From Oikopleura dioica (taxonomy: Eukaryota; Animalia; Chordata), in the NCBI GenBank assembly GCA_907165135.1, contig OU015566.1:7254001-7318000 (forward strand): DNA of 64,000 nt. The letters run 5' to 3'. Positions within the stretch are counted from its first letter, which is position 1; each line of letters begins with the position of its first letter. The translations under genes were made by a program, and so were the position numbers. A model generated the notes under the pieces. It was not told the origin of the DNA and searched no databases. It saw only the letters and a list, made by a program, of their open reading frames with translations. Shown here piece by piece: positions 1 through 64,000 of the stretch.

Positions 1-2099
1 ATCAGACAGAGGTAGAAGAATATCATCGCCGTCATGTGATTACCTTATTAAGCTTTTCTGCCAATTTATAATTCCTGATTTCCGCTTCTGTTTCCGGTTT
101 CAAAGGCACGACCGGAGCTGCTCGTCCAGTTTGCGGGCAACGAGCTACCATGATGAAGTGGGATTGGACCAAGGGTTGTCCCTTATTCAGGAGTAATTCT
201 TGATTGGTATGAATTTTTTTGTTGAATATTGATCAATCAGGGATTGGATGAAAAATTTCGCTATTCTAAGACCTCTCTGTAGCAAATCAAAAACTCCTTC
301 CCTTATCATTCTCCAATGAGCAAAGGACATCCATCGACGAACGCCCGACCCAAACAACTTCTCCATTGAGCACAAGATCGTCATTTCTGGCGGAATGCTC
401 GAAATATTCAGGAAAAAAGCTGATCTCGTCGACACATGCAGTCACGATTGAAAGTGGAACCTTTCCATCCACGGCCTTTTATGGTGATATAAATAGACAC
501 TTCTATTAATATTTTAGCTTACGAGAATTAATTAATAGCAGGGCTAAATAATTGTAGATATTTTTAATATTAATTTCTACTAAATTCAAGTGCAATCTTA
601 ATTCTCTTTTGAAAAATAAATCTATAAAAATCCTTCTTTTTCATCAAATTAAGATCTCTTTAAAAATATAGATTGCTGAAAGAGAAAGAGAATCACTTTC
701 TCTCTGAGATAAGTGCGACCTGTCTCTTTGAAGAAAACATAAATAATGTCAAGCTTGGTCGAACAGAGCGTTGTAAATAATTATGTCGAACATGAGACGA
801 CTTGCGTATTTCTTTCGACAAATGATAATAAACGAACAAAGGCTTCAAAACGAAAAGATATCACCTGCCAGGGCACTACAGTGTTTGTAAGAGCATGCAA
901 CGGCCAGAGAATCTGAACAAAAAGTCATATTAGAGATCAAAAAAGGGGGTTAATAATTGAGTAACTGCATGCTAATGGGTTAGATAAAATGACTGACATA
1001 AGAACATGCAGAATCTGCATTGGAGACTACAAACTTGCAAACTAAAAATATCGGCTGAAAAAGGCATTCATCTACCCCTAAGAGCGGCCACTAGGCTCAG
1101 TACCCTGTGTTGAAGCCGTAGTCAGGGTCGTGAAAGACTTATGAAAAAAGCCGAAAAATTTGATCTCAAATGAATTACGAAAACCAGGAAGGCTTTAATC
1201 ATAGCTCTTTTCCGACTCTGAGTCAGGTCTTCTACACAGGCTGCGGAGTCTAGCCCCTAACAGCTGATATTCCTCGAGAGTCTCGAGTCGAGACATATCT
1301 ACAACACGACAAAAGGGAAACTTGCCAAAATCTTCCAAAATCCTGCCAGTTCTAATATGCTCATCAGCTAGTCGATATTTCAGTCGTTGAAAGAAATCTC
1401 TATCTGAAAGCGGTATTCTGGCTCTCACTCTCGATTCTTTCGGTGAGAGCGCGCTCATTCTATCTCTATCGAAATTTGCCTGAGGATTGGTTCGTTCTTT
1501 TTTTATGCTTCGCTGGTTATTTATATTGTTTTAACTTGATCTTATTTAATTATTCCCAATAAATCAATCAAAACTTTATTTTGCGCGTTTTGGAACCTTT
1601 ATTGAGGCAAATCGCTCGTCACGGGCAAAGAAGCCCTCATCTGGACCACGCATATTTCTCCGAATTCCCTCCTTTGAAGTGGGTGTTTCATTATTTTTTA
1701 TTATCACCGGGCCAAAGATAAGTTATGTTTATAACTGGCGATGCCCGCCAGGGTATCCAAGTCTTCAAGAACTCGACCAATTCGGACTCCACCAGAATGA
1801 GTTCTATATTTTAATCGCAGCGGGAATGATGGATCGCTTGAAGGAAAATCAAAGGTACTGTAAGGAATTTCAGGAAAAGGTTACCTAAGAGGGACTTTTG
1901 TAGTGAATTTGGAGGCAGATGGAGAAATTGGTTCAGAAACAGCCTCCATATTCGCCGCTGCTGGCTCGCCGATCATATTTTTGATGAGCATGGATCTGGC
2001 ATCGTGAATACTCGCCCACTCACTATTCCTACTTTTTGAAACACCCAACCTTCTCGTCGAAGTTTGAGCGATTATCGAACATATCCTCTTTCGAAACAT
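1..2099 (-). CDS. ACOT9: Acyl-CoA thioesterase 9/10-like (HotDog fold), multi-exon, 3' end runs off the window; contains two homologous N-terminal modules
   Basis: Exons translate to MFRKRICS... (mitochondrial-presequence-like), RLKY...GRVLEDLDTLAGIASYKH (~1705-1837), RLKY...GRILEDF/DSLAVACSYKH (~865-1475), PLSIVTACVDEI...DLVLNGEVVWVGRSSM (302-475) and FIMVARCPQTGRAAPVVPLKPET (46-181); all are ACOT9-family motifs. Confidence 0.85.
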
Positions 2100-2472
2100 T
2101 TGTCTTCAGAAAATTGTTGTTTAGAAATTCACGTAATTATTATTAGTTTATCAAATAGAAATAGGTTTAAACTGAAGATGGAAAATAAAAAGTATTCAAG
2201 TCTTCCGTTATCAGAATTGTGAAGCAAATTTTGAGATTATAAATAGGAATTTCGAACGAGTAACATTTTTGATTATTTTTTGGATTGCTGAAATCAAGGA
2301 AGAGAATAATAGCGAACAGCGGAGGTTTCTTTTTCTATCAAAGAATTTTTATATTTACACGAACAGAACAACAAGAATCTCGAATTGAAGAGATTATGCG
2401 CCAGTTCAAATAATAAAATATTGCACTAAAATGAATCTGATTTCTTGAAATCAAGGAAGAGAAATTCAGGAA

Positions 2473-4013
2473 CTAGCCCAGGGTGACATCGAGGGTCATC
2501 ATGACGCAGAATCCAATCATCACTGCCCAAGATGCTGCTCGGTGATTACCACGGGTCTTGGGAATCATATAGTCACGGATCTATGAGTTATTTTTACCTG
2601 AACTTCAGGAATGATATCATCCATGACAACAAAAACCATCGCGCCAGCGGCGAAGGCCAGAGCATAGGGGAGAATATACGTTGCCTGTAACGAAATCAAA
2701 CAACCAAGAATACCAGCAATCGGCTCAAACATGCCAGATAGTTGCCCCCAGAAAAACGCTTTCCAAGGACTCATGCCCTGCGCCCGGAGTGGCAAGGAAA
2801 CGGCCAAGCCCTCGGGGAAATTCTTAATGAAAAAATGAAGACGAGCAGTCTTGAGTAAATCTACCTGAATCCCAATTCCGATCGCCAAATTCCTTGCGTT
2901 CTGGAAATTGTCTGTAGCAAAGCCGACCCCAACTGCCAGGCCTTCAGGAATATTGTGGATCGTGATGGCGAGTATGAGAAGAGCAATTCTTTTCGTCCGA
3001 TCTTGTCGCTCGTTTTCTCTTTGCTCGATGCTTTTGTTCGTCAGTGGAGCTCTGGAATCAGCTCCATCTGAAAAATAAGCTCGAAAATGAATCTTTTATA
3101 TTCTTAAAATTCCACGCTTGCTTATGTGATCAAAAAATTAACTGAATAACAACTGAATTAAACGAACAAGTAATCCCTCTTGCCATTTTAACCGAGTATG
3201 ATTTTAATCCTTTACGAATACCTTCTGTATCAATAGCGACAACAGTAGCTAAATAGACAGTGAAATTTGAATATTTAAATAAGCAATCAACTGTATTGAA
3301 TCAGTATTGAAATGTTCCACCTTGAACATTTTCGATTTAAAAATGCAAATCAATGAATCAAAGGCCGGTAGAGGTCGGCTCGTATCTAATTTTCATTCTG
3401 CTCTACAAGAGAAATCATGCAAAGATGCTTGTATATAACATAATATCTGATAACGTCGTCTATATAAATCGCTAAATATCTACATGCGAAGGAAAAAATA
3501 ACTGAAGCTAATAACCTTTTTCAGGTTTATTTGTCTGGACGTTTCTTTTTCTTGCCCTTGTTTGAATTTGAGTCCCCTCCTCTGACTGTAACTCACCACT
3601 GAGCGGTAGGTCAGATTGGCTCGAGAACGAACCAGAATCGGAGCCGTCCGCCTTGCTGATCAGAATTTTCACCGTGTCTTGAGGTAGGAATCTGTCAGAC
3701 AAGTAGACGAACGCGCCGCCAAGTAGAAATCCAACAAGACTTGGCACAATTGCGAAATTTCCATATCCCTCACTGAGTTCAATCGCTGGCGCTAGGAGAG
3801 ACCAGTAGGATGCAGCGAGCATTACTCCCGCCGAAAAACCAAGCGCGATGTCGAAGACTATTCGGGAAGCGCCAGGCAAACAGAACACCTGAATGGAAAT
3901 TTAAAGAAGTATTCCTTATTATTACTCACAAGAGCTGAGCCGAGAGCAGTAACGCCCCAAGTGAACAGGGTCCCCAGCGTCGCCTGAACAATCGGACTCG
4001 CCGATTCGATCAT
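2473..4013 (-). CDS. SLC39A11: ZIP-family zinc transporter, ZIP11/GufA subfamily
   Basis: [73 protein letters not shown]-like motif, [19 protein letters not shown]-terminal [13 protein letters not shown]-stop. Confidence 0.93.
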
Positions 4014-4417
4014 CTTTATCACTTTGCAACCTTCTCTTTTCTTTATGTAACGCTTTTTTCTTAATGAAAAAATAGAAAGAGGGAGTTTTAACTTTAAATA
4101 TGAATAGTTTATTGTCAGAAACAATTGTTGTTTTTGGTCTTTGTTGGAACCAGCCGGATACAGATTTTACTTTTGTTGCAGTTAGTCTTTGTTGTTTTCA
4201 ATGATTTTTCTTTTCAAAATTTGAAATAATTAGATTTTTGCTTCGCAGAACTCTAGTTTACTTTTTACTTAACAAAGAGAAGTTTACTTTTGAAATAAGA
4301 AAAAGCTCAATTCTTGACATGTGAATTCGATTTGAAATTGAAATTCTTTGCATGAAGAGTAGAAATAGATAGAAAAATAAACAAAAGAATATTGGGCACT
4401 GAGAAAACTTGAAAATG

Positions 4418-7400
4418 CTAGAGACGGCTCTCTGGGGAGTTGTCTGTCTTCTGAGAATTTTCAGAGGGAGGATTTGTGCTGTCCGTCAGGGTGGAGTCTG
4501 ATGATGGTATGCTCGAGCTTTCTTCGAGATTTCGGGAGGGTTTTGATAAGATGTCCAGAATCTGAAAATAAGTTTATGCAAATTGTAAGACAAATACACC
4601 AAAATGATGAAATTAATTAAAAGCTGTTTTTTGGTTACGAAAAACACCTGAATGGATTCAATCTAGGGCGGGCCAAAAATATGGGGAGTTATTATTTTTG
4701 ACTGGATTTCGCGACAAAAACTAGGCTTTGATTGGCTTTATTTAAATAAGGTAGTTATTCTTTAAAATTTTAAAACTAGGCCAGTAACGAGTCCTAGAAG
4801 TAGAGACAGTTAACAGATGCTGGCATATATGCGGTTTGATACATCATTTTACATCATTTGAAACATTTCATTTCAATTGAAAGGTCGGCAGACGGAAGTG
4901 GCCGCAAATGCTCTAGCATCTGTCTCCTCAGACACTTTTCTCCAAATTTCCGGGCACCTGCAGATACTTCCGTCCATCGATCTTTTAGTGTGTCAACATC
5001 GGTTGGGTAAGGGTCAGTCGTATCTGTCTCTTTAAATCAATTTCTGTGCCCACCCTGGAGTAATTTTGATTAAAAATCACAACAAATCACTAATTACATG
5101 AGTCGCACGAATCATCTGCTCTGATTCTACAGGTTCACTTACAGCCTGTCCAATATCTGTATGTAAGTTCCGCTAGAAATGGCTTAATCCGCACTCTTTC
5201 TTTGAAACATACCTTTGTACAATCTGCTGCACTGTCAGAGGAAATTTCTTCTTTGATGCGCGTGACGAAGAATTCTAACTCGTCGAGCGAAATTTCACCG
5301 TCGCCGTCTTGATCCATCGACCGCAGAATCTTCAAAATTCATGTTTAAAGCTATTCGACTGCGACCAATTATTCTATCAACTAAGCAACCAAAAATGTAA
5401 ATGGTTTAAAAGAAAGTCGTATAAATGTTAATTCTTCAAAAACCGAGAGCAAATAACCTGTTTCTCAATAGAATCGTTTGTTTCAATAAACTTTGCGTTT
5501 AGTTTCAAAATAGACATGATCTTGAAGATTGTTTACGATAAGATGAAATAAAGAAGTTCTCACCTTTCCGATTTTATATTCAGTTACACCTCTAGCAGCG
5601 AGTGCTTTAGATAAAAATTTGGCTTCAACAGCTACATCTCCTGGTTCTGTGCTTATTCTCGCCGCAGTCGATTCTGCTTTGAAGTTGAGTTTTTCTGAAC
5701 CCACTTTATTACCCCAAACAAAACTTCTTTCTTTACCAATTTGTTTGACAATAGCTGGATTGAGCAGTTCTATCCTGTCGTCGTCCAAATCTCTGTCGTT
5801 TTTTTGAACTCCTTCGAGCAGCTCATCTTTCGTCGCAGCCAGGGGTTTGAGAAGACGCTTTGTTTCTTTGATCGATTCCAAAATTGCTTCAACATCAGCA
5901 AGGGAGATTTTCATGCTTGAAACTCGGTCGTAGAGCTTTTTTGCGGTTGAGATTTTCAGCTTCAAAACTCATAAACTTTATGAGACAACATAAGGTCGAT
6001 GTTTATTGATTCTGAACAGTGGTCGGAAATCGGGATTCTAGGCAAAAAGGTATGTCGAATACGATTGATTTAGGCCTTTAAGGGTCTGTCTAAAGAGCCG
6101 AGCATCGAAAAAAGGTCGAAAAAGGGATCAAAATTTGATAATTTTAACCGAAACTTTGAGCGCTCATCATCCACTGGTGCGGTATCGATGAGCTCTGGCG
6201 CTGGATCGACGTTTTCTTCTTCGACTTTGATTTCTTCCTTTCTTTTCGGCTTCTTTTTGTCGATCGACTTTTCCATCGCTGTCGTGAGTTTGGGCAGAGT
6301 CTTGGGCATGTAAAGAATCCTAGTGTAGGCCAGTAACGAGTCCTAGAAGGAGGGATAGATGCACAAATATATGGGGTTTGATATTCTATCCAAAATGAAA
6401 GGTCGGCAGACGGAAGTGGCCGCAAATGCGAGGGAATCTATCTTTTCAGATGCTTTTCTCCATAAATATTTTATCCAAAAATATCCAAAAAAGAAAAGTC
6501 GTACCGTCTTAGCATCTGCGATCGCAGACTGCGGATACTTCCGTCCACCGACCTTAAATTTAAAATTACAGACTTACCGAAATAACGGGATCATGTGCCA
6601 ACTCAAGCCAGTCCAAGTACTGTCTTTCCAGACGCTCGCGAGTCAATCCCGCCGCTCTCATTCCGCGATCTCTGTTGAGGTCCTGAAGATCTTCGACTGG
6701 GATCGCTTTGATGCCGCGTTTCTTGTCTTGAATGATTTCCAACCATTCGATGTCCTGGTACTTCAGCTCGTGCAGACGCTTTCGGAGAACAAGACGGATC
6801 AGCTGAGTTGATTGAGTGAATTCTCCATGGGCGCCGGAAACGCGTTGTTTGACTTGAAAGAGAGGGTTTATTTAAATGAGTTGTTAGTAGAATGCATTTT
6901 TCCTTTTTAGCATTTCCTTAAAGATTAGCCTTCATTTTTACCTAAATCACGCAACTCCTTCGCTTTTGAGAAAATAGAAGTTTGAATATTAACATCTTGA
7001 CTTACCTGGATTAGCTTTGAAAATTTTGCACAATGCATCGAGCGTTTGCCTGTCCATTTGCTCGATCGTCAAATGCTCCTGAAAAATGGGCGCGAATCGT
7101 CGAATATCTTGATTTGTAATCCATCTGTGGCCGTTTCGCACTTCTTTGGTGAACTTCATGAACTCGGTCATTGTCGCGTTGGTTGCTGCTTTTTGCTTCT
7201 TTTGAACTTCGTTAAGGGTCTCGTGTAGGAACGATGCTAGGTCAAGTCTAGCTAAAAAGACGGGGTTTGAATTGGAAGAAAGAAATGAGGAGGCTACCTT
7301 GGGTCTGCTTAATCGTCCGCTGTTCTTTTTGAGAAAGAGTTTCGAAGGAACTCGGCATTGCTGAAGGAAAAATCTTCAAATAAACCTAAGAAAACTTTAA

Positions 7401-8915
7401 TAAGGGCGAACAGAAGACGATCTACCGGAATAAGAAGCTCGGCTCCAGGAATAATGACGAAAATCGAAAACGGGAACATTAAGAATATGTCGGCCAGAGC
7501 TCGTTTCATTCGATTCCTTTCGATGGCCGAGACTTGCTCGCCCTTCATGATTCTTACCGCGATTTTCACTCCGATCTTTTTGGTATCGTTACTACTTCAA
7601 GAGCCAACACAACTTTTTTTCTATGGAAAATATGCCGGGTTAGGCGGATGTAATGTCGAAGTAACTTTTTAATTTTGCCGACAAAATCATTCTAAGGAGT
7701 TCCAAGTTACTTCCAACCGTCTGTTCTAAAGTCACTAGACACCGAACATCTTGACTTTAACATTTATAATGACGTCTTGAGGAAGTAACATCGACATTTG
7801 GACCATACCCGGCATTTTCTTCTATTTTTCATAAATAGGCGTTGGACGTAAAAAAGCGATATTCATCATCCGATCATCGCATGAAGAAGAGAAAGGGCTC
7901 ACTCAAAAGCTCTTGCTAATGGCTTTGATTTGGGCTTGTGAAAATAAAATCGGGCGTCATCTCCCTGTTTGGATTCTTTCAGATAACATTTTTCCAAGGT
8001 TGCGTCCAAAGTCAAATAACTAAAAGATGAAAGAGATGGCCCAACTATTTATTGACCCAAAAGAGAGCCCTTACTAAGACCTCTCGGATGAGGTCGCCCT
8101 CTTCCCCATAAGATAATCCGTGGTCATGGAATCTTACTTCCAAAGCCCATCGGATAGAAAAGTTTCTTAATGATGAAGTAACAATTTCCTTCGAGTTCAG
8201 CCAAAAAAGCTTCAGCGAGCTTCCAAGATGTTTAATTCCGTGGACTATATCGCCTCCAATCTTTTTGAACACTAATCCAGTGAAGATAATTCTCTTTACT
8301 GGGCTTAAAATCATCGGCCAATTCTCGTAGCGAGACATGTCAATATCAGATGTGTAATTGGCGAGGCCTCTCTTCATCTTGCCAGGAATTGGTCGAACGA
8401 GAGGGCCGACTTTCGACCAAAGAGTGATTTTCTTCTGGTCGTTGGGAGGAGAGTGGAGGGCGATGCTTGTGCTGAGTCGACGAGCAGAGAGGGTGGAGCT
8501 TGGTGATAGGGACAAAAGAGATACAGGGCCGCCATTTCGAGACATCTTAACGAGCGAATGATAGACGCGTCGATATGCGATTCTTGGGAGAAAAGATACA
8601 AACCTGTGGAATGCTCGAAGAAAATCCACGAGACGACTCTTCCAAAATATTTTCAAATTGCAAGACAACTCCATCTTTTAGCCTTAAAATCGGCACTTCT
8701 ATCGAGCAGGTTGATCGAGCATTGAACGATGCCGTCTCGTCCGCGCTTTCTAGGTTGCCGCTGTTCTCATTTCCGTAAAAGATCTCCGTAGGAATAACCC
8801 GGGCGAGAGTAATATCCGGTCGTGGTAAAATAGGTAATCTATTAGAGCCAGCTGAGCGAGATTTTCCTCGAGCTCTAGCTGCACTTTTTCTCAAACATCT
8901 TGGAGTCCGAATCAT
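4418..8915 (-). CDS. LETM1: LETM1/Mdm38 mitochondrial inner-membrane protein with EF-hand
   Basis: Basic presequence from ATG 8915 just after an AG; RALADIFLMFPFSIFVIIPGAELLIPV transmembrane motif; RDRGMRAAGLTRERLERQYLDWLEL; ELIDTAPV; EF-hand DQDGDGEISLDEL; last exon 4418-4563. Confidence 0.92.
4881..4984. mobile_element. Second, shorter copy of the same MITE in the last LETM1 intron
   Basis: Shares AAGGTCGGCAGACGGAAGTGGCCGCAAATGC and GATACTTCCGTCCA with 6399-6555. Confidence 0.65.
6399..6555. mobile_element. Small MITE with ~26-bp imperfect TIRs in a LETM1 intron
   Basis: Left AAGGTCGGCAGACGGAAGTGGCCGCA versus the reverse complement of the right end AAGGTCGGTGGACGGAAGTATCCGCA (22 of 26 match). 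Confidence 0.7.
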
Positions 8916-9075
8916 CTGAAGAAAAAAGGGTACAATTATCATGAGGTCAATAATTTCAGTCTAATTATCAGTCAAAAATAAACACGGAAGAAAAAAGGCC
9001 GAAGATACAATATCTTATCCAAGGTCGTTTTCAGGCGTTTTTCATAAATTTAATTCAAAGTCCAATTTCCGGATC

Positions 9076-9933
9076 CTAATCAAATGCTTTTGGCGCTTCT
9101 GTGTCGGCAGGACTAACTGGCTATTTCACGGGTTCTCTTTTGTAAGAATAAAAATGTCTTGAATTTGAGTTTTTTCTGTCTGCTTGGAAAAAACCCGCGT
9201 ACAGAAAGACAACAAGGGTTAGACGAGTTAACACTGATTTTCTTGCGTTCAAAGCCTCGAGGGTTGTTTGAATTCATATTACGTAACTATCTGATCACTA
9301 GAAAAATGCTAAGTAATGAAAATCCGTTGCTTGAGCATTTCAGTTCCAAATCGGTTCATAACCAAAGCGCCTCCCTCAATCAGCGCAAGAAGAAGGGCTC
9401 CGATCGCTCCGGACACCATCGCTACGGGAATGCCCTGTCGAGCGGCCAGGACGAAACCAGTCGTTCCTCCGGCGATTACGCTGTTCATCATATCTTCCCG
9501 ACCTTAAAAATTCATGAAATTAGAAGAAGGCGAATGCGATTTCTATCGGTCGATAAAAAAAATAGTAATTTCGATTCTTCTCGGCTTTCTTAGAAAATAT
9601 ATTCGTTCTTCTCTTGAAGTACAGTCTAACTTACGTCTGATAGCGATCAAGGTACAGTCACACATAGAAAAGCAAAAGCCCCAAGCGGCAAAAGCAGCTC
9701 CAGTTTTAGGCGCATTTTGTCGAACAACACGGCCCATTTTTCGAAACTCTCGCTAAAACCCAAATCAAGGATGAACCGAAACGCCTCAAATTTACCCTCC
9801 AAATGGACTTTCCAGAGTTCCAAACAGTTCCACCGGTCAATCCAAGCGCATAAGCGCCGCCCATATCTTCAACCAGCCGCCAGGGACACGGGTCTCTCGT
9901 GAAATCAGATCTAGTTCCGCCGCCCTGGACCAT
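9076..9933 (-). CDS. TIMM17: Mitochondrial import inner-membrane translocase subunit Tim17 (3' end approximate)
   Basis: [59 protein letters not shown]...LLALIEG; ATG 9933 directly after TTTAGA. The last exon is uncertain. Confidence 0.88.
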
Positions 9934-10730
9934 TCTAAATTTCAGCTTCTTTGAAATTATTTTTCTTAAAATTTTTTTAATAAATTTTACCCATACTAGG
10001 GTTGCGGTTTCTTTCTTTGGTTTTTTCGACTTGTCGATTAAAATCGACAGTAAGTGTAAGTGTGTGACAGTAACTAAGACTGTAAGAGTAAGTGTGATTT
10101 TGCCAGGAAAAAGGGGGAAAGGGTGAAACTGGTACCAGGCGGATATTGAAAGCACTAGAATTAAGGGATAAAAAGGGAAAAAAGGGGGGTAATGCGCGAG
10201 ATAAGGGGTTAACCCCGGCATTTATAGGGATCTATAATGGGGATCGAGCCTCCAGAATTAGCAGGGCTTGGTCCAAAAAACAGGGAAAGCCCCAGAATAA
10301 GGGGTAAAGGAGATTTCAAAGTAGAAAGATAAAATAAGGTGGCTTTATTAGTTTCTGTGCTTATGAATTGGTGCTTCGAAGACCTTATCTTTTTTCAATA
10401 AAATGGGATAAATAAATGCGTCTATTGTTTGAAAAAGAAATATTTTAAAATAAGAATTTTTGAATTAAAAGTAACTGGCAGCAAGAAATATCTTTTACGA
10501 ACATGTATCCATTTTTTGACATTTTCATTATTTTCAAATTTGAAAATGAAAAATAAATTTTCAAATTGGTTTTCAATAATTTTTCTGTAAGATCTTGTTT
10601 TTGATCTTTTTTCTTTTTGTAGCGCAGTGAGAAAAAAGGATGAGAAAGAGAAGAAGAGTTTTTTTTTGTGATTTTTTTTTGGTTTCTTTGAATTTTTCGA
10701 TCGTTTTCCCAGTTTTACTTCAGTTTTTCA

Positions 10731-12881
10731 CTATTCGCTACTTTTGAATCGTTGAATCGCATCTGGTCCGTAAGGAGCTTGATCCTAAAAGCGGAAATGC
10801 GTTTTTAAGACGGTAATAAGGTGCTTACCGCGTCTTTCCGAATTTCGCATGAGTCGCCCAAGCCCCAAATTTTACCAGAAAATTTGTCCGGATCGACCAC
10901 GTCCTCGAAAAATAACGAGCGCATTTTGAAGAAAGCCTGAATATTCCAATTTTAACCACTCTACGACAATGACCAAATTGTTCTACTCGCTCATAAATCA
11001 AAGGGGACAAGCAAAAACTTAAAAGATGATATTTTTAAATAAATTGCCGAAATCGAGAATCCGCTTGCGGCTTCAAGTCAAAAAGAATAAACGAGCCGCG
11101 CGTAGCGCGGCTTTGATTTCTTTGGACTCGAAGCCGCAAACAGCTTCTTGATTTTCAGCAACATTTATTGAGAAGTCGGGGTCATTAGATCTAACATGAG
11201 CTAAATATCAAAATATAGACCAAATTTAGTCGTTTTTGTTTATAAATATTCTTCCAAAAACCCGCAATTTTCAGAGATTCTGAGTTTACCTGACCAGTAA
11301 GGAGAGAATCAGAGCCAGCCTGATGCTGTCTCCCCACTCGTTTAATTTTCATTTGATCGGCGATGTCTTGAAGGCCGCCTTGAAGCTGTTTGCAGCTCTT
11401 CATGAGGTATTTGATGTCGAAAACTGTCGGAAAGTAGAGTTTCAGCAAGTCGAAGAATTTTTTCTCGTCTTCTGGCAGTTTATCTTCTGTTAATAGCTGA
11501 ACAGCGAGTGTTAAAAAGGTTGTTCAATGTCATTATTAGAAAACTAAGTCAAACAAGACTGAGGGTCGAATTTTCAAAAGAAAAAAAGGTCTGGGAATCG
11601 ATTTTTCGGGCAGTAAATTTTAAGAAAACATCAGAAAGTCAATATTCACGGAGGATACATTAAATTTCAACGATTACAAATTGCCCAGAAATTGAAAAAT
11701 AATAACACACCTAAAAGACGAGAACCCGCTTACGACTTCGAGCCAAAGAAAATTCTACCCGCGGCTTTCTTCGTCTTTTTTCACTCGAAGCCGCAAGCGG
11801 CTTCTCGATTTTCATCAAGTTTTATAAGAAAATCTTCTCCAAAATTTTCATATCTTTTACTGAAATCGTTTTCATTACCTTGAGTAAATAACAAAAATCA
11901 TATCCGGAATGAAAAGTGATCCAATGAACCCTGGGGGTCGTGTCTAACACCACTCCGCTGGTAATGAGCATGTAAGCGAAGGCGCCAGGGTCGATGCCGT
12001 CGATCGAGTGTCGTTCAAAGTTGATTCCGCAGTTTCTCAAAAGTGTGATCGAATCTTCGGCGTACATGTCGGTCTTGATATCGTATTTGAAGTTGAACTG
12101 GAAGGTGCAGCGGCCCGGCGCGCACTCGCCTTTTTCGTTCATGAAAGTTAAACCGATCTGGATCAGTTTTAGCAAATCCACGTTGCATCGAATCAACTAA
12201 AATGGAAACAAAGTTACTTTCAGAAATAGATCGCCAAGTTTGAAAATGCAAGAAGCCGCTTGCGGCTTCGAGTCCAAAAACAAAGTCCCGCGAAGCGCGG
12301 CTTTTTACAATTTTTCGCTCGAAGCCGCAAGCGGCTTCTCGATTTATTTTTGGTACAGTATCAACAGTTTCTCTCAAACTTTTCAGATTTTAAAAACTTT
12401 CTCTCAATTTTAGAATTTCTAGCTTGAAAAATGGAACTGAGCCAACTTTAAACCCAGGTAACCGGTCTTAAAAAGACTTGAATTTCGCTTTTGATAAGAA
12501 AAAGAATTACCCCGCGGTCAAAATAAAACACAAGCGCTTATCAAAAATACGCGTGTTTTTCTTCACACTTGACTGAATTCATGTTTTCACCTGGTATTGG
12601 TAATCGGAAGTTGTGTTGAATTCTCCAATTGGTCTGGCGACGACTCCGGGGAATTCTGTGTCCATCGAGACGAAGGGGTACTGTCTGACGATTTGGCGGA
12701 CTTGTTGGAAAGCGTCGTACATGTTCGACTGCCAGACCTGAAGAGAGAAAGGGGATGAGAAAAGTCGATTCCGTGGGAAATTGATAACGAAAATTAGTGA
12801 CGAAAATACCTCGAGAATACGGGGATCTTCCTCTTCTTCCGGCTGCACTGGCGGGGTAGCCGAACCATACGGCATCCCCAT
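10731..12881 (-). CDS. CNOT7: CCR4-NOT deadenylase subunit CAF1 (CNOT7/CNOT8), six exons
   Basis: FVSMDTEFPGVVARPIGEF, RCNVDLLKLIQIGLTF, WITFHSGYDFCYLLK, LYFPTVFDIKYLMK, HQAGSDSLLTG, AFFKMRSLFFED; GT-AG introns. CNOT7 versus CNOT8 cannot be resolved. Confidence 0.95.
11050..11154. mobile_element. ~100-bp cruciform MITE family, copy 1 (CNOT7 intron 4)
   Basis: TIR of the type AATCGAGAAGCCGCTTGCGGCTTCGAG with a central GCCGCGC-nnn-GCGCGGC hairpin. Confidence 0.75.
11716..11812. mobile_element. Cruciform MITE family, copy 2 (CNOT7 intron 3)
   Basis: CGAGAACCCGCTTACGACTTCGAG ... CTCGAAGCCGCAAGCGGCTTCTCGATT; central hairpin degenerate. Confidence 0.7.
12244..12345. mobile_element. Cruciform MITE family, copy 3 (CNOT7 intron 2)
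   Basis: AGAAGCCGCTTGCGGCTTCGAG ... CCGCGAAGCGCGG ... CTCGAAGCCGCAAGCGGCTTCTCGATTT. Confidence 0.75.
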
Positions 12882-15800
12882 AGCTATAATGGACAAATTA
12901 GGGGTTGAAAAATTATTTCTAAAATTCTAGTTTAGCGAGCGAGTTACGATAAAATGAAATTTGAACTTTTTTCTTGGGATTCTAGAAATCATTTATAAAC
13001 ATTTTATTTTCGATGGGAAATTATTAACGATTAAATTATTAAAATATTGATTTTTTTAATAATAATGGGAATAAATGGATAATATGAAATAAAGTCAAAT
13101 AGAATTTTTAAGTAGAATTTTGATAAATATTAATAAATTTCAAAATAGAAAATAATTGGTTTTTGGCTCGAAAATTATCATTTTTAATTTACGTTTTTTT
13201 CTAGAATTAAAAAAGCAGCACCCGGCGAAAAACCTATTTATTTATTTATATTTGAGATAAACGATTGTAACATTACGTAGTCCGAATTTACTGTTATTCT
13301 GCTGGAAGGTCCACAGCATGTCTCAGTTTGGGGTTGTGAAAGTTCCTAGCAGGGAATTACACTATGAAGCAGTGAAGAGACTGCGCGCGCCGCTCATTGG
13401 CTGAACAGACCAAAGAAGAGTGCTGAATGGGCCAGATTATTGACTTGGCTTTTTCTGAAGAGAGCAATTTTAATTGAAAATGATAAATTTAATGAAATGA
13501 ATAACGATAGCATTGTCACGACACGTAGGGGCGTACAGATTTTTTTTCCTTTGGAAATTTACTTTAAAAATATTTTTTAAAATGAGTAACGAGACGATCA
13601 TCACATGCTGCCATTCTCTGTATTATGATGCAGTTTTATGGCATTTTCTGCCAACTTTTGTCAAAATTATTTACTATGAAATTTACCCTTAGAAAATAAA
13701 TTATTCCGGAAAAATATTGTAAGGAATTTATGTTTCAAGCGTTTTGTTTATTTCTATCAACGAGAGCGACTGTAGTAAAATGATACGGTAGATTGGAAAA
13801 GCGGAAGTAGATCTACACAGTTTGGATTGATTGAATGAAGTACCATGGTAGCTAATGTCTTCTTTTCTTCTGCATGGTTTTATAGGGTTTCGATTTTCCA
13901 TGCTGCTTTTTTCTTCAAATTCGTGGCATGGTAGAATTCCTACGTCTTCCAGGTCTTGTCTTACGCCTCGTCTTCAGGTCTCGAGCGAGAATGTCAAAAA
14001 TCGCAGCGAAAAAAGTCGAAGAGAGTCGCTCAGAAGGTCCGTCTTTGTCTTCTTTGACTTCGGAACGACTTGACGAAAATAACATCGCTAGGTCGAAGAA
14101 CACGGCTCTGCAGAACTACTGCTTCGAATTATACATCATTTCCAAGGCCTTATGACAGACTGGATTGAACTGACTTCAATGAATTTCCTGCTATAGCAAT
14201 ATTGACATCAAGGAAGAGTGCTGAGAATCTACATTGCATGCTCGCTTATCCGCCTTGTAAGTCCAATTGAATGAGAGTATGGCGAATCAATATTTCGCAA
14301 TCAATGTTGGCGATAGCTTTATTTCAAAGTGCATATGTGCGGCAGCCCAGTATATGTCCACTGGCGCGAGGTATGTCACATTCTTTGTTTCACGCTACCA
14401 GATACTCGATCAATATCTGACCTTCCTTGCTCCCGCTTCTTCTTCTTTTGCCTAAGTCGAGCATCAAATTTTACTATTTAATAAAGAGTTATTTAGAGAA
14501 AAGGTCCCTCAAGCCTTGAGGCTCAAGGAACCAGCCTTTTTTGAACCTAACTTTGAAAATTCTCACTGGTATTTTTTTCAAAGAAAAAGTTCTTCGAGGA
14601 GCGCCGTGGGCTGTCTTCGATTCCTCCTTTTTTCAATTATTAATGAGCAAGCGCCTGGTTTTCAGAAGAAGTACCAAAAATAAGGTTCAACCCCCGCAAG
14701 TCAACGGCTTCATCAACAAACTTTTTTAATAGAGAAAGAGGGGGTTCAACGATAATTTCAGGCAATTTTTTTTGAAAACAAATTTAAGGGTGTCAACAAT
14801 GATTCCACTAATTTGAAATTTATAGTATTTATAGTAAGCTGGCTCATGATAAAGAAAGTTAATAAAAGAATTTATTGACTAAATTGAGTATTGCGAATTC
14901 GCCGATATTGATGATTCTCATCGACGGGTGGATCGATCAACCATTACAGTGAACATACAGGGAACTCAGCATTCTTCATTATGTTCTTTTTTTCACTCTT
15001 CTTTTTGAAGCCTTGTTAATAAGATTTTTTATACGTTTTAATATCGGCCGCTGATGCACTTACAGAAGAACTAATAAAAAGAGAGAGAGAGGGCTAATAT
15101 TATTGACTGCATCAGATTGTGACGGGTAGGGAATCGATTATTTGTATAGTGGCTGACTGTAGCTCAGCCGTTTTGCTAGTATCTATTAGCGATAAGAGTG
15201 CTCCCTTAGGATCGCTCGGAGATGCTTCCACTCACCAATTTTGCCAAAGAGAGACGACTTAATTTTATATACACAGAGATATATCAACATATACTGTATA
15301 CTGTATATGATATACATGTCACATGTGGATCTGTTTTTCAGTTCTGGCAATGTAAAATTTGGGATACCCATTCTATAATGCGGACATTCAGGAGCAATTA
15401 TCCCGTGTTGACCCTTACTTTATATGGATTTTTTATCATAATTCCCACAAATTATGGAGCTAAATTCTATTATCAAAAAATATTCCAAGCTTTCCCAACT
15501 CCCCAAGAGCTTCTTTTCATCCCCCTTTCTGCACAGTATAAATTCCCATGTGCCGTGTCCTGACCTTATTTATATCGACTCCCAAAACAAACTCTAACCA
15601 TCTGCCATTTTTTTTCTTTCAGATAGAAAATTGCGATACTGTGCGTATAGCCCTGCTGATCCGAGATAAGCGTCAATTGATTTTCTTTTTGCGAAAAAAA
15701 ACAGGAGCGCGTACTCTTCAAAGTTTAAAGCAGAAAAGGTAAGGCGCAGATTTCTTATAAAATATTCTGTTTTTGGGGGAGTTGTTTTGGAGATGAAAAA

Positions 15801-16370
15801 TGGCGGCTATTAGCGAGTAATTATAAAGTGTCCTTCAAGGCAGTTTCCAAGGCGGTTTCGTCACGAGCAAAGGCATTAATCGATCTCGGTTCGGGCCACT
15901 CCTCAAACGAGAAAAATACACATTTATTCGCATACCCGCAGAGAAATACCTATTTGGACACTTTTATTACACATTTTGCAGTTTTTGAAAAAGGGTTGAT
16001 TTAATTTTTAGCTTCGATTTTAGAAGAAAAAATCTAAAAGAGCCGAAATTTTCCGACCAAAAATCATTAAAATTTGTCGTCAAAAATTTACTTTAGAATT
16101 CGCCATATTTTGGGACATCTCATATCCATAGGTTAAATTAACCCTAAAAGATCAAAATTACTGCTGCTGACATTAAAAGTCGCTGAAAATATGTCAGAAG
16201 GTTAAAAAAATGATATCAACAGTATTTGTGCCTCTGGCTAATTTTCTCCTTGACAAACTTGACTTTGTGTCATTTTTAATCAAAAACATATTCTCCGTGA
16301 TATATTTGTTTAAATATTAACCCGAATAATTATTTCATTTACAGCTCCGCGGCGCTTCTACGACTTGCAG

Positions 16371-17676
<1,306 letters not shown>

Positions 17677-17848
17677 AAACCTGGCGGAGAAATATTTCCT
17701 GAAATATCATTTCAAAGAAACCTTTTTACTTCATTGTTGATATATTTCTATATAACCTCCTTATCCTTATATTTTAACTTATCATCCGTCGTGCAATACA
17801 AATACAGAGTTTTACACATCACAAAAAAACAAGCTTTATTATTCTTTT

Positions 17849-19140
17849 TCAATTAGCAGGGAGGACATTTTCACGCATTCGTCTCATGCTATTGCCTGGC
17901 GGTGAGTATCGAGCGACCACATATGTTTTGCGACCTGTTTTTGCCGCGGCGTAGCACACTTTTTGAGTTCCGATCCAGACTTGTTGCGTGAAATGGAGGC
18001 ACTGGCGGCCTGGAGTGCAAGTCAATCTAGGAGAAAATAGCAAAGATGAAGAAAATTCGAAAATATTACTTTTGAAAGTCCCAATCTTTCCATTCATCGT
18101 GCCACATTTGCGTCGCCAGGAGAAAGTTGCCCTCAACGCTCATATCGTTTACTCCAAACATGAGGTTTTCTCCTTGCTTGAGGCTCTGTAGAAGAGCACC
18201 ATCGTGGGAAAGTCCAGTGTCTCGCTGAGCAAGGAGATTGGCGTAAGATTGAGCATCAGCACATAGTTTTGCATCGACTTCCAGTGGTGGAGCCTAGGAG
18301 AATTCTTTGCTCAATAATTTTCGCTGTTATAACTTACATGATGAAGAGCTCGTTTCACATTAACATCTTCGATTGTGTTGCAAATCGCTGCTGCCTCTGT
18401 ATTTCCTGGAATCAAGGAAGAACACGACCCAGAGAACGAAGCTTGGTTATCTTCGATGATTACGGCTGGGGCTGCTGAGCTTTGAGGCTGGGGAGGAGCA
18501 GTTGGTTGAGTTGTTCCGGGAGTAACAGGAATATCAGCGCATTCGAATTTAGAGACATTTTTTCTCTTGAGCTCTTTGCTGACGAATTTGTAATCGCATT
18601 TGCCGGATCGCTTTTTGCACTTGCAGTTGATCTTCGTTTTGAGTCCAACTCCAAGCTGGTTGATTCCAAGATCGGGGAAAAATTTTCCAGCGGCGCAGCG
18701 AAGATTGCACGATCGTGTTTTTCCATCCTTGCATTCGGCCAAAACGTCAGCGGCTCTTTTTGGCTCTGGATCGCAGCCGCCACAATCGGGAAAGGCTTTT
18801 GCCCAACCGCTTTTTCGACAGCGAACTCGAGCTTTTCCAAGGGGCATCAAACCCGGCTGGCAAATGACGGCGCAGGTAGAGCTGTTGCATTCGAATTTCA
18901 ATGCGTTTTTGGGAAGAGAAGGTTCGCCACAGGTTTCGAAGGCTTTTGAGTTTCGCGGACCAACTGGGAAGCCCCAATTGAATGAGGAACGGCCCTGAAG
19001 ATAAAATGAATTTTTCTATTTCGGAAATACTTTTTCTTGAAACTTACCTTTGATGCTTTTAAAACTTCTTCATATTTAGGCTGAACCCAAGCTCCTTCAG
19101 TCGCCGAAAGAAGAAAAGCCGCAGTATTAAAAATTTTCAT
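17849..19140 (-). CDS. Secreted protein: signal peptide, sushi/CCP-like Cys-rich modules, P/T linker, C-terminal CAP (SCP/GAPR-1-like) domain
   Basis: MKIFNTAAFLLSATEG signal-like; C-x-C pattern CGEP...CQPG...CRKSGW...PDC; CAP motifs RALHHAPPL, AQSYA, GENL, HFTQQVW, VVARYSPPGN. Confidence 0.85.
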
Positions 19141-20271
19141 ATTTTCGCTGATAAGGCTTTATAGTATTTATAAAACTTATCTGCTGAGTTGGATCTGAAG
19201 GCTTAGGAGCAACGTAGCATCACTTTATTCCTTGGTCGATTTCACGGGCGACCGCGATTACGAGGGTTTAAAATTTCAGAATTCATTAGCGAGCGTAATG
19301 ATTTCCCATCCGTTATGCGGAAGTCTCTCGTAAAAGTAGCTCTATAAAAGACGCTAGGCTTCATAAAGACAAATTAATTGATAAGACATGATCATTTTGA
19401 TTTGTTATTCGTTAATTTGGGGGGAGTTTTTCGTCTGACTGTCTCAACTTTCACCAAATTTAAGAAGAAAAATACATTTTTAGTTAGAAAAATTTATAGC
19501 TGGAATTATTTAAATGGAGAGTTCTGATTATTATAGAGAGAGTCAATATCTTGACAGTTCATACTCGGACTATTTTTCGTTCCTCCCTGATCCTTTTGAA
19601 TGGTCTTCCGAATCGCTTGGTTACGATTATGACGATATAAAACAGTGGACTCCATTTAAACCCGGCAGAAATTAAAAATATAACTACATGCACGTCATCA
19701 AGGTAGTATCAAGCACATCGTGAAGCTCATAAAAAAAGTTTACAGCATTGTCTCCAATAAATTAATTCAAAGTCTGTTGGCTAATTATCCGACCCAACAA
19801 GATATTTTTCTTGCTGTTTGAAATCAAATATTGTTATGAAAAAGTCTCATTTATACGCAGAGAATTATTTGGACGTCTACAACCCTTACGGCAATGACTC
19901 CTATTCTTATTATATTGATTCAGAAATTGGGATGTTGATGATAAAAAACCGCAAAGTACTAGCCAACAGAGCACCTTGTAAGATCATAAAGATCATAAAC
20001 ATTCTCGCATAGATCGCTTGATAGAGCAGAGTTACATGTCTTACATTCCAGTTCCTTTTCAACTCCCTTCCATAGTAGATCAGATTGGAGGACTCCATTT
20101 CGACCCCCTGATCGTTCAATGAGAGATTTTGCTTATCCATTATTTTCAGATTAAAATGGCTATGAAATTAACTTGAGACTGAAAAATCTTCCCTTGACCA
20201 GCTTTATGACAATTTTAATGCCCAAAATGTCTTTTTTCTAAGTAAGCAATAATGATCGCCAATTTGGCTTT

Positions 20272-21002
20272 GATAAGTTTCGAAAAATGTTTTCAGGCAA
20301 AAAAATCACTTTTTAACTGTTTGTGCCATCTTCACCGCCGTCTCAAACCGAGTCGAACGGTATATGTATCTCTTGAAAATTCTAGAGTTTCGGGTACTTC
20401 CGGTCAAATTTACGAAATTCTAGTTTTCCACTGCCGTTTTTGATACAGAAATGGTACTATGGCATATAGCATATCAAAATGACCGCTAGGACGTGAGGAG
20501 TGCAGGGGTCTCAAAAAATAAGTACTTTTGCAAAGAAAAGTACCTAAAAATAATTATTTTGTGATTTTTTAGCACTAAAAATATCAAGTATTAATTTTTT
20601 CGGGCAGAAAGCAGATGGATAATCAAGTTTTATCTCTTATAAATAAATCTACAAAGAAAACTACATTTAAATCGAAAATTTCTTAAAAATTGATATTTTT
20701 AGTGCTAAAAATCACAAAATAATTATTTTTAGGTACTTTTCTTTGCAAAAGTACTTATTTTTGAGACCCCTGCACTCCTCACGTCCTAGCGGTCATTTTG
20801 ATATGCTATATGCCATAGTACCATTTCTGTATCAAAACGGCAGTGGAAAACTAGAATTTCGTAAATTTGACCGGAAGTACCCGAAACTCTAGAATTTTCC
20901 AGAGATACATATACCGTTCGACTCGGTTTGAGACGGCGGTGAAGATGGCACTAACAGTTAAAAAGTGATTTTTTGGCCTAAAAACATTTTTCGAAACTTA
21001 TC
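20272..21002. mobile_element. ~730-bp foldback element with ~315-bp near-perfect inverted arms
   Basis: Arm 20272-20587 is the reverse complement of 20690-21002 with few mismatches; ~100-bp AT-rich spacer; CTTT flanks both ends (20268-20271, 21003-21006), a possible 4-bp TSD. Confidence 0.85.
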
Positions 21003-21482
21003 CTTTGTGCAACAAAAATTTCTAAATGCTCAAATCGCGGTGAACGAGGTCTAAGTTCACGGTGAACTGCTCACCCTTTTTCTTTTATTGATGGCTTTTT
21101 ACGAAGAAAAGAGATCTTATTTCAATCGGGAGACTTATGCGTGGGAATACAGTGAGTACCAGTATAATGGCTCCGGTTTTGGGTACCGTGGGCGAGAGAT
21201 ATCACGACGGAGTCTGAGGGCCCGGGCCGGGGTTTTGAATATTTCGCGCACATTCAAATATTTTCCCATGCTTGATGGAGGACTTTTATCTGGTGGAAGA
21301 CCAAATTGATGGAAGATAGGTCTAACCTAGACTATTTAAGATAAATTAATCTTTAACTTATAAATAGATAATAATTTTAAAAAATCTTGATCATGTGACT
21401 CTTGGAGGACCCTGGAGGACTTTTTCTGGTGGAAGACCGGCCTTCCTGGAAGACCCTTAAAATTCAGCCACCTTCCATGATT

Positions 21483-23620
21483 TTTAAATTAAAGGGGCTT
21501 GACCTTCGGGCCGTCTCAGCCCCGTCTCTGGCAAATTTAAATTAAGGGGCTTGACGGCCCGAAGGGCCGTCTCAGCCCCGTCTCTGGCAAATTTAAATTA
21601 AGGGGCTTGACGGCCCGAAGGGCCGTCTCAGCCCCGTCTCTGGCAAATTTAAATTAAGGGGCTTGACGGCCCGAAGGGCCGTCTCAGCCCCGTCTCTGGC
21701 AAATTTAAATTAAGGGGCTTGACGGCCCGAAGGGCCGTCTCAGCCCCGTCTCTGGCAAATTTAAATTAAGGGGCTTGACGGCCCGAAGGGCCGTCTCAGC
21801 CCCGTCTCTGGCAAATTTAAATTAAAGGGCTTGACGGCCCGAAGGGCCGTCTCAGCCCCGTCTCTGGCAAATTTAAATTAAGGGGCTTGACGGCCCGAAG
21901 GGCCGTCTCAGCCCCGTCTCTGGCAAATTTAAATTAAGGGGCTTGACGGCCCGAAGGGCCGTCTCAGCCCCGTCTCTGGCAAATTTAAATTAAGGGGCTT
22001 GACGGCCCGAAGGGCCGTCTCAGCCCCGTCTCTGGCAAATTTAAATTAAGGGGCTTGACGGCCCGAAGGGCCGTCTCAGCCCCGTCTCTGGCAAATTTAA
22101 ATTAAGGGGCTTGACGGCCCGAAGGGCCGTCTCAGCCCCGTCTCTGGCAAATTTAAATTAAGGGGCTTGACGGCCCGAAGGGCCGTCTCAGCCCCGTCTC
22201 TGGCAAATTTAAATTAAGGGGCTTGACGGCCCGAAGGGCCGTCTCAGCCCCGTCTCTGGCAAATTTAAATTAAGGGGCTTGACGGCCCGAAGGGCCGTCT
22301 CAGCCCCGTCTCTGGCAAATTTAAATTAAGGGGCTTGACGGCCCGAAGGGCCGTCTCAGCCCCGTCTCTGGCAAATTTAAATTAAGGGGCTTGACGGCCC
22401 GAAGGGCCGTCTCAGCCCCGTCTCTGGCAAATTTAAATTAAGGGCTTGACGGCCCGAAGGGCCGTCTCAGCCCCGTCTCTGGCAAATTTAAATTAAGGGC
22501 TTGACGGCCCGAAGGGCCGTCTCAGCCCCGTCTCTGGCAAATTTAAATTAAGGGGCTTGACGGCCCGAAGGGCCGTCTCAGCCCCGTCTCTGGCAAATTT
22601 AAATTAAGGGGCTTGACGGCCCGAAGGGCCGTCTCAGCCCCGTCTCTGGCAAATTTAAATTAAGGGCTTGACGGCCCGAAGGGCCGTCTCAGCCCCGTCT
22701 CTGGCAAATTTAAATTAAGGGGCTTGACGGCCCGAAGGGCCGTCTCAGCCCCGTCTCTGGCAAATTTAAATTAAGGGCTTGACGGCCCGAAGGGCCGTCT
22801 CAGCCCCGTCTCTGGCAAATTTAAATTAAGGGCTTGACGGCCCGAAGGGCCGTCTCAGCCCCGTCTCTGGCAAATTTAAATTAAGGGGCTTGACGGCCCG
22901 AAGGGCCGTCTCAGCCCCGTCTCTGGCAAATTTAAATTAAGGGGCTTGACGGCCCGAAGGGCCGTCTCAGCCCCGTCTCTGGCAAATTTAAATTAAGGGG
23001 CTTGACGGCCCGAAGGGCCGTCTCAGCCCCGTCTCTGGCAAATTTAAATTAAGGGCTTGACGGCCCGAAGGGCCGTCTCAGCCCCGTCTCTGGCAAATTT
23101 AAATTAAGGGGCTTGACGGCCCGAAGGGCCGTCTCAGCCCCGTCTCTGGCAAATTTAAATTAAGGGGCTTGACGGCCCGAAGGGCCGTCTCAGCCCCGTC
23201 TCTGGCAAATTTAAATTAAGGGGCTTGACGGCCCGAAGGGCCGTCTCAGCCCCGTCTCTGGCAAATTTAAATTAAGGGGCTTGACGGCCCGAAGGGCCGT
23301 CTCAGCCCCGTCTCTGGCAAATTTAAATTAAGGGGCTTGACGGCCCGAAGGGCCGTCTCAGCCCCGTCTCTGGCAAATTTAAATTAAGGGGCTTGACGGC
23401 CCGAAGGGCCGTCTCAGCCCCGTCTCTGGCAAATTTAAATTAAGGGGCTTGACGGCCCGAAGGGCCGTCTCAGCCCCGTCTCTGGCAAATTTAAATTAAG
23501 GGCTTGACGGCCCGAAGGGCCGTCTCAGCCCCGTCTCTGGCAAATTTAAATTAAGGGGCTTGACGGCCCGAAGGGCCGTCTCAGCCCCGTCTCTGGCAAA
23601 TTTAAATTAAGGGGCTTGAC
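21483..23620. repeat. 56-bp tandem array (~38.5 copies), each unit with a GC-rich GAA-triloop hairpin
   Basis: Unit AAATTTAAATTAAGGGGCTTGACGGCCCGAAGGGCCGTCTCAGCCCCGTCTCTGGC; 37 full units from 21533 to 23597, 7 of them 55 bp (GGG for GGGG), plus a variant first unit and a partial last unit. Confidence 0.98.
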
Positions 23621-24121
23621 AATGGCTGGGAACTCCGAGGTGATCAATCTCAGTCCCCAACCCCGCCCACACCCATCGTTTTTTAAATTCAAATTGACAA
23701 AGTTTTCAATTATGTTATGGTTTTGAATATATTTTTTTCAATTTAAAGATTTCTTTTTATTTTTATTTACAAATAATTATTATTAAGTTTATTCATTATT
23801 ACTAAATGAAAGTCAAAGTTATAAGAATTGAAGGAGGAAGAAGTTTCTTAGGTCAATTTTTGAGAAAGGTGAATTGTGAAAAATGTTTCTAGACGGGGCG
23901 TTGTTGTTGTTCTTCGCGGAGGACCCACTCCCACGTGGCGCAAGATGCGCGCCAAAAAGAGCAAAAAGATTGGGACGAGAAAAACACGCGCAAATGCCCC
24001 AATCTATTTCCCCCTCCGTCGTGAAATCTCTCGCCCACGGTACTTTTCCTATTTGCCGGGTCCATGGAGTCCACCGTCTCCTCAGCCAACTATTCACAAC
24101 GAAACAAGTCAAAATGAAACC

Positions 24122-25505
24122 ATGGAAATTTCTCTACGCAGCGAAAAGAATCTGCTGCCCATTTTTATTCCGGTTGTATTTCTTGGAGGAAGCATGATTG
24201 TGTTTCTCCTAATTGCTCGATTCTGTGGCTGCTGGTCCAAAGTGATGACTTCTTTTGCGTATGCAAAGGTTGTTTTTGCCATGTTTCTTTATATTTTTGA
24301 CGTTGGGTAAGGCAAATTTAAATTCTACGAGTGAAAATTTTATCATGATCTTTTAGCTCGGACATTTCCCTTGGAATAACGTACTTGACAACCGAAAATT
24401 ACGTCTGGGGCGTTATAACACTCCTAATCGTGCTCTTTGCCGGTTCAATTATTGCTTGGACGTCTTACAACTCTCAAGACATTTCTGAAAACGAAAGAAA
24501 ATCGATCTCCGTGAAAATTATTCACGCCTTCCTGCTTGGTCCCCTTTACCACATGTTCAAAGAAATGGGCTCGACCGCGGAGCTAGGATCTGATCTTTTG
24601 AAAATAAGATTTATTGAAGCTACGACAGAGGCAGCCCCACAGGTAATTTCAAAAATAAAACGGCGGTGAAAAAATGATTTGTTTTACACAAAGAAATTTT
24701 TCCCATTTTCGTTAAAAAGAACTAAAAGGCTTCGTTTGTTTAACTCCTTTTAGCTTTTTCTTCAATTTCACGTGATTTACACTTGTCGTCAAACAGAGAA
24801 CATCACCAACATCACCGGTTCTTTTTGCCACACAATACGAGATCGAGAAGAGATAAACGAGATGATTCTTCCGATTCTAGCGCTTGTGACTTCTCTTCTT
24901 TCATTCACCTGGACAATAACATCGCAGAAGAGGGTCGTTCAATTTTCAAACAAGCTCAATGGATTTTATGTTTTCTACATTTTTATAATGGTTATTTTCT
25001 TAAAAGGGGGCTTGATCATTTAACTTTTTTAGTTTTTGCTTCAAATCTTCACAAGAATTTATCTTCTCTTATTTATCCTCCACGAATTGGATGAAACTTG
25101 GGGAACGATGGGCGTCATTTTTGGCTTTGTGATTCCCTTGATTCTGCATTATCTAATCCTTTTTTCCATTGGAAGAAAAAACTCACAGAACGAATGGCTG
25201 CAGTCCTTTTCAAAATTATTCTTTTTCGATTTAGACGACAAAAATCGCCTTCTCGTAAGCCCTTTCCTTTTGAATCAAAATTCATTTGACAATTTTAGGG
25301 ACTGGTTAACACCGTCATCATTAATTTGGAACACATTTCCTTCCTCATAGCTAGCTTTCTGATTTACAAATATCTTTACGATGTGAATCCTCGTTTTGAC
25401 CCCCTTTCCCCAATTCTGATTTCAACGAGTTTGCTCTTGAATCTGCTTTGGTACTTTGTTCTTTCGCGCAAGTTTCGAACTGTTTCTCAAAACCCGTCCA
25501 AATGA
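24122..25505 (+). CDS. XK-related (XKR) multi-pass membrane protein; start codon uncertain
   Basis: Several hydrophobic helices; LYIFDVG-(SD) junction and RFIEATTEAAPQ/LFLQFHVIY, the XK-family E-x-x-P-Q-L-x-L-Q motif; stop at 25503-25505. Confidence 0.7.
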
Positions 25506-25603
25506 AAAATATTGTCAATAAAATCAGAAATAATGTAACAACTAGACTTTATTTGTCAAGAACAGATTGAGACTGTAATCAGTATGGAAGCAGAAAGAAA
25601 TGA

Positions 25604-26610
25604 TTAGTTGAAGAATTCGTCCATTGCTTCTTGCTCACAGGACTTGATGAAAGTCATCAAATCGTCAAGGCCTTTCAATTGGTTCTTCTTGATTTTAAGT
25701 ATTACTTAATATAAGTATTAAATGAAGTCGGTAGCGAAAACTATTAGAAACAAATGTAGGAATTCACTGGCTTTTTGCTTGTCATTTTGAAAAAAATAAA
25801 CTCGAATGGATAATTGCCTGAGAGTCTTCGCCTTTTATTGCAACTGAGATGCTCCACTTCGACCTAGTAGTAAATCAAAATGCAATAAAAATGCTTGATC
25901 GAACCAATTCCTGTTCCGAGACCGCTGAGAGCAAAGGCCTTGTTTACACACTCATCGACGTATGCTGCAAACTTGTTGACAATCGGTCCACTTCGTTTGA
26001 AGGGATGACGCTGAGTAGCTCCCATGTCTCGCAGCGCTTTTCCGAGAGATCTGAAGAGCTCGGCTTGTCCTATAAAAATTGTTATAATGGGTCGAAATGC
26101 CTGGGCAGGCGTTCTTGATTCAATGAGATTCAAATTGAGCCCTAAAGACTTTGGGCTAAAGTTTGGTCAAAAATAAAAGCTGAGATGTATTTCCCGCTCG
26201 CTCAGCTCAGCTCAAGAGAAAAATTTTGAACGCTACCCTGGCCGAAAAATCCAAGATCACCTAAAACACCGGCGAAAAAGAAAAGATGTATGATTCTCAT
26301 TGCTAAATCTCAGAATGCTCTCTTAAGACTTCTGATGCAGATTTTATATGCCGAGTGCTGACTGTAATCCAATAGTTTTTGTACAGGTGAATGCGATTTG
26401 CGATGCAAATTTGTCGATATTAGATGCGAATTCCGGCATTATGCTTTCACTGATTACCGCTAATTCAATAGTTTTTTGGCAGTCAGTACTAATTTAATTA
26501 GTCTACTTTGAATAAGTCGAACTTTGACAATAACAGCATCCGCTCTTGAGTAAGTAAGAAGTTTGCCAATTGCCATTGATTCAAGAGCAAATTCATTTGA
26601 TTCTAGAGTC
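25604..26610 (-). CDS. Uncharacterised, probably helical protein (exon fragments; 5' end unresolved)
   Basis: Protein-like open frames LESNEFALESMAIGKLLTYSRADAVIVKV (~26500-26610), AFRPIITIFIGQAELFRSLGKALRDMG...VDECVNKAFA (25920-26110) and KNQLKGLDDLMTFIKSCEQEAMDEFFN-stop (25604-25690). No family recognised. Confidence 0.4.
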
Positions 26611-26767
26611 TAGAAAATTAAAATAACAAAGATATCGCAAATGCTTGAAAAATTCGGTATGTTAGGCTCTTTTAGATTGAAGGTTCTAAAAGAATCAGAT
26701 CAAACAACAAAATGATAATTTTTTTTTTGATCGCCATCATTTTTGCTCTTTCCAAACTTATTTCATT

Positions 26768-29700
26768 TTATTGAAACACTCTATACTTAGAGAAGTAAAT
26801 TTCATGTGCTTCAGTTAAGAGATATATCTCATCTGGGATCATTGTATTTTCATAATTTTCGTTCGCAAGCCATCTATTCTCTCCGTTCTCTGCATTTTCT
26901 CTATATCCGCCTGTAACTCGTTGGACTTCTCGCATCTTTTCTTTTAAAAAGGTTCTCAATATAAGCTAGCAAGGAATATCTAACGCTTCGATCAAATAAA
27001 ATGAAAATGCAAAGAAAATAAAGACCCCTCAACTTCAGTTACGTAGTAAGGTTTTGATCGAGGAATTCGCAAAACTACATCATCAAAGCTCCAGTCAGTA
27101 TTTTGAAGGACATATTCGTTGGTTTTAGTGTCAATATGGTCAAGTACCATTTGATGAAATCTAACTACCCCATCTTCAAGATACGCACCACAAACAGTCA
27201 ATGGTCGGGCATTGTCGAACTTTTCATGAAGGCTAACTTGTTTGAAATATAAGTTATTTTCATATATTTTACTTTCTATACAGTTTTTTCCTTTTTTGTG
27301 GACATATTCTCTATTTTAAGAGGTTTTTGTTGGACATAAAATTTAAGATAATGTTCCACTTTTATGGACATTTTTTTCCCTGAAGAGGCAAAAATAGTAT
27401 TTTTTTTACAAAATCAAGGCTTTTAAAAGAAATCAACAGCTCGTGTTATTAACTTCACTGAATAAAAAATACATAGAAGCAAGAGAAAGGCATCTTGAGG
27501 ATAAAATTTGCTATCTTTCCGTTTAAATTTTTGTAAAAAAAAATTTAACGTCTCGGTAAGAAATTTTTTCGGGGACTCTCGCCCACTTTTGTGGACATTT
27601 TTACAGAAAATTAGGACAATGAATACCAAAAAAAGAAAAAAAAACTGTTGTACCTGTGTAGGCCCTAAGGTGAAAATCTGTCATGTATTTATTCATGTAT
27701 CTTTTGATAATGTCCGATCCACTTTCGTTGAAATATGTTGGATAAACTAGCCGGGAAAGGATAACACCAATTTTTATTTCTTGATCATCTCGGTTCTTCT
27801 CGGGATCCTTCCTCGATGGATTCAAATTTAAACCGGCCAAACTTCTTGGATAGATGATCATAGTGAGGAGGTGAAATATTTCTTCAAAAGTTATGTCCCG
27901 GTTGTCGATTTCTTCGAGTGCTTTTTTTATCAGAGTCATTAGAAGAGGTTGCAATGAAATCATTTTTATTTAAAGTCTCTTCCAGTATAAGCTCAAATCA
28001 CTTTTTATAAAAATCTTATTATGTAATATAATTTATATCTTAAATTGCAATCTTTTCCGAAACAGCAATTGGAACGCAAAGATTTGTATCTTTTTGGTCG
28101 AGGACGCTGCAAGAAACATTGAAAAATGCTGTTCTTACAGTTTTTGTCAACCGTTCTTTTAGATTCGAATTGTCGATTGCTTTTGACATTTGAAAACTAT
28201 CGAGAGAATGCTTTGGAATCAACGAATCATCCCATCCAATAACTTGAGAGAATGCCTCGTTTTGTATGTTATCGATTGATGGAATTTCATCAGATCGCAA
28301 CCATTCTGCATTCGATTGCTTAAAATATAGGCAAGTCAACCCCGATACGTCTGTATAATACAGACCTTTAAAAATTTCGATACTTGTTCTCTATGCTCAT
28401 CAGAACCCAATGGATTGTAAAGCAGATACCAAGCAGTTTGCCAGTCGCAGAAGATAAAAACAAAAATGCTTCTATTAAAAAACCCATTTTTTGAAGAAAT
28501 TTGATCCATCTCGCAAAAGCCTGCAGAGCCAGCTCCTGAATTTTCTTTATAATAAACAAATCAAATGAAACTTACGGAGATTGTTAACGTCCTTGTATCT
28601 TGATCCATGCCGTGTGTATCCCATTTTACGATAACCAACTCTCCCTGTTTGTTCACAAAGAATACCAAAATCAATAATACGCGACTCATCACTTGAAAGC
28701 AGCACGTTTTCCGGCTATCAAATGATCATGCAAAAATAAACTATTAAACCATTTAAAGTTTTATTCGACAAGACCTTCCTTAACATCGCAGTGCCATATT
28801 CCTATTGAGGAAAGATACTCAAAACCTTTTTTTACACCAATCGCAATTCGTTTTCTCTTTGACATACCAAGATATTCTGGCTCATTTTTCGGGATCTTTA
28901 TTTTTTCTCGTAAATTTGAATTGCACAACTCCATTACTGTTATCCAACCAAGACAGTCGGACTCAAAATCGCAAGAATCAAATATTTCAAAATTCACAAA
29001 GTGTCTGATTATATTTGGATGATATGGAACCACTTCTCTTTGGAGCGCATTTTTCTCCGAAGAATATTGTGTGAATATTTGATAACCCGTTGGTCCTCCT
29101 TGCGTCAAAGTTCCACTTTTCGTTTTCGATATTTTATCAACTGCTTGATCGAAATCTAGATAAATTTTTATTTATCTTTAACTTCTCAATAAACGGGAAA
29201 GAAAGTCAATACTCAAAGCATTTTGTCCAAAAACCGACCACCAATCATTTTTAACGAAAACTTAGGCCAAACAAATAAATCTTTTCGCAGAAATTGAGGG
29301 CCAAAATCGCCATAATCGGTTTGACCGACCTTGTGTATTGAGAAGTTCATATCATTTTGTTACTTACTTTTGAGATAATGAGGTTCAAAATGCAAGTTTC
29401 GCTCAGTATTTTTAAATCGAAAGACATTTGGATCAAATGGATGGAATCTTATTGCTACTTCAAGATCCATAATTTTGTCTTTGACAATTACTCCTTCGCC
29501 TCCACTTGAAATAATTTGCTTCGCATAAGAGCTTTCTATAAAGAACTGCCCTCTCTCCGGTTTCAGCTCCGAACGATCAATTTCTCGCAGGTTATCAGAG
29601 TTTTGCAGAAGAAGTTTTTTCTGTAGTGGTGTTTGCTCGAATTTCCATTTAAAACCAGGCCCAAATAAAAAACCTTTATCATCTTTGAACAAGACACTTT

Positions 29701-29878
29701 TCCACCTTCCAAAGCTGTCTTTTGGAAAGTACATTCTTTCAACAGACAAGATAAGCCGGTCTGTGTCATTTCGACTTGTCTCTTTTTTTAATTTGCCAAT
29801 AAATCTCTTCAGCCATGAATTAACGTTGTCTTCACTCAGCTGAGGAGGATAATCTTGTGTAGGAGTGGCAAAAATCAT
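26768..29878 (-). CDS. Divergent protein kinase fused to a C-terminal papain-like (clan CA) cysteine-peptidase domain; possible +1 frameshift at 27922-27928
   Basis: Kinase: ISSGGEGVIV, VAIR, ITVMELC, HCDVK/PENVLL, IIDFG. Peptidase: VLDQKDTNLCVPIAV (Cys codon 28076-28078), FHQMVL (His 27154-27156), YVLQNT (Asn 27100-27102). ATG 29878 directly after an AG. Confidence 0.75.
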
Positions 29879-30038
29879 CTCACAAATATGCCAAATTAAT
29901 GAAAAAATTGGCTGTCTTTTGGAATTAAACTAAGACAATGCAAATATTTGCGACTCAGAATAAAGTCAAATAAATGTCAATGAACAAAGAGACAAAATTG
30001 AGCTTTATTGAAATCATAAAATTTATTAATCAATAAAT

Positions 30039-30810
30039 TCAAAATTTTGAAAATCCAATCATCGCCAAAACAAGAGTTGCTGAAACTTTGGTGACGAAAA
30101 ATCCACCTGGCAGGAAATCTTCGTTGCACAAGTCGTACTGGCACATGATGCTCGCGTCTGCCTTCTGATGGTGGAACTCGTTCAATTGAGTGTCTAAAAA
30201 TGATTAGAAAAAACAAGGATTCGATTACTTTTCTGCGTGTTGCTTCCTTCAGTTCCATTGCTGCAGAATCGATTAACTTCTCGGCTCATTTCTTGGCCTT
30301 TGTACTTAATTTTAATGAAAAATAAATAGCAAGTAGAGATGAATTTACGGCAAAAGATTGTCGAGAAACTTCGCATGTTCCCCAGCAATCCGTGATATTG
30401 TTCTGCATATCTTCAGCCGAATAGAGAATTAGAAAATCTAAGCTCTCCTGGCTTTGAGCGCCGGTCTAGAATCGGCTTTTTTTCTGAAAACCTAGTTCTA
30501 CCCCCTTAACTTTGATGACAAGAAAATTTTCTTTACCTTCGCTTGTTGAGAATCATCTTCGTAGTGAGACCATCCTTCGCACTAAAGGGTGCGTATAATG
30601 ACCGAGCGAAAAAAGGCTGAACTCACATTGTAACAAGGCTGACTATGAGGAGCAGAAGGGGTTGGTGGCGCAGCAAGATCAGGTCCATCTGGCTCTTGGA
30701 TTGGAAAAGTCACCATTTTGGAGCATTCATCAACGTCAGAACCGCAAGAATGAAGCTCAAGAGTGTGCAGAGCCCCATCAAATTTTCCCTCGTAGTCGTA
30801 TCCTGAAAAT
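30039..30810 (-). CDS. Ly6/uPAR (three-finger)-like GPI-anchored protein; 5' end uncertain
   Basis: Exons give PCYN/CEGW..., ...MCQYDLCNEDFLPGGFFVTKVSATLVLAMIGFSKF-stop: a C-x-x-D-L-C-N terminal motif followed by a hydrophobic GPI-signal-like tail. Confidence 0.55.
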
Positions 30811-30960
30811 TGAAAGTGAAGAAATCAAGGAAGAGAAAAATGCCAAACCTGGCGCGCCCTGAAGATACTCAAAATGCCCTCGCTCGACGAATGTAAACTT
30901 TACAAGAAGCTTGAATAAATAGCAAATTTCTGTAACTACAGATCATTCTGAAAAAATCAA

Positions 30961-32385
30961 ATGAAGCTTTTATCTGTTATTTTTCCATTACTAGCTGCCC
31001 AAATCAACGAGAACTGTCCGTAAGAAATTTCACCAAAAAACTTTTTTTCGAAAAATTATTCTTTAGCGAAAATGATAAAGAGCTAGCGAAGATCTGCGAA
31101 GGCAGATGCTTTGACGATCTTGAGCTTTGTTATGAAAAATGTGACTCGGACCAGCTTTGTGAAAGAGAATGTCTACTACGACTTGAAGAGTGCCAGGATT
31201 CTTGTCCGTAATTGTCTCGCTGGATTTGAGGACTGGGCGAATCCAATTTGTCTTTCCTGTCTTGATTCCGAAAATAATCATCTCTATAAAGAACAATGCA
31301 TGGAAGAAGCAAAAACGACTCATTATTCCTGCCTAGAAATTTGCGGCGACGACAGAAACTGTTTTGAAGAATGCTTCGATCAGTTTCTACGCGAAACTGA
31401 CGATTGTCCTTGCAACAAAAATTGTCCTGATGGATGTCATTGTCCTGGCTTCAAATGTCAGCCTTATATCACCGTTCTTTGTCAAGATAAAAAGGAGTTT
31501 GCCGGCTACTCTGCTTTCAGCTATGCTATTTCTTCTGATGGCCATTTCAAAGAAAATCGTCATTATAATTCTCCAATTTCCAGCACATATCCTTACTTGT
31601 TCAGGTCAGGATCTGCTTTGCTAAAAGGAGAGGTTTATATTTTCGGCGGAATGCAAAATGCAACCAAAGTCGCGAAAATATCTGACTGTGGCTTTGAAGA
31701 AATCGGACAGCTCTTGAATGGATTCGATGTTTATTGGGGCTCACTAGCTGCTCTCCCAGAAAAAGAGAAAATCATTCTATGCGAAGGGTACTCTTCTTCA
31801 AAATGCGAAAGCTTTGATGGTCTTATTTCAACTCAAACATATGAAACCAGCTATCAGCATAAATACGGCTCGATGGCAGTATACGAGAACTCAGCGATAA
31901 TTGTTGGCGGACAAAGTGATAAGGTCGAAATCATGGAAGAAAATGGATGGTCAGAAGCAAGGGCTTTTCCTTTTCTTGTCTCAGATGTTAGTTGTGTTTC
32001 TGTTGATGACGGGGTAATTGCAATAGGAGGATATGCTCTCGATCTTCCTGGAAATATCAAAGATGTTTTTCTCTACAGAGCCGGAGAGTGGTCGACAGTT
32101 GGGAAACTTCTGTCGGTAAAATTTAAATTGGTTTTATAGTGCTTTCTTGATCAAATTTAGTTCTTTCGCTATGCGACTGCGATATTTTTCGGCGATCCTT
32201 TCATCGTCTTTGATGGCAATTTCGACAAGAAAGTTGAACGAGTAGAATGGGATGGAAGTTCAGTCACATCTTCAGAAATTATTAACGAACACGAAACAAC
32301 TTGCTACAGGCCTATCGTTTTTCAACCGAACCCGATTTCTTCCTGCGATGAAGCCTGCGATGATTTCTGTTACTCGTACTCATAA
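30961..32385 (+). CDS. Secreted Cys-rich repeat protein with a kelch-like beta-propeller; apparent in-frame stop/frameshift at 31209-31211
   Basis: Signal MKLLSVIFPLLAA; repeats such as CPCNKNCPDGCHCPGFKC; GG-type kelch motifs (VYIFGG, AIIVGG, VIAIGG); last exon 32161-32385. The exon-2 frame ends TGT CCG TAA while the Cys pattern resumes in another frame. Confidence 0.7.
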
Positions 32386-32428
32386 TGTTTTTCTGAAATA
32401 AATTGAAAGCGCTCATTTTATTTCAGTG

Positions 32429-34098
32429 TCAATTCACATTTAAGATTTTGGATAAATTATAAAATTTTTGATCCCTTCTTTCCACGCATCTCTGTACAAT
32501 CCTCCAAAACTACGAAAAATTTAAATGCACTCCTCTTTATCAAATTTAGCTTTACCTGACGCCATCTCCTTCTATGTCACATTCGAAATTTCCAGAAACA
32601 AGATCGTGGTATGCCCACTCAAGATGTTGGTAGTCCTTGAATTTATGAGCAACTGTTAGCCCTCGTAAGCTGCAAAGATGATTTTTCGCGATTGCCTCTT
32701 CTGCCCAGATTAATCCGCAGCAAATGCTCTCAGACCGAAGCAGTGTATCTCTGAAGGATTTAATTTCCCCGTAAAAAAACTCGGACTACCTTTTTCCTGC
32801 TGCTTCAATTAGTGATCCAATGTAAACATCATCCAACGGCAAAACAGGAGCATTCGAAATTTCTTTTGCTAGACTCAATGCGAAATCACCAGTTGTTAGA
32901 TATCCAGCTCCAGAAAAATATTGAGGATAAACATCTTTTTCCCACAGCTGCTTTGGCATAAAATATTTGCTAAATTCTCGAATAGGCGTCGGTCGCTCTT
33001 TTAGGCAGCCTATAGCTTCGTAGAAAATGCCGTTTTCTCTCTTGAGTTTGTTCATTTCCATCTTAAGATTTTGTGGAAGAAGGAGTATGTCATCATCGCC
33101 CTTGAAAACGAAATCCGCTTTTTGACACGATTTCTCGATGAATTGAAGGAAGCCGATATCTTTGTACGGGAGGCCGTAATGATTTTCTTCAAAGTCAAGC
33201 ACAAGCAAATCATTGTATGTTTTAATCTCGTCTTTAATCACCTCCTCGTCAGGGCGGCCAATTATAAAGACGATCTTTATTTCGATGCCAAGCCAGTTCC
33301 ATATTTCTTCATTCAGCCAAGTTTTTCGAAGAGTTTCTCGTGCAACAACTGCGTCTGGCATCGTTTTTATTCCAAAAAGAAGTGAAGTGAGGTTTGATGA
33401 AGGATCAAATTGGCAGTTTTCTGGATGCGCCAGAAGTTTTGGCTTCAAATTCGGATTGAATCGCATCAGTTTGTTGATGTACGGCAGGCCTAAATAAATT
33501 GTTGGAGAAATTCTTGAACAATAATTAACAAGTTCTGTACCTGGATATACGCATTTTCCATCCAAGCCCCTTCGTTTGATTCCCTTCAACTCTGGGTAAT
33601 TTTGTTCAAGGAGTTCTAAATCAAGAAAGATTTCATCTTCTTCGGGAAAGCATTCTTCTCTCTGAATTAGCCAAGAAGTTTCGTTTTGAGAACTTTTGAT
33701 GATACTAGGACCTCTTCTCAGCTCAAAGTAATCATTAATTCCTACGACCCCCATGCAGTCATCATTTTCCTCGCAAAGTTTCTGTGAGCTCTTCAGTGAG
33801 GAATGCTTCTTGCAATTATCAAAAGCGCAGTTATGAATGAAGTGGTTTTTCAGAAGTTTCCATTTTTCTTTCGGTTTCTCTTGAGGTTCTTTTTTGGGAT
33901 ATATTTTTTGATAACTGATTTTTTCAGCAACAATCGGTTCTTCTCTCGACTTTGTGGACTCGAAAGAATACACAATTATCTAAATTTAACTTTTTTACAA
34001 TAATTTCAAGCTTATCCGAGTAATCTTACGATTAAAACGATCAAGCAGGAGTACTGAAGTTGCCTTTGTCGTCTTCTTTGTCTCTCCTCTTTTCTCAT
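32429..34098 (-). CDS. GT31-family beta-1,3-galactosyl/GlcNAc transferase (type II membrane)
   Basis: MRKEERQRRRQRQLQYSCLIVLI/IIVY signal anchor; RETLRKTW, FVFKGDDDIL, YPQYFSGAGY, LPLDDVYIG motifs. Confidence 0.9.
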
Positions 34099-34384
34099 TT
34101 TCGAAAGAAATTAAACTTTTTTAAATTTGAAGCAGGATGCGTTCAAACATAACCACTTCAGCTCGAAACTTATAGAAGCGACTGCCACTTATGAAAGTAT
34201 TAAGTCTTGTTCCCGCAGACACAGACGTATGTTATCCCAATAAAACTTCATTATTGGGTAAGTAAAGATGGAATTTTAATGAAATAAAGTGTGGGAACGC
34301 CAATCATTCACTGGAAGTCGTTAAAATTAACCTTTTATTGTCTGTTACTCTGTTGGTTATTGTCGCTTCAGAAAGCGGCAAAAA

Positions 34385-35048
34385 ATGAGCAGACAGAGAT
34401 CAAGATCGAAATCTAACTGCGACCTAAGACAATGGTTTGATAAAGTCGACAGGTTTGATGGTTTCCAATTGCGAGAATAGATTTAATGTTTTCTAGGTCA
34501 GAGACAGGGCGATTGAATGCTGTAGAGCTGCAAGAAGCTCTGATGAACAATGATTATACGAAATTTGACATGCATGTTATCATTGCTATGATTGACATGT
34601 TCGATGACGACAAAACTAAGGAAATCAACTTTGAAGAGTTTCAAAAAATCTGGGCTTTTCTTGGGAACTGGAGAGAGGTCTTCAATCAGTTCGATGTTGA
34701 CAACGGAGGCGCCATTGATGCAGAAGAGCTAACTGCAGGTTTGAAATCTACTGTTTTTCAGGAATTAATGATTTTTAGCTATAAGACAGCTTGGATACAA
34801 TTTGTCGAGGCAGTTTATCAATGTTTTGATGCGGAAATTTGACTTTAGTGGCGACGGATTTCTTCAATTCGACGGTTTTGTGATGGTTCTCATAAAAATT
34901 AGGCAACTTACCGCCGCTTTCCAGGTAAAACTTCCCAGTTGAAACTTTTTTTCACGGTGAAAATCTTTAGCCTTTCGACAAGATGCAGAATGGTACTGCG
35001 CACTTTACATACGAAGAATTCCTGACTGTCGTTCTCCAAAACACGTGA
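34385..35048 (+). CDS. Penta-EF-hand protein (PDCD6/ALG-2, peflin or sorcin-like)
   Basis: FDKVD/RSETGRLNAVELQEAL, MFDDDKTKEINFEEF, FDVDNGGAIDAEEL, FDFSGDGFLQFDGFV, FTYEEFL. Confidence 0.85.
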
Positions 35049-36931
35049 TTCTTGCACAATAAATGATCCGTCGAAAAAAGTTCGTTTGTCATGCATTTTT
35101 CATGCTTGGATCAGTCGAGAAGTCTGCGAGACAAGGATAACAACCACCCATGGACTTAGGGTGCACACATACATTTTAGCATATTTGGTAGTTTTGGTGA
35201 TTTTCGTTGATGCTTTTGTTACGTAAGAATTCCATGTCAGTCTCGAACGCGTAGTACTACATTTTCTGTTGAATTGAAAATCACATGATGGTTTTTGCTC
35301 ATCCGCGGGGCATCATGGGATCAAAGAGGCCTCTGGCTACCCTAGCGCACGGGGCGTTCACTCCCTAACCTCCTCTGGTCTGGCCGATCTTTTCGCGTGA
35401 CCATCATAACTACTACATTTCTCCCTCTTTTTCTTTCTTTCCTAGAGCTAGAATACCTAAATAAAACGGCATAAAACATCGATGAGCCTTGCCAGAGCCA
35501 TTCCCTACCACATCAGAGAGCAGCTCAATCAACGATTCGAAGACGTCTTCCGAGACGACTGGTATGTTCAAAAACCACATCGGTCGACAGAATACGCGTT
35601 TTTTTCTTCGACTGAGTCATTGAATGAAAAATCTAACGAAAATAATGCTACGAGACGAGCTCTCTAACAGTCTGCAGCTGGCCGGGTTACTCTAAATTTA
35701 CTCTTGAATGAAAAAATCGTGAAGAAAATAAATGACGATGTTTTTCGAGAAAAATGAATTCAATCCAAATAGAGACCCTTTTGCTGAGAATTTCGAAGAG
35801 GTCTTGGATCAAGTCAAAGGGGATTTTCACTATTCCTTAGCTAAAGAAAGGTGACTTTTATAAATTTATATTGGAAAAAATAGGGCAGCTTTTATTTTTC
35901 AAAGGAAATTGATATACGTCGATAAGAAAAATAGACATTTTCCTTTGATTATCTGAGTATCGTTTCGATAGAACCAGTTGCTAATGCCAAATCATGACTG
36001 TTATTATCCGCAAATTAGAAGTACTGCATCGTAAAAATTCTCTTTTCCGACCGAAAATTCTAGCTCTTCTTCAGGAAGAAAAAATATTTTCGGACCGAGA
36101 AGCACGTTCTGTCCCGTGCTACTTCTGACGTCAGTCTGGGCGTTCGATGACCTAGCCCTAAAGGCGAAAAAACCAAAATCACAAGTTCACTTTTATTGCT
36201 CGGTCAAACAATGGAGAACATATATTTTCTAATATTTTCTCTTACTCTGGTTTTTATATTTCCCATGTTGCTATTTTATGTTGATAAATAAGCGTTGTTG
36301 TCCTATCGATGGTTGTTGGGGGTTGTTTTCAAGCTTGAAAATGACTCCAAAAGAGTTGATTTACCAAACCAATTGTTTTTTCATTATTTATTAAAAATCA
36401 CCGTAATTTGGTCTTTCGGAACTTACGTGTGCTAGAAAAGAGTAAGGTGATGATTTGTTTTGATAGTAAATATAAGTTTTGTATGTTGGATTTGCTGAAA
36501 ACTATAAAAAATCAATAAAAAATTATCTTGTTAAAATCGTCTTCTCAAATAATTCTCTGATCGACTGCATTTGAAAAAGAAGGTCAATAACTTGTTTTTC
36601 TGACCATTTTAAGATGTATTTTGTCGGTTTCAGACAAATCTATTTGTTTTACATTTGTCTTTCCACCTTTGTCGGAAAAGACGGTCGATGCGCCACTCAA
36701 GACGGAATAAAGTCGACTATCATCAGAAAGTCAGAAAAAATCTACAGAAGTCAGAAAAATAGTTTTACACTTTTTCGTTCACCGGTTTGAAAAGAACCTT
36801 GTTTTGAGAAAAACTTAGGTTGCATTAAAATTTTTCTCTTGAATCAGCAAAAGGGAGGAATTGTTTTTCTATTGTCTGGCAGAGAATTTTTAAAGCGAAA
36901 AAAAGGGAGCAAGAAGGAGAAAAGGCTTGTT

Positions 36932-39409
36932 ATGTCTTGGAGGTACCGGAAATCATTGAATTATGGAAACCATCAAATAACTGCGTGTTTTAGTCATTGT
37001 GCCCTTGGCGAGTGTGGCCAGCCATTGAAACCTTACGAAAATGCGACGGAAGTTCAGGAAAGAGCCTAAATTCTTGCTTCAATATTTTTCTCGCCAGCGT
37101 GATTGAAAAGTAAACACGCTCGCTTTTGAATTTCTGAATTTGTAACGAGCATGACTTTTTTTTGTTTTATTTGCCGAACATCATAATTCATGATTCAAAA
37201 AACTCTTCCAAGAAGACCATCGTCAAGGGAGTTCATCTTTGATAACCCATAAATCTCCAAACATCAAATTTGAGCTCATAAAAAAGTGCACAAATCCGGA
37301 CTGCGATCAGCCGACGGTCATGCACAATCAATGCTTTCAAAAGTTTGAGGAGACGCTGCTCGAGGGGCTGTCTCAACAAGGTAGGGAAAGGAGAGATCTT
37401 GTGGAGTTTGATGGTCTGTCAGACTGGAGTTGGACTCTTGACCGTGGCGCGTATTTGACTTTTGAGGATTCAAAAGATCGTAAAAAATGATTGATTTTGC
37501 AGGAAATCTCAGAAAGATTCACTGTTCTTCCATTACAGGCATTTTGCAATGATTTTGATATTGAAAATTAGTTCAAAATTAGTCCGAAAGCGGAAAAACC
37601 AAATCCCATATTTCTCGCCCGCGGCTTGGGCTCTATTAACTTTCGGTCTGATAGCCGCAACTGGTGGCGCAAGTTCACTGTTGCCCTCTCTCCTGGCTTG
37701 AGATTGCGTCACGTGACGGCGACTTCGATCAGCTTTGGCGCGCTGCCAGTAAGAGGCCACTATTGCTGCTGCCCCGTCCGCCCGTGACCACTCAAGCCAA
37801 AAATAATTTTCAGCCAACTCTGAAACTCGAACCCTTTTTTTTAGCGAGATACAAAACAGCCTCCCCGAGAAAAATAAAGAACCATCTGTGGACGGAGAAC
37901 GCGTATACTTTGGTCTACAAGGTAAATTAAAAAAAAATATCAAAAATTTTTTTGAAATCAATAATTTTAATAAAATTTTTTTTGAGAAAAATAAATTTTT
38001 TTTTTTCGAAAAATATTTTCAAATGAATGACTCATAAATTCTAGTTGTGCACCTGCGAGTGCTCAAAAGGCATTGTTCGCCCGGCGTTTATGAAGCCAAA
38101 AAACGAGCATCATCACAGATTACGAACAGAAACAGGGTAAGCTCTTCCCGCCATTCACAAACAATCGCTTCATAAATCATTATTCAGCGATTCTAATGGA
38201 TCATCGGGCTATGGCTCGGCTCCTGGCACCTCTCCATCTTCGGGTTCGCATCCGTCTCCTCCAGAACAGACAAGACCCGTCAATGGTAAGAAACAATGAC
38301 GATTTCTTATTGGCTAATGACCTGAAATACTGTTTCTCATTTGACGATTTTCTCGATCGACTATTCATTGTATTAAAATTCTCTCTTCATAGAAACAAAA
38401 CCGAAAGGAGGAACAATGGGCGAGTTTATCGATTCCGAGATCCCCGTCATCCTGAAGAACGCAAAAGTCAAGCGAAAAGGAAAACGCTCTATCGTCTCAA
38501 TTGGAACTGTCGTCACTGATGTCCAGACGGATAAACATGTATCTGATCTTACGCAGAAAGATCTCAAGCTGCGGCCGATGCGCCACACGAATTTCAGACA
38601 CAGACTCGATTTCAAGGGAATTGAAGAGTATCTTCCTCCGCACAAGTTCAACTCAAACCATATCAAAGTCGATTGTGAAGGTTTTTGAAAAATCTTTATT
38701 TTAAAAACTCATTTCGAACTTGAAGGATATGCCATGGAAGACATGAAAACATACGTCCTCTCAAACCTGTCCATGTGCGGCGCTGACGAAATCTTCTGCT
38801 CGGTTTGTCGGATCCGAATGCCAGTTTACGACCAGTTTCCGCTCGTCAATGGGCTTATGTTTCTGTCGCCAGATATTAACTCAACTGAGCATCCTGTTTT
38901 CGTGAGTGGCACCGAAAATAGAACCGTTCTTCAGCTAGTCTTCTTCAGGTCAAAATTGACGGACAGAATAAGTACATTCATGGCGTTTGTGTACAATGCT
39001 TGGAAGGGAACGATGTCGAATGTGGCTATTGCAGGGTAACATGGTAAGTTTGATGAGGATGATCTTTATCTCACTGTTAATTGGTTTTCATAAAGATTCT
39101 TTTAGGTCTGGTGGTGAATTTCAAATTGGTACTCTTTACAAATTCGATATTTTCGCCGCGAAGCCATGCTGTGAAGCGAGAGTCTGCTGTAAAAACTGCA
39201 GTAAGTCTCAAACAACCAATGCTTCATTTTTGTAGAATTGATAGACTAAGAATCTATTAGGAAAGCCACTGGGAGATTACCGAGTGCCGCGCGCGTATTC
39301 CTACTACTCAAAACGAGAACGATGCCACTCCTGCTACGCTGTTGACTATCATTGCATCAACCCGATGAACACCTATCGTCTCAGGCCAAACCAACCAGGC
39401 CCAGCCTAA
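36932..39409 (+). CDS. HECA: Headcase protein homolog; start uncertain
   Basis: MHNQCFQKFE, GAYLTFE/LCTCECSKG; C-terminal domain HRLDF...PHKFN, CSVC...VYDQFPLVNGLMFLSP, VCVQCLEG, QIGTLYKFDIFAAKPCC, CHSC...DYHCIKP. Confidence 0.9.
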
Positions 39410-40178
39410 TACGTTTCAAATACGAGTGTCTGTTTGTCTGTTCGTATTTATGACTGATTCCGAAACCCCAGTGACAAACAGACCTTTTCGAAAATTCCCC
39501 ATTTGGACCCTAAAATTTTCAACCAACCATCTTTCAATCTCGAAATGGTTTGGGTATTTTATCAAAAAAAAAAAATAATTAACAAACTAATTTTCAAAAT
39601 CAGGAATTTTCTTTCCTAAAGCCTACTTGAATTTCTTACAAAAATTCAAGGCACGGATCCTGAAGATCCAATCTTCACGATCACCCAATTTTACGTCCAA
39701 TTTTTGTCTATTTCTTGTCCAGCAAGCGATAGGCCACCCTTAGTACCAATTTTCAACGATTCAAAAAACAACAACAAAAATGTGCTCTCCTCCTTGTTCT
39801 CTATTTTCCTTATCTTCTTCCCAAAGATCAGAAGGTGTCGCCGATTCTTCTCTATTCAACAAAACGTTTAAAAAATATTTTCAGCAAAAACAAAGAAAAA
39901 AACCCCAAGTACTCTTAAAATCAGGTCGTTCTCCTTGCTTCCCGGCAGAATGCCAGTGGCAAGCTTGATTTTGAAAGTGTGGAGGAAGAAAAAACTTTTA
40001 GTACCAATTTCTATCACGTTCGCTATATTTCATTCATGTGGTTTCAATATTTCAATAAAATTCTTGTTCGATAAAACTTATTAAAACTATTTATTTTGAA
40101 AGCAGGGGAAAACAGATAAATCAAGAACTAAAGGAAAATAAAGAAGTCGATATCGTCTCAATTTGTCGGCATTCTTCA

Positions 40179-41532
40179 TCAGTAGATTTTTCGAACGTCG
40201 CTCATCTGAAAAGGCTCCCGGCAGCTAGGGCAATTCTTGGGGTTGAGAGCATTGAGACATCGGAAGCAAAAGGAGTGAAAGCACTTCGTTATGCACGATT
40301 GATGGTGGAGATTTTTGTCGAAAGGCGAGAAGCATACTTTGCAGCAATTATCGTCAGCTGGCTCTAAAAGATGAAGTAAAAATAATTTATGTTTGGTAGC
40401 AAACCTCGGTTCGGTGTTTTGGGTTGTTTTTCCCTGACTCTCTTTTTTCTTTCGGATAATGATTGGAGTTTCTTCTGAAGGTCATTTTTATTTCGGGCTA
40501 GCCGCTCATTCTCATGTAGAAGATTTTCTATTTTTGAAGAGTTGTCATTCATTTTCTTTTCGACAGTCTGTAGTTCTGCAGAAATATCTTTTTCCTCGAT
40601 GAAGATTTTTTCGAACTCGTTCCTCATTGATTGTAAATTCGAGTTCATTTCTTGTAACTCATTTTCTCGCGAGTTCAGATCTCTCTCGATGTCTTCAGGA
40701 AGTCGCACGTGATGAGAACCAGTGGTTTTGACCCTTGATTTGGGCTTACTCGTTGATTTTTCGGGAAAACGAGGTTGGCCAGATGAAGAACACTCGGATT
40801 TTCGAAAATGTTCGAAAAACTCGTTGAAGGTCAAAGAAGCTTCGCATTCCATGTAAAAGCATTTGAAGCGAGTTTTTATTAAACTTAAAGTTCCGGGTCT
40901 GTACTGTGTACAAAATTTGCATTTGCATCCTTGCTCATGAGTAAAACTCTGCACTGAAGCACAATCAGTGCAAAATGCATTGATACCTTTGAAACCGTCA
41001 TCGTTGCAATAACAGTAGTAAAATTTCTTTGGAGCAACACTTTAACATCAAATGAGTCTATTTCAGTTATTCTTAATTAAACTTACGAGCATATTCTGCA
41101 TTTCGCAACATAAGTCGCACTATGCGAATGCTTCCGACCATCAAAGAAGTAATTTCCATCCAAATATTTTTCCGGAATCTCTTGTTTTTCAACACTTAAA
41201 ATAGGTGACTGCCTTAATCGTCGTTAAAACGTTGCATCGGCTGCCTTAATCGTCGTTAAAACGTTGCATCGGACTGCTTTAGTCATCGCTAAAACGTTGC
41301 ATGGGCTGCCTTAATCGTCGTCTGACTCATCTTGCCTTTTTCAATTTCAAGATAGGTAGGCGCGCGCCAACCAGCGCTTTCAGAGTGTTTCTAGACTTTC
41401 CAGATTCTCCCAAGACGACGATTAAGGCAGCCCAATGCAACGTTTTAGCGACGACGATTAAGGCAGCCGATGCAACGTTTTAACGGCGATTAAGGCAGTC
41501 TCCTATTTTATTTGCGCCACTTTCGGGGACAT
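40179..41532 (-). CDS. Zinc-finger/coiled-coil protein with a C-terminal C3HC4 RING; exon 1 interrupted by a transposon
   Basis: CKVC...CFHSFCFRC...CPSC RING; long heptad region; N-terminal Cys cluster; ATG 41532 after TTTTTTATACACGCTAG. Confidence 0.75.
41199..41508. mobile_element. Foldback/MITE with TA TSD and internal ~31-bp subterminal tandem repeats
   Basis: TIR AAATAGGTGACTGCCTTAATCG / CGATTAAGGCAGTCTCCTATTT; TA at 41197-41198 and 41509-41510; repeats CTGCCTTAATCGTCGTTAAAACGTTGCATCGG inverted between the arms. Confidence 0.85.
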
Positions 41533-42063
41533 CTAGCGTGTATAAAAAATTCTGAATTCAGTTGAAGCGAACGAAAAATGAATTTTTACTATCGCGTTAT
41601 ATTTACCGAACAGAATTCGCTCAGCAAGTCTCATTCTGAAACAATGTATACTGTATACAGTTTGTTTCCATTTTTCCGGAGTCCATTTTTCCGATTATAA
41701 GGCATTTAAGTGGGGCACTGCAAAATTAACCATGGTCCAATTTTCCGAATATTATCCAAATTTTACTGACATGCGATCATTTTTTGTCAAAAAAGAATCA
41801 ATCTACCGTTGAATAAGGGTGCGCGTCTTTTCTGGCATTTTTGAGAAATGCGTCTTTTCTGGCATCGCGTTCTTTCTGGCAGTCGCGTCTTTTCTGGCAC
41901 TGGAGTCTGATTCATTTTACTCTGATATTGAGTAGGGTCTACCAAATCTAATAAGCTGATTTGAATAGCATAAAATCTTTACCTTCAATAGCAACTTGCC
42001 ACAGGCAAAACTTTTTATTTGATTTATAAGTTTTTATCATCAAAAAATAGTGCTGATCATTTA

Positions 42064-42758
42064 CAGTGTGAAGCACTTTTAAGGCCGATTTTCGGATGAC
42101 AGCGAATTTCAAAAGTGGCCTTAAAATAGATATTTTTGTCCCGAGTCGGATGACAAGAAATTTTTCCCTTTTTTGGACAAAAAAGTATAAAAAATTAATA
42201 AGGCTTTCATCAACCTCTTGATGACGTCGCATTCTGTCGTCTTCAGAAAAAGATCCGCGTTTACATTAAAGATTTCGTTGTCGAACATGATCACTCGAAC
42301 ATCAAGGAAGAAGATCTCGTGAATCAGGCGAACGAAATCTTCATGAACATGAGCCCTGCAATCTTCAAGCGATCATGGCTCAACAAAGGACTACTTCAAG
42401 AGGATGATTTTGAAGAAAAATCGAGCAGTTGAAGATCTCGAGAAAGTGTTCTGGAGAAACAAGAGGAAAAATTGGTCGAGCATTTCCTAGCGTTTCAAAT
42501 TGATGAAACACGTCCTTCAACATTGAGAGTGTAAAAAGCCTTAAGTTCAAGGGACAGACAATGCCGACGCTGAGAAACCATTGACTTCATAATGGCCGGA
42601 GACGCAGTCGAATATGACTAGTTTTTAAGTGAAACTTTCGGATTTTGAATAACAATTGAAAAAGTGGCCTTAAAATGGATTTTTCTAGGATGACAGATTT
42701 TGGGGATTTTCCGAAAAAGTGGCCTTAAAAGGGTCGGCCTTAAAAGTGCTTCACACTG
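42064..42758 (+). mobile_element. pogo/Tigger deletion derivative with a transposase C-terminal remnant
   Basis: TA|CAGTGTGAAGCACTTTTAAGGCCGA TIRs; 42207-42435 reads HQPLDDVAFCRLQKKIR...IFKRSWLNKGL, the QPLD motif of DDE_1 transposases. Confidence 0.82.
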
Positions 42759-42972
42759 TACATAATTTAAAAGATTTTCAGCATTTATTATGATGATCTA
42801 ATAATTCTTTATTCGATTCTAGTGCCAAGAAATTGGTCCCCTCAATCATATTCAAAACTACGGGTTCTTCTTCTTGAAGATAATTTAAGAAGGAAATAAC
42901 AGTTAATTAGATTTGGTAGACCCTACTTGATATTAGAATTCAATGAATCAGACTTCAATGCCAGAAAAGACG

Positions 42973-44149
42973 GAGTGGTCGCCTCTCGCCCAGATCGCCT
43001 CCTGCCCAGATCGCCTCCTGCCCAAGATCGCCTCTCGCCCAACTTGGGCAAGAGGCGATCTGGGCCAGAGGCGATCTTGGGCGAGAGGCGATGAGAAATA
43101 ATTTTCAAAGAAAACTTTAAATGACTTGGGCTAGAGGCGATCTTGGGCAGGAGGCGATCACTTTAATATAATTCCATTAAACTTCCTCTGCTATCACGTG
43201 GACTGATTTTTTCATTCAACTTCTCAAGAAGACGATTTTTCCTCAACTAAATTCGAAAACACCTCCAAAATAGAACGAACCGATATTGAATCATGCAAAA
43301 GTCATGAGAAACCTTCTTTCCGATCAACACAGGGATTAGCGCCCTATTTCCTGCTCTTTCCAGCTTTGATTAGTGATTCGATTATCACTTGAACTCTTCT
43401 GAATTTCCATATTCTGAAATAACCAGGTAATGAAGCTACCGGATACTTTTGAGTTCGCTGGGTTGATGTTCAATATCACAACAACGAGCCAATTTGAAAG
43501 AAAGGGGAATGACGGTCTGTTAGAAACTCTCGATTCTCAATTCAAGTCGAATAAATTCTACACTTCTTGACGAAACGATCCTCAAGACAAAACGCTTGAT
43601 AACAGCCACCAGTTTTGAATCCGTCATTATTTATGAATAAATATTATTATAAATATATTATTGATAATCAATTCATAACTCTTGTTTTCTTTTAAATAAA
43701 AGTTATTTTTGAATGCAGTCCGTTGGGTACTTCTTTGATGAGAGCGCATCGCAAACAACACTAGAAAGAGCAGGAAATAGGGCGCTAATCCCTGTGTTGA
43801 TCGGAAAGAAGGTTTCTCATGACTTTTGCATGATTCAATATCGGTTCGTTCTATTTTGGAGGTGTTTTCGAATTTAGTTGAGGAAAAATCGTCTTCTTGA
43901 GAGGTTGAATGAAAAATCAGTCCACGTGATAGCAGAGGAAGTTTAATGGAATTATTTTAAAGTGATCGCCTCCTGCCCAAGATCGCCTTTCGCCCAAGTC
44001 ATTGATAGTTTGCTATGAAAATAATTTCACATCGCCTCTGGCCCAAGATCGCCTCTGGCCCAAGATCGCCTCTTGCCCAAGTTGGGCGGGAGGCGATCTG
44101 GGCAGGAGGCGATCTGGGCAGGAGGCGATCTGGGCGAGAGGCGACCACT
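42973..44149. mobile_element. Foldback element with ~400-bp inverted arms and 15-17-bp internal repeats, 9-bp TSD
   Basis: Arms ~42974-43380 and ~43755-44149; repeats GATCGCCTCCTGCCCA; GAAAAGACG duplicated at 42964-42972 and 44150-44158 but single in the host's left TIR. Confidence 0.88.
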
Positions 44150-45115
44150 GAAAAGACGCGACTGCCAGAAAGAACGCGATGCCAGAAAAGACGCATTTCC
44201 CAAAAATGCCAGAAAAAACGCGCACCCGTTGAATAAGCTTCTTATGGGGGCTAGTTAAGCTTGTTGGCGAGGATTCCATCAATTTCTGGAAGCTAGAAGC
44301 TTACTTCGCGGAAAATCGACTTCTTGACTGAGAAATGTCTGTTTTTCGAAAAAATTTAAGTATATTTGGTGGGACATGCATTTTTTGCAGGTGACCCAAT
44401 TTTCCGGACATTTTTGAAAATCTGGGCAAAAATTAGTCCGGAAAAATGGAAACATACTGTATTTGTGTTATAAAAAGACCAAGGGAAAACGTGGGCAAAA
44501 ATTCAGAGGTAAGAACTCGATCAAAATTTTTGGTGATAGAATGAAGCGCTTAAATCCCCAGCCTTGATTGCAGAATTGATTCAATATTGTAGATGACTGT
44601 ATTTCTTATGTATGGCAGGAAAATAGAAGAAAACACAATTAACAAGAGATTAATATCAAAACGTATGAAGCAAGAAAATTAAGCACAAAAAAGCAATGAA
44701 AAAGCACACCCGTAAGCATTTACGAAAGACCGAGCTAAAATGTATCTTACAGTCAGAGTAAAATTATCAAATTGATAAAAAAGTTGTTCAGGAAAGCGGG
44801 AAGAACTAGAGCAGAGTTTCAATGAAATTTCCTATATAAAGTCAAGCCATGTTTTGTCAGCAAATAGTTTCACCTTCGTTTGAGATATAAAACATCAAGA
44901 AAAAAAATGTAAAATCAAAAGAGCTTTCTCGCAAATTTTTCGAAAGAAATAAAAGTGAATGATCAAATTTGATCATTTGATGATTTAAAAAGTATTAACC
45001 AGTTTGTCGAATATTTCAAAACTGGTCAATATCTGATCAAAATCGAGGAGGCGCCAAATTGGGCCAGTAAAAGTCGGTAAGAAAAAATGTAAAATTTTCA
45101 GCAGTGGATGAGCAG

Positions 45116-46582
45116 CTAATTTTCAAGGTGAATCTGTCTGTAAGCACAGACCCTGTCATGCTCTTCAAAGATCGTTCTGAGAGTGTTGCGTAGTCTCTGT
45201 GCTTCTAGGACTTCTTCGCGCGCTCGGTTTATGTCCATTTCCAGCTTCACCTTTTCTTTCTCGAGCGTTTCCAGTTGCTCCTGCTTTCTTTTGCGAGCTT
45301 TGGCGGCGGCTGCTCGGTTCTTTTCGCGCTTTTCGAGGACTCTTTTTCGCTCTTCTTCGTCGCTTATCTGAAAATATTGAGTAATTAGCTACCAGTTGGT
45401 GAAGAGCGATTTATCTTTACAATTTTATCAAAACATCAAAGTACAAATTTATAGAGAAGAAGCTCGGCAGAGATAAAGAATAATCAAATAATTGCTCTCA
45501 ATTCATATCGAAAATAATATATAAGGAAAAAGTTCTAGGGTTATTTGAAGACAAAGTCCTCTTGTATTGTCAACTTACATAATCTTCCTGAATTTTGCCC
45601 GCGTCGTTTTTGATGCTCGCGTATTGGCCGGATTTGTGTCTCGGCGGGAGTTTCTCTGCTGGCCTTCGTCTCGTCGCTACTTTTCTTGGCTTTCTTGCTT
45701 GTGGTTCTGGCGGAGAAGCTACACAACAGAATTGATGATGTCGTTTTTTCAGTAAGGCTCAAACCTGGCTGTGAAGCTGTATCTTCTACTTTGACGACTT
45801 CGTTGTATGCTGGGGGATTTTCAACTGCTGGCTGCGAGGTTGGCCTGAAAATGTTCTTAAACATTTGTTTCTTTAGTTCGTTTTTTTTTCTGGTCCAATT
45901 ATCAGTTATTTATCAACACTTTATCGATCAATTCCGGATTCTTTCTGGTTTTGATATTTCACGGTAAACGTAATGGAAACATTTATGATTTGATAGAATG
46001 AAAATCGATCCATCCTTCCTTCTAACTTGGCTCTTTTAACGATAAGTTATCGTCAATTACTAGGGTAAATCAGAAAGAAATCGACTTTTTTTTGGGGTTA
46101 GAAGAGGGGTCATATAATACATATTTAGAAAGCCAAGAACCTGAGGATCATTTTGACTATTTATACTAGGGGGTCATCTCATACCCTGAGTGCATTTAGG
46201 CACCTCCGAAGTCCCAAAATCTGGCCAACTTGCGCCCCAGAAGGGGGGGGGGGGGTAATCAGGTTCTCAAAATGACCGTCAGAGCCTGGGCTACAATTCA
46301 AGCCAAGTGGCTGGCTTTAAAAGGCGTTCAAAAATTCGAAATTCTCAAGTTGGCCAGATTTTGGAACTTTCGAGGTGCCTAAATGCCCTCAGGGTATGAG
46401 ATGACCTCCTAGTATAAATAGTCAAAATGATCCTCAGGTTCTTGGCTTTCTAAATATGTATTATATGACCCCCCTTCTAAGCCCAAAAAAAGTCGATATT
46501 AGTGATTTACCCTATCAATAACTTACATTGTTTGCAAGCTTTCATCAGAGGCAACAGGGAAGAAGTAATCGCTGCAGTCCAT
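45116..46582 (-). CDS. bZIP transcription factor, Fos/ATF3/JDP2-like
   Basis: Four in-phase GT-AG exons: MDCSDYFF..., then EEERKRVLEKREKNRAAAAKARKRK, a leucine zipper and an H-x-x-x-C tail. Confidence 0.82.
46061..46514. mobile_element. hAT-like MITE with ~170-bp TIRs in bZIP intron 1
   Basis: TAGGGTAAATCA...TGATTTACCCTA; flanks TCAATTAC / TCAATAAC (8 bp, one mismatch). Confidence 0.82.
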
Positions 46583-49500
46583 GATTTCTGTAAGGGAGTC
46601 ATCACGCAGACACGGCTGCACTAAAAGGCAAATTTAATCCTAAGATAAGAGTGGCGATCTCAGAGCGCGTTTGAAGTGTTTCCGGTGATGTGGGAGAGTG
46701 ATTATTTTTGTAGGAGGGGGTGATTTGTGGCTATGTTTTGCCAGCTTTGCCAGGAGGATATTCAGCGTCTAGTCACGCGCCCGGCTTGTTAGAAATTTGA
46801 GAGGGAAAAGGACGACCAGCGGGAGAGTGGTAGAAATTCTTGGAATTCCTTTGGTCTTTGTTATTTGATTTTTGAAAAGTTACTATTTGGACCTGAAATC
46901 ATGGAAGAGAACATTTCATTAAAACAATCGTTCATCAAGCTTCTTTAAAATTTAGAGTCTGAATGGATTTGATGATAAGAAAATGCTGAGATTTATATAG
47001 AACGTCTCTAGTCAGAGTTTCCCTTCTTTGGTTCTGGAAATAATGAATTTCAGAAAAGGTAAAAGAATAATCCTCGGAATCCGTTAAGGGAAATATTTAA
47101 AAAAGGGAAACAAGACAAATTTGTAAGCAAAAAAAAAAGGATTTCACCTATTGAAAAAAAAATTATAAGTCCGTAGATTAGGCACCCCAAAAAAGACCGA
47201 AAAATAAGCGGATAGCGTTAAAAGACTGCATTGTGCGATTTTCAATGATTACAGTTGTTTCCAGTGATCATGAAAATGTTTTTTATTTGAAAAATTGCGG
47301 CACTTATGTTCTCTCTTCTTTATTCTTTGGGGCGCTTTTTTACGAATTTTTCCGTGCTCGTAAAGGATATTCACGAATAATTAATACCGGGGTGAGTGTA
47401 TGTCTGTACATTCATAAGTGTCTTCAAGCAGCTTTATTCTCTTGCTTTCCATAATTGTTAGTTATCTCTAATTTGTGGTTGATTTACTTGCGATGCGAAA
47501 TTTGGAGTTCTGGTGAAAGGATTCTTCTGTCCTGAGTAAGTCCAGCATAAGGGCCCGAAGGCGAAAACTTTGGCTAGAGCTTGAATCATCCAGATAGCTT
47601 GACAGAGACATTTTCCCACTTTTGAACTTCTTTTTCTATTCTTTTCTAGTGCTCTTATTTTTGTTTCTATTGTTCAAAAAATAAGTTCGATGCTCAGTTA
47701 AGGGTACTACCCTGGATTTTCAAAATGGGCTTAAATCGAAGGTTGTACCCTTAAATCGAGAAGGTCTAATTCAAGGTCAAACTACAGTCATTTTTGATCT
47801 AAAAAAGTAAGAGAAACTAACATTCCTGAAATCCAAAAACAAATAGATAGATTTTTTGATCCGAGATAGTCTTTATTCTGAATAGACTCTAACAGAGCCT
47901 AATGTTTTATGCCGCCTTATCGGAGAAATTATAATATCGCCAATTGTCTCTATCAGAGAGGGTGCTATTTCTTCAAGAGATAGAATTAATGTTGGAAGCT
48001 GATAAAGAAGATGTTTGAATGTCCCATTTTTGTTCGATTTGAACACTTTTTACACTCTTTTTTGTCTCAAAAATTCTTCAGAAATCAAAATAAAGGGTAC
48101 TTATTTTAACGGAAAGACTCCTCCAGTAATTGATCATTTAATAAGCAATTAGTTATTGCCAATTACCTGCTTCATTGAAAATCTGGAAGGAATCTGCCCC
48201 AGATAAATCGAAAAGCTCGTCTGGTCGAAACCTTAATTTTCTCGTAAAATTTATGCTAAAAAAATGATAATTTACCTGTTTGGGCGTTGATTTGACATCA
48301 ACATTGAAATAATACTTCTGAGCGGATAAATTTTTATTTCTGAAAATCAGAACCGATAGAAATATAAATGATCTCCTATGACTGAAATAAATTTGTTTCG
48401 TATTTATATCCTATCGGCGGAGAATCCCAATTCCGTTTCCGTCGCCTTCTGCCGACAATGTCGCCGTAAACTCATACTCCCGGTCCCTCGGTTTTCAATT
48501 TTGACAAAATTGATGAATATACAGATAATTATAGTGGGGTCGAATCGGAAATAGTAGCTCTACTGCAAGATTTGATAGTGGCAAAAGACTTTTTATATTT
48601 TAAAATTGAATAAACTTGGCTTTCCGAAAATATTCAGATAATAGCGAACTATGGGTAAGGATAAAGGTTAGGGTTAGAGTCAAGGTTCAGAGAAGGGTAA
48701 TAGTTTGTATCTTTCATGACCTTGGACTAGACGCAAATCTTGTGAGTGGGCATCGCTATTCATCAAGTTAGAAAAAGCCTAATCAAAGGGTGATTCAGCC
48801 CGCCAGGTTTACTTATCCGTAATGCTTTCCCTTTTCCTATCTTTGTTGACAAAAAAATATGAAAGAAATGTATGGAATATAGAATCTTTGATTTTAATCT
48901 TGCTAATAGCTAGATAATCTTGAATTGGTGCTGATAAATTTCATATCATATCTTTATTCTTCAAAGGAAAATATGAATCGAAAAATATCTCCGCACAAAA
49001 TAAAAGTAAGATAAGAAAATACTCGAGGAAAACCTGAAAGATCTTTTGAAGAATCTTTTGATAAGAAATTCTATCGAAAACTGCTTATAACGATATCTCG
49101 GAGTTATTCAGAGTCAAAATACTTGCGTTCAAAATGTCTTTCTCAATTTTATTGATACGTTTTTTTTTATCTAGTTCGCAGTTTTTATTTTTAATTATTA
49201 CTTTATTATTTATTTTTTTCTTCTTTTATATTTTTAATTTTAAATAAATTTTGTCTTTATTATTTTTTTAAATTAAATTTTTGTAATAAATAATTATTAT
49301 AGTAAAATTTTTACTGATGAAATCATTCAAAAAGGATTGTCTAATCATGTTTGCTTCTGTAAGTTCATCCGCATGCCTGTGCTGGTAGTCAAAATTGTTC
49401 AAATTCTTCTTGGCGGTGGCTCTTTGTTTCTTCTCGCTAAATTCTCTTCGGGTGCTCTCGGAAGTGCTCGGAATGAGATTCTGCTTCGACTGTCCAATCC

Positions 49501-49745
49501 GCCGCGCTCCGAGCGATTCCGAGCGCTCTCCAGCGCCCTTTCGCGCTGAAACGCCGCCGCTAAAATTCAATTGAGAAAATGGACCTGTCGACTTTTGCTA
49601 CTGTAACCTTGACACTACTGCTTAAATATTTATCAAAGAAGAACTAAAGTTTCATGAAAACTTTTGTTAAAAAAGCATTTTTAATCTATTTTAGTATTTT
49701 TATTAATTTTATTAAAAAATAATTTTCTATTTCAATTTTCTTCAG

Positions 49746-49968
49746 ACAGAATTAATTACAAATCCGTTTCTGAATCAGCTAAGGAGGATGATATTCTTAT
49801 GGGCCTGCTGCAAAATGCTAATTTGAGGACAAATTTCCAAGCTGGAATTTTTCTCTTGGAAAAGGGCTCAGACGAATACCACCGGAAAACGCATTTAAGC
49901 TGTCTCACACCGGAGAATATGAGCCTGTTCTTGAGACCTAAGAGGTCTGGACAACAGTGGAAACTGTA
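49746..49968 (+). CDS. Possible terminal exon of an unresolved gene
   Basis: Acceptor TTTTCTTCAG followed by an open frame RINYKSV...GIFLLEKGSDEYHRKTHLSCLTPENMSLFLRP...-stop; upstream exons not found. Confidence 0.25.
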
Positions 49969-51409
49969 GCTTCCTCGACTAGAAGACTGTAACCGTTCCC
50001 TATTTACAGATCTTTTCAGAACTTCTCATAGCTCAGGACATGAACTCGTCTGGACGCAGATTATCAGGCGCCAACTATTCTGGAAATACATATTTTTACC
50101 TCGCCTTCGATGTCATTTTTCAACTCTTTTTTCAAAAAATTCTGACAAAAATGAAGCTAGAAAAAGAAATTCGCAGCTAGTTGAAAATTCCAAATTTCGC
50201 ACCTTCCGAATTTTTTTCGAACAAAGAGTTCAAAGTACAATGAACAGTCTTCGCTCGTTTGAGTTTCAGTCAGATTTTGCGGGTTAGATTTGCCAGCAAG
50301 GCTGAAAAATAAAATATAAAAAGCCAAGTTCAATTGAGATTTTCAAATTTGAAGAGTCCTACTAACTCTTCAAACAGAAATTGTATTCAGGGGCAGTTTG
50401 AGTACGCAACGTCACGCGAGCTCAAATACGCTCGTAATCTTCTCGATTACGTTACGTTTTGAAATTTTTACTGCGCTTTCCTTATAAAGACTGTGTGCTT
50501 TGTGACGATGGCAATTGACTTAGTGGCCCTCGCGCTTGTCCTTTTTGGAAATTTGGAAAAGAAATGAAAGAAAAATGAAAAATTGAAGAAAAATTAGAAT
50601 TTTCTCTACAAAAAAATAGAGGAAAACAAAAATAAAATGAAAACAATATCTCGTTCGGTAAGCAGAACTTATTTTAGAAAAAAAGTTTAGTGTTGGAATG
50701 CAAGGAAGCATTGAGCTAAATCTATTTCAGCCCACCAGTGGTGTTTCGTCCCTGTCTTCCTGAATCCCAATCTATTAATTTAAAATAAACTTGATATATT
50801 TTTATACATTTATTTTTCTAAAAACATCCTTCGCTGAATGATGATTGATCGAGAATTGCAAAGTTCGAAGTTGCTATTTTGGGTGGCCCACTCGGCGGGA
50901 GATTGCCGAAAAAACCGCAAGATTCTCCATCCCTCAAGGCTATTGAGAATCTAGCCGCTCGTTCACCGCGCGGTCGGATCAAGACAAATCATATCGCGGC
51001 GCAATATTCACGCGTCGCCAAAGCTCGTGTTTATTTTAAACTCGCCCTTTTCGGGGAAATTTTTTATGGCCCAATAGAGCCAGATTCTCAATGCCAATTA
51101 AAATTTTCAAGAAGAGACTTCCAAACAAAATTTTCAAGTAAAAAATAATATAAAGAAGGCTTCAATTCGAAATTAAGATGAAAAGCATCTATTTGGAAGT
51201 CCAATTATTGGAAAAATCACGTGATAAAAATACATATTGAAGGCATGGTTATAAAATTATAAGTTTCCGATAATTCTTTCAGCAGAAAATTAATTATTCG
51301 CTAGGTAATATATTCTCAGCCTGCGGCGCTAAATATGCATGAATTGAAACGATAAATTTATTGAACACATGATCGGATAGCTTCTGAAAGCCCTCGTGAC
51401 TTTGTTCTG

Positions 51410-51994
51410 TAGCTACAGAAAGAGACCACGTGAGTCCTCACGTGCATAGAGAAGTAGTAACTCGTCCAAGGACCAGACTGCGCCGCGGTGGAAGACGATG
51501 CATTCCCAATTCTCCTCGGTTATTTTCGATTTCTGTAAAAGAATTATCTTATTAGGTTTTCTTTAAATTAAAGGGATACCTTGAATTTTGTACTCGACAA
51601 AAACGCCACAAATTGTATCAGAAAATGGGTCACTTTCTGGACGAAAGGGCTCGCAGAAGATTTGACAGCTAAAATTTAGATATGTTTTCGATACTATAGT
51701 GACGTATGTTTTTTTACAGTTTTCCACCGTCTCGTGATTTTGAACAGATTGGACGACCCGTGAAAATCGGCGAACAGGGAGACAACGAAGACTGCTTGTC
51801 TGAATTTGAAAATAAATGCAAATTCTCTTACTTAGTAAAAAATGACTAAAATAAATATACTTTCTTATATTACCTCTCAAGTATGATCGAATACTGTCTC
51901 TCAAAGCACTCTCGAAGGCTTCGGTATATCTTTCTGGGCACAATTGCCGGGAAAAAGCAAATGAAGCGAAAATGAAGACACTCTTGAAAATCAT
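51410..51994 (-). CDS. Small secreted Cys-containing protein of unknown family (3' end uncertain)
   Basis: MIFKSVFIFASFAFSRQLC signal-like start; spliced segments SPCSPIFTGRPICSK and FCEPFRPESDPFSDTICG. Confidence 0.4.
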
Positions 51995-52185
51995 TTCTTT
52001 CGAAAAGAACGTCAAAGTCAGAGTCCCAACTCACAAGTCGATCGAGTTCAAAAGAACCAACAAACAAACCGTGCCCTTCTTGGCGTCGCATGTCAAACCC
52101 GCGGTTTTAATAACCTTTAGGAAGGCGCTAATGACTTCATACTGTGCATTCCATAAAATAGACTCAATTTTTATTTGAAAAATAA

Positions 52186-53291
52186 TCAAGTGTTCACTTT
52201 GTCAGGCCAGTTGTTGTCGATATCATTCCAAGGTTCGTAACCATTGATCGCACGAATTTTGAATCCGGTATCTCCATTCTTTTCATCAGATTTGAAGCAA
52301 AGTTTCATTGGGGAATATATTGTTGAAAGCCTCATTCCATTCTTATAATTTCTAATTACATTTATTTTTGTAATAAAAACTCACAAATGATCCACGAGTT
52401 TCGGGTCCAGAAAAGTAGTATTGAACTCCATTCTCGCCCTGTAAATATACAAAATCATATCCAAGTTCTGTTGCGAATTCCACAAATTCGAAAGTTAACC
52501 CTTCGCTTGAATTTGACATGATTTTGTGACAGCAATGAATGGCTCCGACGTATGCATTATTTCCATAAGCTCCAAGACTTAATCAAAAAATATCATTTGC
52601 GATACACTCGAATATGTTACTTACGGCACATCAATAAAAGTAAAAACCGTGTATTCAAGAGGGCCATCGCATAGTGGGATACTTTCTTCGACAACCATGC
52701 CATCAATATTGTGAAATTGGGCGTCATTGAAGACAGGAAACGGCGGAGTTGGAGCATCTCAACCTGCTCTTATAGAAAAGGTCGCCAATATGAACTTTGT
52801 CGTCAACCTTGATCTAGTATTGCCAATACTGTATTGACGACCTTTTCCCAACAATATTCGAAATAATAATGAAAACCAAGAAGCAAACACAGCAACCAAT
52901 TGAAATGGACGAAGCCGGACTTCTTTCTGAGGCCTGTACTGGAACTTGTATCTGCTGAGCTGAAATCAAATGAGTATTTCTTCAAATTTAAAAATAAAAA
53001 CTTTTTAAAAATATAAACTTTTTACTAAAAAGTCAAGAGCTTACGTAAAGCTTGTTGAGAAAGAGCTTGTTGAACCGGTGGCGGCGATGATAGAGAAGGA
53101 GGAGGAGCGTTTTGTTGAATGTTTATGACCATTGGTTGATGAGTACTTGGTGCTGGAGGGGGCTGCGGGGCCATAGCCGGAGCTGGAGCAGGTGGTGGTG
53201 GTGGAGCTCCATATCCAGGTGCACCAGCAAAGGGTGCAGCAGGGTAAGGCTGCTGCTGCTGATACTGCGGCGGTGCGGTATTCGGGTACAT
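52186..53291 (-). CDS. Type II membrane protein: Pro/Tyr-rich cytosolic tail, TM helix, CUB-like ectodomain (tandem copy 1)
   Basis: MYPNTAPPQY...; hydrophobic segment; FEFVEFATELGYDFVYL and CFKSDEKNGDTGF CUB-type motifs. Confidence 0.7.
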
Positions 53292-53424
53292 TAAACTAAG
53301 TCTGTCAAATACATTTTCCAAACAGTCTTCTCAATTCTAGAGAAAAAATTTCATCGGGGAAGCAAATTGCATTATGCAAGTTGACTTTTATAAAGATTTC
53401 TCATGTTCTTTATTAGAAAAATGG

Positions 53425-54722
53425 TCAGTTGGACACTTTATCAGGCCAATTAGCATCAATATCATTTTCAGGCTCGTATCCGTCGATCGCTCGAATTAAG
53501 AATCCAGTATCTTCGATCATATGGTCAGACTTGAAGCATATCTGTATTGGGTCAAATTGTGTTGACAGTCGCATTCCATCCTTAAAATTTCAATTAAAAT
53601 ATTTTCTAAAAAATAAAAACTTACAAATGATCCAGGCGTTTCAGGACCAGAAAAGAAGTATTGAATTCCGTTCACGCCCTGTAAATAGACAAAATCATAT
53701 CCAAGTTCCGTGGCAAATTCCGTGAATTCGAAAGTTAGCCCATCGCTTGAATGTGACATGATTTTGTTGCACATATGAATATTTGAAGTGTAAAACATTG
53801 AGTTCACGCTTGAATAAAAAAGTGTCATTTCCAATTAGATATTGCTTACTAGACGTCGATAAAGGTGGAAACTGTGTATTCGAGACCAGTAGTATGACCA
53901 CCACTGGTGAGTTCTACGCTTGTTCCGTCGACATCAGAATGATCAATATTAAAAAAGTAGTCAAATAGAGGAAACGGTGGACTTGGAGGAACGCGAGGAC
54001 CCGTTGGGATTGTCGTTGTCGTTGAGATTGTCGTTGTGCTAAGATTATTGAAGTGGCTGTTGATTTCCTGGGCTACAGAATCTATTGTATGGTTAATGAA
54101 CCCTACCCATAGTAGATATAATCATAGTCAGGTGTTGTAGTTCCCTGGCTCGTTGTCTCTAGATCGGTATTTCCATTAATGGCTCTTATTCAAAAGGTCG
54201 AAAAATCATTTGATTATTATAACTAATAATTTATAAGTAGATCTGGTTTTTAAGACCTTTTCCTTAATACATTCGAAATAATAATGAGAATCACAAAGGA
54301 AACACAGCAACACATACAAATGGACGAACCCGTGCTTCTGCTTGAGGTTTCTACGGGAACTGGTGCTCGTTGCGCTGAAAAAAAGAAAAACGTAAAATAT
54401 CTAAATACATTTTCAGACTAAGAACTAAAACTTAAAAAATATTCTTCTTAAAATACCCAAAAATTTAAAACTCACGAAGAGCTTGTTCAGAAAGGGCTGG
54501 TTGAATCGGCGCTGGTGCTGCCAAAGTAGGAGAAGGAGCGTTTTGTTGAATGTTCAAGATCACTGGTTGAGGAGTACTCGGTGCTGGAGGTGGCGGAGGA
54601 GCGTAAGCCGGAGCTGGATTAGGCGCTGGTGGTGGAGTTCCATAGCCAGGCGCACCAGCAAAGGGCACAGCAGGGTAAGGCCGCTGCTGCTGATACTGCG
54701 GCGGAGCGGTATTCGGGTACAT
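53425..54722 (-). CDS. Tandem paralog (copy 2) with a longer Thr-rich stalk
   Basis: MYPNTAPPQY...; ICMCCCVSFVILIIISNVL; FEFTEFATELGYDFVYL; CFKSDHMIEDTGF; same exon layout as copy 1. Confidence 0.72.
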
Positions 54723-55141
54723 AAAACTAAGTCTGCTAAATGCATTTTTCAAACAATATCCAAAATTCTAGAGACAATAAATGCTAAAACATTTATGTTT
54801 AGTCTGTTTTATTAATTATAATCAAAACTGCTTATTTATCTCTCATCAGTAAAAAAAAAATCCTTCTGCAAAAGATGCCCTATCCACCATCTAGTCTGGA
54901 TAAAATCGTCTTTTTTACGTCCGAGGCCTATCAATTTTATAAAAAAGGAACTGGTCAATTTGTTCTCAATTTATTTGTGATCAATTTGAGATATTAGTTT
55001 GACGACAACGTTCTGGCAGGGTTATTTACAAAGAAATCCACTTCCACAATTGGGCTGTTTCAGCTAACACGGGAATATTGTTGAACTTTGGAAAGTATTG
55101 TTTTTAATTTGTACAGATTATCTCTTTCTTCATTGATGGTT

Positions 55142-58100
55142 TCAGGAGGCAGGAATCGGTGCAGAGTCGAGCAAAAGAGGGAGAATATCGCGGTGTGTTT
55201 GATAGTGCGCTACCAGCATCAAAAGATGGGGAAATGCTCGGGAGGAGCCCTAGTGAGTCCTTGTTGATTTCAGTTTTTGAATTTCGGAACATACCTTGAT
55301 GTACCATCCGATTTTGCTCTCTTTGACCAGTTGATATTCGTGAACATGCTCAATGCCTCTTACCAACAAAGCGGAATTGTTGAGCACCAAAAATGTGCCA
55401 AGAGAAGATTGACAGAGAACAGAGATTCCAATGTCCCTGGAAAAAACCGTTTGTTAATTTTGTCATTGCGGGTTGAACTTACTTTGGGAGGCCCTGGTGG
55501 TACCACTTGGCCACGCGCAGTCGACTGTCCAAATCGTGATAAGAGTCACCAGGGGCGAGTAGACGCAGCTTTCGCGCCACAGGATTTGTTTTCACAAAGT
55601 TGGCGAAGTTTTCAAAGTGACTGGTTGACTTTTTAATCGTGGCGGTCTCGTGCTTAATCCCGAAGGGGCCCTGTTTGTGGCCTGTATTTGTGGTGGAGTG
55701 CGTTTGTCCGAGTTGGGCGCTAGATTTGGCGCTTTGAGCGAAAGAAGCAGTAGAGCTTGGAATGCCCGAATCATTGTTTTGAGCAGTGCGGCGGACGAGC
55801 GAGCGAAGCGAGCGTCGAGGTCCGGTTGATGAACGGCGGTTGTTGGATTTTGAGCTGACCACGTCGTCCTTGGCGTTTTTCTCAATCTCGAGGATAACCC
55901 TGCGCTCGAGGTCGTCAGCGAGGCTGCTGATGGCAGAATCTAAGGATGAATGTTAATTTTGAGTAATCTGGGAAAAACATACCATCAGAGTGGGCTGATG
56001 TCTTGCTTCTAACTGTCGTGCTTGGTGACTTGTAATCCGCCATTGGGCGGGTGTTGGATCTGTCAGAAGAGGTGCCAATGCTCGATGAACCAGGGCCAGA
56101 GGCGGCTGTTCTGTTCGTGTTAGAGCTTGGATCGTAGTCGTGACGGAAGTTGCAGAAAGTATCCTCAACACTTTCAAGATAGCAAGGCTCGAAGCAATCG
56201 TCAGCAGAGCTCGTTGAGACGGGCTCAGCGCCAGAGTCGAGAGTAGAAGTCAGTGGAATAGCGCGCGTCTGGTTCGGAAACGCGCAGGAAGCTGTCGACA
56301 TTGTTGATAGTTCTGACATTCGCGAGGAGGAACGTTCATCTGCGGGTGGAGCTTCAGTTGAGCTTCCCTTCCGGATGGTGTAGGCGGATTGGAATGCGCC
56401 GCCGATGACGGAGTTTAGAATGTCGGCCTGGAAGTAAACATAAATAACGAAGACAACATAAAAATTCTTAAGACAGCAGAGTAAGAGAAAGATAGAATTC
56501 GTTAAACTAGTAGTTTTGACTTTCAAGAAGAAGCCGCAGCGTCAGGTAATAATGATACCCTCAGCAGCATTTTTTGCCTAATACCGGACCGGTTTATTAG
56601 AACGGTCTTTTCTCAAGGTCTAATTCTAGCGTGTCGCTTTATCAGAATACCTGCGGGTTAAAGCAAATTAACTTGAAAAGCGGCCTCCTTATTCGGCTTA
56701 ATTAAACGATAAGCCGAGATTTTTCTTTTCAGCTTTAACCGCCCTAGATAACGTAGCGCAGGGCGAAGGATGAGCGGGCGGACAAAATGGCCGCACCGCA
56801 AAGGCGCCATGAAATCGATTGCAAATGAGGAGGATGATAAGGAGGTCTTTTATGCGACTTGCGATTTTCATGGACGATTATTATTGCAGTATACGCGCAC
56901 GTGTAAAATGGCGGATGCTCTAATCAAACACGTGGTTGAGTAATCACGTGTTCAATTTGGGCTTATCTAAGTTGTAGTTCTATATTGTATGACAAGTGTT
57001 TTTGAACTAACATACTATTTGTTATCTAAATTGGCTTGAATGACAACTTTCTGTTTAGGCCAAATTTAAAAAAAAAATGTCCGCCTGTCAAATTCGACAG
57101 AAAAATAATTTATTGACGTTTTCTCGTTTTTTGATTACAATACTTCAGAAACGAACGATACTCGCTGCCGAAACTATGATTAAATCAGCAGCTGGACTTT
57201 CTCTCTGGTACATTCTTAGTTTTCAAGAGCGTCTTTCCTCAACGTTTGAATACCGGAGGATTTTTCAATGTTATGAAGATTGATTAGACTTACCGATGGT
57301 GTTCGAAAAACGTGACAGTACTGACGATTCAAGGGCTGGCCAGGGTCACGTGCGGCGAAAGCGAAGAGTTCAGAGAGACAGGTTGAGAAGGAGACTCTTC
57401 GGAGAGCATGGACCATGTAGGTTTCCTAAGGAATAAGGTATTTTTAGATCAAAAGCTTTTATTGCCGTTTATTAAAACAATTCAGACAGCTTTTCGTCCA
57501 AATAAATAGACCGAGTGGACCCTGCTCGATCAGTTTTGACGCGAGAGGAAATCGTTATGCAAAGTTCTTGCCGAAGAATTTCCAAAATTCCAAGACTAGC
57601 TTCTCGTTATTCAATGCAACCGCCCGTTTTATCATCCTGACAAGGGCGAAATTCGCGCCCACGTGACAGGCGGAATGTTCTGCCCATTGAACCCTGCTTC
57701 TGCTTATCAGTGGTGTTTTCAGTCGCCGGTGTACTGCTATCACTATCAGTTTTGCCTTCTGGAAGCTCTTTGTAGACTCAAGAAAAACCCCTTATGCCGG
57801 GCGGATGGTATTGTGCTTCCTTTTGCCTGTTTTGGAATGATGTAATTACACTACCGTTCGTTTAACAACAGTTTATCTCAAATTAGGACACATCAAAAAA
57901 CGCGGAAGTGTGTTTAGAATTGGTGGCCATAAGATTTCCTACCGCGGTGGGACACGTTCAAATGGTCAGTGATAAGTTATCACAAAAGAAACTCGCGGCA
58001 AGTATGGCTCAGATTTTTAGAATCAAGCTATTTTCCAGCTCAAGCTACTACTATCGACTTTAGATAGCAACTACACTGTAGTACTGCTTTAGTTTCTCAC

Positions 58101-58972
58101 TCAACTTTCTGTTTCGTAAGTAAGTGATGAACTGCGCGCATTCTTGCATACTCTGTGAGCATTTCTTCGACTGATAAATTGCCACCTGTGATGCAGATAG
58201 GACTCTTTTTTCGATGATTGAAGAGTCTTCTTTTCGCAGGGAAAATGCTAACAGAGGGGACCCTCTTAAAGGCCACCCTTAAATTTACACGGAAAGAAGC
58301 ATTCAAAATAATTTCGAGTCAATTTCCTCCTCTTTAAAAATTAAGGACCCTCTTTGGAAAAAAAAATTACCTGAGCGTTCAAGGAGGATACTTTAATTCC
58401 ACACAGTGCCATACTGATCACAACACTGGTCCCAGTCGTTTTGGTAGCCGGATCTCTCTGAAAAAGTTTTTTAAGAAAAGCGTGACACTAGAATTTTATA
58501 AGGGCTCTAATTTAAAGTTTTAAGTAAGGGTGTCTACAAAAAAAAAGTGCCTTATGATAAGCCAGCTCTCGAGAGGCAAAGTGCTTCAGGAGAAATGATA
58601 ACATGAAATTTAGCATAAGAAAACTTGTCGAAATATGGTGTTAGAAAATAGCGATAAGGAAATGCTATGACATATAGAAATGTGGAAGTTTATGCGTTAT
58701 CTGATAAACAAAGCACAGCGGGAGACCTCGGTGATAAGAGACTCGGAAATAATGAGTTGCTTTCAGCTTAGATTTTCTATGTTTTTATGCTTGTATAATT
58801 GAGAGTCGTAACAAAACGTTCCTGTGAAAAAGGATATTTTGTTAAGACTCGGCGGGGGACGAAATATTGATAAGAAGTTTTTCAAACTTACGTTGATACT
58901 GTCGAGTTGTTTGGCGATGAACTGCGCGCGATCACGTGGATTCCCCAAGGTCACTGGAAACGAGCCAATATA
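55142..58972 (-). CDS. SH2D5: PTB + SH2 adaptor, SH2D5-like; first exon(s) upstream of 58972 not resolved
   Basis: YIGSFPV, ISMALCGIKV, MVHALRRVSFST...FAFAARDP...YCHVF, ...GGAFQSAY (SH2D5-type PTB); WYHQGLP/R, GTFLV, FPHLLMLVAHY (SH2). Confidence 0.8.
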
Positions 58973-59762
58973 CTGAAAAAATGAGGATTATTAAAAGTAT
59001 CCATCAACGCGAAAATTGAAGACTGAAATCAACAACGACATCTGACACACGCTGGAGCGGCGCCAAGACAAAGAGAATGGAGGGAATTTTAAATGAATAA
59101 ATTATACTTTCTGACTACTGAAAGAAAAGAATTCCTAGCTTTCTTCTGGATTAACGAGCAAGTTAAGTTAGTTGTTGAATTTGGAGTAGCGCCAAAAGTA
59201 TGTTCTTATCGTGTAAGGCGCGCGTCAGTTATTCTGAATACAGCTGTGCCTTTGAGGTTTTGCAGAAGATGATAAAACTGTCAACATTGGCGTATATTTT
59301 CGCGAAAGATTCAGAACACGTTTCCAAAAACATTTTGTTGTTAGGTTTTTTGAGCGTCATTTTTGCACTCTTGCACTTTTGTTGGCCTCAATAATTGTTC
59401 AAAAGGGGCTTATTTTCAACAAAAACAGTAACAATCCCGACCCAGATTAGTAATTAACCGCCACAATTTTAAAACGCGCGTACTTAGCCATCTGCTCAGA
59501 GCAATAAATTGAAGCTTTATTCGCGCGTTAGTACCTACCGCGTCGTATAAACTTGACGTCTTTTGAAAAATGCTCGGAGCTTGAAAAGGAATTTGTCAGA
59601 TTTAAACTCATTACTCCTCGTGATTTATTTGTTTGTGGAAAAGACAAGAACAGGAACATCCCTGCCACGCTTATTCTCCGCCTTTATGGTTGGTTTTTGG
59701 TGATTTTCTAGATGATCATAGTTGATGTTGTCTTTCAAAAATTCAATCGGTTAGTTTAAAGC

Positions 59763-60434
59763 ATGCTCAAGCCACTGAGTCACGAGCTTCGTCGACGGGC
59801 TGTGGAAATCTCCCTCGGGTTTCTTGGTAAAATCATCAAAAAGAAGCCGCACTTCAATTACTGTTTTTAAGCGCTTTATGTAGCTGTGGACATTGGAGTG
59901 CAACTATACAATCGAATCTACGCAGCAAAGAAGAAGGTGATTGCAGAAATCTCCGTGCACGAAGATGTCCTCGACGAAGCTCAAGCTGACTCAACATCCG
60001 TCGATCCTGCTTTCGACACTGGCTTCGAGGACGGTCCTTCGTCTCCAGAACCCAACTCTACATTTGAAGAGATCGAGAGCATCCGGAATCTTCAGACTGG
60101 CGTTCAGATCACTGGATTTTCAATCCTCGGCGAAGATCAAACCATCGGATCGATGGAGTCTTTTAGCGAGGAAGAACCAACCGATGTCTTGATTCATTTC
60201 GAACCCTCGCTTGTTGAAGCCTCTCTGCCCGTGGCTCAAGAAGAAGAACCCACCTCACCAATATTGGCAATAACCGACGTCGAGGAAGAATACATCGAAG
60301 CTTCCCTCAGCGAAATCTCTTCAATCCCCGAAACCGATAATGATAATTCATCAATCACAAGCACGGATGAACATTTCTTGAGCTGCTCAGAGTACGAGTA
60401 CTTTTCTGCCTGTTCAGACATCGAAGTAGAGTAA
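59763..60434 (+). CDS. Acidic low-complexity protein with an N-terminal signal-anchor-like segment and C-terminal FFAT-like motifs
   Basis: Exon 1 MLKPLSHELRRRAVEISL joins ALYVAVDIGVQLYNRIYAAKKK if a phase-1 GG donor is used; a 180-codon acidic ORF ends EHFLSCSEYEYFSACSDIEVE. Confidence 0.55.
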
Positions 60435-61148
60435 ATCCTCCATTTTCAAGCATTTTAAACTTTTTCTTTAGATTTTTTGAAAATAAATATTCCAAATCAA
60501 AAAGCCAATTCGTCTTTCTTAGACTGAAAAAATGTTATGGAACGTTTTTCCGGAACTAATTATTGGGACTTGCGAGTCTCAGAAAAAAAGACTGGCGCAT
60601 TTTAGAATCAGCGCCCAAGTGATCCTCTTATCCCGTAATCCTGAGTCGCCACAAACATCCATTTTCAACCTTCGTAAATTTCATTTTAGTGAAAAGGGGG
60701 TTTTGCAATCCAATTTTCGCGACCCTGGAATCGCTCCTCTTTTGATCCCTTTAAATTTATTGAACTCAAGTTTCGAATACAAATTTTAAAATTCGCAATA
60801 GAAGTTCTCGTGAAAAATCGTTGGTGAAAAAAGCTTGTGTTTTTGGAAAAAACAATTATCTGTTCACAAAAATCTGGAGAGTCGGGTCCTCCCGAATTCA
60901 CGTGGAATGAGATTATGACATCGGCTCATCACTGTTTCTAAAGAAAATTAGAAGGCGCGTGTCACATGTGGCGCAAATCACGAACTCCTTCATGTTCTCA
61001 GGGGAATTTTCTGGCTGATAGCGCGGCCGAAAAATCTACCTCGATCAGAAATTTTCATGTCACAAGGGATTACAGTTTCTAAGCCCTTATTTTACTTTCA
61101 AAATCATAATATTATGAAATCTCTAATCACAAGTCTCTGACTGTAGTT

Positions 61149-61320
61149 ATCGAGAAGCCGCTTGCGGCTTCGAGTCTCATATAATTTAAGCCGCGCAAAG
61201 CGCGGCTCTTTCATTTTTTGACTCGAAGCCGCAAGAAAATTCAAAATAAATAAAATGAAAGAGCCGCGCTCAGCGCGGCTTAAATTATTTGAGACTCAAA
61301 GCCGCAAGCGGCTTTTCGAT
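61149..61320. mobile_element. Head-to-head inverted dimer of the cruciform MITE
   Basis: The right ~75 bp is the reverse complement of the left ~75 bp; two GCCGCGC/GCGCGGC hairpins. Confidence 0.75.
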
Positions 61321-62442
61321 TTTTACTAGAAAAAGCACTCTAAATTGCGTATCAGACTGATAAAGAAAAAAAGGAAAGCTACTTTATCTCTTACCAAAGA
61401 AAAAACTCTCTTCAACAAATATTATCATTAATTCGGAAAATTTCAAAGATAACCGTTTTTTTCTCTTCCAAAGCTGAAAAATATTATTTTTGCTCTCCAA
61501 GAAGACCGGCGCCCCTATAATTTTTTCTTGCTAGAGTGGCTACCCTGTTATGTACGTGTGCTTGCGAAAACATGGACAAGTGGCGATGCCACTTGGCGGG
61601 TAGAGAGACGTGAGCTGGATTTGCTGCAGCGGAATTAGCAATTACAGGCGTTTAAAGAACTTCGGAGCGGTTTTCGCTGTCTGAAAAGGATGATGCAGCT
61701 TCATTTTTCCCGCGAATCGTTACGTGGCCACTTTGCTTATTTTAGAGAGCGCGAAAAATTTGCGATTTTCGCAAAGCCATTAGCTCAATCGTGGGATAAT
61801 AAATTGTGACGCGCGTTTTATTGAATTTCACGTTCTAAAAATCTCAAATCCCAAAACGGTACCTGAACGGATTGCTCATTATAAGATCACTCAATTCGAG
61901 CAAATAAGAAAAGAGTCTAAAATCAAAAAGTAAAAGTACACCCTCTTTCAATCGAATTAAAAACCACAACCCTGATTTAACCCCCTCAATTAAGGTACAA
62001 AGTAGCTGGAAATATCGCGTTATCATTCCTGGTTAAATTCGAGACCTCAAACTTTCGGTCGGCTTTTTGAACCGCAGGCGTGGCATCTCGCCTGGAATGG
62101 ATCTCCGAATTCATCACTGTCGCCATCACCTTTCCTGTCACATTTTGGCCTTGCGTCACGTGATCCCTCTTTCGATGACAAAGGGAGCCAAGTTGTGGAA
62201 GCGAAATGCTTTCAATTCGGCAGCTTTGCATTTGCATTTAACATTTCGCATTTGGCTCAGAATGGTGGTGAATTTGGCAGAGAACCGAAAAGAAAGAGAG
62301 TGAGACATGACACAAATATACTAATCCCACTTCACACACAAGAAAAATATAGAGTGTGTAGTCAACATATCTGAATTCTTTAGAATGCATTTTCTGACCT
62401 ACTTATTGTAGTGACCCCTTATTATTCTTTCTATTTCAATTA

Positions 62443-62548
62443 AAAATCGAGAAGCCGCTTGCGGCTTCGACTCTAATAAAATTAAAGCCGCGCTTGGCGC
62501 GGCTCTTTCATTTTTCTACTCGAAGCCGCAACCGGCTTCTCGATTTTT
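62443..62548. mobile_element. Cruciform MITE, most intact copy
   Basis: AAAAATCGAGAAGCCGCTTGCGGCTTCGA ... GCCGCGCTTGGCGCGGC ... TCGAAGCCGCAACCGGCTTCTCGATTTTT. Confidence 0.8.
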
Positions 62549-64000
62549 TTTTTGATATTCAAGGAAAGAACTCATCTAACCCCATCGACGGTCAAAATTC
62601 ATGTTGAATCGGCATCTTCCATACTTGACTGGGCGCCAAAGTACCGTTCAAAGCACTACAACTCGGGGTGTAACAAAATCCGGCATGTTTTCCTTTGTTC
62701 TTTTGCCTGGCAGCACCAAAAGCGGGCGTTTCAAGCTCAGTAGTGACTAGTCCAGCCTAGCGTGAAATTCGACAACTACAGTTTGAGTCAAAAATTTCTA
62801 GCGCTGGAAATGGCTCTTTTGAATAATCAATTTTAGGGCTCGATTAAGGAGAACAGCGGATTATAAGATTCAGCGCTTAGTTTTAGGTTTCGCGATGAAA
62901 AAGCTAGAATGACTAAATCGTGATTAGCAAAATCATCAAGGAGGAAAAAACGTGATTGGAGCTTATCTTCGATTTTCAAAATGAGTTTAGGATGTCGCCC
63001 TTTTACAGAAATGTCTCTAAATTAAACCATTTCGGATAAAAACTGCTGAATCGGGGATTTTTGAAAAATTATTTTTCACGCCTTGTTTGCTAATTGATGG
63101 CTCTTCCAATTATGAAACGATGTTGCGTGACCTTGCGGATTCTGCCTGATTTGTTATCAAAATATCAACGTCAGGGGTGCTGCTCTTCGCGGCTTCTTTT
63201 CCCCTGATTTTCCAAACGATTTCGCGAACTTTCAGTCTTTGGTAAAAACGTTGTCTTAGCGCGAAACTACGGTACTGCCGGTGCAAACAAGTGACCCTGG
63301 TTCTACCGAATTCAGCAGAATAAAATCAGTATTGTTAGAAATATGGTCGTTATGTGTTTTGTTTACTTTCGGAACTTGTTGGAAAGGACCACCCAAAATC
63401 CCTTTTGGCTTTTGGGCTCAATCAACAACATATAAATCTGGCCAAATGGGGAAATCCTCGCGGGGATGATCCACGAAAATCCTTTCCGGATTTGGCTCTG
63501 GATCTGAAAACAAGCACTCGGCGCTAGATACCGTACTTTCCTCGATGATTTTTATGAAATTTAATGAGTTAATTAAACTCGACAAAAGGATGATTTAAAA
63601 AATTCGCGGGCCCGGAAATCGTCAAAAACTTCTTGTCTAGTTTTGTAGAGCTCGTCGAGACGAGTCGAATGATATATAAAACTCCGGACAGTTTCAAGAT
63701 TTTCCGCCAAAAAAGTGATAAGAAGGTGTCTTATCAAAAATTTTCTGACCGGCGCCGTTTTGTTCTAGAAAAGCTGAGGTGATGCTTGACCCCGGAAAAT
63801 GATCCTCATGGTCTGTTCTATTCCGGCAAAAATTTCAGCTCGTCATCATATACCCAGCCGAGTTTATCGTTAAATTTCATTTTCCAAGGAAAATGGGACT
63901 GTAAATGGGCCGGAAACTAGGAACGTGCAGCGACAACAAAATGCACTAATTTTTTGATTTTTCGCTGATAAGCACAGCAGGATATGTGAGGACGAGCTGA

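What the first reader, a model, noticed from the sequence alone, without database searches (positions are those of the whole stretch)
26768..29878. Kinase-papain-like peptidase fusion with an altered kinase catalytic lysine
Seen: one spliced frame carries a kinase (SSGGEG loop, HCDVK/PENV, DFG) followed by DQKDTNLC, FHQMVL and YVLQNT. Established: papain-fold proteases use Gln19/Cys25 (6 apart, as here) and His159/Asn175 (16 apart; 18 here), and beta-3 Lys-to-Arg usually abolishes phosphotransfer; here VAIK reads VAIR (codon AGA). Inference: a pseudokinase-gated or kinase-regulated cysteine protease. I do not recognise this architecture from characterised animal proteins; it may be a lineage-specific signalling or defence switch.
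Basis: partly seen in the sequence, partly recalled or inferred. Interest (0 to 1): 0.85.

Follow-up and report, generated by a model that had tools for sequence, protein, structure and literature searches.

The report
Interrupted kinase–papain-fold peptidase gene copy
This is one more, deeply diverged copy of a large unpublished Oikopleura dioica gene family that joins an odd protein kinase to a papain-type cysteine protease. In this copy, as assembled, the protease half is cut off from the reading frame just after its catalytic cysteine, and no transcripts were seen.

Summary
The locus is gene g1920 of the Okinawan Oikopleura dioica assembly (chr1).

A profile of nine full-length paralogues matches eight exons of the window in order, giving about 717 codons. 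It belongs to a family of at least 67 proteins, found only in O. dioica and marine metagenome fragments.

I tested both folds on paralogues. The N-terminal half is a protein-kinase fold. The C-terminal half is a very divergent papain-type (clan CA) fold that no Pfam model or solved-structure sequence matches.

The "altered lysine" is not special to this copy: Arg stands at that position in 44 of 44 family members, while the HxD, Asn and DFG residues and the peptidase Gln/Cys/His/Asn are nearly invariant.

What is special here is a break. Two paralogues have one exon across the catalytic helix. This copy carries about 109 extra bases, with stops and a frame change, seven codons after the Cys. 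No G(T/A/C/G)-AG intron restores the frame.

Three RNA runs gave no reads on this copy. One environmental contig lacks the whole peptidase region.

The scan has already reported this family at least 11 times on other DNA of this genome. Verdict: the family is real and unstudied; this copy is probably defective, or possibly mis-assembled by one base.

The parts
29368..29878 (-). Exon 1: start codon, family-specific N-terminal region, glycine loop SSGGEG (29509-29492), third-strand VAIR (29458-29447, Arg = AGA)
   Evidence: Family profile positions 22-177, i-E 3.7e-27. First ATG after an upstream stop. GT donor.
28779..29155 (-). Exon 2: kinase hinge and start of the catalytic loop (ends HCDVK). 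Carries a 21-residue insertion relative to paralogues.
   Evidence: Profile positions 187-276, i-E 8e-29. Pfam Pkinase match. Alignment A2.
28715..28778 (-). Intron 2, 64 nt, non-canonical GA-AG, splitting HCDVK|PENV
   Evidence: The same join is used in the annotated product P0001. GA-AG introns are frequent in O. dioica (PMC7072748).
28576..28714 (-). Exon 3: PENVLL, DFG (28672-28664), activation segment
   Evidence: Profile positions 278-322, i-E 5.7e-15.
28366..28535 (-). Exon 4: kinase C-lobe (AGSAGF ... CDWQTAWYLLY)
   Evidence: Profile positions 324-383. Flanked by GT-AG introns of 40 and 47 nt, as in P0001.
28058..28318 (-). Exon 5: linker and start of the peptidase domain, with Gln/Cys motif DQKDTNLC (28099-28076). 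If read on, it stops at 28042-28040 after ...CVPIAVSEKIAI.
   Evidence: Profile positions 409-461, i-E 4.9e-13..
27949..28057 (-). The break: about 109 extra bases inside what is a single exon in paralogues. It contains stop codons and needs a frame change. Its ends are GA..AA (or GT..TG for 28063-27952). The only G?-AG choice that continues exon 5's frame (GA-AG, 81 nt, 28057-27977) leads to a wrong frame and a stop after 30 codons.
   Evidence: No repeat copy of this segment elsewhere in the window.
27654..27948 (-). Exon 6: rest of the catalytic helix and helical lobe, including the family's most conserved motif YPRSLAGLNLNP (27852-27817). An ATG lies just upstream at 27963.
   Evidence: Profile positions 458-544, i-E 2.3e-18..
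27043..27275 (-). Exon 7: beta-sheet lobe with His (FHQMVL, 27159-27142) and Asn (YVLQNT, 27114-27097)
   Evidence: Profile positions 548-636, i-E 1.7e-17. GT-AG introns on both sides.
26768..26935 (-). Exon 8: C-terminal strands and stop codon
   Evidence: Profile positions 637-685, i-E 8e-4. Acceptor AG at 26936.
26941..28414 (-). 1,474 bases missing from one 279-nt environmental contig (run X1, 99% alike). Their loss removes the end of exon 4 and all of exons 5-7 and leads to a stop after 13 codons.
   Evidence: tables 5 and 8..

Best explanation
The locus is a deeply diverged paralogue (gene g1920, chr1 of the Okinawan O. dioica assembly). It belongs to an Oikopleura-restricted family whose roughly 700-residue proteins have three parts: a family-specific N-terminal region, an atypical protein-kinase domain and a very divergent papain-fold cysteine-peptidase domain. 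The kinase domain has Arg in place of the third-strand Lys and keeps HxD, Asn and DFG. The peptidase domain has the order Gln, Cys, His, Asn.

This copy keeps every catalytic residue of both domains. As assembled, however, it is interrupted seven codons after the catalytic Cys by about 109 extra bases that cannot be removed in frame by any G(T/A/C/G)-AG intron. The predicted product is therefore a kinase-like protein of about 491 residues that ends inside the peptidase's catalytic helix, so the peptidase half is not made.

I read it as a recently disabled (or silent and dispensable) family member, not a working kinase-gated protease.

Shown: family membership, both folds (on paralogues), conservation of the residues, the break, and the absence of reads. 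Inferred: that the break is real in the animal and disabling.
For: - Identity of the locus: one search gives the record and assembly for the protein look-up. L001 is 100% identical to window 33470-23233. One search gives the gene name.
- Family: 46 representatives and 67 proteins, all O. dioica or ENA/JGI metagenome entries.
- Family membership: collinear profile hits on eight exons and a model of 486 + 231 codons, within the family's 690-720 range.
- Kinase: P0001 scores 48 bits on Pfam Pkinase. The family profile matches the hinge-to-DFG stretch (profile positions about 99-199) of solved kinases at E 3e-10. The paralogue model returns only kinases, E 6e-7.
- Peptidase fold: the paralogue model has pLDDT 65. 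In the wide search roughly 35-40 of the 50 rows are clan CA cysteine peptidases or related papain-fold proteins, best Z 7.7. The nearest ESM Atlas clusters are Peptidase_C39_2. In the model, the Cys sits just before a helix, the His lies in a strand and the Asn follows the next strand.
- Conservation: Arg 44/44, Asp 70/71, Lys 71/71, Asn 69/69, DFG Asp 65/65, Gln 52/54, Cys 51/53, His 36/36, Asn 34/36.
- The break: paralogues P0057 and P0066 have a single exon there. No frame-keeping AG acceptor exists. The GA-AG 81-nt option ends in a stop.
- The genome's own annotation gives up before the Cys: P0001 is 327 aa.
- Expression: zero reads on the exons in three oligo-dT RNA runs of 1.5-1.8 thousand million letters each. 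The only reads laid are partial matches to the conserved YPRSLAGLNLNP stretch, so they come from paralogues.
- A 99%-identical environmental contig lacks the peptidase region.
Against: - Apart from this one junction, all 717 codons are open and every catalytic residue is kept. This is unexpected for an old pseudogene.
- A change of a single base in the 28 bases before 27948, which include a run of A, together with the 81-nt GA-AG intron, would give one frame with a 9-residue insert. A residual error of the Nanopore-based assembly, or a polymorphism, cannot be excluded.
- An unconventional acceptor (GT..TG, 112 nt) is also conceivable.
- Absence of reads in three runs of unknown stage is weak evidence of silence.
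- The fold evidence comes from paralogue models of moderate confidence. Z 7.7 is within the range that unrelated models can reach. I could not measure the catalytic geometry.
Confidence: 0.5

Rival explanations
1. The gene is intact and makes the full kinase-peptidase fusion. The extra segment would be a lineage-specific intron, in one of two forms. Either it is an 81-nt GA-AG intron plus a 9-residue insert, with the assembly or this haplotype off by one base. Or it is a 109-112-nt intron with an unconventional or recently mutated acceptor.
For: - All other exons are open and all catalytic residues of both domains are kept.
- GA-AG introns are common in this species (PMC7072748), and one is used at HCDVK|PENV in this very gene.
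- The frame offset is exactly one base.
- The assembly is Nanopore-based with short-read polishing (PMC8008620).
Against: - No AG acceptor keeps the frame in the sequence as given.
- Paralogues have no intron at this site.
- A 9-residue insert in the catalytic helix of a papain fold would be unusual.
- The annotators' pipeline did not find such a model.
- No RNA support.
Confidence: 0.3
2. The locus has split into two products. One is a kinase-like protein ending at the stop at 28042-28040. The other is a separate downstream product starting at the ATG at 27963 (exons 6-8, about 236 residues). It could be a second cistron, as in Oikopleura operons, and would carry the His and Asn but no Cys.
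For: - An ATG at 27963 opens the conserved frame directly after a stop.
- AG dinucleotides that could accept a trans-spliced leader lie just upstream, at 27978-27977, and an AATAA lies after the first stop (sequence).
- That operons and trans-splicing are established in O. dioica is my own knowledge.
Against: - Splitting a papain fold between the Cys helix and the His lobe leaves neither part able to cleave.
- No reads support either product.
- No family member starts at this point.
Confidence: 0.07
3. The peptidase exons are optional. The natural product would be a kinase-only isoform or allele, as in the environmental contig that joins 28415 to 26940.
For: One 279-nt contig of a marine metatranscriptome, 99% alike on both sides, skips 1,474 bases.
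Against: - The joint has TC..AG ends and lies inside exon 4 and 5 bases before exon 8.
- The contig also carries intron 3 sequence, so it looks like DNA or unspliced RNA of a deletion allele.
- The join shifts the frame and stops after 13 codons, truncating the kinase C-lobe.
- Depth is only 2, from a single contig.
Confidence: 0.08

Closest known systems
Unnamed O. dioica kinase-papain-fold peptidase family (for example P0057, P0054, P0047; UniProt label 'Protein kinase domain-containing protein')
   Same: Collinear over the whole length: same N-terminal region, same kinase with Arg in the third strand, same NLCVPI / YPRS.AGLNLNP / FHQM / LQN motifs, similar length.
   Different: - Only 35-55% identical to any paralogue.
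- Keeps 73% of the family's most conserved positions, the second lowest value.
- Carries a 21-residue insert in the kinase N-lobe.
- Has the 109-base interruption after the Cys.
Clan CA cysteine peptidases: papain family C1 (Der p 1, cathepsin B, xylellain) and C39 bacteriocin-processing peptidases (PCAT1, ComA)
   Same: - Order Gln, Cys, His, Asn, with Gln 6 residues before Cys.
- Cys at the start of a helix, and His and Asn on neighbouring strands of a beta lobe.
- These families fill the structural hit lists.
   Different: - No sequence-level match to any Pfam peptidase model or any solved chain.
- Structural scores are modest (Z up to 7.7, TM 0.40-0.45).
C39 enzymes use Asp where this family has Asn (from my own knowledge).
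- No pro-region or signal peptide is evident in this copy.
- It is fused behind a kinase.
KSR1/KSR2 pseudokinases
   Same: The third-strand Lys is replaced by Arg while the catalytic Asp, Asn and DFG Asp are kept. KSR2 still binds ATP (PMC4718504).
   Different: - No specific sequence relationship: the best solved-structure matches are TTK, PknG, CDK9 and DAPK1.
- No classical alpha-C helix is predicted in the paralogue model.
- The partner domain is different.
Plant tandem-kinase and kinase-fusion resistance proteins
   Same: A kinase or pseudokinase domain fused to a second module, in fast-evolving multigene families (titles and abstracts listed).
   Different: A different kingdom, no peptidase partner and no homology shown. 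This is an analogy only.

Membership tests
Eukaryotic protein kinase superfamily (Pfam PF00069) | Significant match to the Pkinase profile | tested here: met
   P0001, the annotated product of this locus, scores 48.0 bits against a cut-off of 31.7, E 1.4e-12. Only the hinge-to-DFG part aligns.
Eukaryotic protein kinase superfamily (Pfam PF00069) | Bilobal kinase fold | tested here: met
   Tested on the paralogue P0057:100-396, not on this copy. The model has pLDDT 74. All Foldseek PDB hits are kinases, E from 6e-7, probability 1.00, TM about 0.4.
Eukaryotic protein kinase superfamily (Pfam PF00069) | Invariant Lys in strand beta-3 (VAIK) | tested here: not met
   Arg (codon AGA, 29449-29447), and Arg in 44 of 44 family members. 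It lies in the third predicted strand. I could not obtain residue-level equivalence to a solved kinase.
Eukaryotic protein kinase superfamily (Pfam PF00069) | Catalytic loop HxD..K..N and the DFG motif | tested here: met
   HCDVKPEN and DFG are present. Family counts are D 70/71, K 71/71, N 69/69 and DFG D 65/65.
Clan CA (papain-fold) cysteine peptidases | Papain-type fold: Cys at the N-terminus of a helix in one lobe, His and Asn on strands of a beta lobe | tested here: met
   Tested on the paralogue P0057:397-667 (pLDDT 65; the beta lobe reaches 80-90). Roughly 35-40 of the 50 VIA rows are clan CA cysteine peptidases or related papain-fold proteins, best Z 7.7. Atlas neighbours are Peptidase_C39_2. 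Foldseek is weak, E 0.016. I could not measure distances between the catalytic residues.
Clan CA (papain-fold) cysteine peptidases | Catalytic residues in the order Gln, Cys, His, Asn/Asp, and conserved among relatives | tested here: met
   Present in this copy. Family counts are Gln 52/54, Cys 51/53, His 36/36 and Asn 34/36.
Clan CA (papain-fold) cysteine peptidases | Sequence membership of a described peptidase family (Pfam C1, C39 and others) | tested here: not met
   No Pfam family for exons 5-7 or for the paralogue domain. The family profile finds no PDB sequence even at E 10.
Clan CA (papain-fold) cysteine peptidases | Peptide-bond cleavage | not testable with these tools
   Needs expression and an activity assay.
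O. dioica kinase-peptidase family (unnamed) | Collinear match to the full-length family profile | tested here: met
   Eight exons cover profile positions 22-685 of 688.
O. dioica kinase-peptidase family (unnamed) | One uninterrupted reading frame through both domains | tested here: not met
   The break at 28057-27949 cannot be bridged by a frame-keeping intron with an AG acceptor.
O. dioica kinase-peptidase family (unnamed) | Transcribed | tested here: inconclusive
   No reads in three RNA runs that were about 56-59% read. Partial reads come from paralogues only.

The most novel reading that the evidence does not exclude
The family is an undescribed, lineage-specific single-chain signalling or defence device of larvaceans, in which an ATP-binding, Arg-type kinase module controls (or is released by) a papain-fold protease. 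On this reading, this copy is a working, highly diverged member whose catalytic helix is reached through a newly gained GA-AG intron, and the apparent frameshift is a one-base assembly or haplotype difference.
Probability: 0.12. Interest if true: 0.7.

Novelty: new variant of a known kind. Interest (0 to 1): 0.38.

Why it matters
A kinase fold fused to a papain-fold protease, expanded to dozens of copies in one tiny animal genome and with the catalytic residues of both halves under clear constraint, is not in the literature I could search. It could be a new regulatory or immune-type module in a chordate that has lost many standard pathways.

This locus adds three things:
- It is an early-branching family member.
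- It supports the view that Arg at the kinase's Lys position is ancestral to the family.
- It is an example of how copies decay or are mis-modelled.

It is not the copy to use for experiments. Intact, expressed paralogues are better.

Tried and rejected
- **Pfam on single exons:** only weak Pkinase matches and nothing for the peptidase exons.
- **tblastn of the exons against the window:** no paralogue in these 64 kb.
- **ESM Atlas feature search with exon 7:** only chance-level rows.
- **Word-based protein search with exon 6:** blank, as expected from the tool's length limit.
- **My first attempt to bridge exons 4 and 5 with a 41-nt intron:** replaced by the 47-nt GT-AG intron used in P0001.
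- **Listing of frame-keeping introns across the break that have an AG acceptor or a GT donor:** none has an AG acceptor. I checked AT-AC and GC-AG options by hand. The only in-frame GC-AG choice would delete the Cys itself.
- **Looking for the locus in other assemblies by exact ORF products:** not on record.
- **Searching for an orthologue with P0001:** only one 38%-identical hit.
- **Looking for the 109-base segment as a repeat, in the window and in earlier notes:** nothing found.
- **Family profile against PDB sequences for the peptidase domain:** no hit.
- **Not possible with these tools:** I could not fold this copy's own peptidase domain, because its exons have no single reference and I did not type long sequences.
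Full report
**What is there.** The feature lies on the minus strand. A protein look-up returned the annotated product of this very DNA. L001, from GCA_907165135.1 record OU015566.1, is 100% identical to window 33470-23233. The product P0001 is named Oidioi.mRNA.OKI2018_I69.chr1.g1920.t1 of Oikopleura dioica. That assembly is Nanopore-based with short-read polishing. It has a median intron of 49 bp, and 11% of its introns are non-GT/AG (PMC8008620).

**Gene model.** I built a profile from nine full-length paralogues (690-720 aa) and searched the stop-free stretches of the region. Eight stretches match in order:

| Exon | Window coordinates | Family profile positions |
|---|---|---|
| 1 | 29878-29368 | 22-177 |
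| 2 | 29155-28779 | 187-276 |
| 3 | 28714-28576 | 278-322 |
| 4 | 28535-28366 | 324-383 |
| 5 | 28318-28058 | 409-461 |
| 6 | 27948-27654 | 458-544 |
| 7 | 27275-27043 | 548-636 |
| 8 | 26935-26768 | 637-685 |

 Introns 1, 3, 4, 6 and 7 are GT-AG, of 212, 40, 47, 378 and 107 nt. Intron 2, which splits HCDVK|PENV, is GA-AG and 64 nt long. GA-AG is common in this species (PMC7072748), and the same join is used in P0001. The parts add up to 486 + 231 codons, within the family's usual length.

**The break.** In paralogues P0057 and P0066, the stretch from the linker to the middle of the peptidase domain is a single exon. Here, about 109 bases (28057-27949) lie between ...NLCVPIAVS and PLLMTLIKK.... 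They hold stop codons, and the conserved sequence continues in another frame.

- I listed the frame-keeping removals that have an AG acceptor or a GT donor. None has an AG acceptor. The candidates have ends GT..TG (112 nt) or GA..AA (109 nt).
- The only G?-AG intron that continues exon 5's frame (GA-AG, 81 nt, 28057-27977) runs into a wrong frame and stops after 30 codons.
- Read straight on, exon 5 stops 12 codons after the Cys.
- The official annotation also fails here. P0001 (327 aa) starts at an internal Met, leaves the conserved frame before the Cys and ends in an 11-base micro-exon.
- A single-base difference in the 28 bases before 27948, which include a run of A, would put the 81-nt intron option in frame with a 9-residue insert. 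I therefore cannot tell a real frameshift from a residual assembly error or a haplotype difference. My one read-laying run was already used.

**RNA evidence.** Three oligo-dT RNA runs labelled with this species, each about 56-59% read, gave no read on any exon. The few reads laid are 35-base partial matches at 27818-27852, with unlike flanks. That stretch encodes YPRSLAGLNLNP, the family's most conserved motif. So these reads show that paralogues are expressed, not this copy.

One 279-nt contig from a marine metatranscriptome (99% alike) joins 28415 to 26940.

- It carries intron 3 sequence.
- The joint lies inside exon 4 and has TC..AG ends.
- The join shifts the frame to a stop after 13 codons.

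I read it as a deletion allele, or unspliced RNA of one, and not as an isoform. It is a single contig at depth 2.

**The family.**
- An exhaustive profile-free search with exon 2 found 46 representatives.
- A second search with P0043 found 67 proteins. All are O. dioica or unnamed ENA/JGI metagenome entries, and many are fragments or mis-joined models.
- Pfam recognises only the kinase core and nothing in the C-terminal 270 residues.
- A family profile of the C-terminal domain finds no solved-structure sequence even at E 10.
- Full-text searches found no paper on such a fusion in Oikopleura.
- Earlier notes of this scan describe the same family at 11 or more other places of this genome. I used them as a lead and re-tested the claims.

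**Fold tests (on paralogues).** This copy's peptidase exons cannot be given as one reference, so I tested the folds on paralogues.

- *Peptidase domain, P0057:397-667 with 31 sequences.* The model has pLDDT 65, with the beta lobe at 80-90.
  - In the wide structural search, roughly 35-40 of the 50 rows are clan CA cysteine peptidases or related papain-fold proteins: Der p 1, xylellain, cathepsins B/X/H/C, staphopains, C39 domains, UfSP, Atg4, calpain and streptopain. The best score is Z 7.7 over 147 residues.
  - Foldseek is weak but points the same way.
  - The nearest ESM Atlas clusters are Peptidase_C39_2.
  - In the model, the Cys precedes a helix, the His lies in a strand and the Asn follows the next strand.
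  - The scores are modest, and the tool's own note says Z under 8 can arise from unrelated models. The weight lies in the uniformity of the hits and the matching residue order.
- *Kinase domain, P0057:100-396.* The model has pLDDT 74 and returns only kinases. The conserved Arg lies in the third strand. No classical alpha-C helix is predicted, and the usual Glu partner is not conserved.

**Catalytic residues across the family.**

| Residue | Family members with it |
|---|---|
| Third-strand Arg | 44/44 |
| HxD Asp | 70/71 |
| Catalytic-loop Lys | 71/71 |
| Catalytic-loop Asn | 69/69 |
| DFG Asp | 65/65 |
| Peptidase Gln | 52/54 |
| Peptidase Cys | 51/53 |
| Peptidase His | 36/36 |
| Peptidase Asn | 34/36 |

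This copy keeps all of them. With the rest of the active site conserved, it argues for a working but atypical nucleotide-binding module and not for a dead one. KSR2, with the same substitution, binds ATP and is reported to phosphorylate MEK1 (PMC4718504).

**How diverged this copy is.** It is 35-55% identical to any paralogue. It keeps 73% of the family's positions that are at least 90% conserved, the second lowest value. Many of the changes are conservative.

**Mechanism.** For the family, I infer a single chain in which a nucleotide-binding kinase-like module and a cysteine peptidase act together. The evidence is that both active sites are under constraint. Which controls which, and what the substrates are, is unknown. 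The large copy number, the tandem copies, the frequent broken copies and the fast divergence suggest a conflict-type role such as immunity, but that is inference only.

For this locus, the best-supported reading is a copy whose peptidase half is no longer made. The main rival is an intact gene hidden by a one-base error or by an unusual splice site.

**Verdict.** The family is worth study. This copy adds little beyond being an early-branching and probably defective member.

Noticed in passing
window 27276-27653 (intron 6, minus strand): The 378-nt intron is bounded by 18-nt inverted repeats (27280-27297 and 27631-27648, 83% complementary). It holds two 20-nt direct repeats, CCACTTTT(A/G)TGGACATTTTT (27356-27375 and 27583-27602). 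It looks like a small inverted-repeat transposon sitting in, or forming most of, the intron. The equivalent intron is 40 nt in P0057 and 402 nt in P0066.
   Followed up: partly
window 26941-28414: An environmental metatranscriptome contig (run X1) lacks exactly these 1,474 bases. The joint has no microhomology and TC..AG ends. It is possibly a deletion allele in wild populations.
   Followed up: partly
window 21483-23620: A long tandem array with a period of about 56 bases showed up as dozens of staggered self-hits when L001 was compared with the window.
   Followed up: no
window 27825: All partial reads over the conserved YPRSLAGLNLNP stretch carry G where the window has A. They continue into unlike flanks on both sides, so they come from at least one expressed paralogue.
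   Followed up: partly
P0002, P0072, P0016 (other O. dioica loci): Several public gene models of the family look mis-joined. P0002 runs from the kinase into a fucosyltransferase domain (PF00852). P0072 holds two kinase cores. P0016 has Ser in place of the catalytic Cys and a scrambled C-terminus.
   Followed up: no
window 33470-23233 (L001): The annotated neighbours of g1920 are a galactosyltransferase (PF01762), a gene with a faint NANM hit, an 88-residue ORF without a family, and an XK-related protein (PF09815). None is a family member, so this copy is not in a tandem cluster.
   Followed up: no
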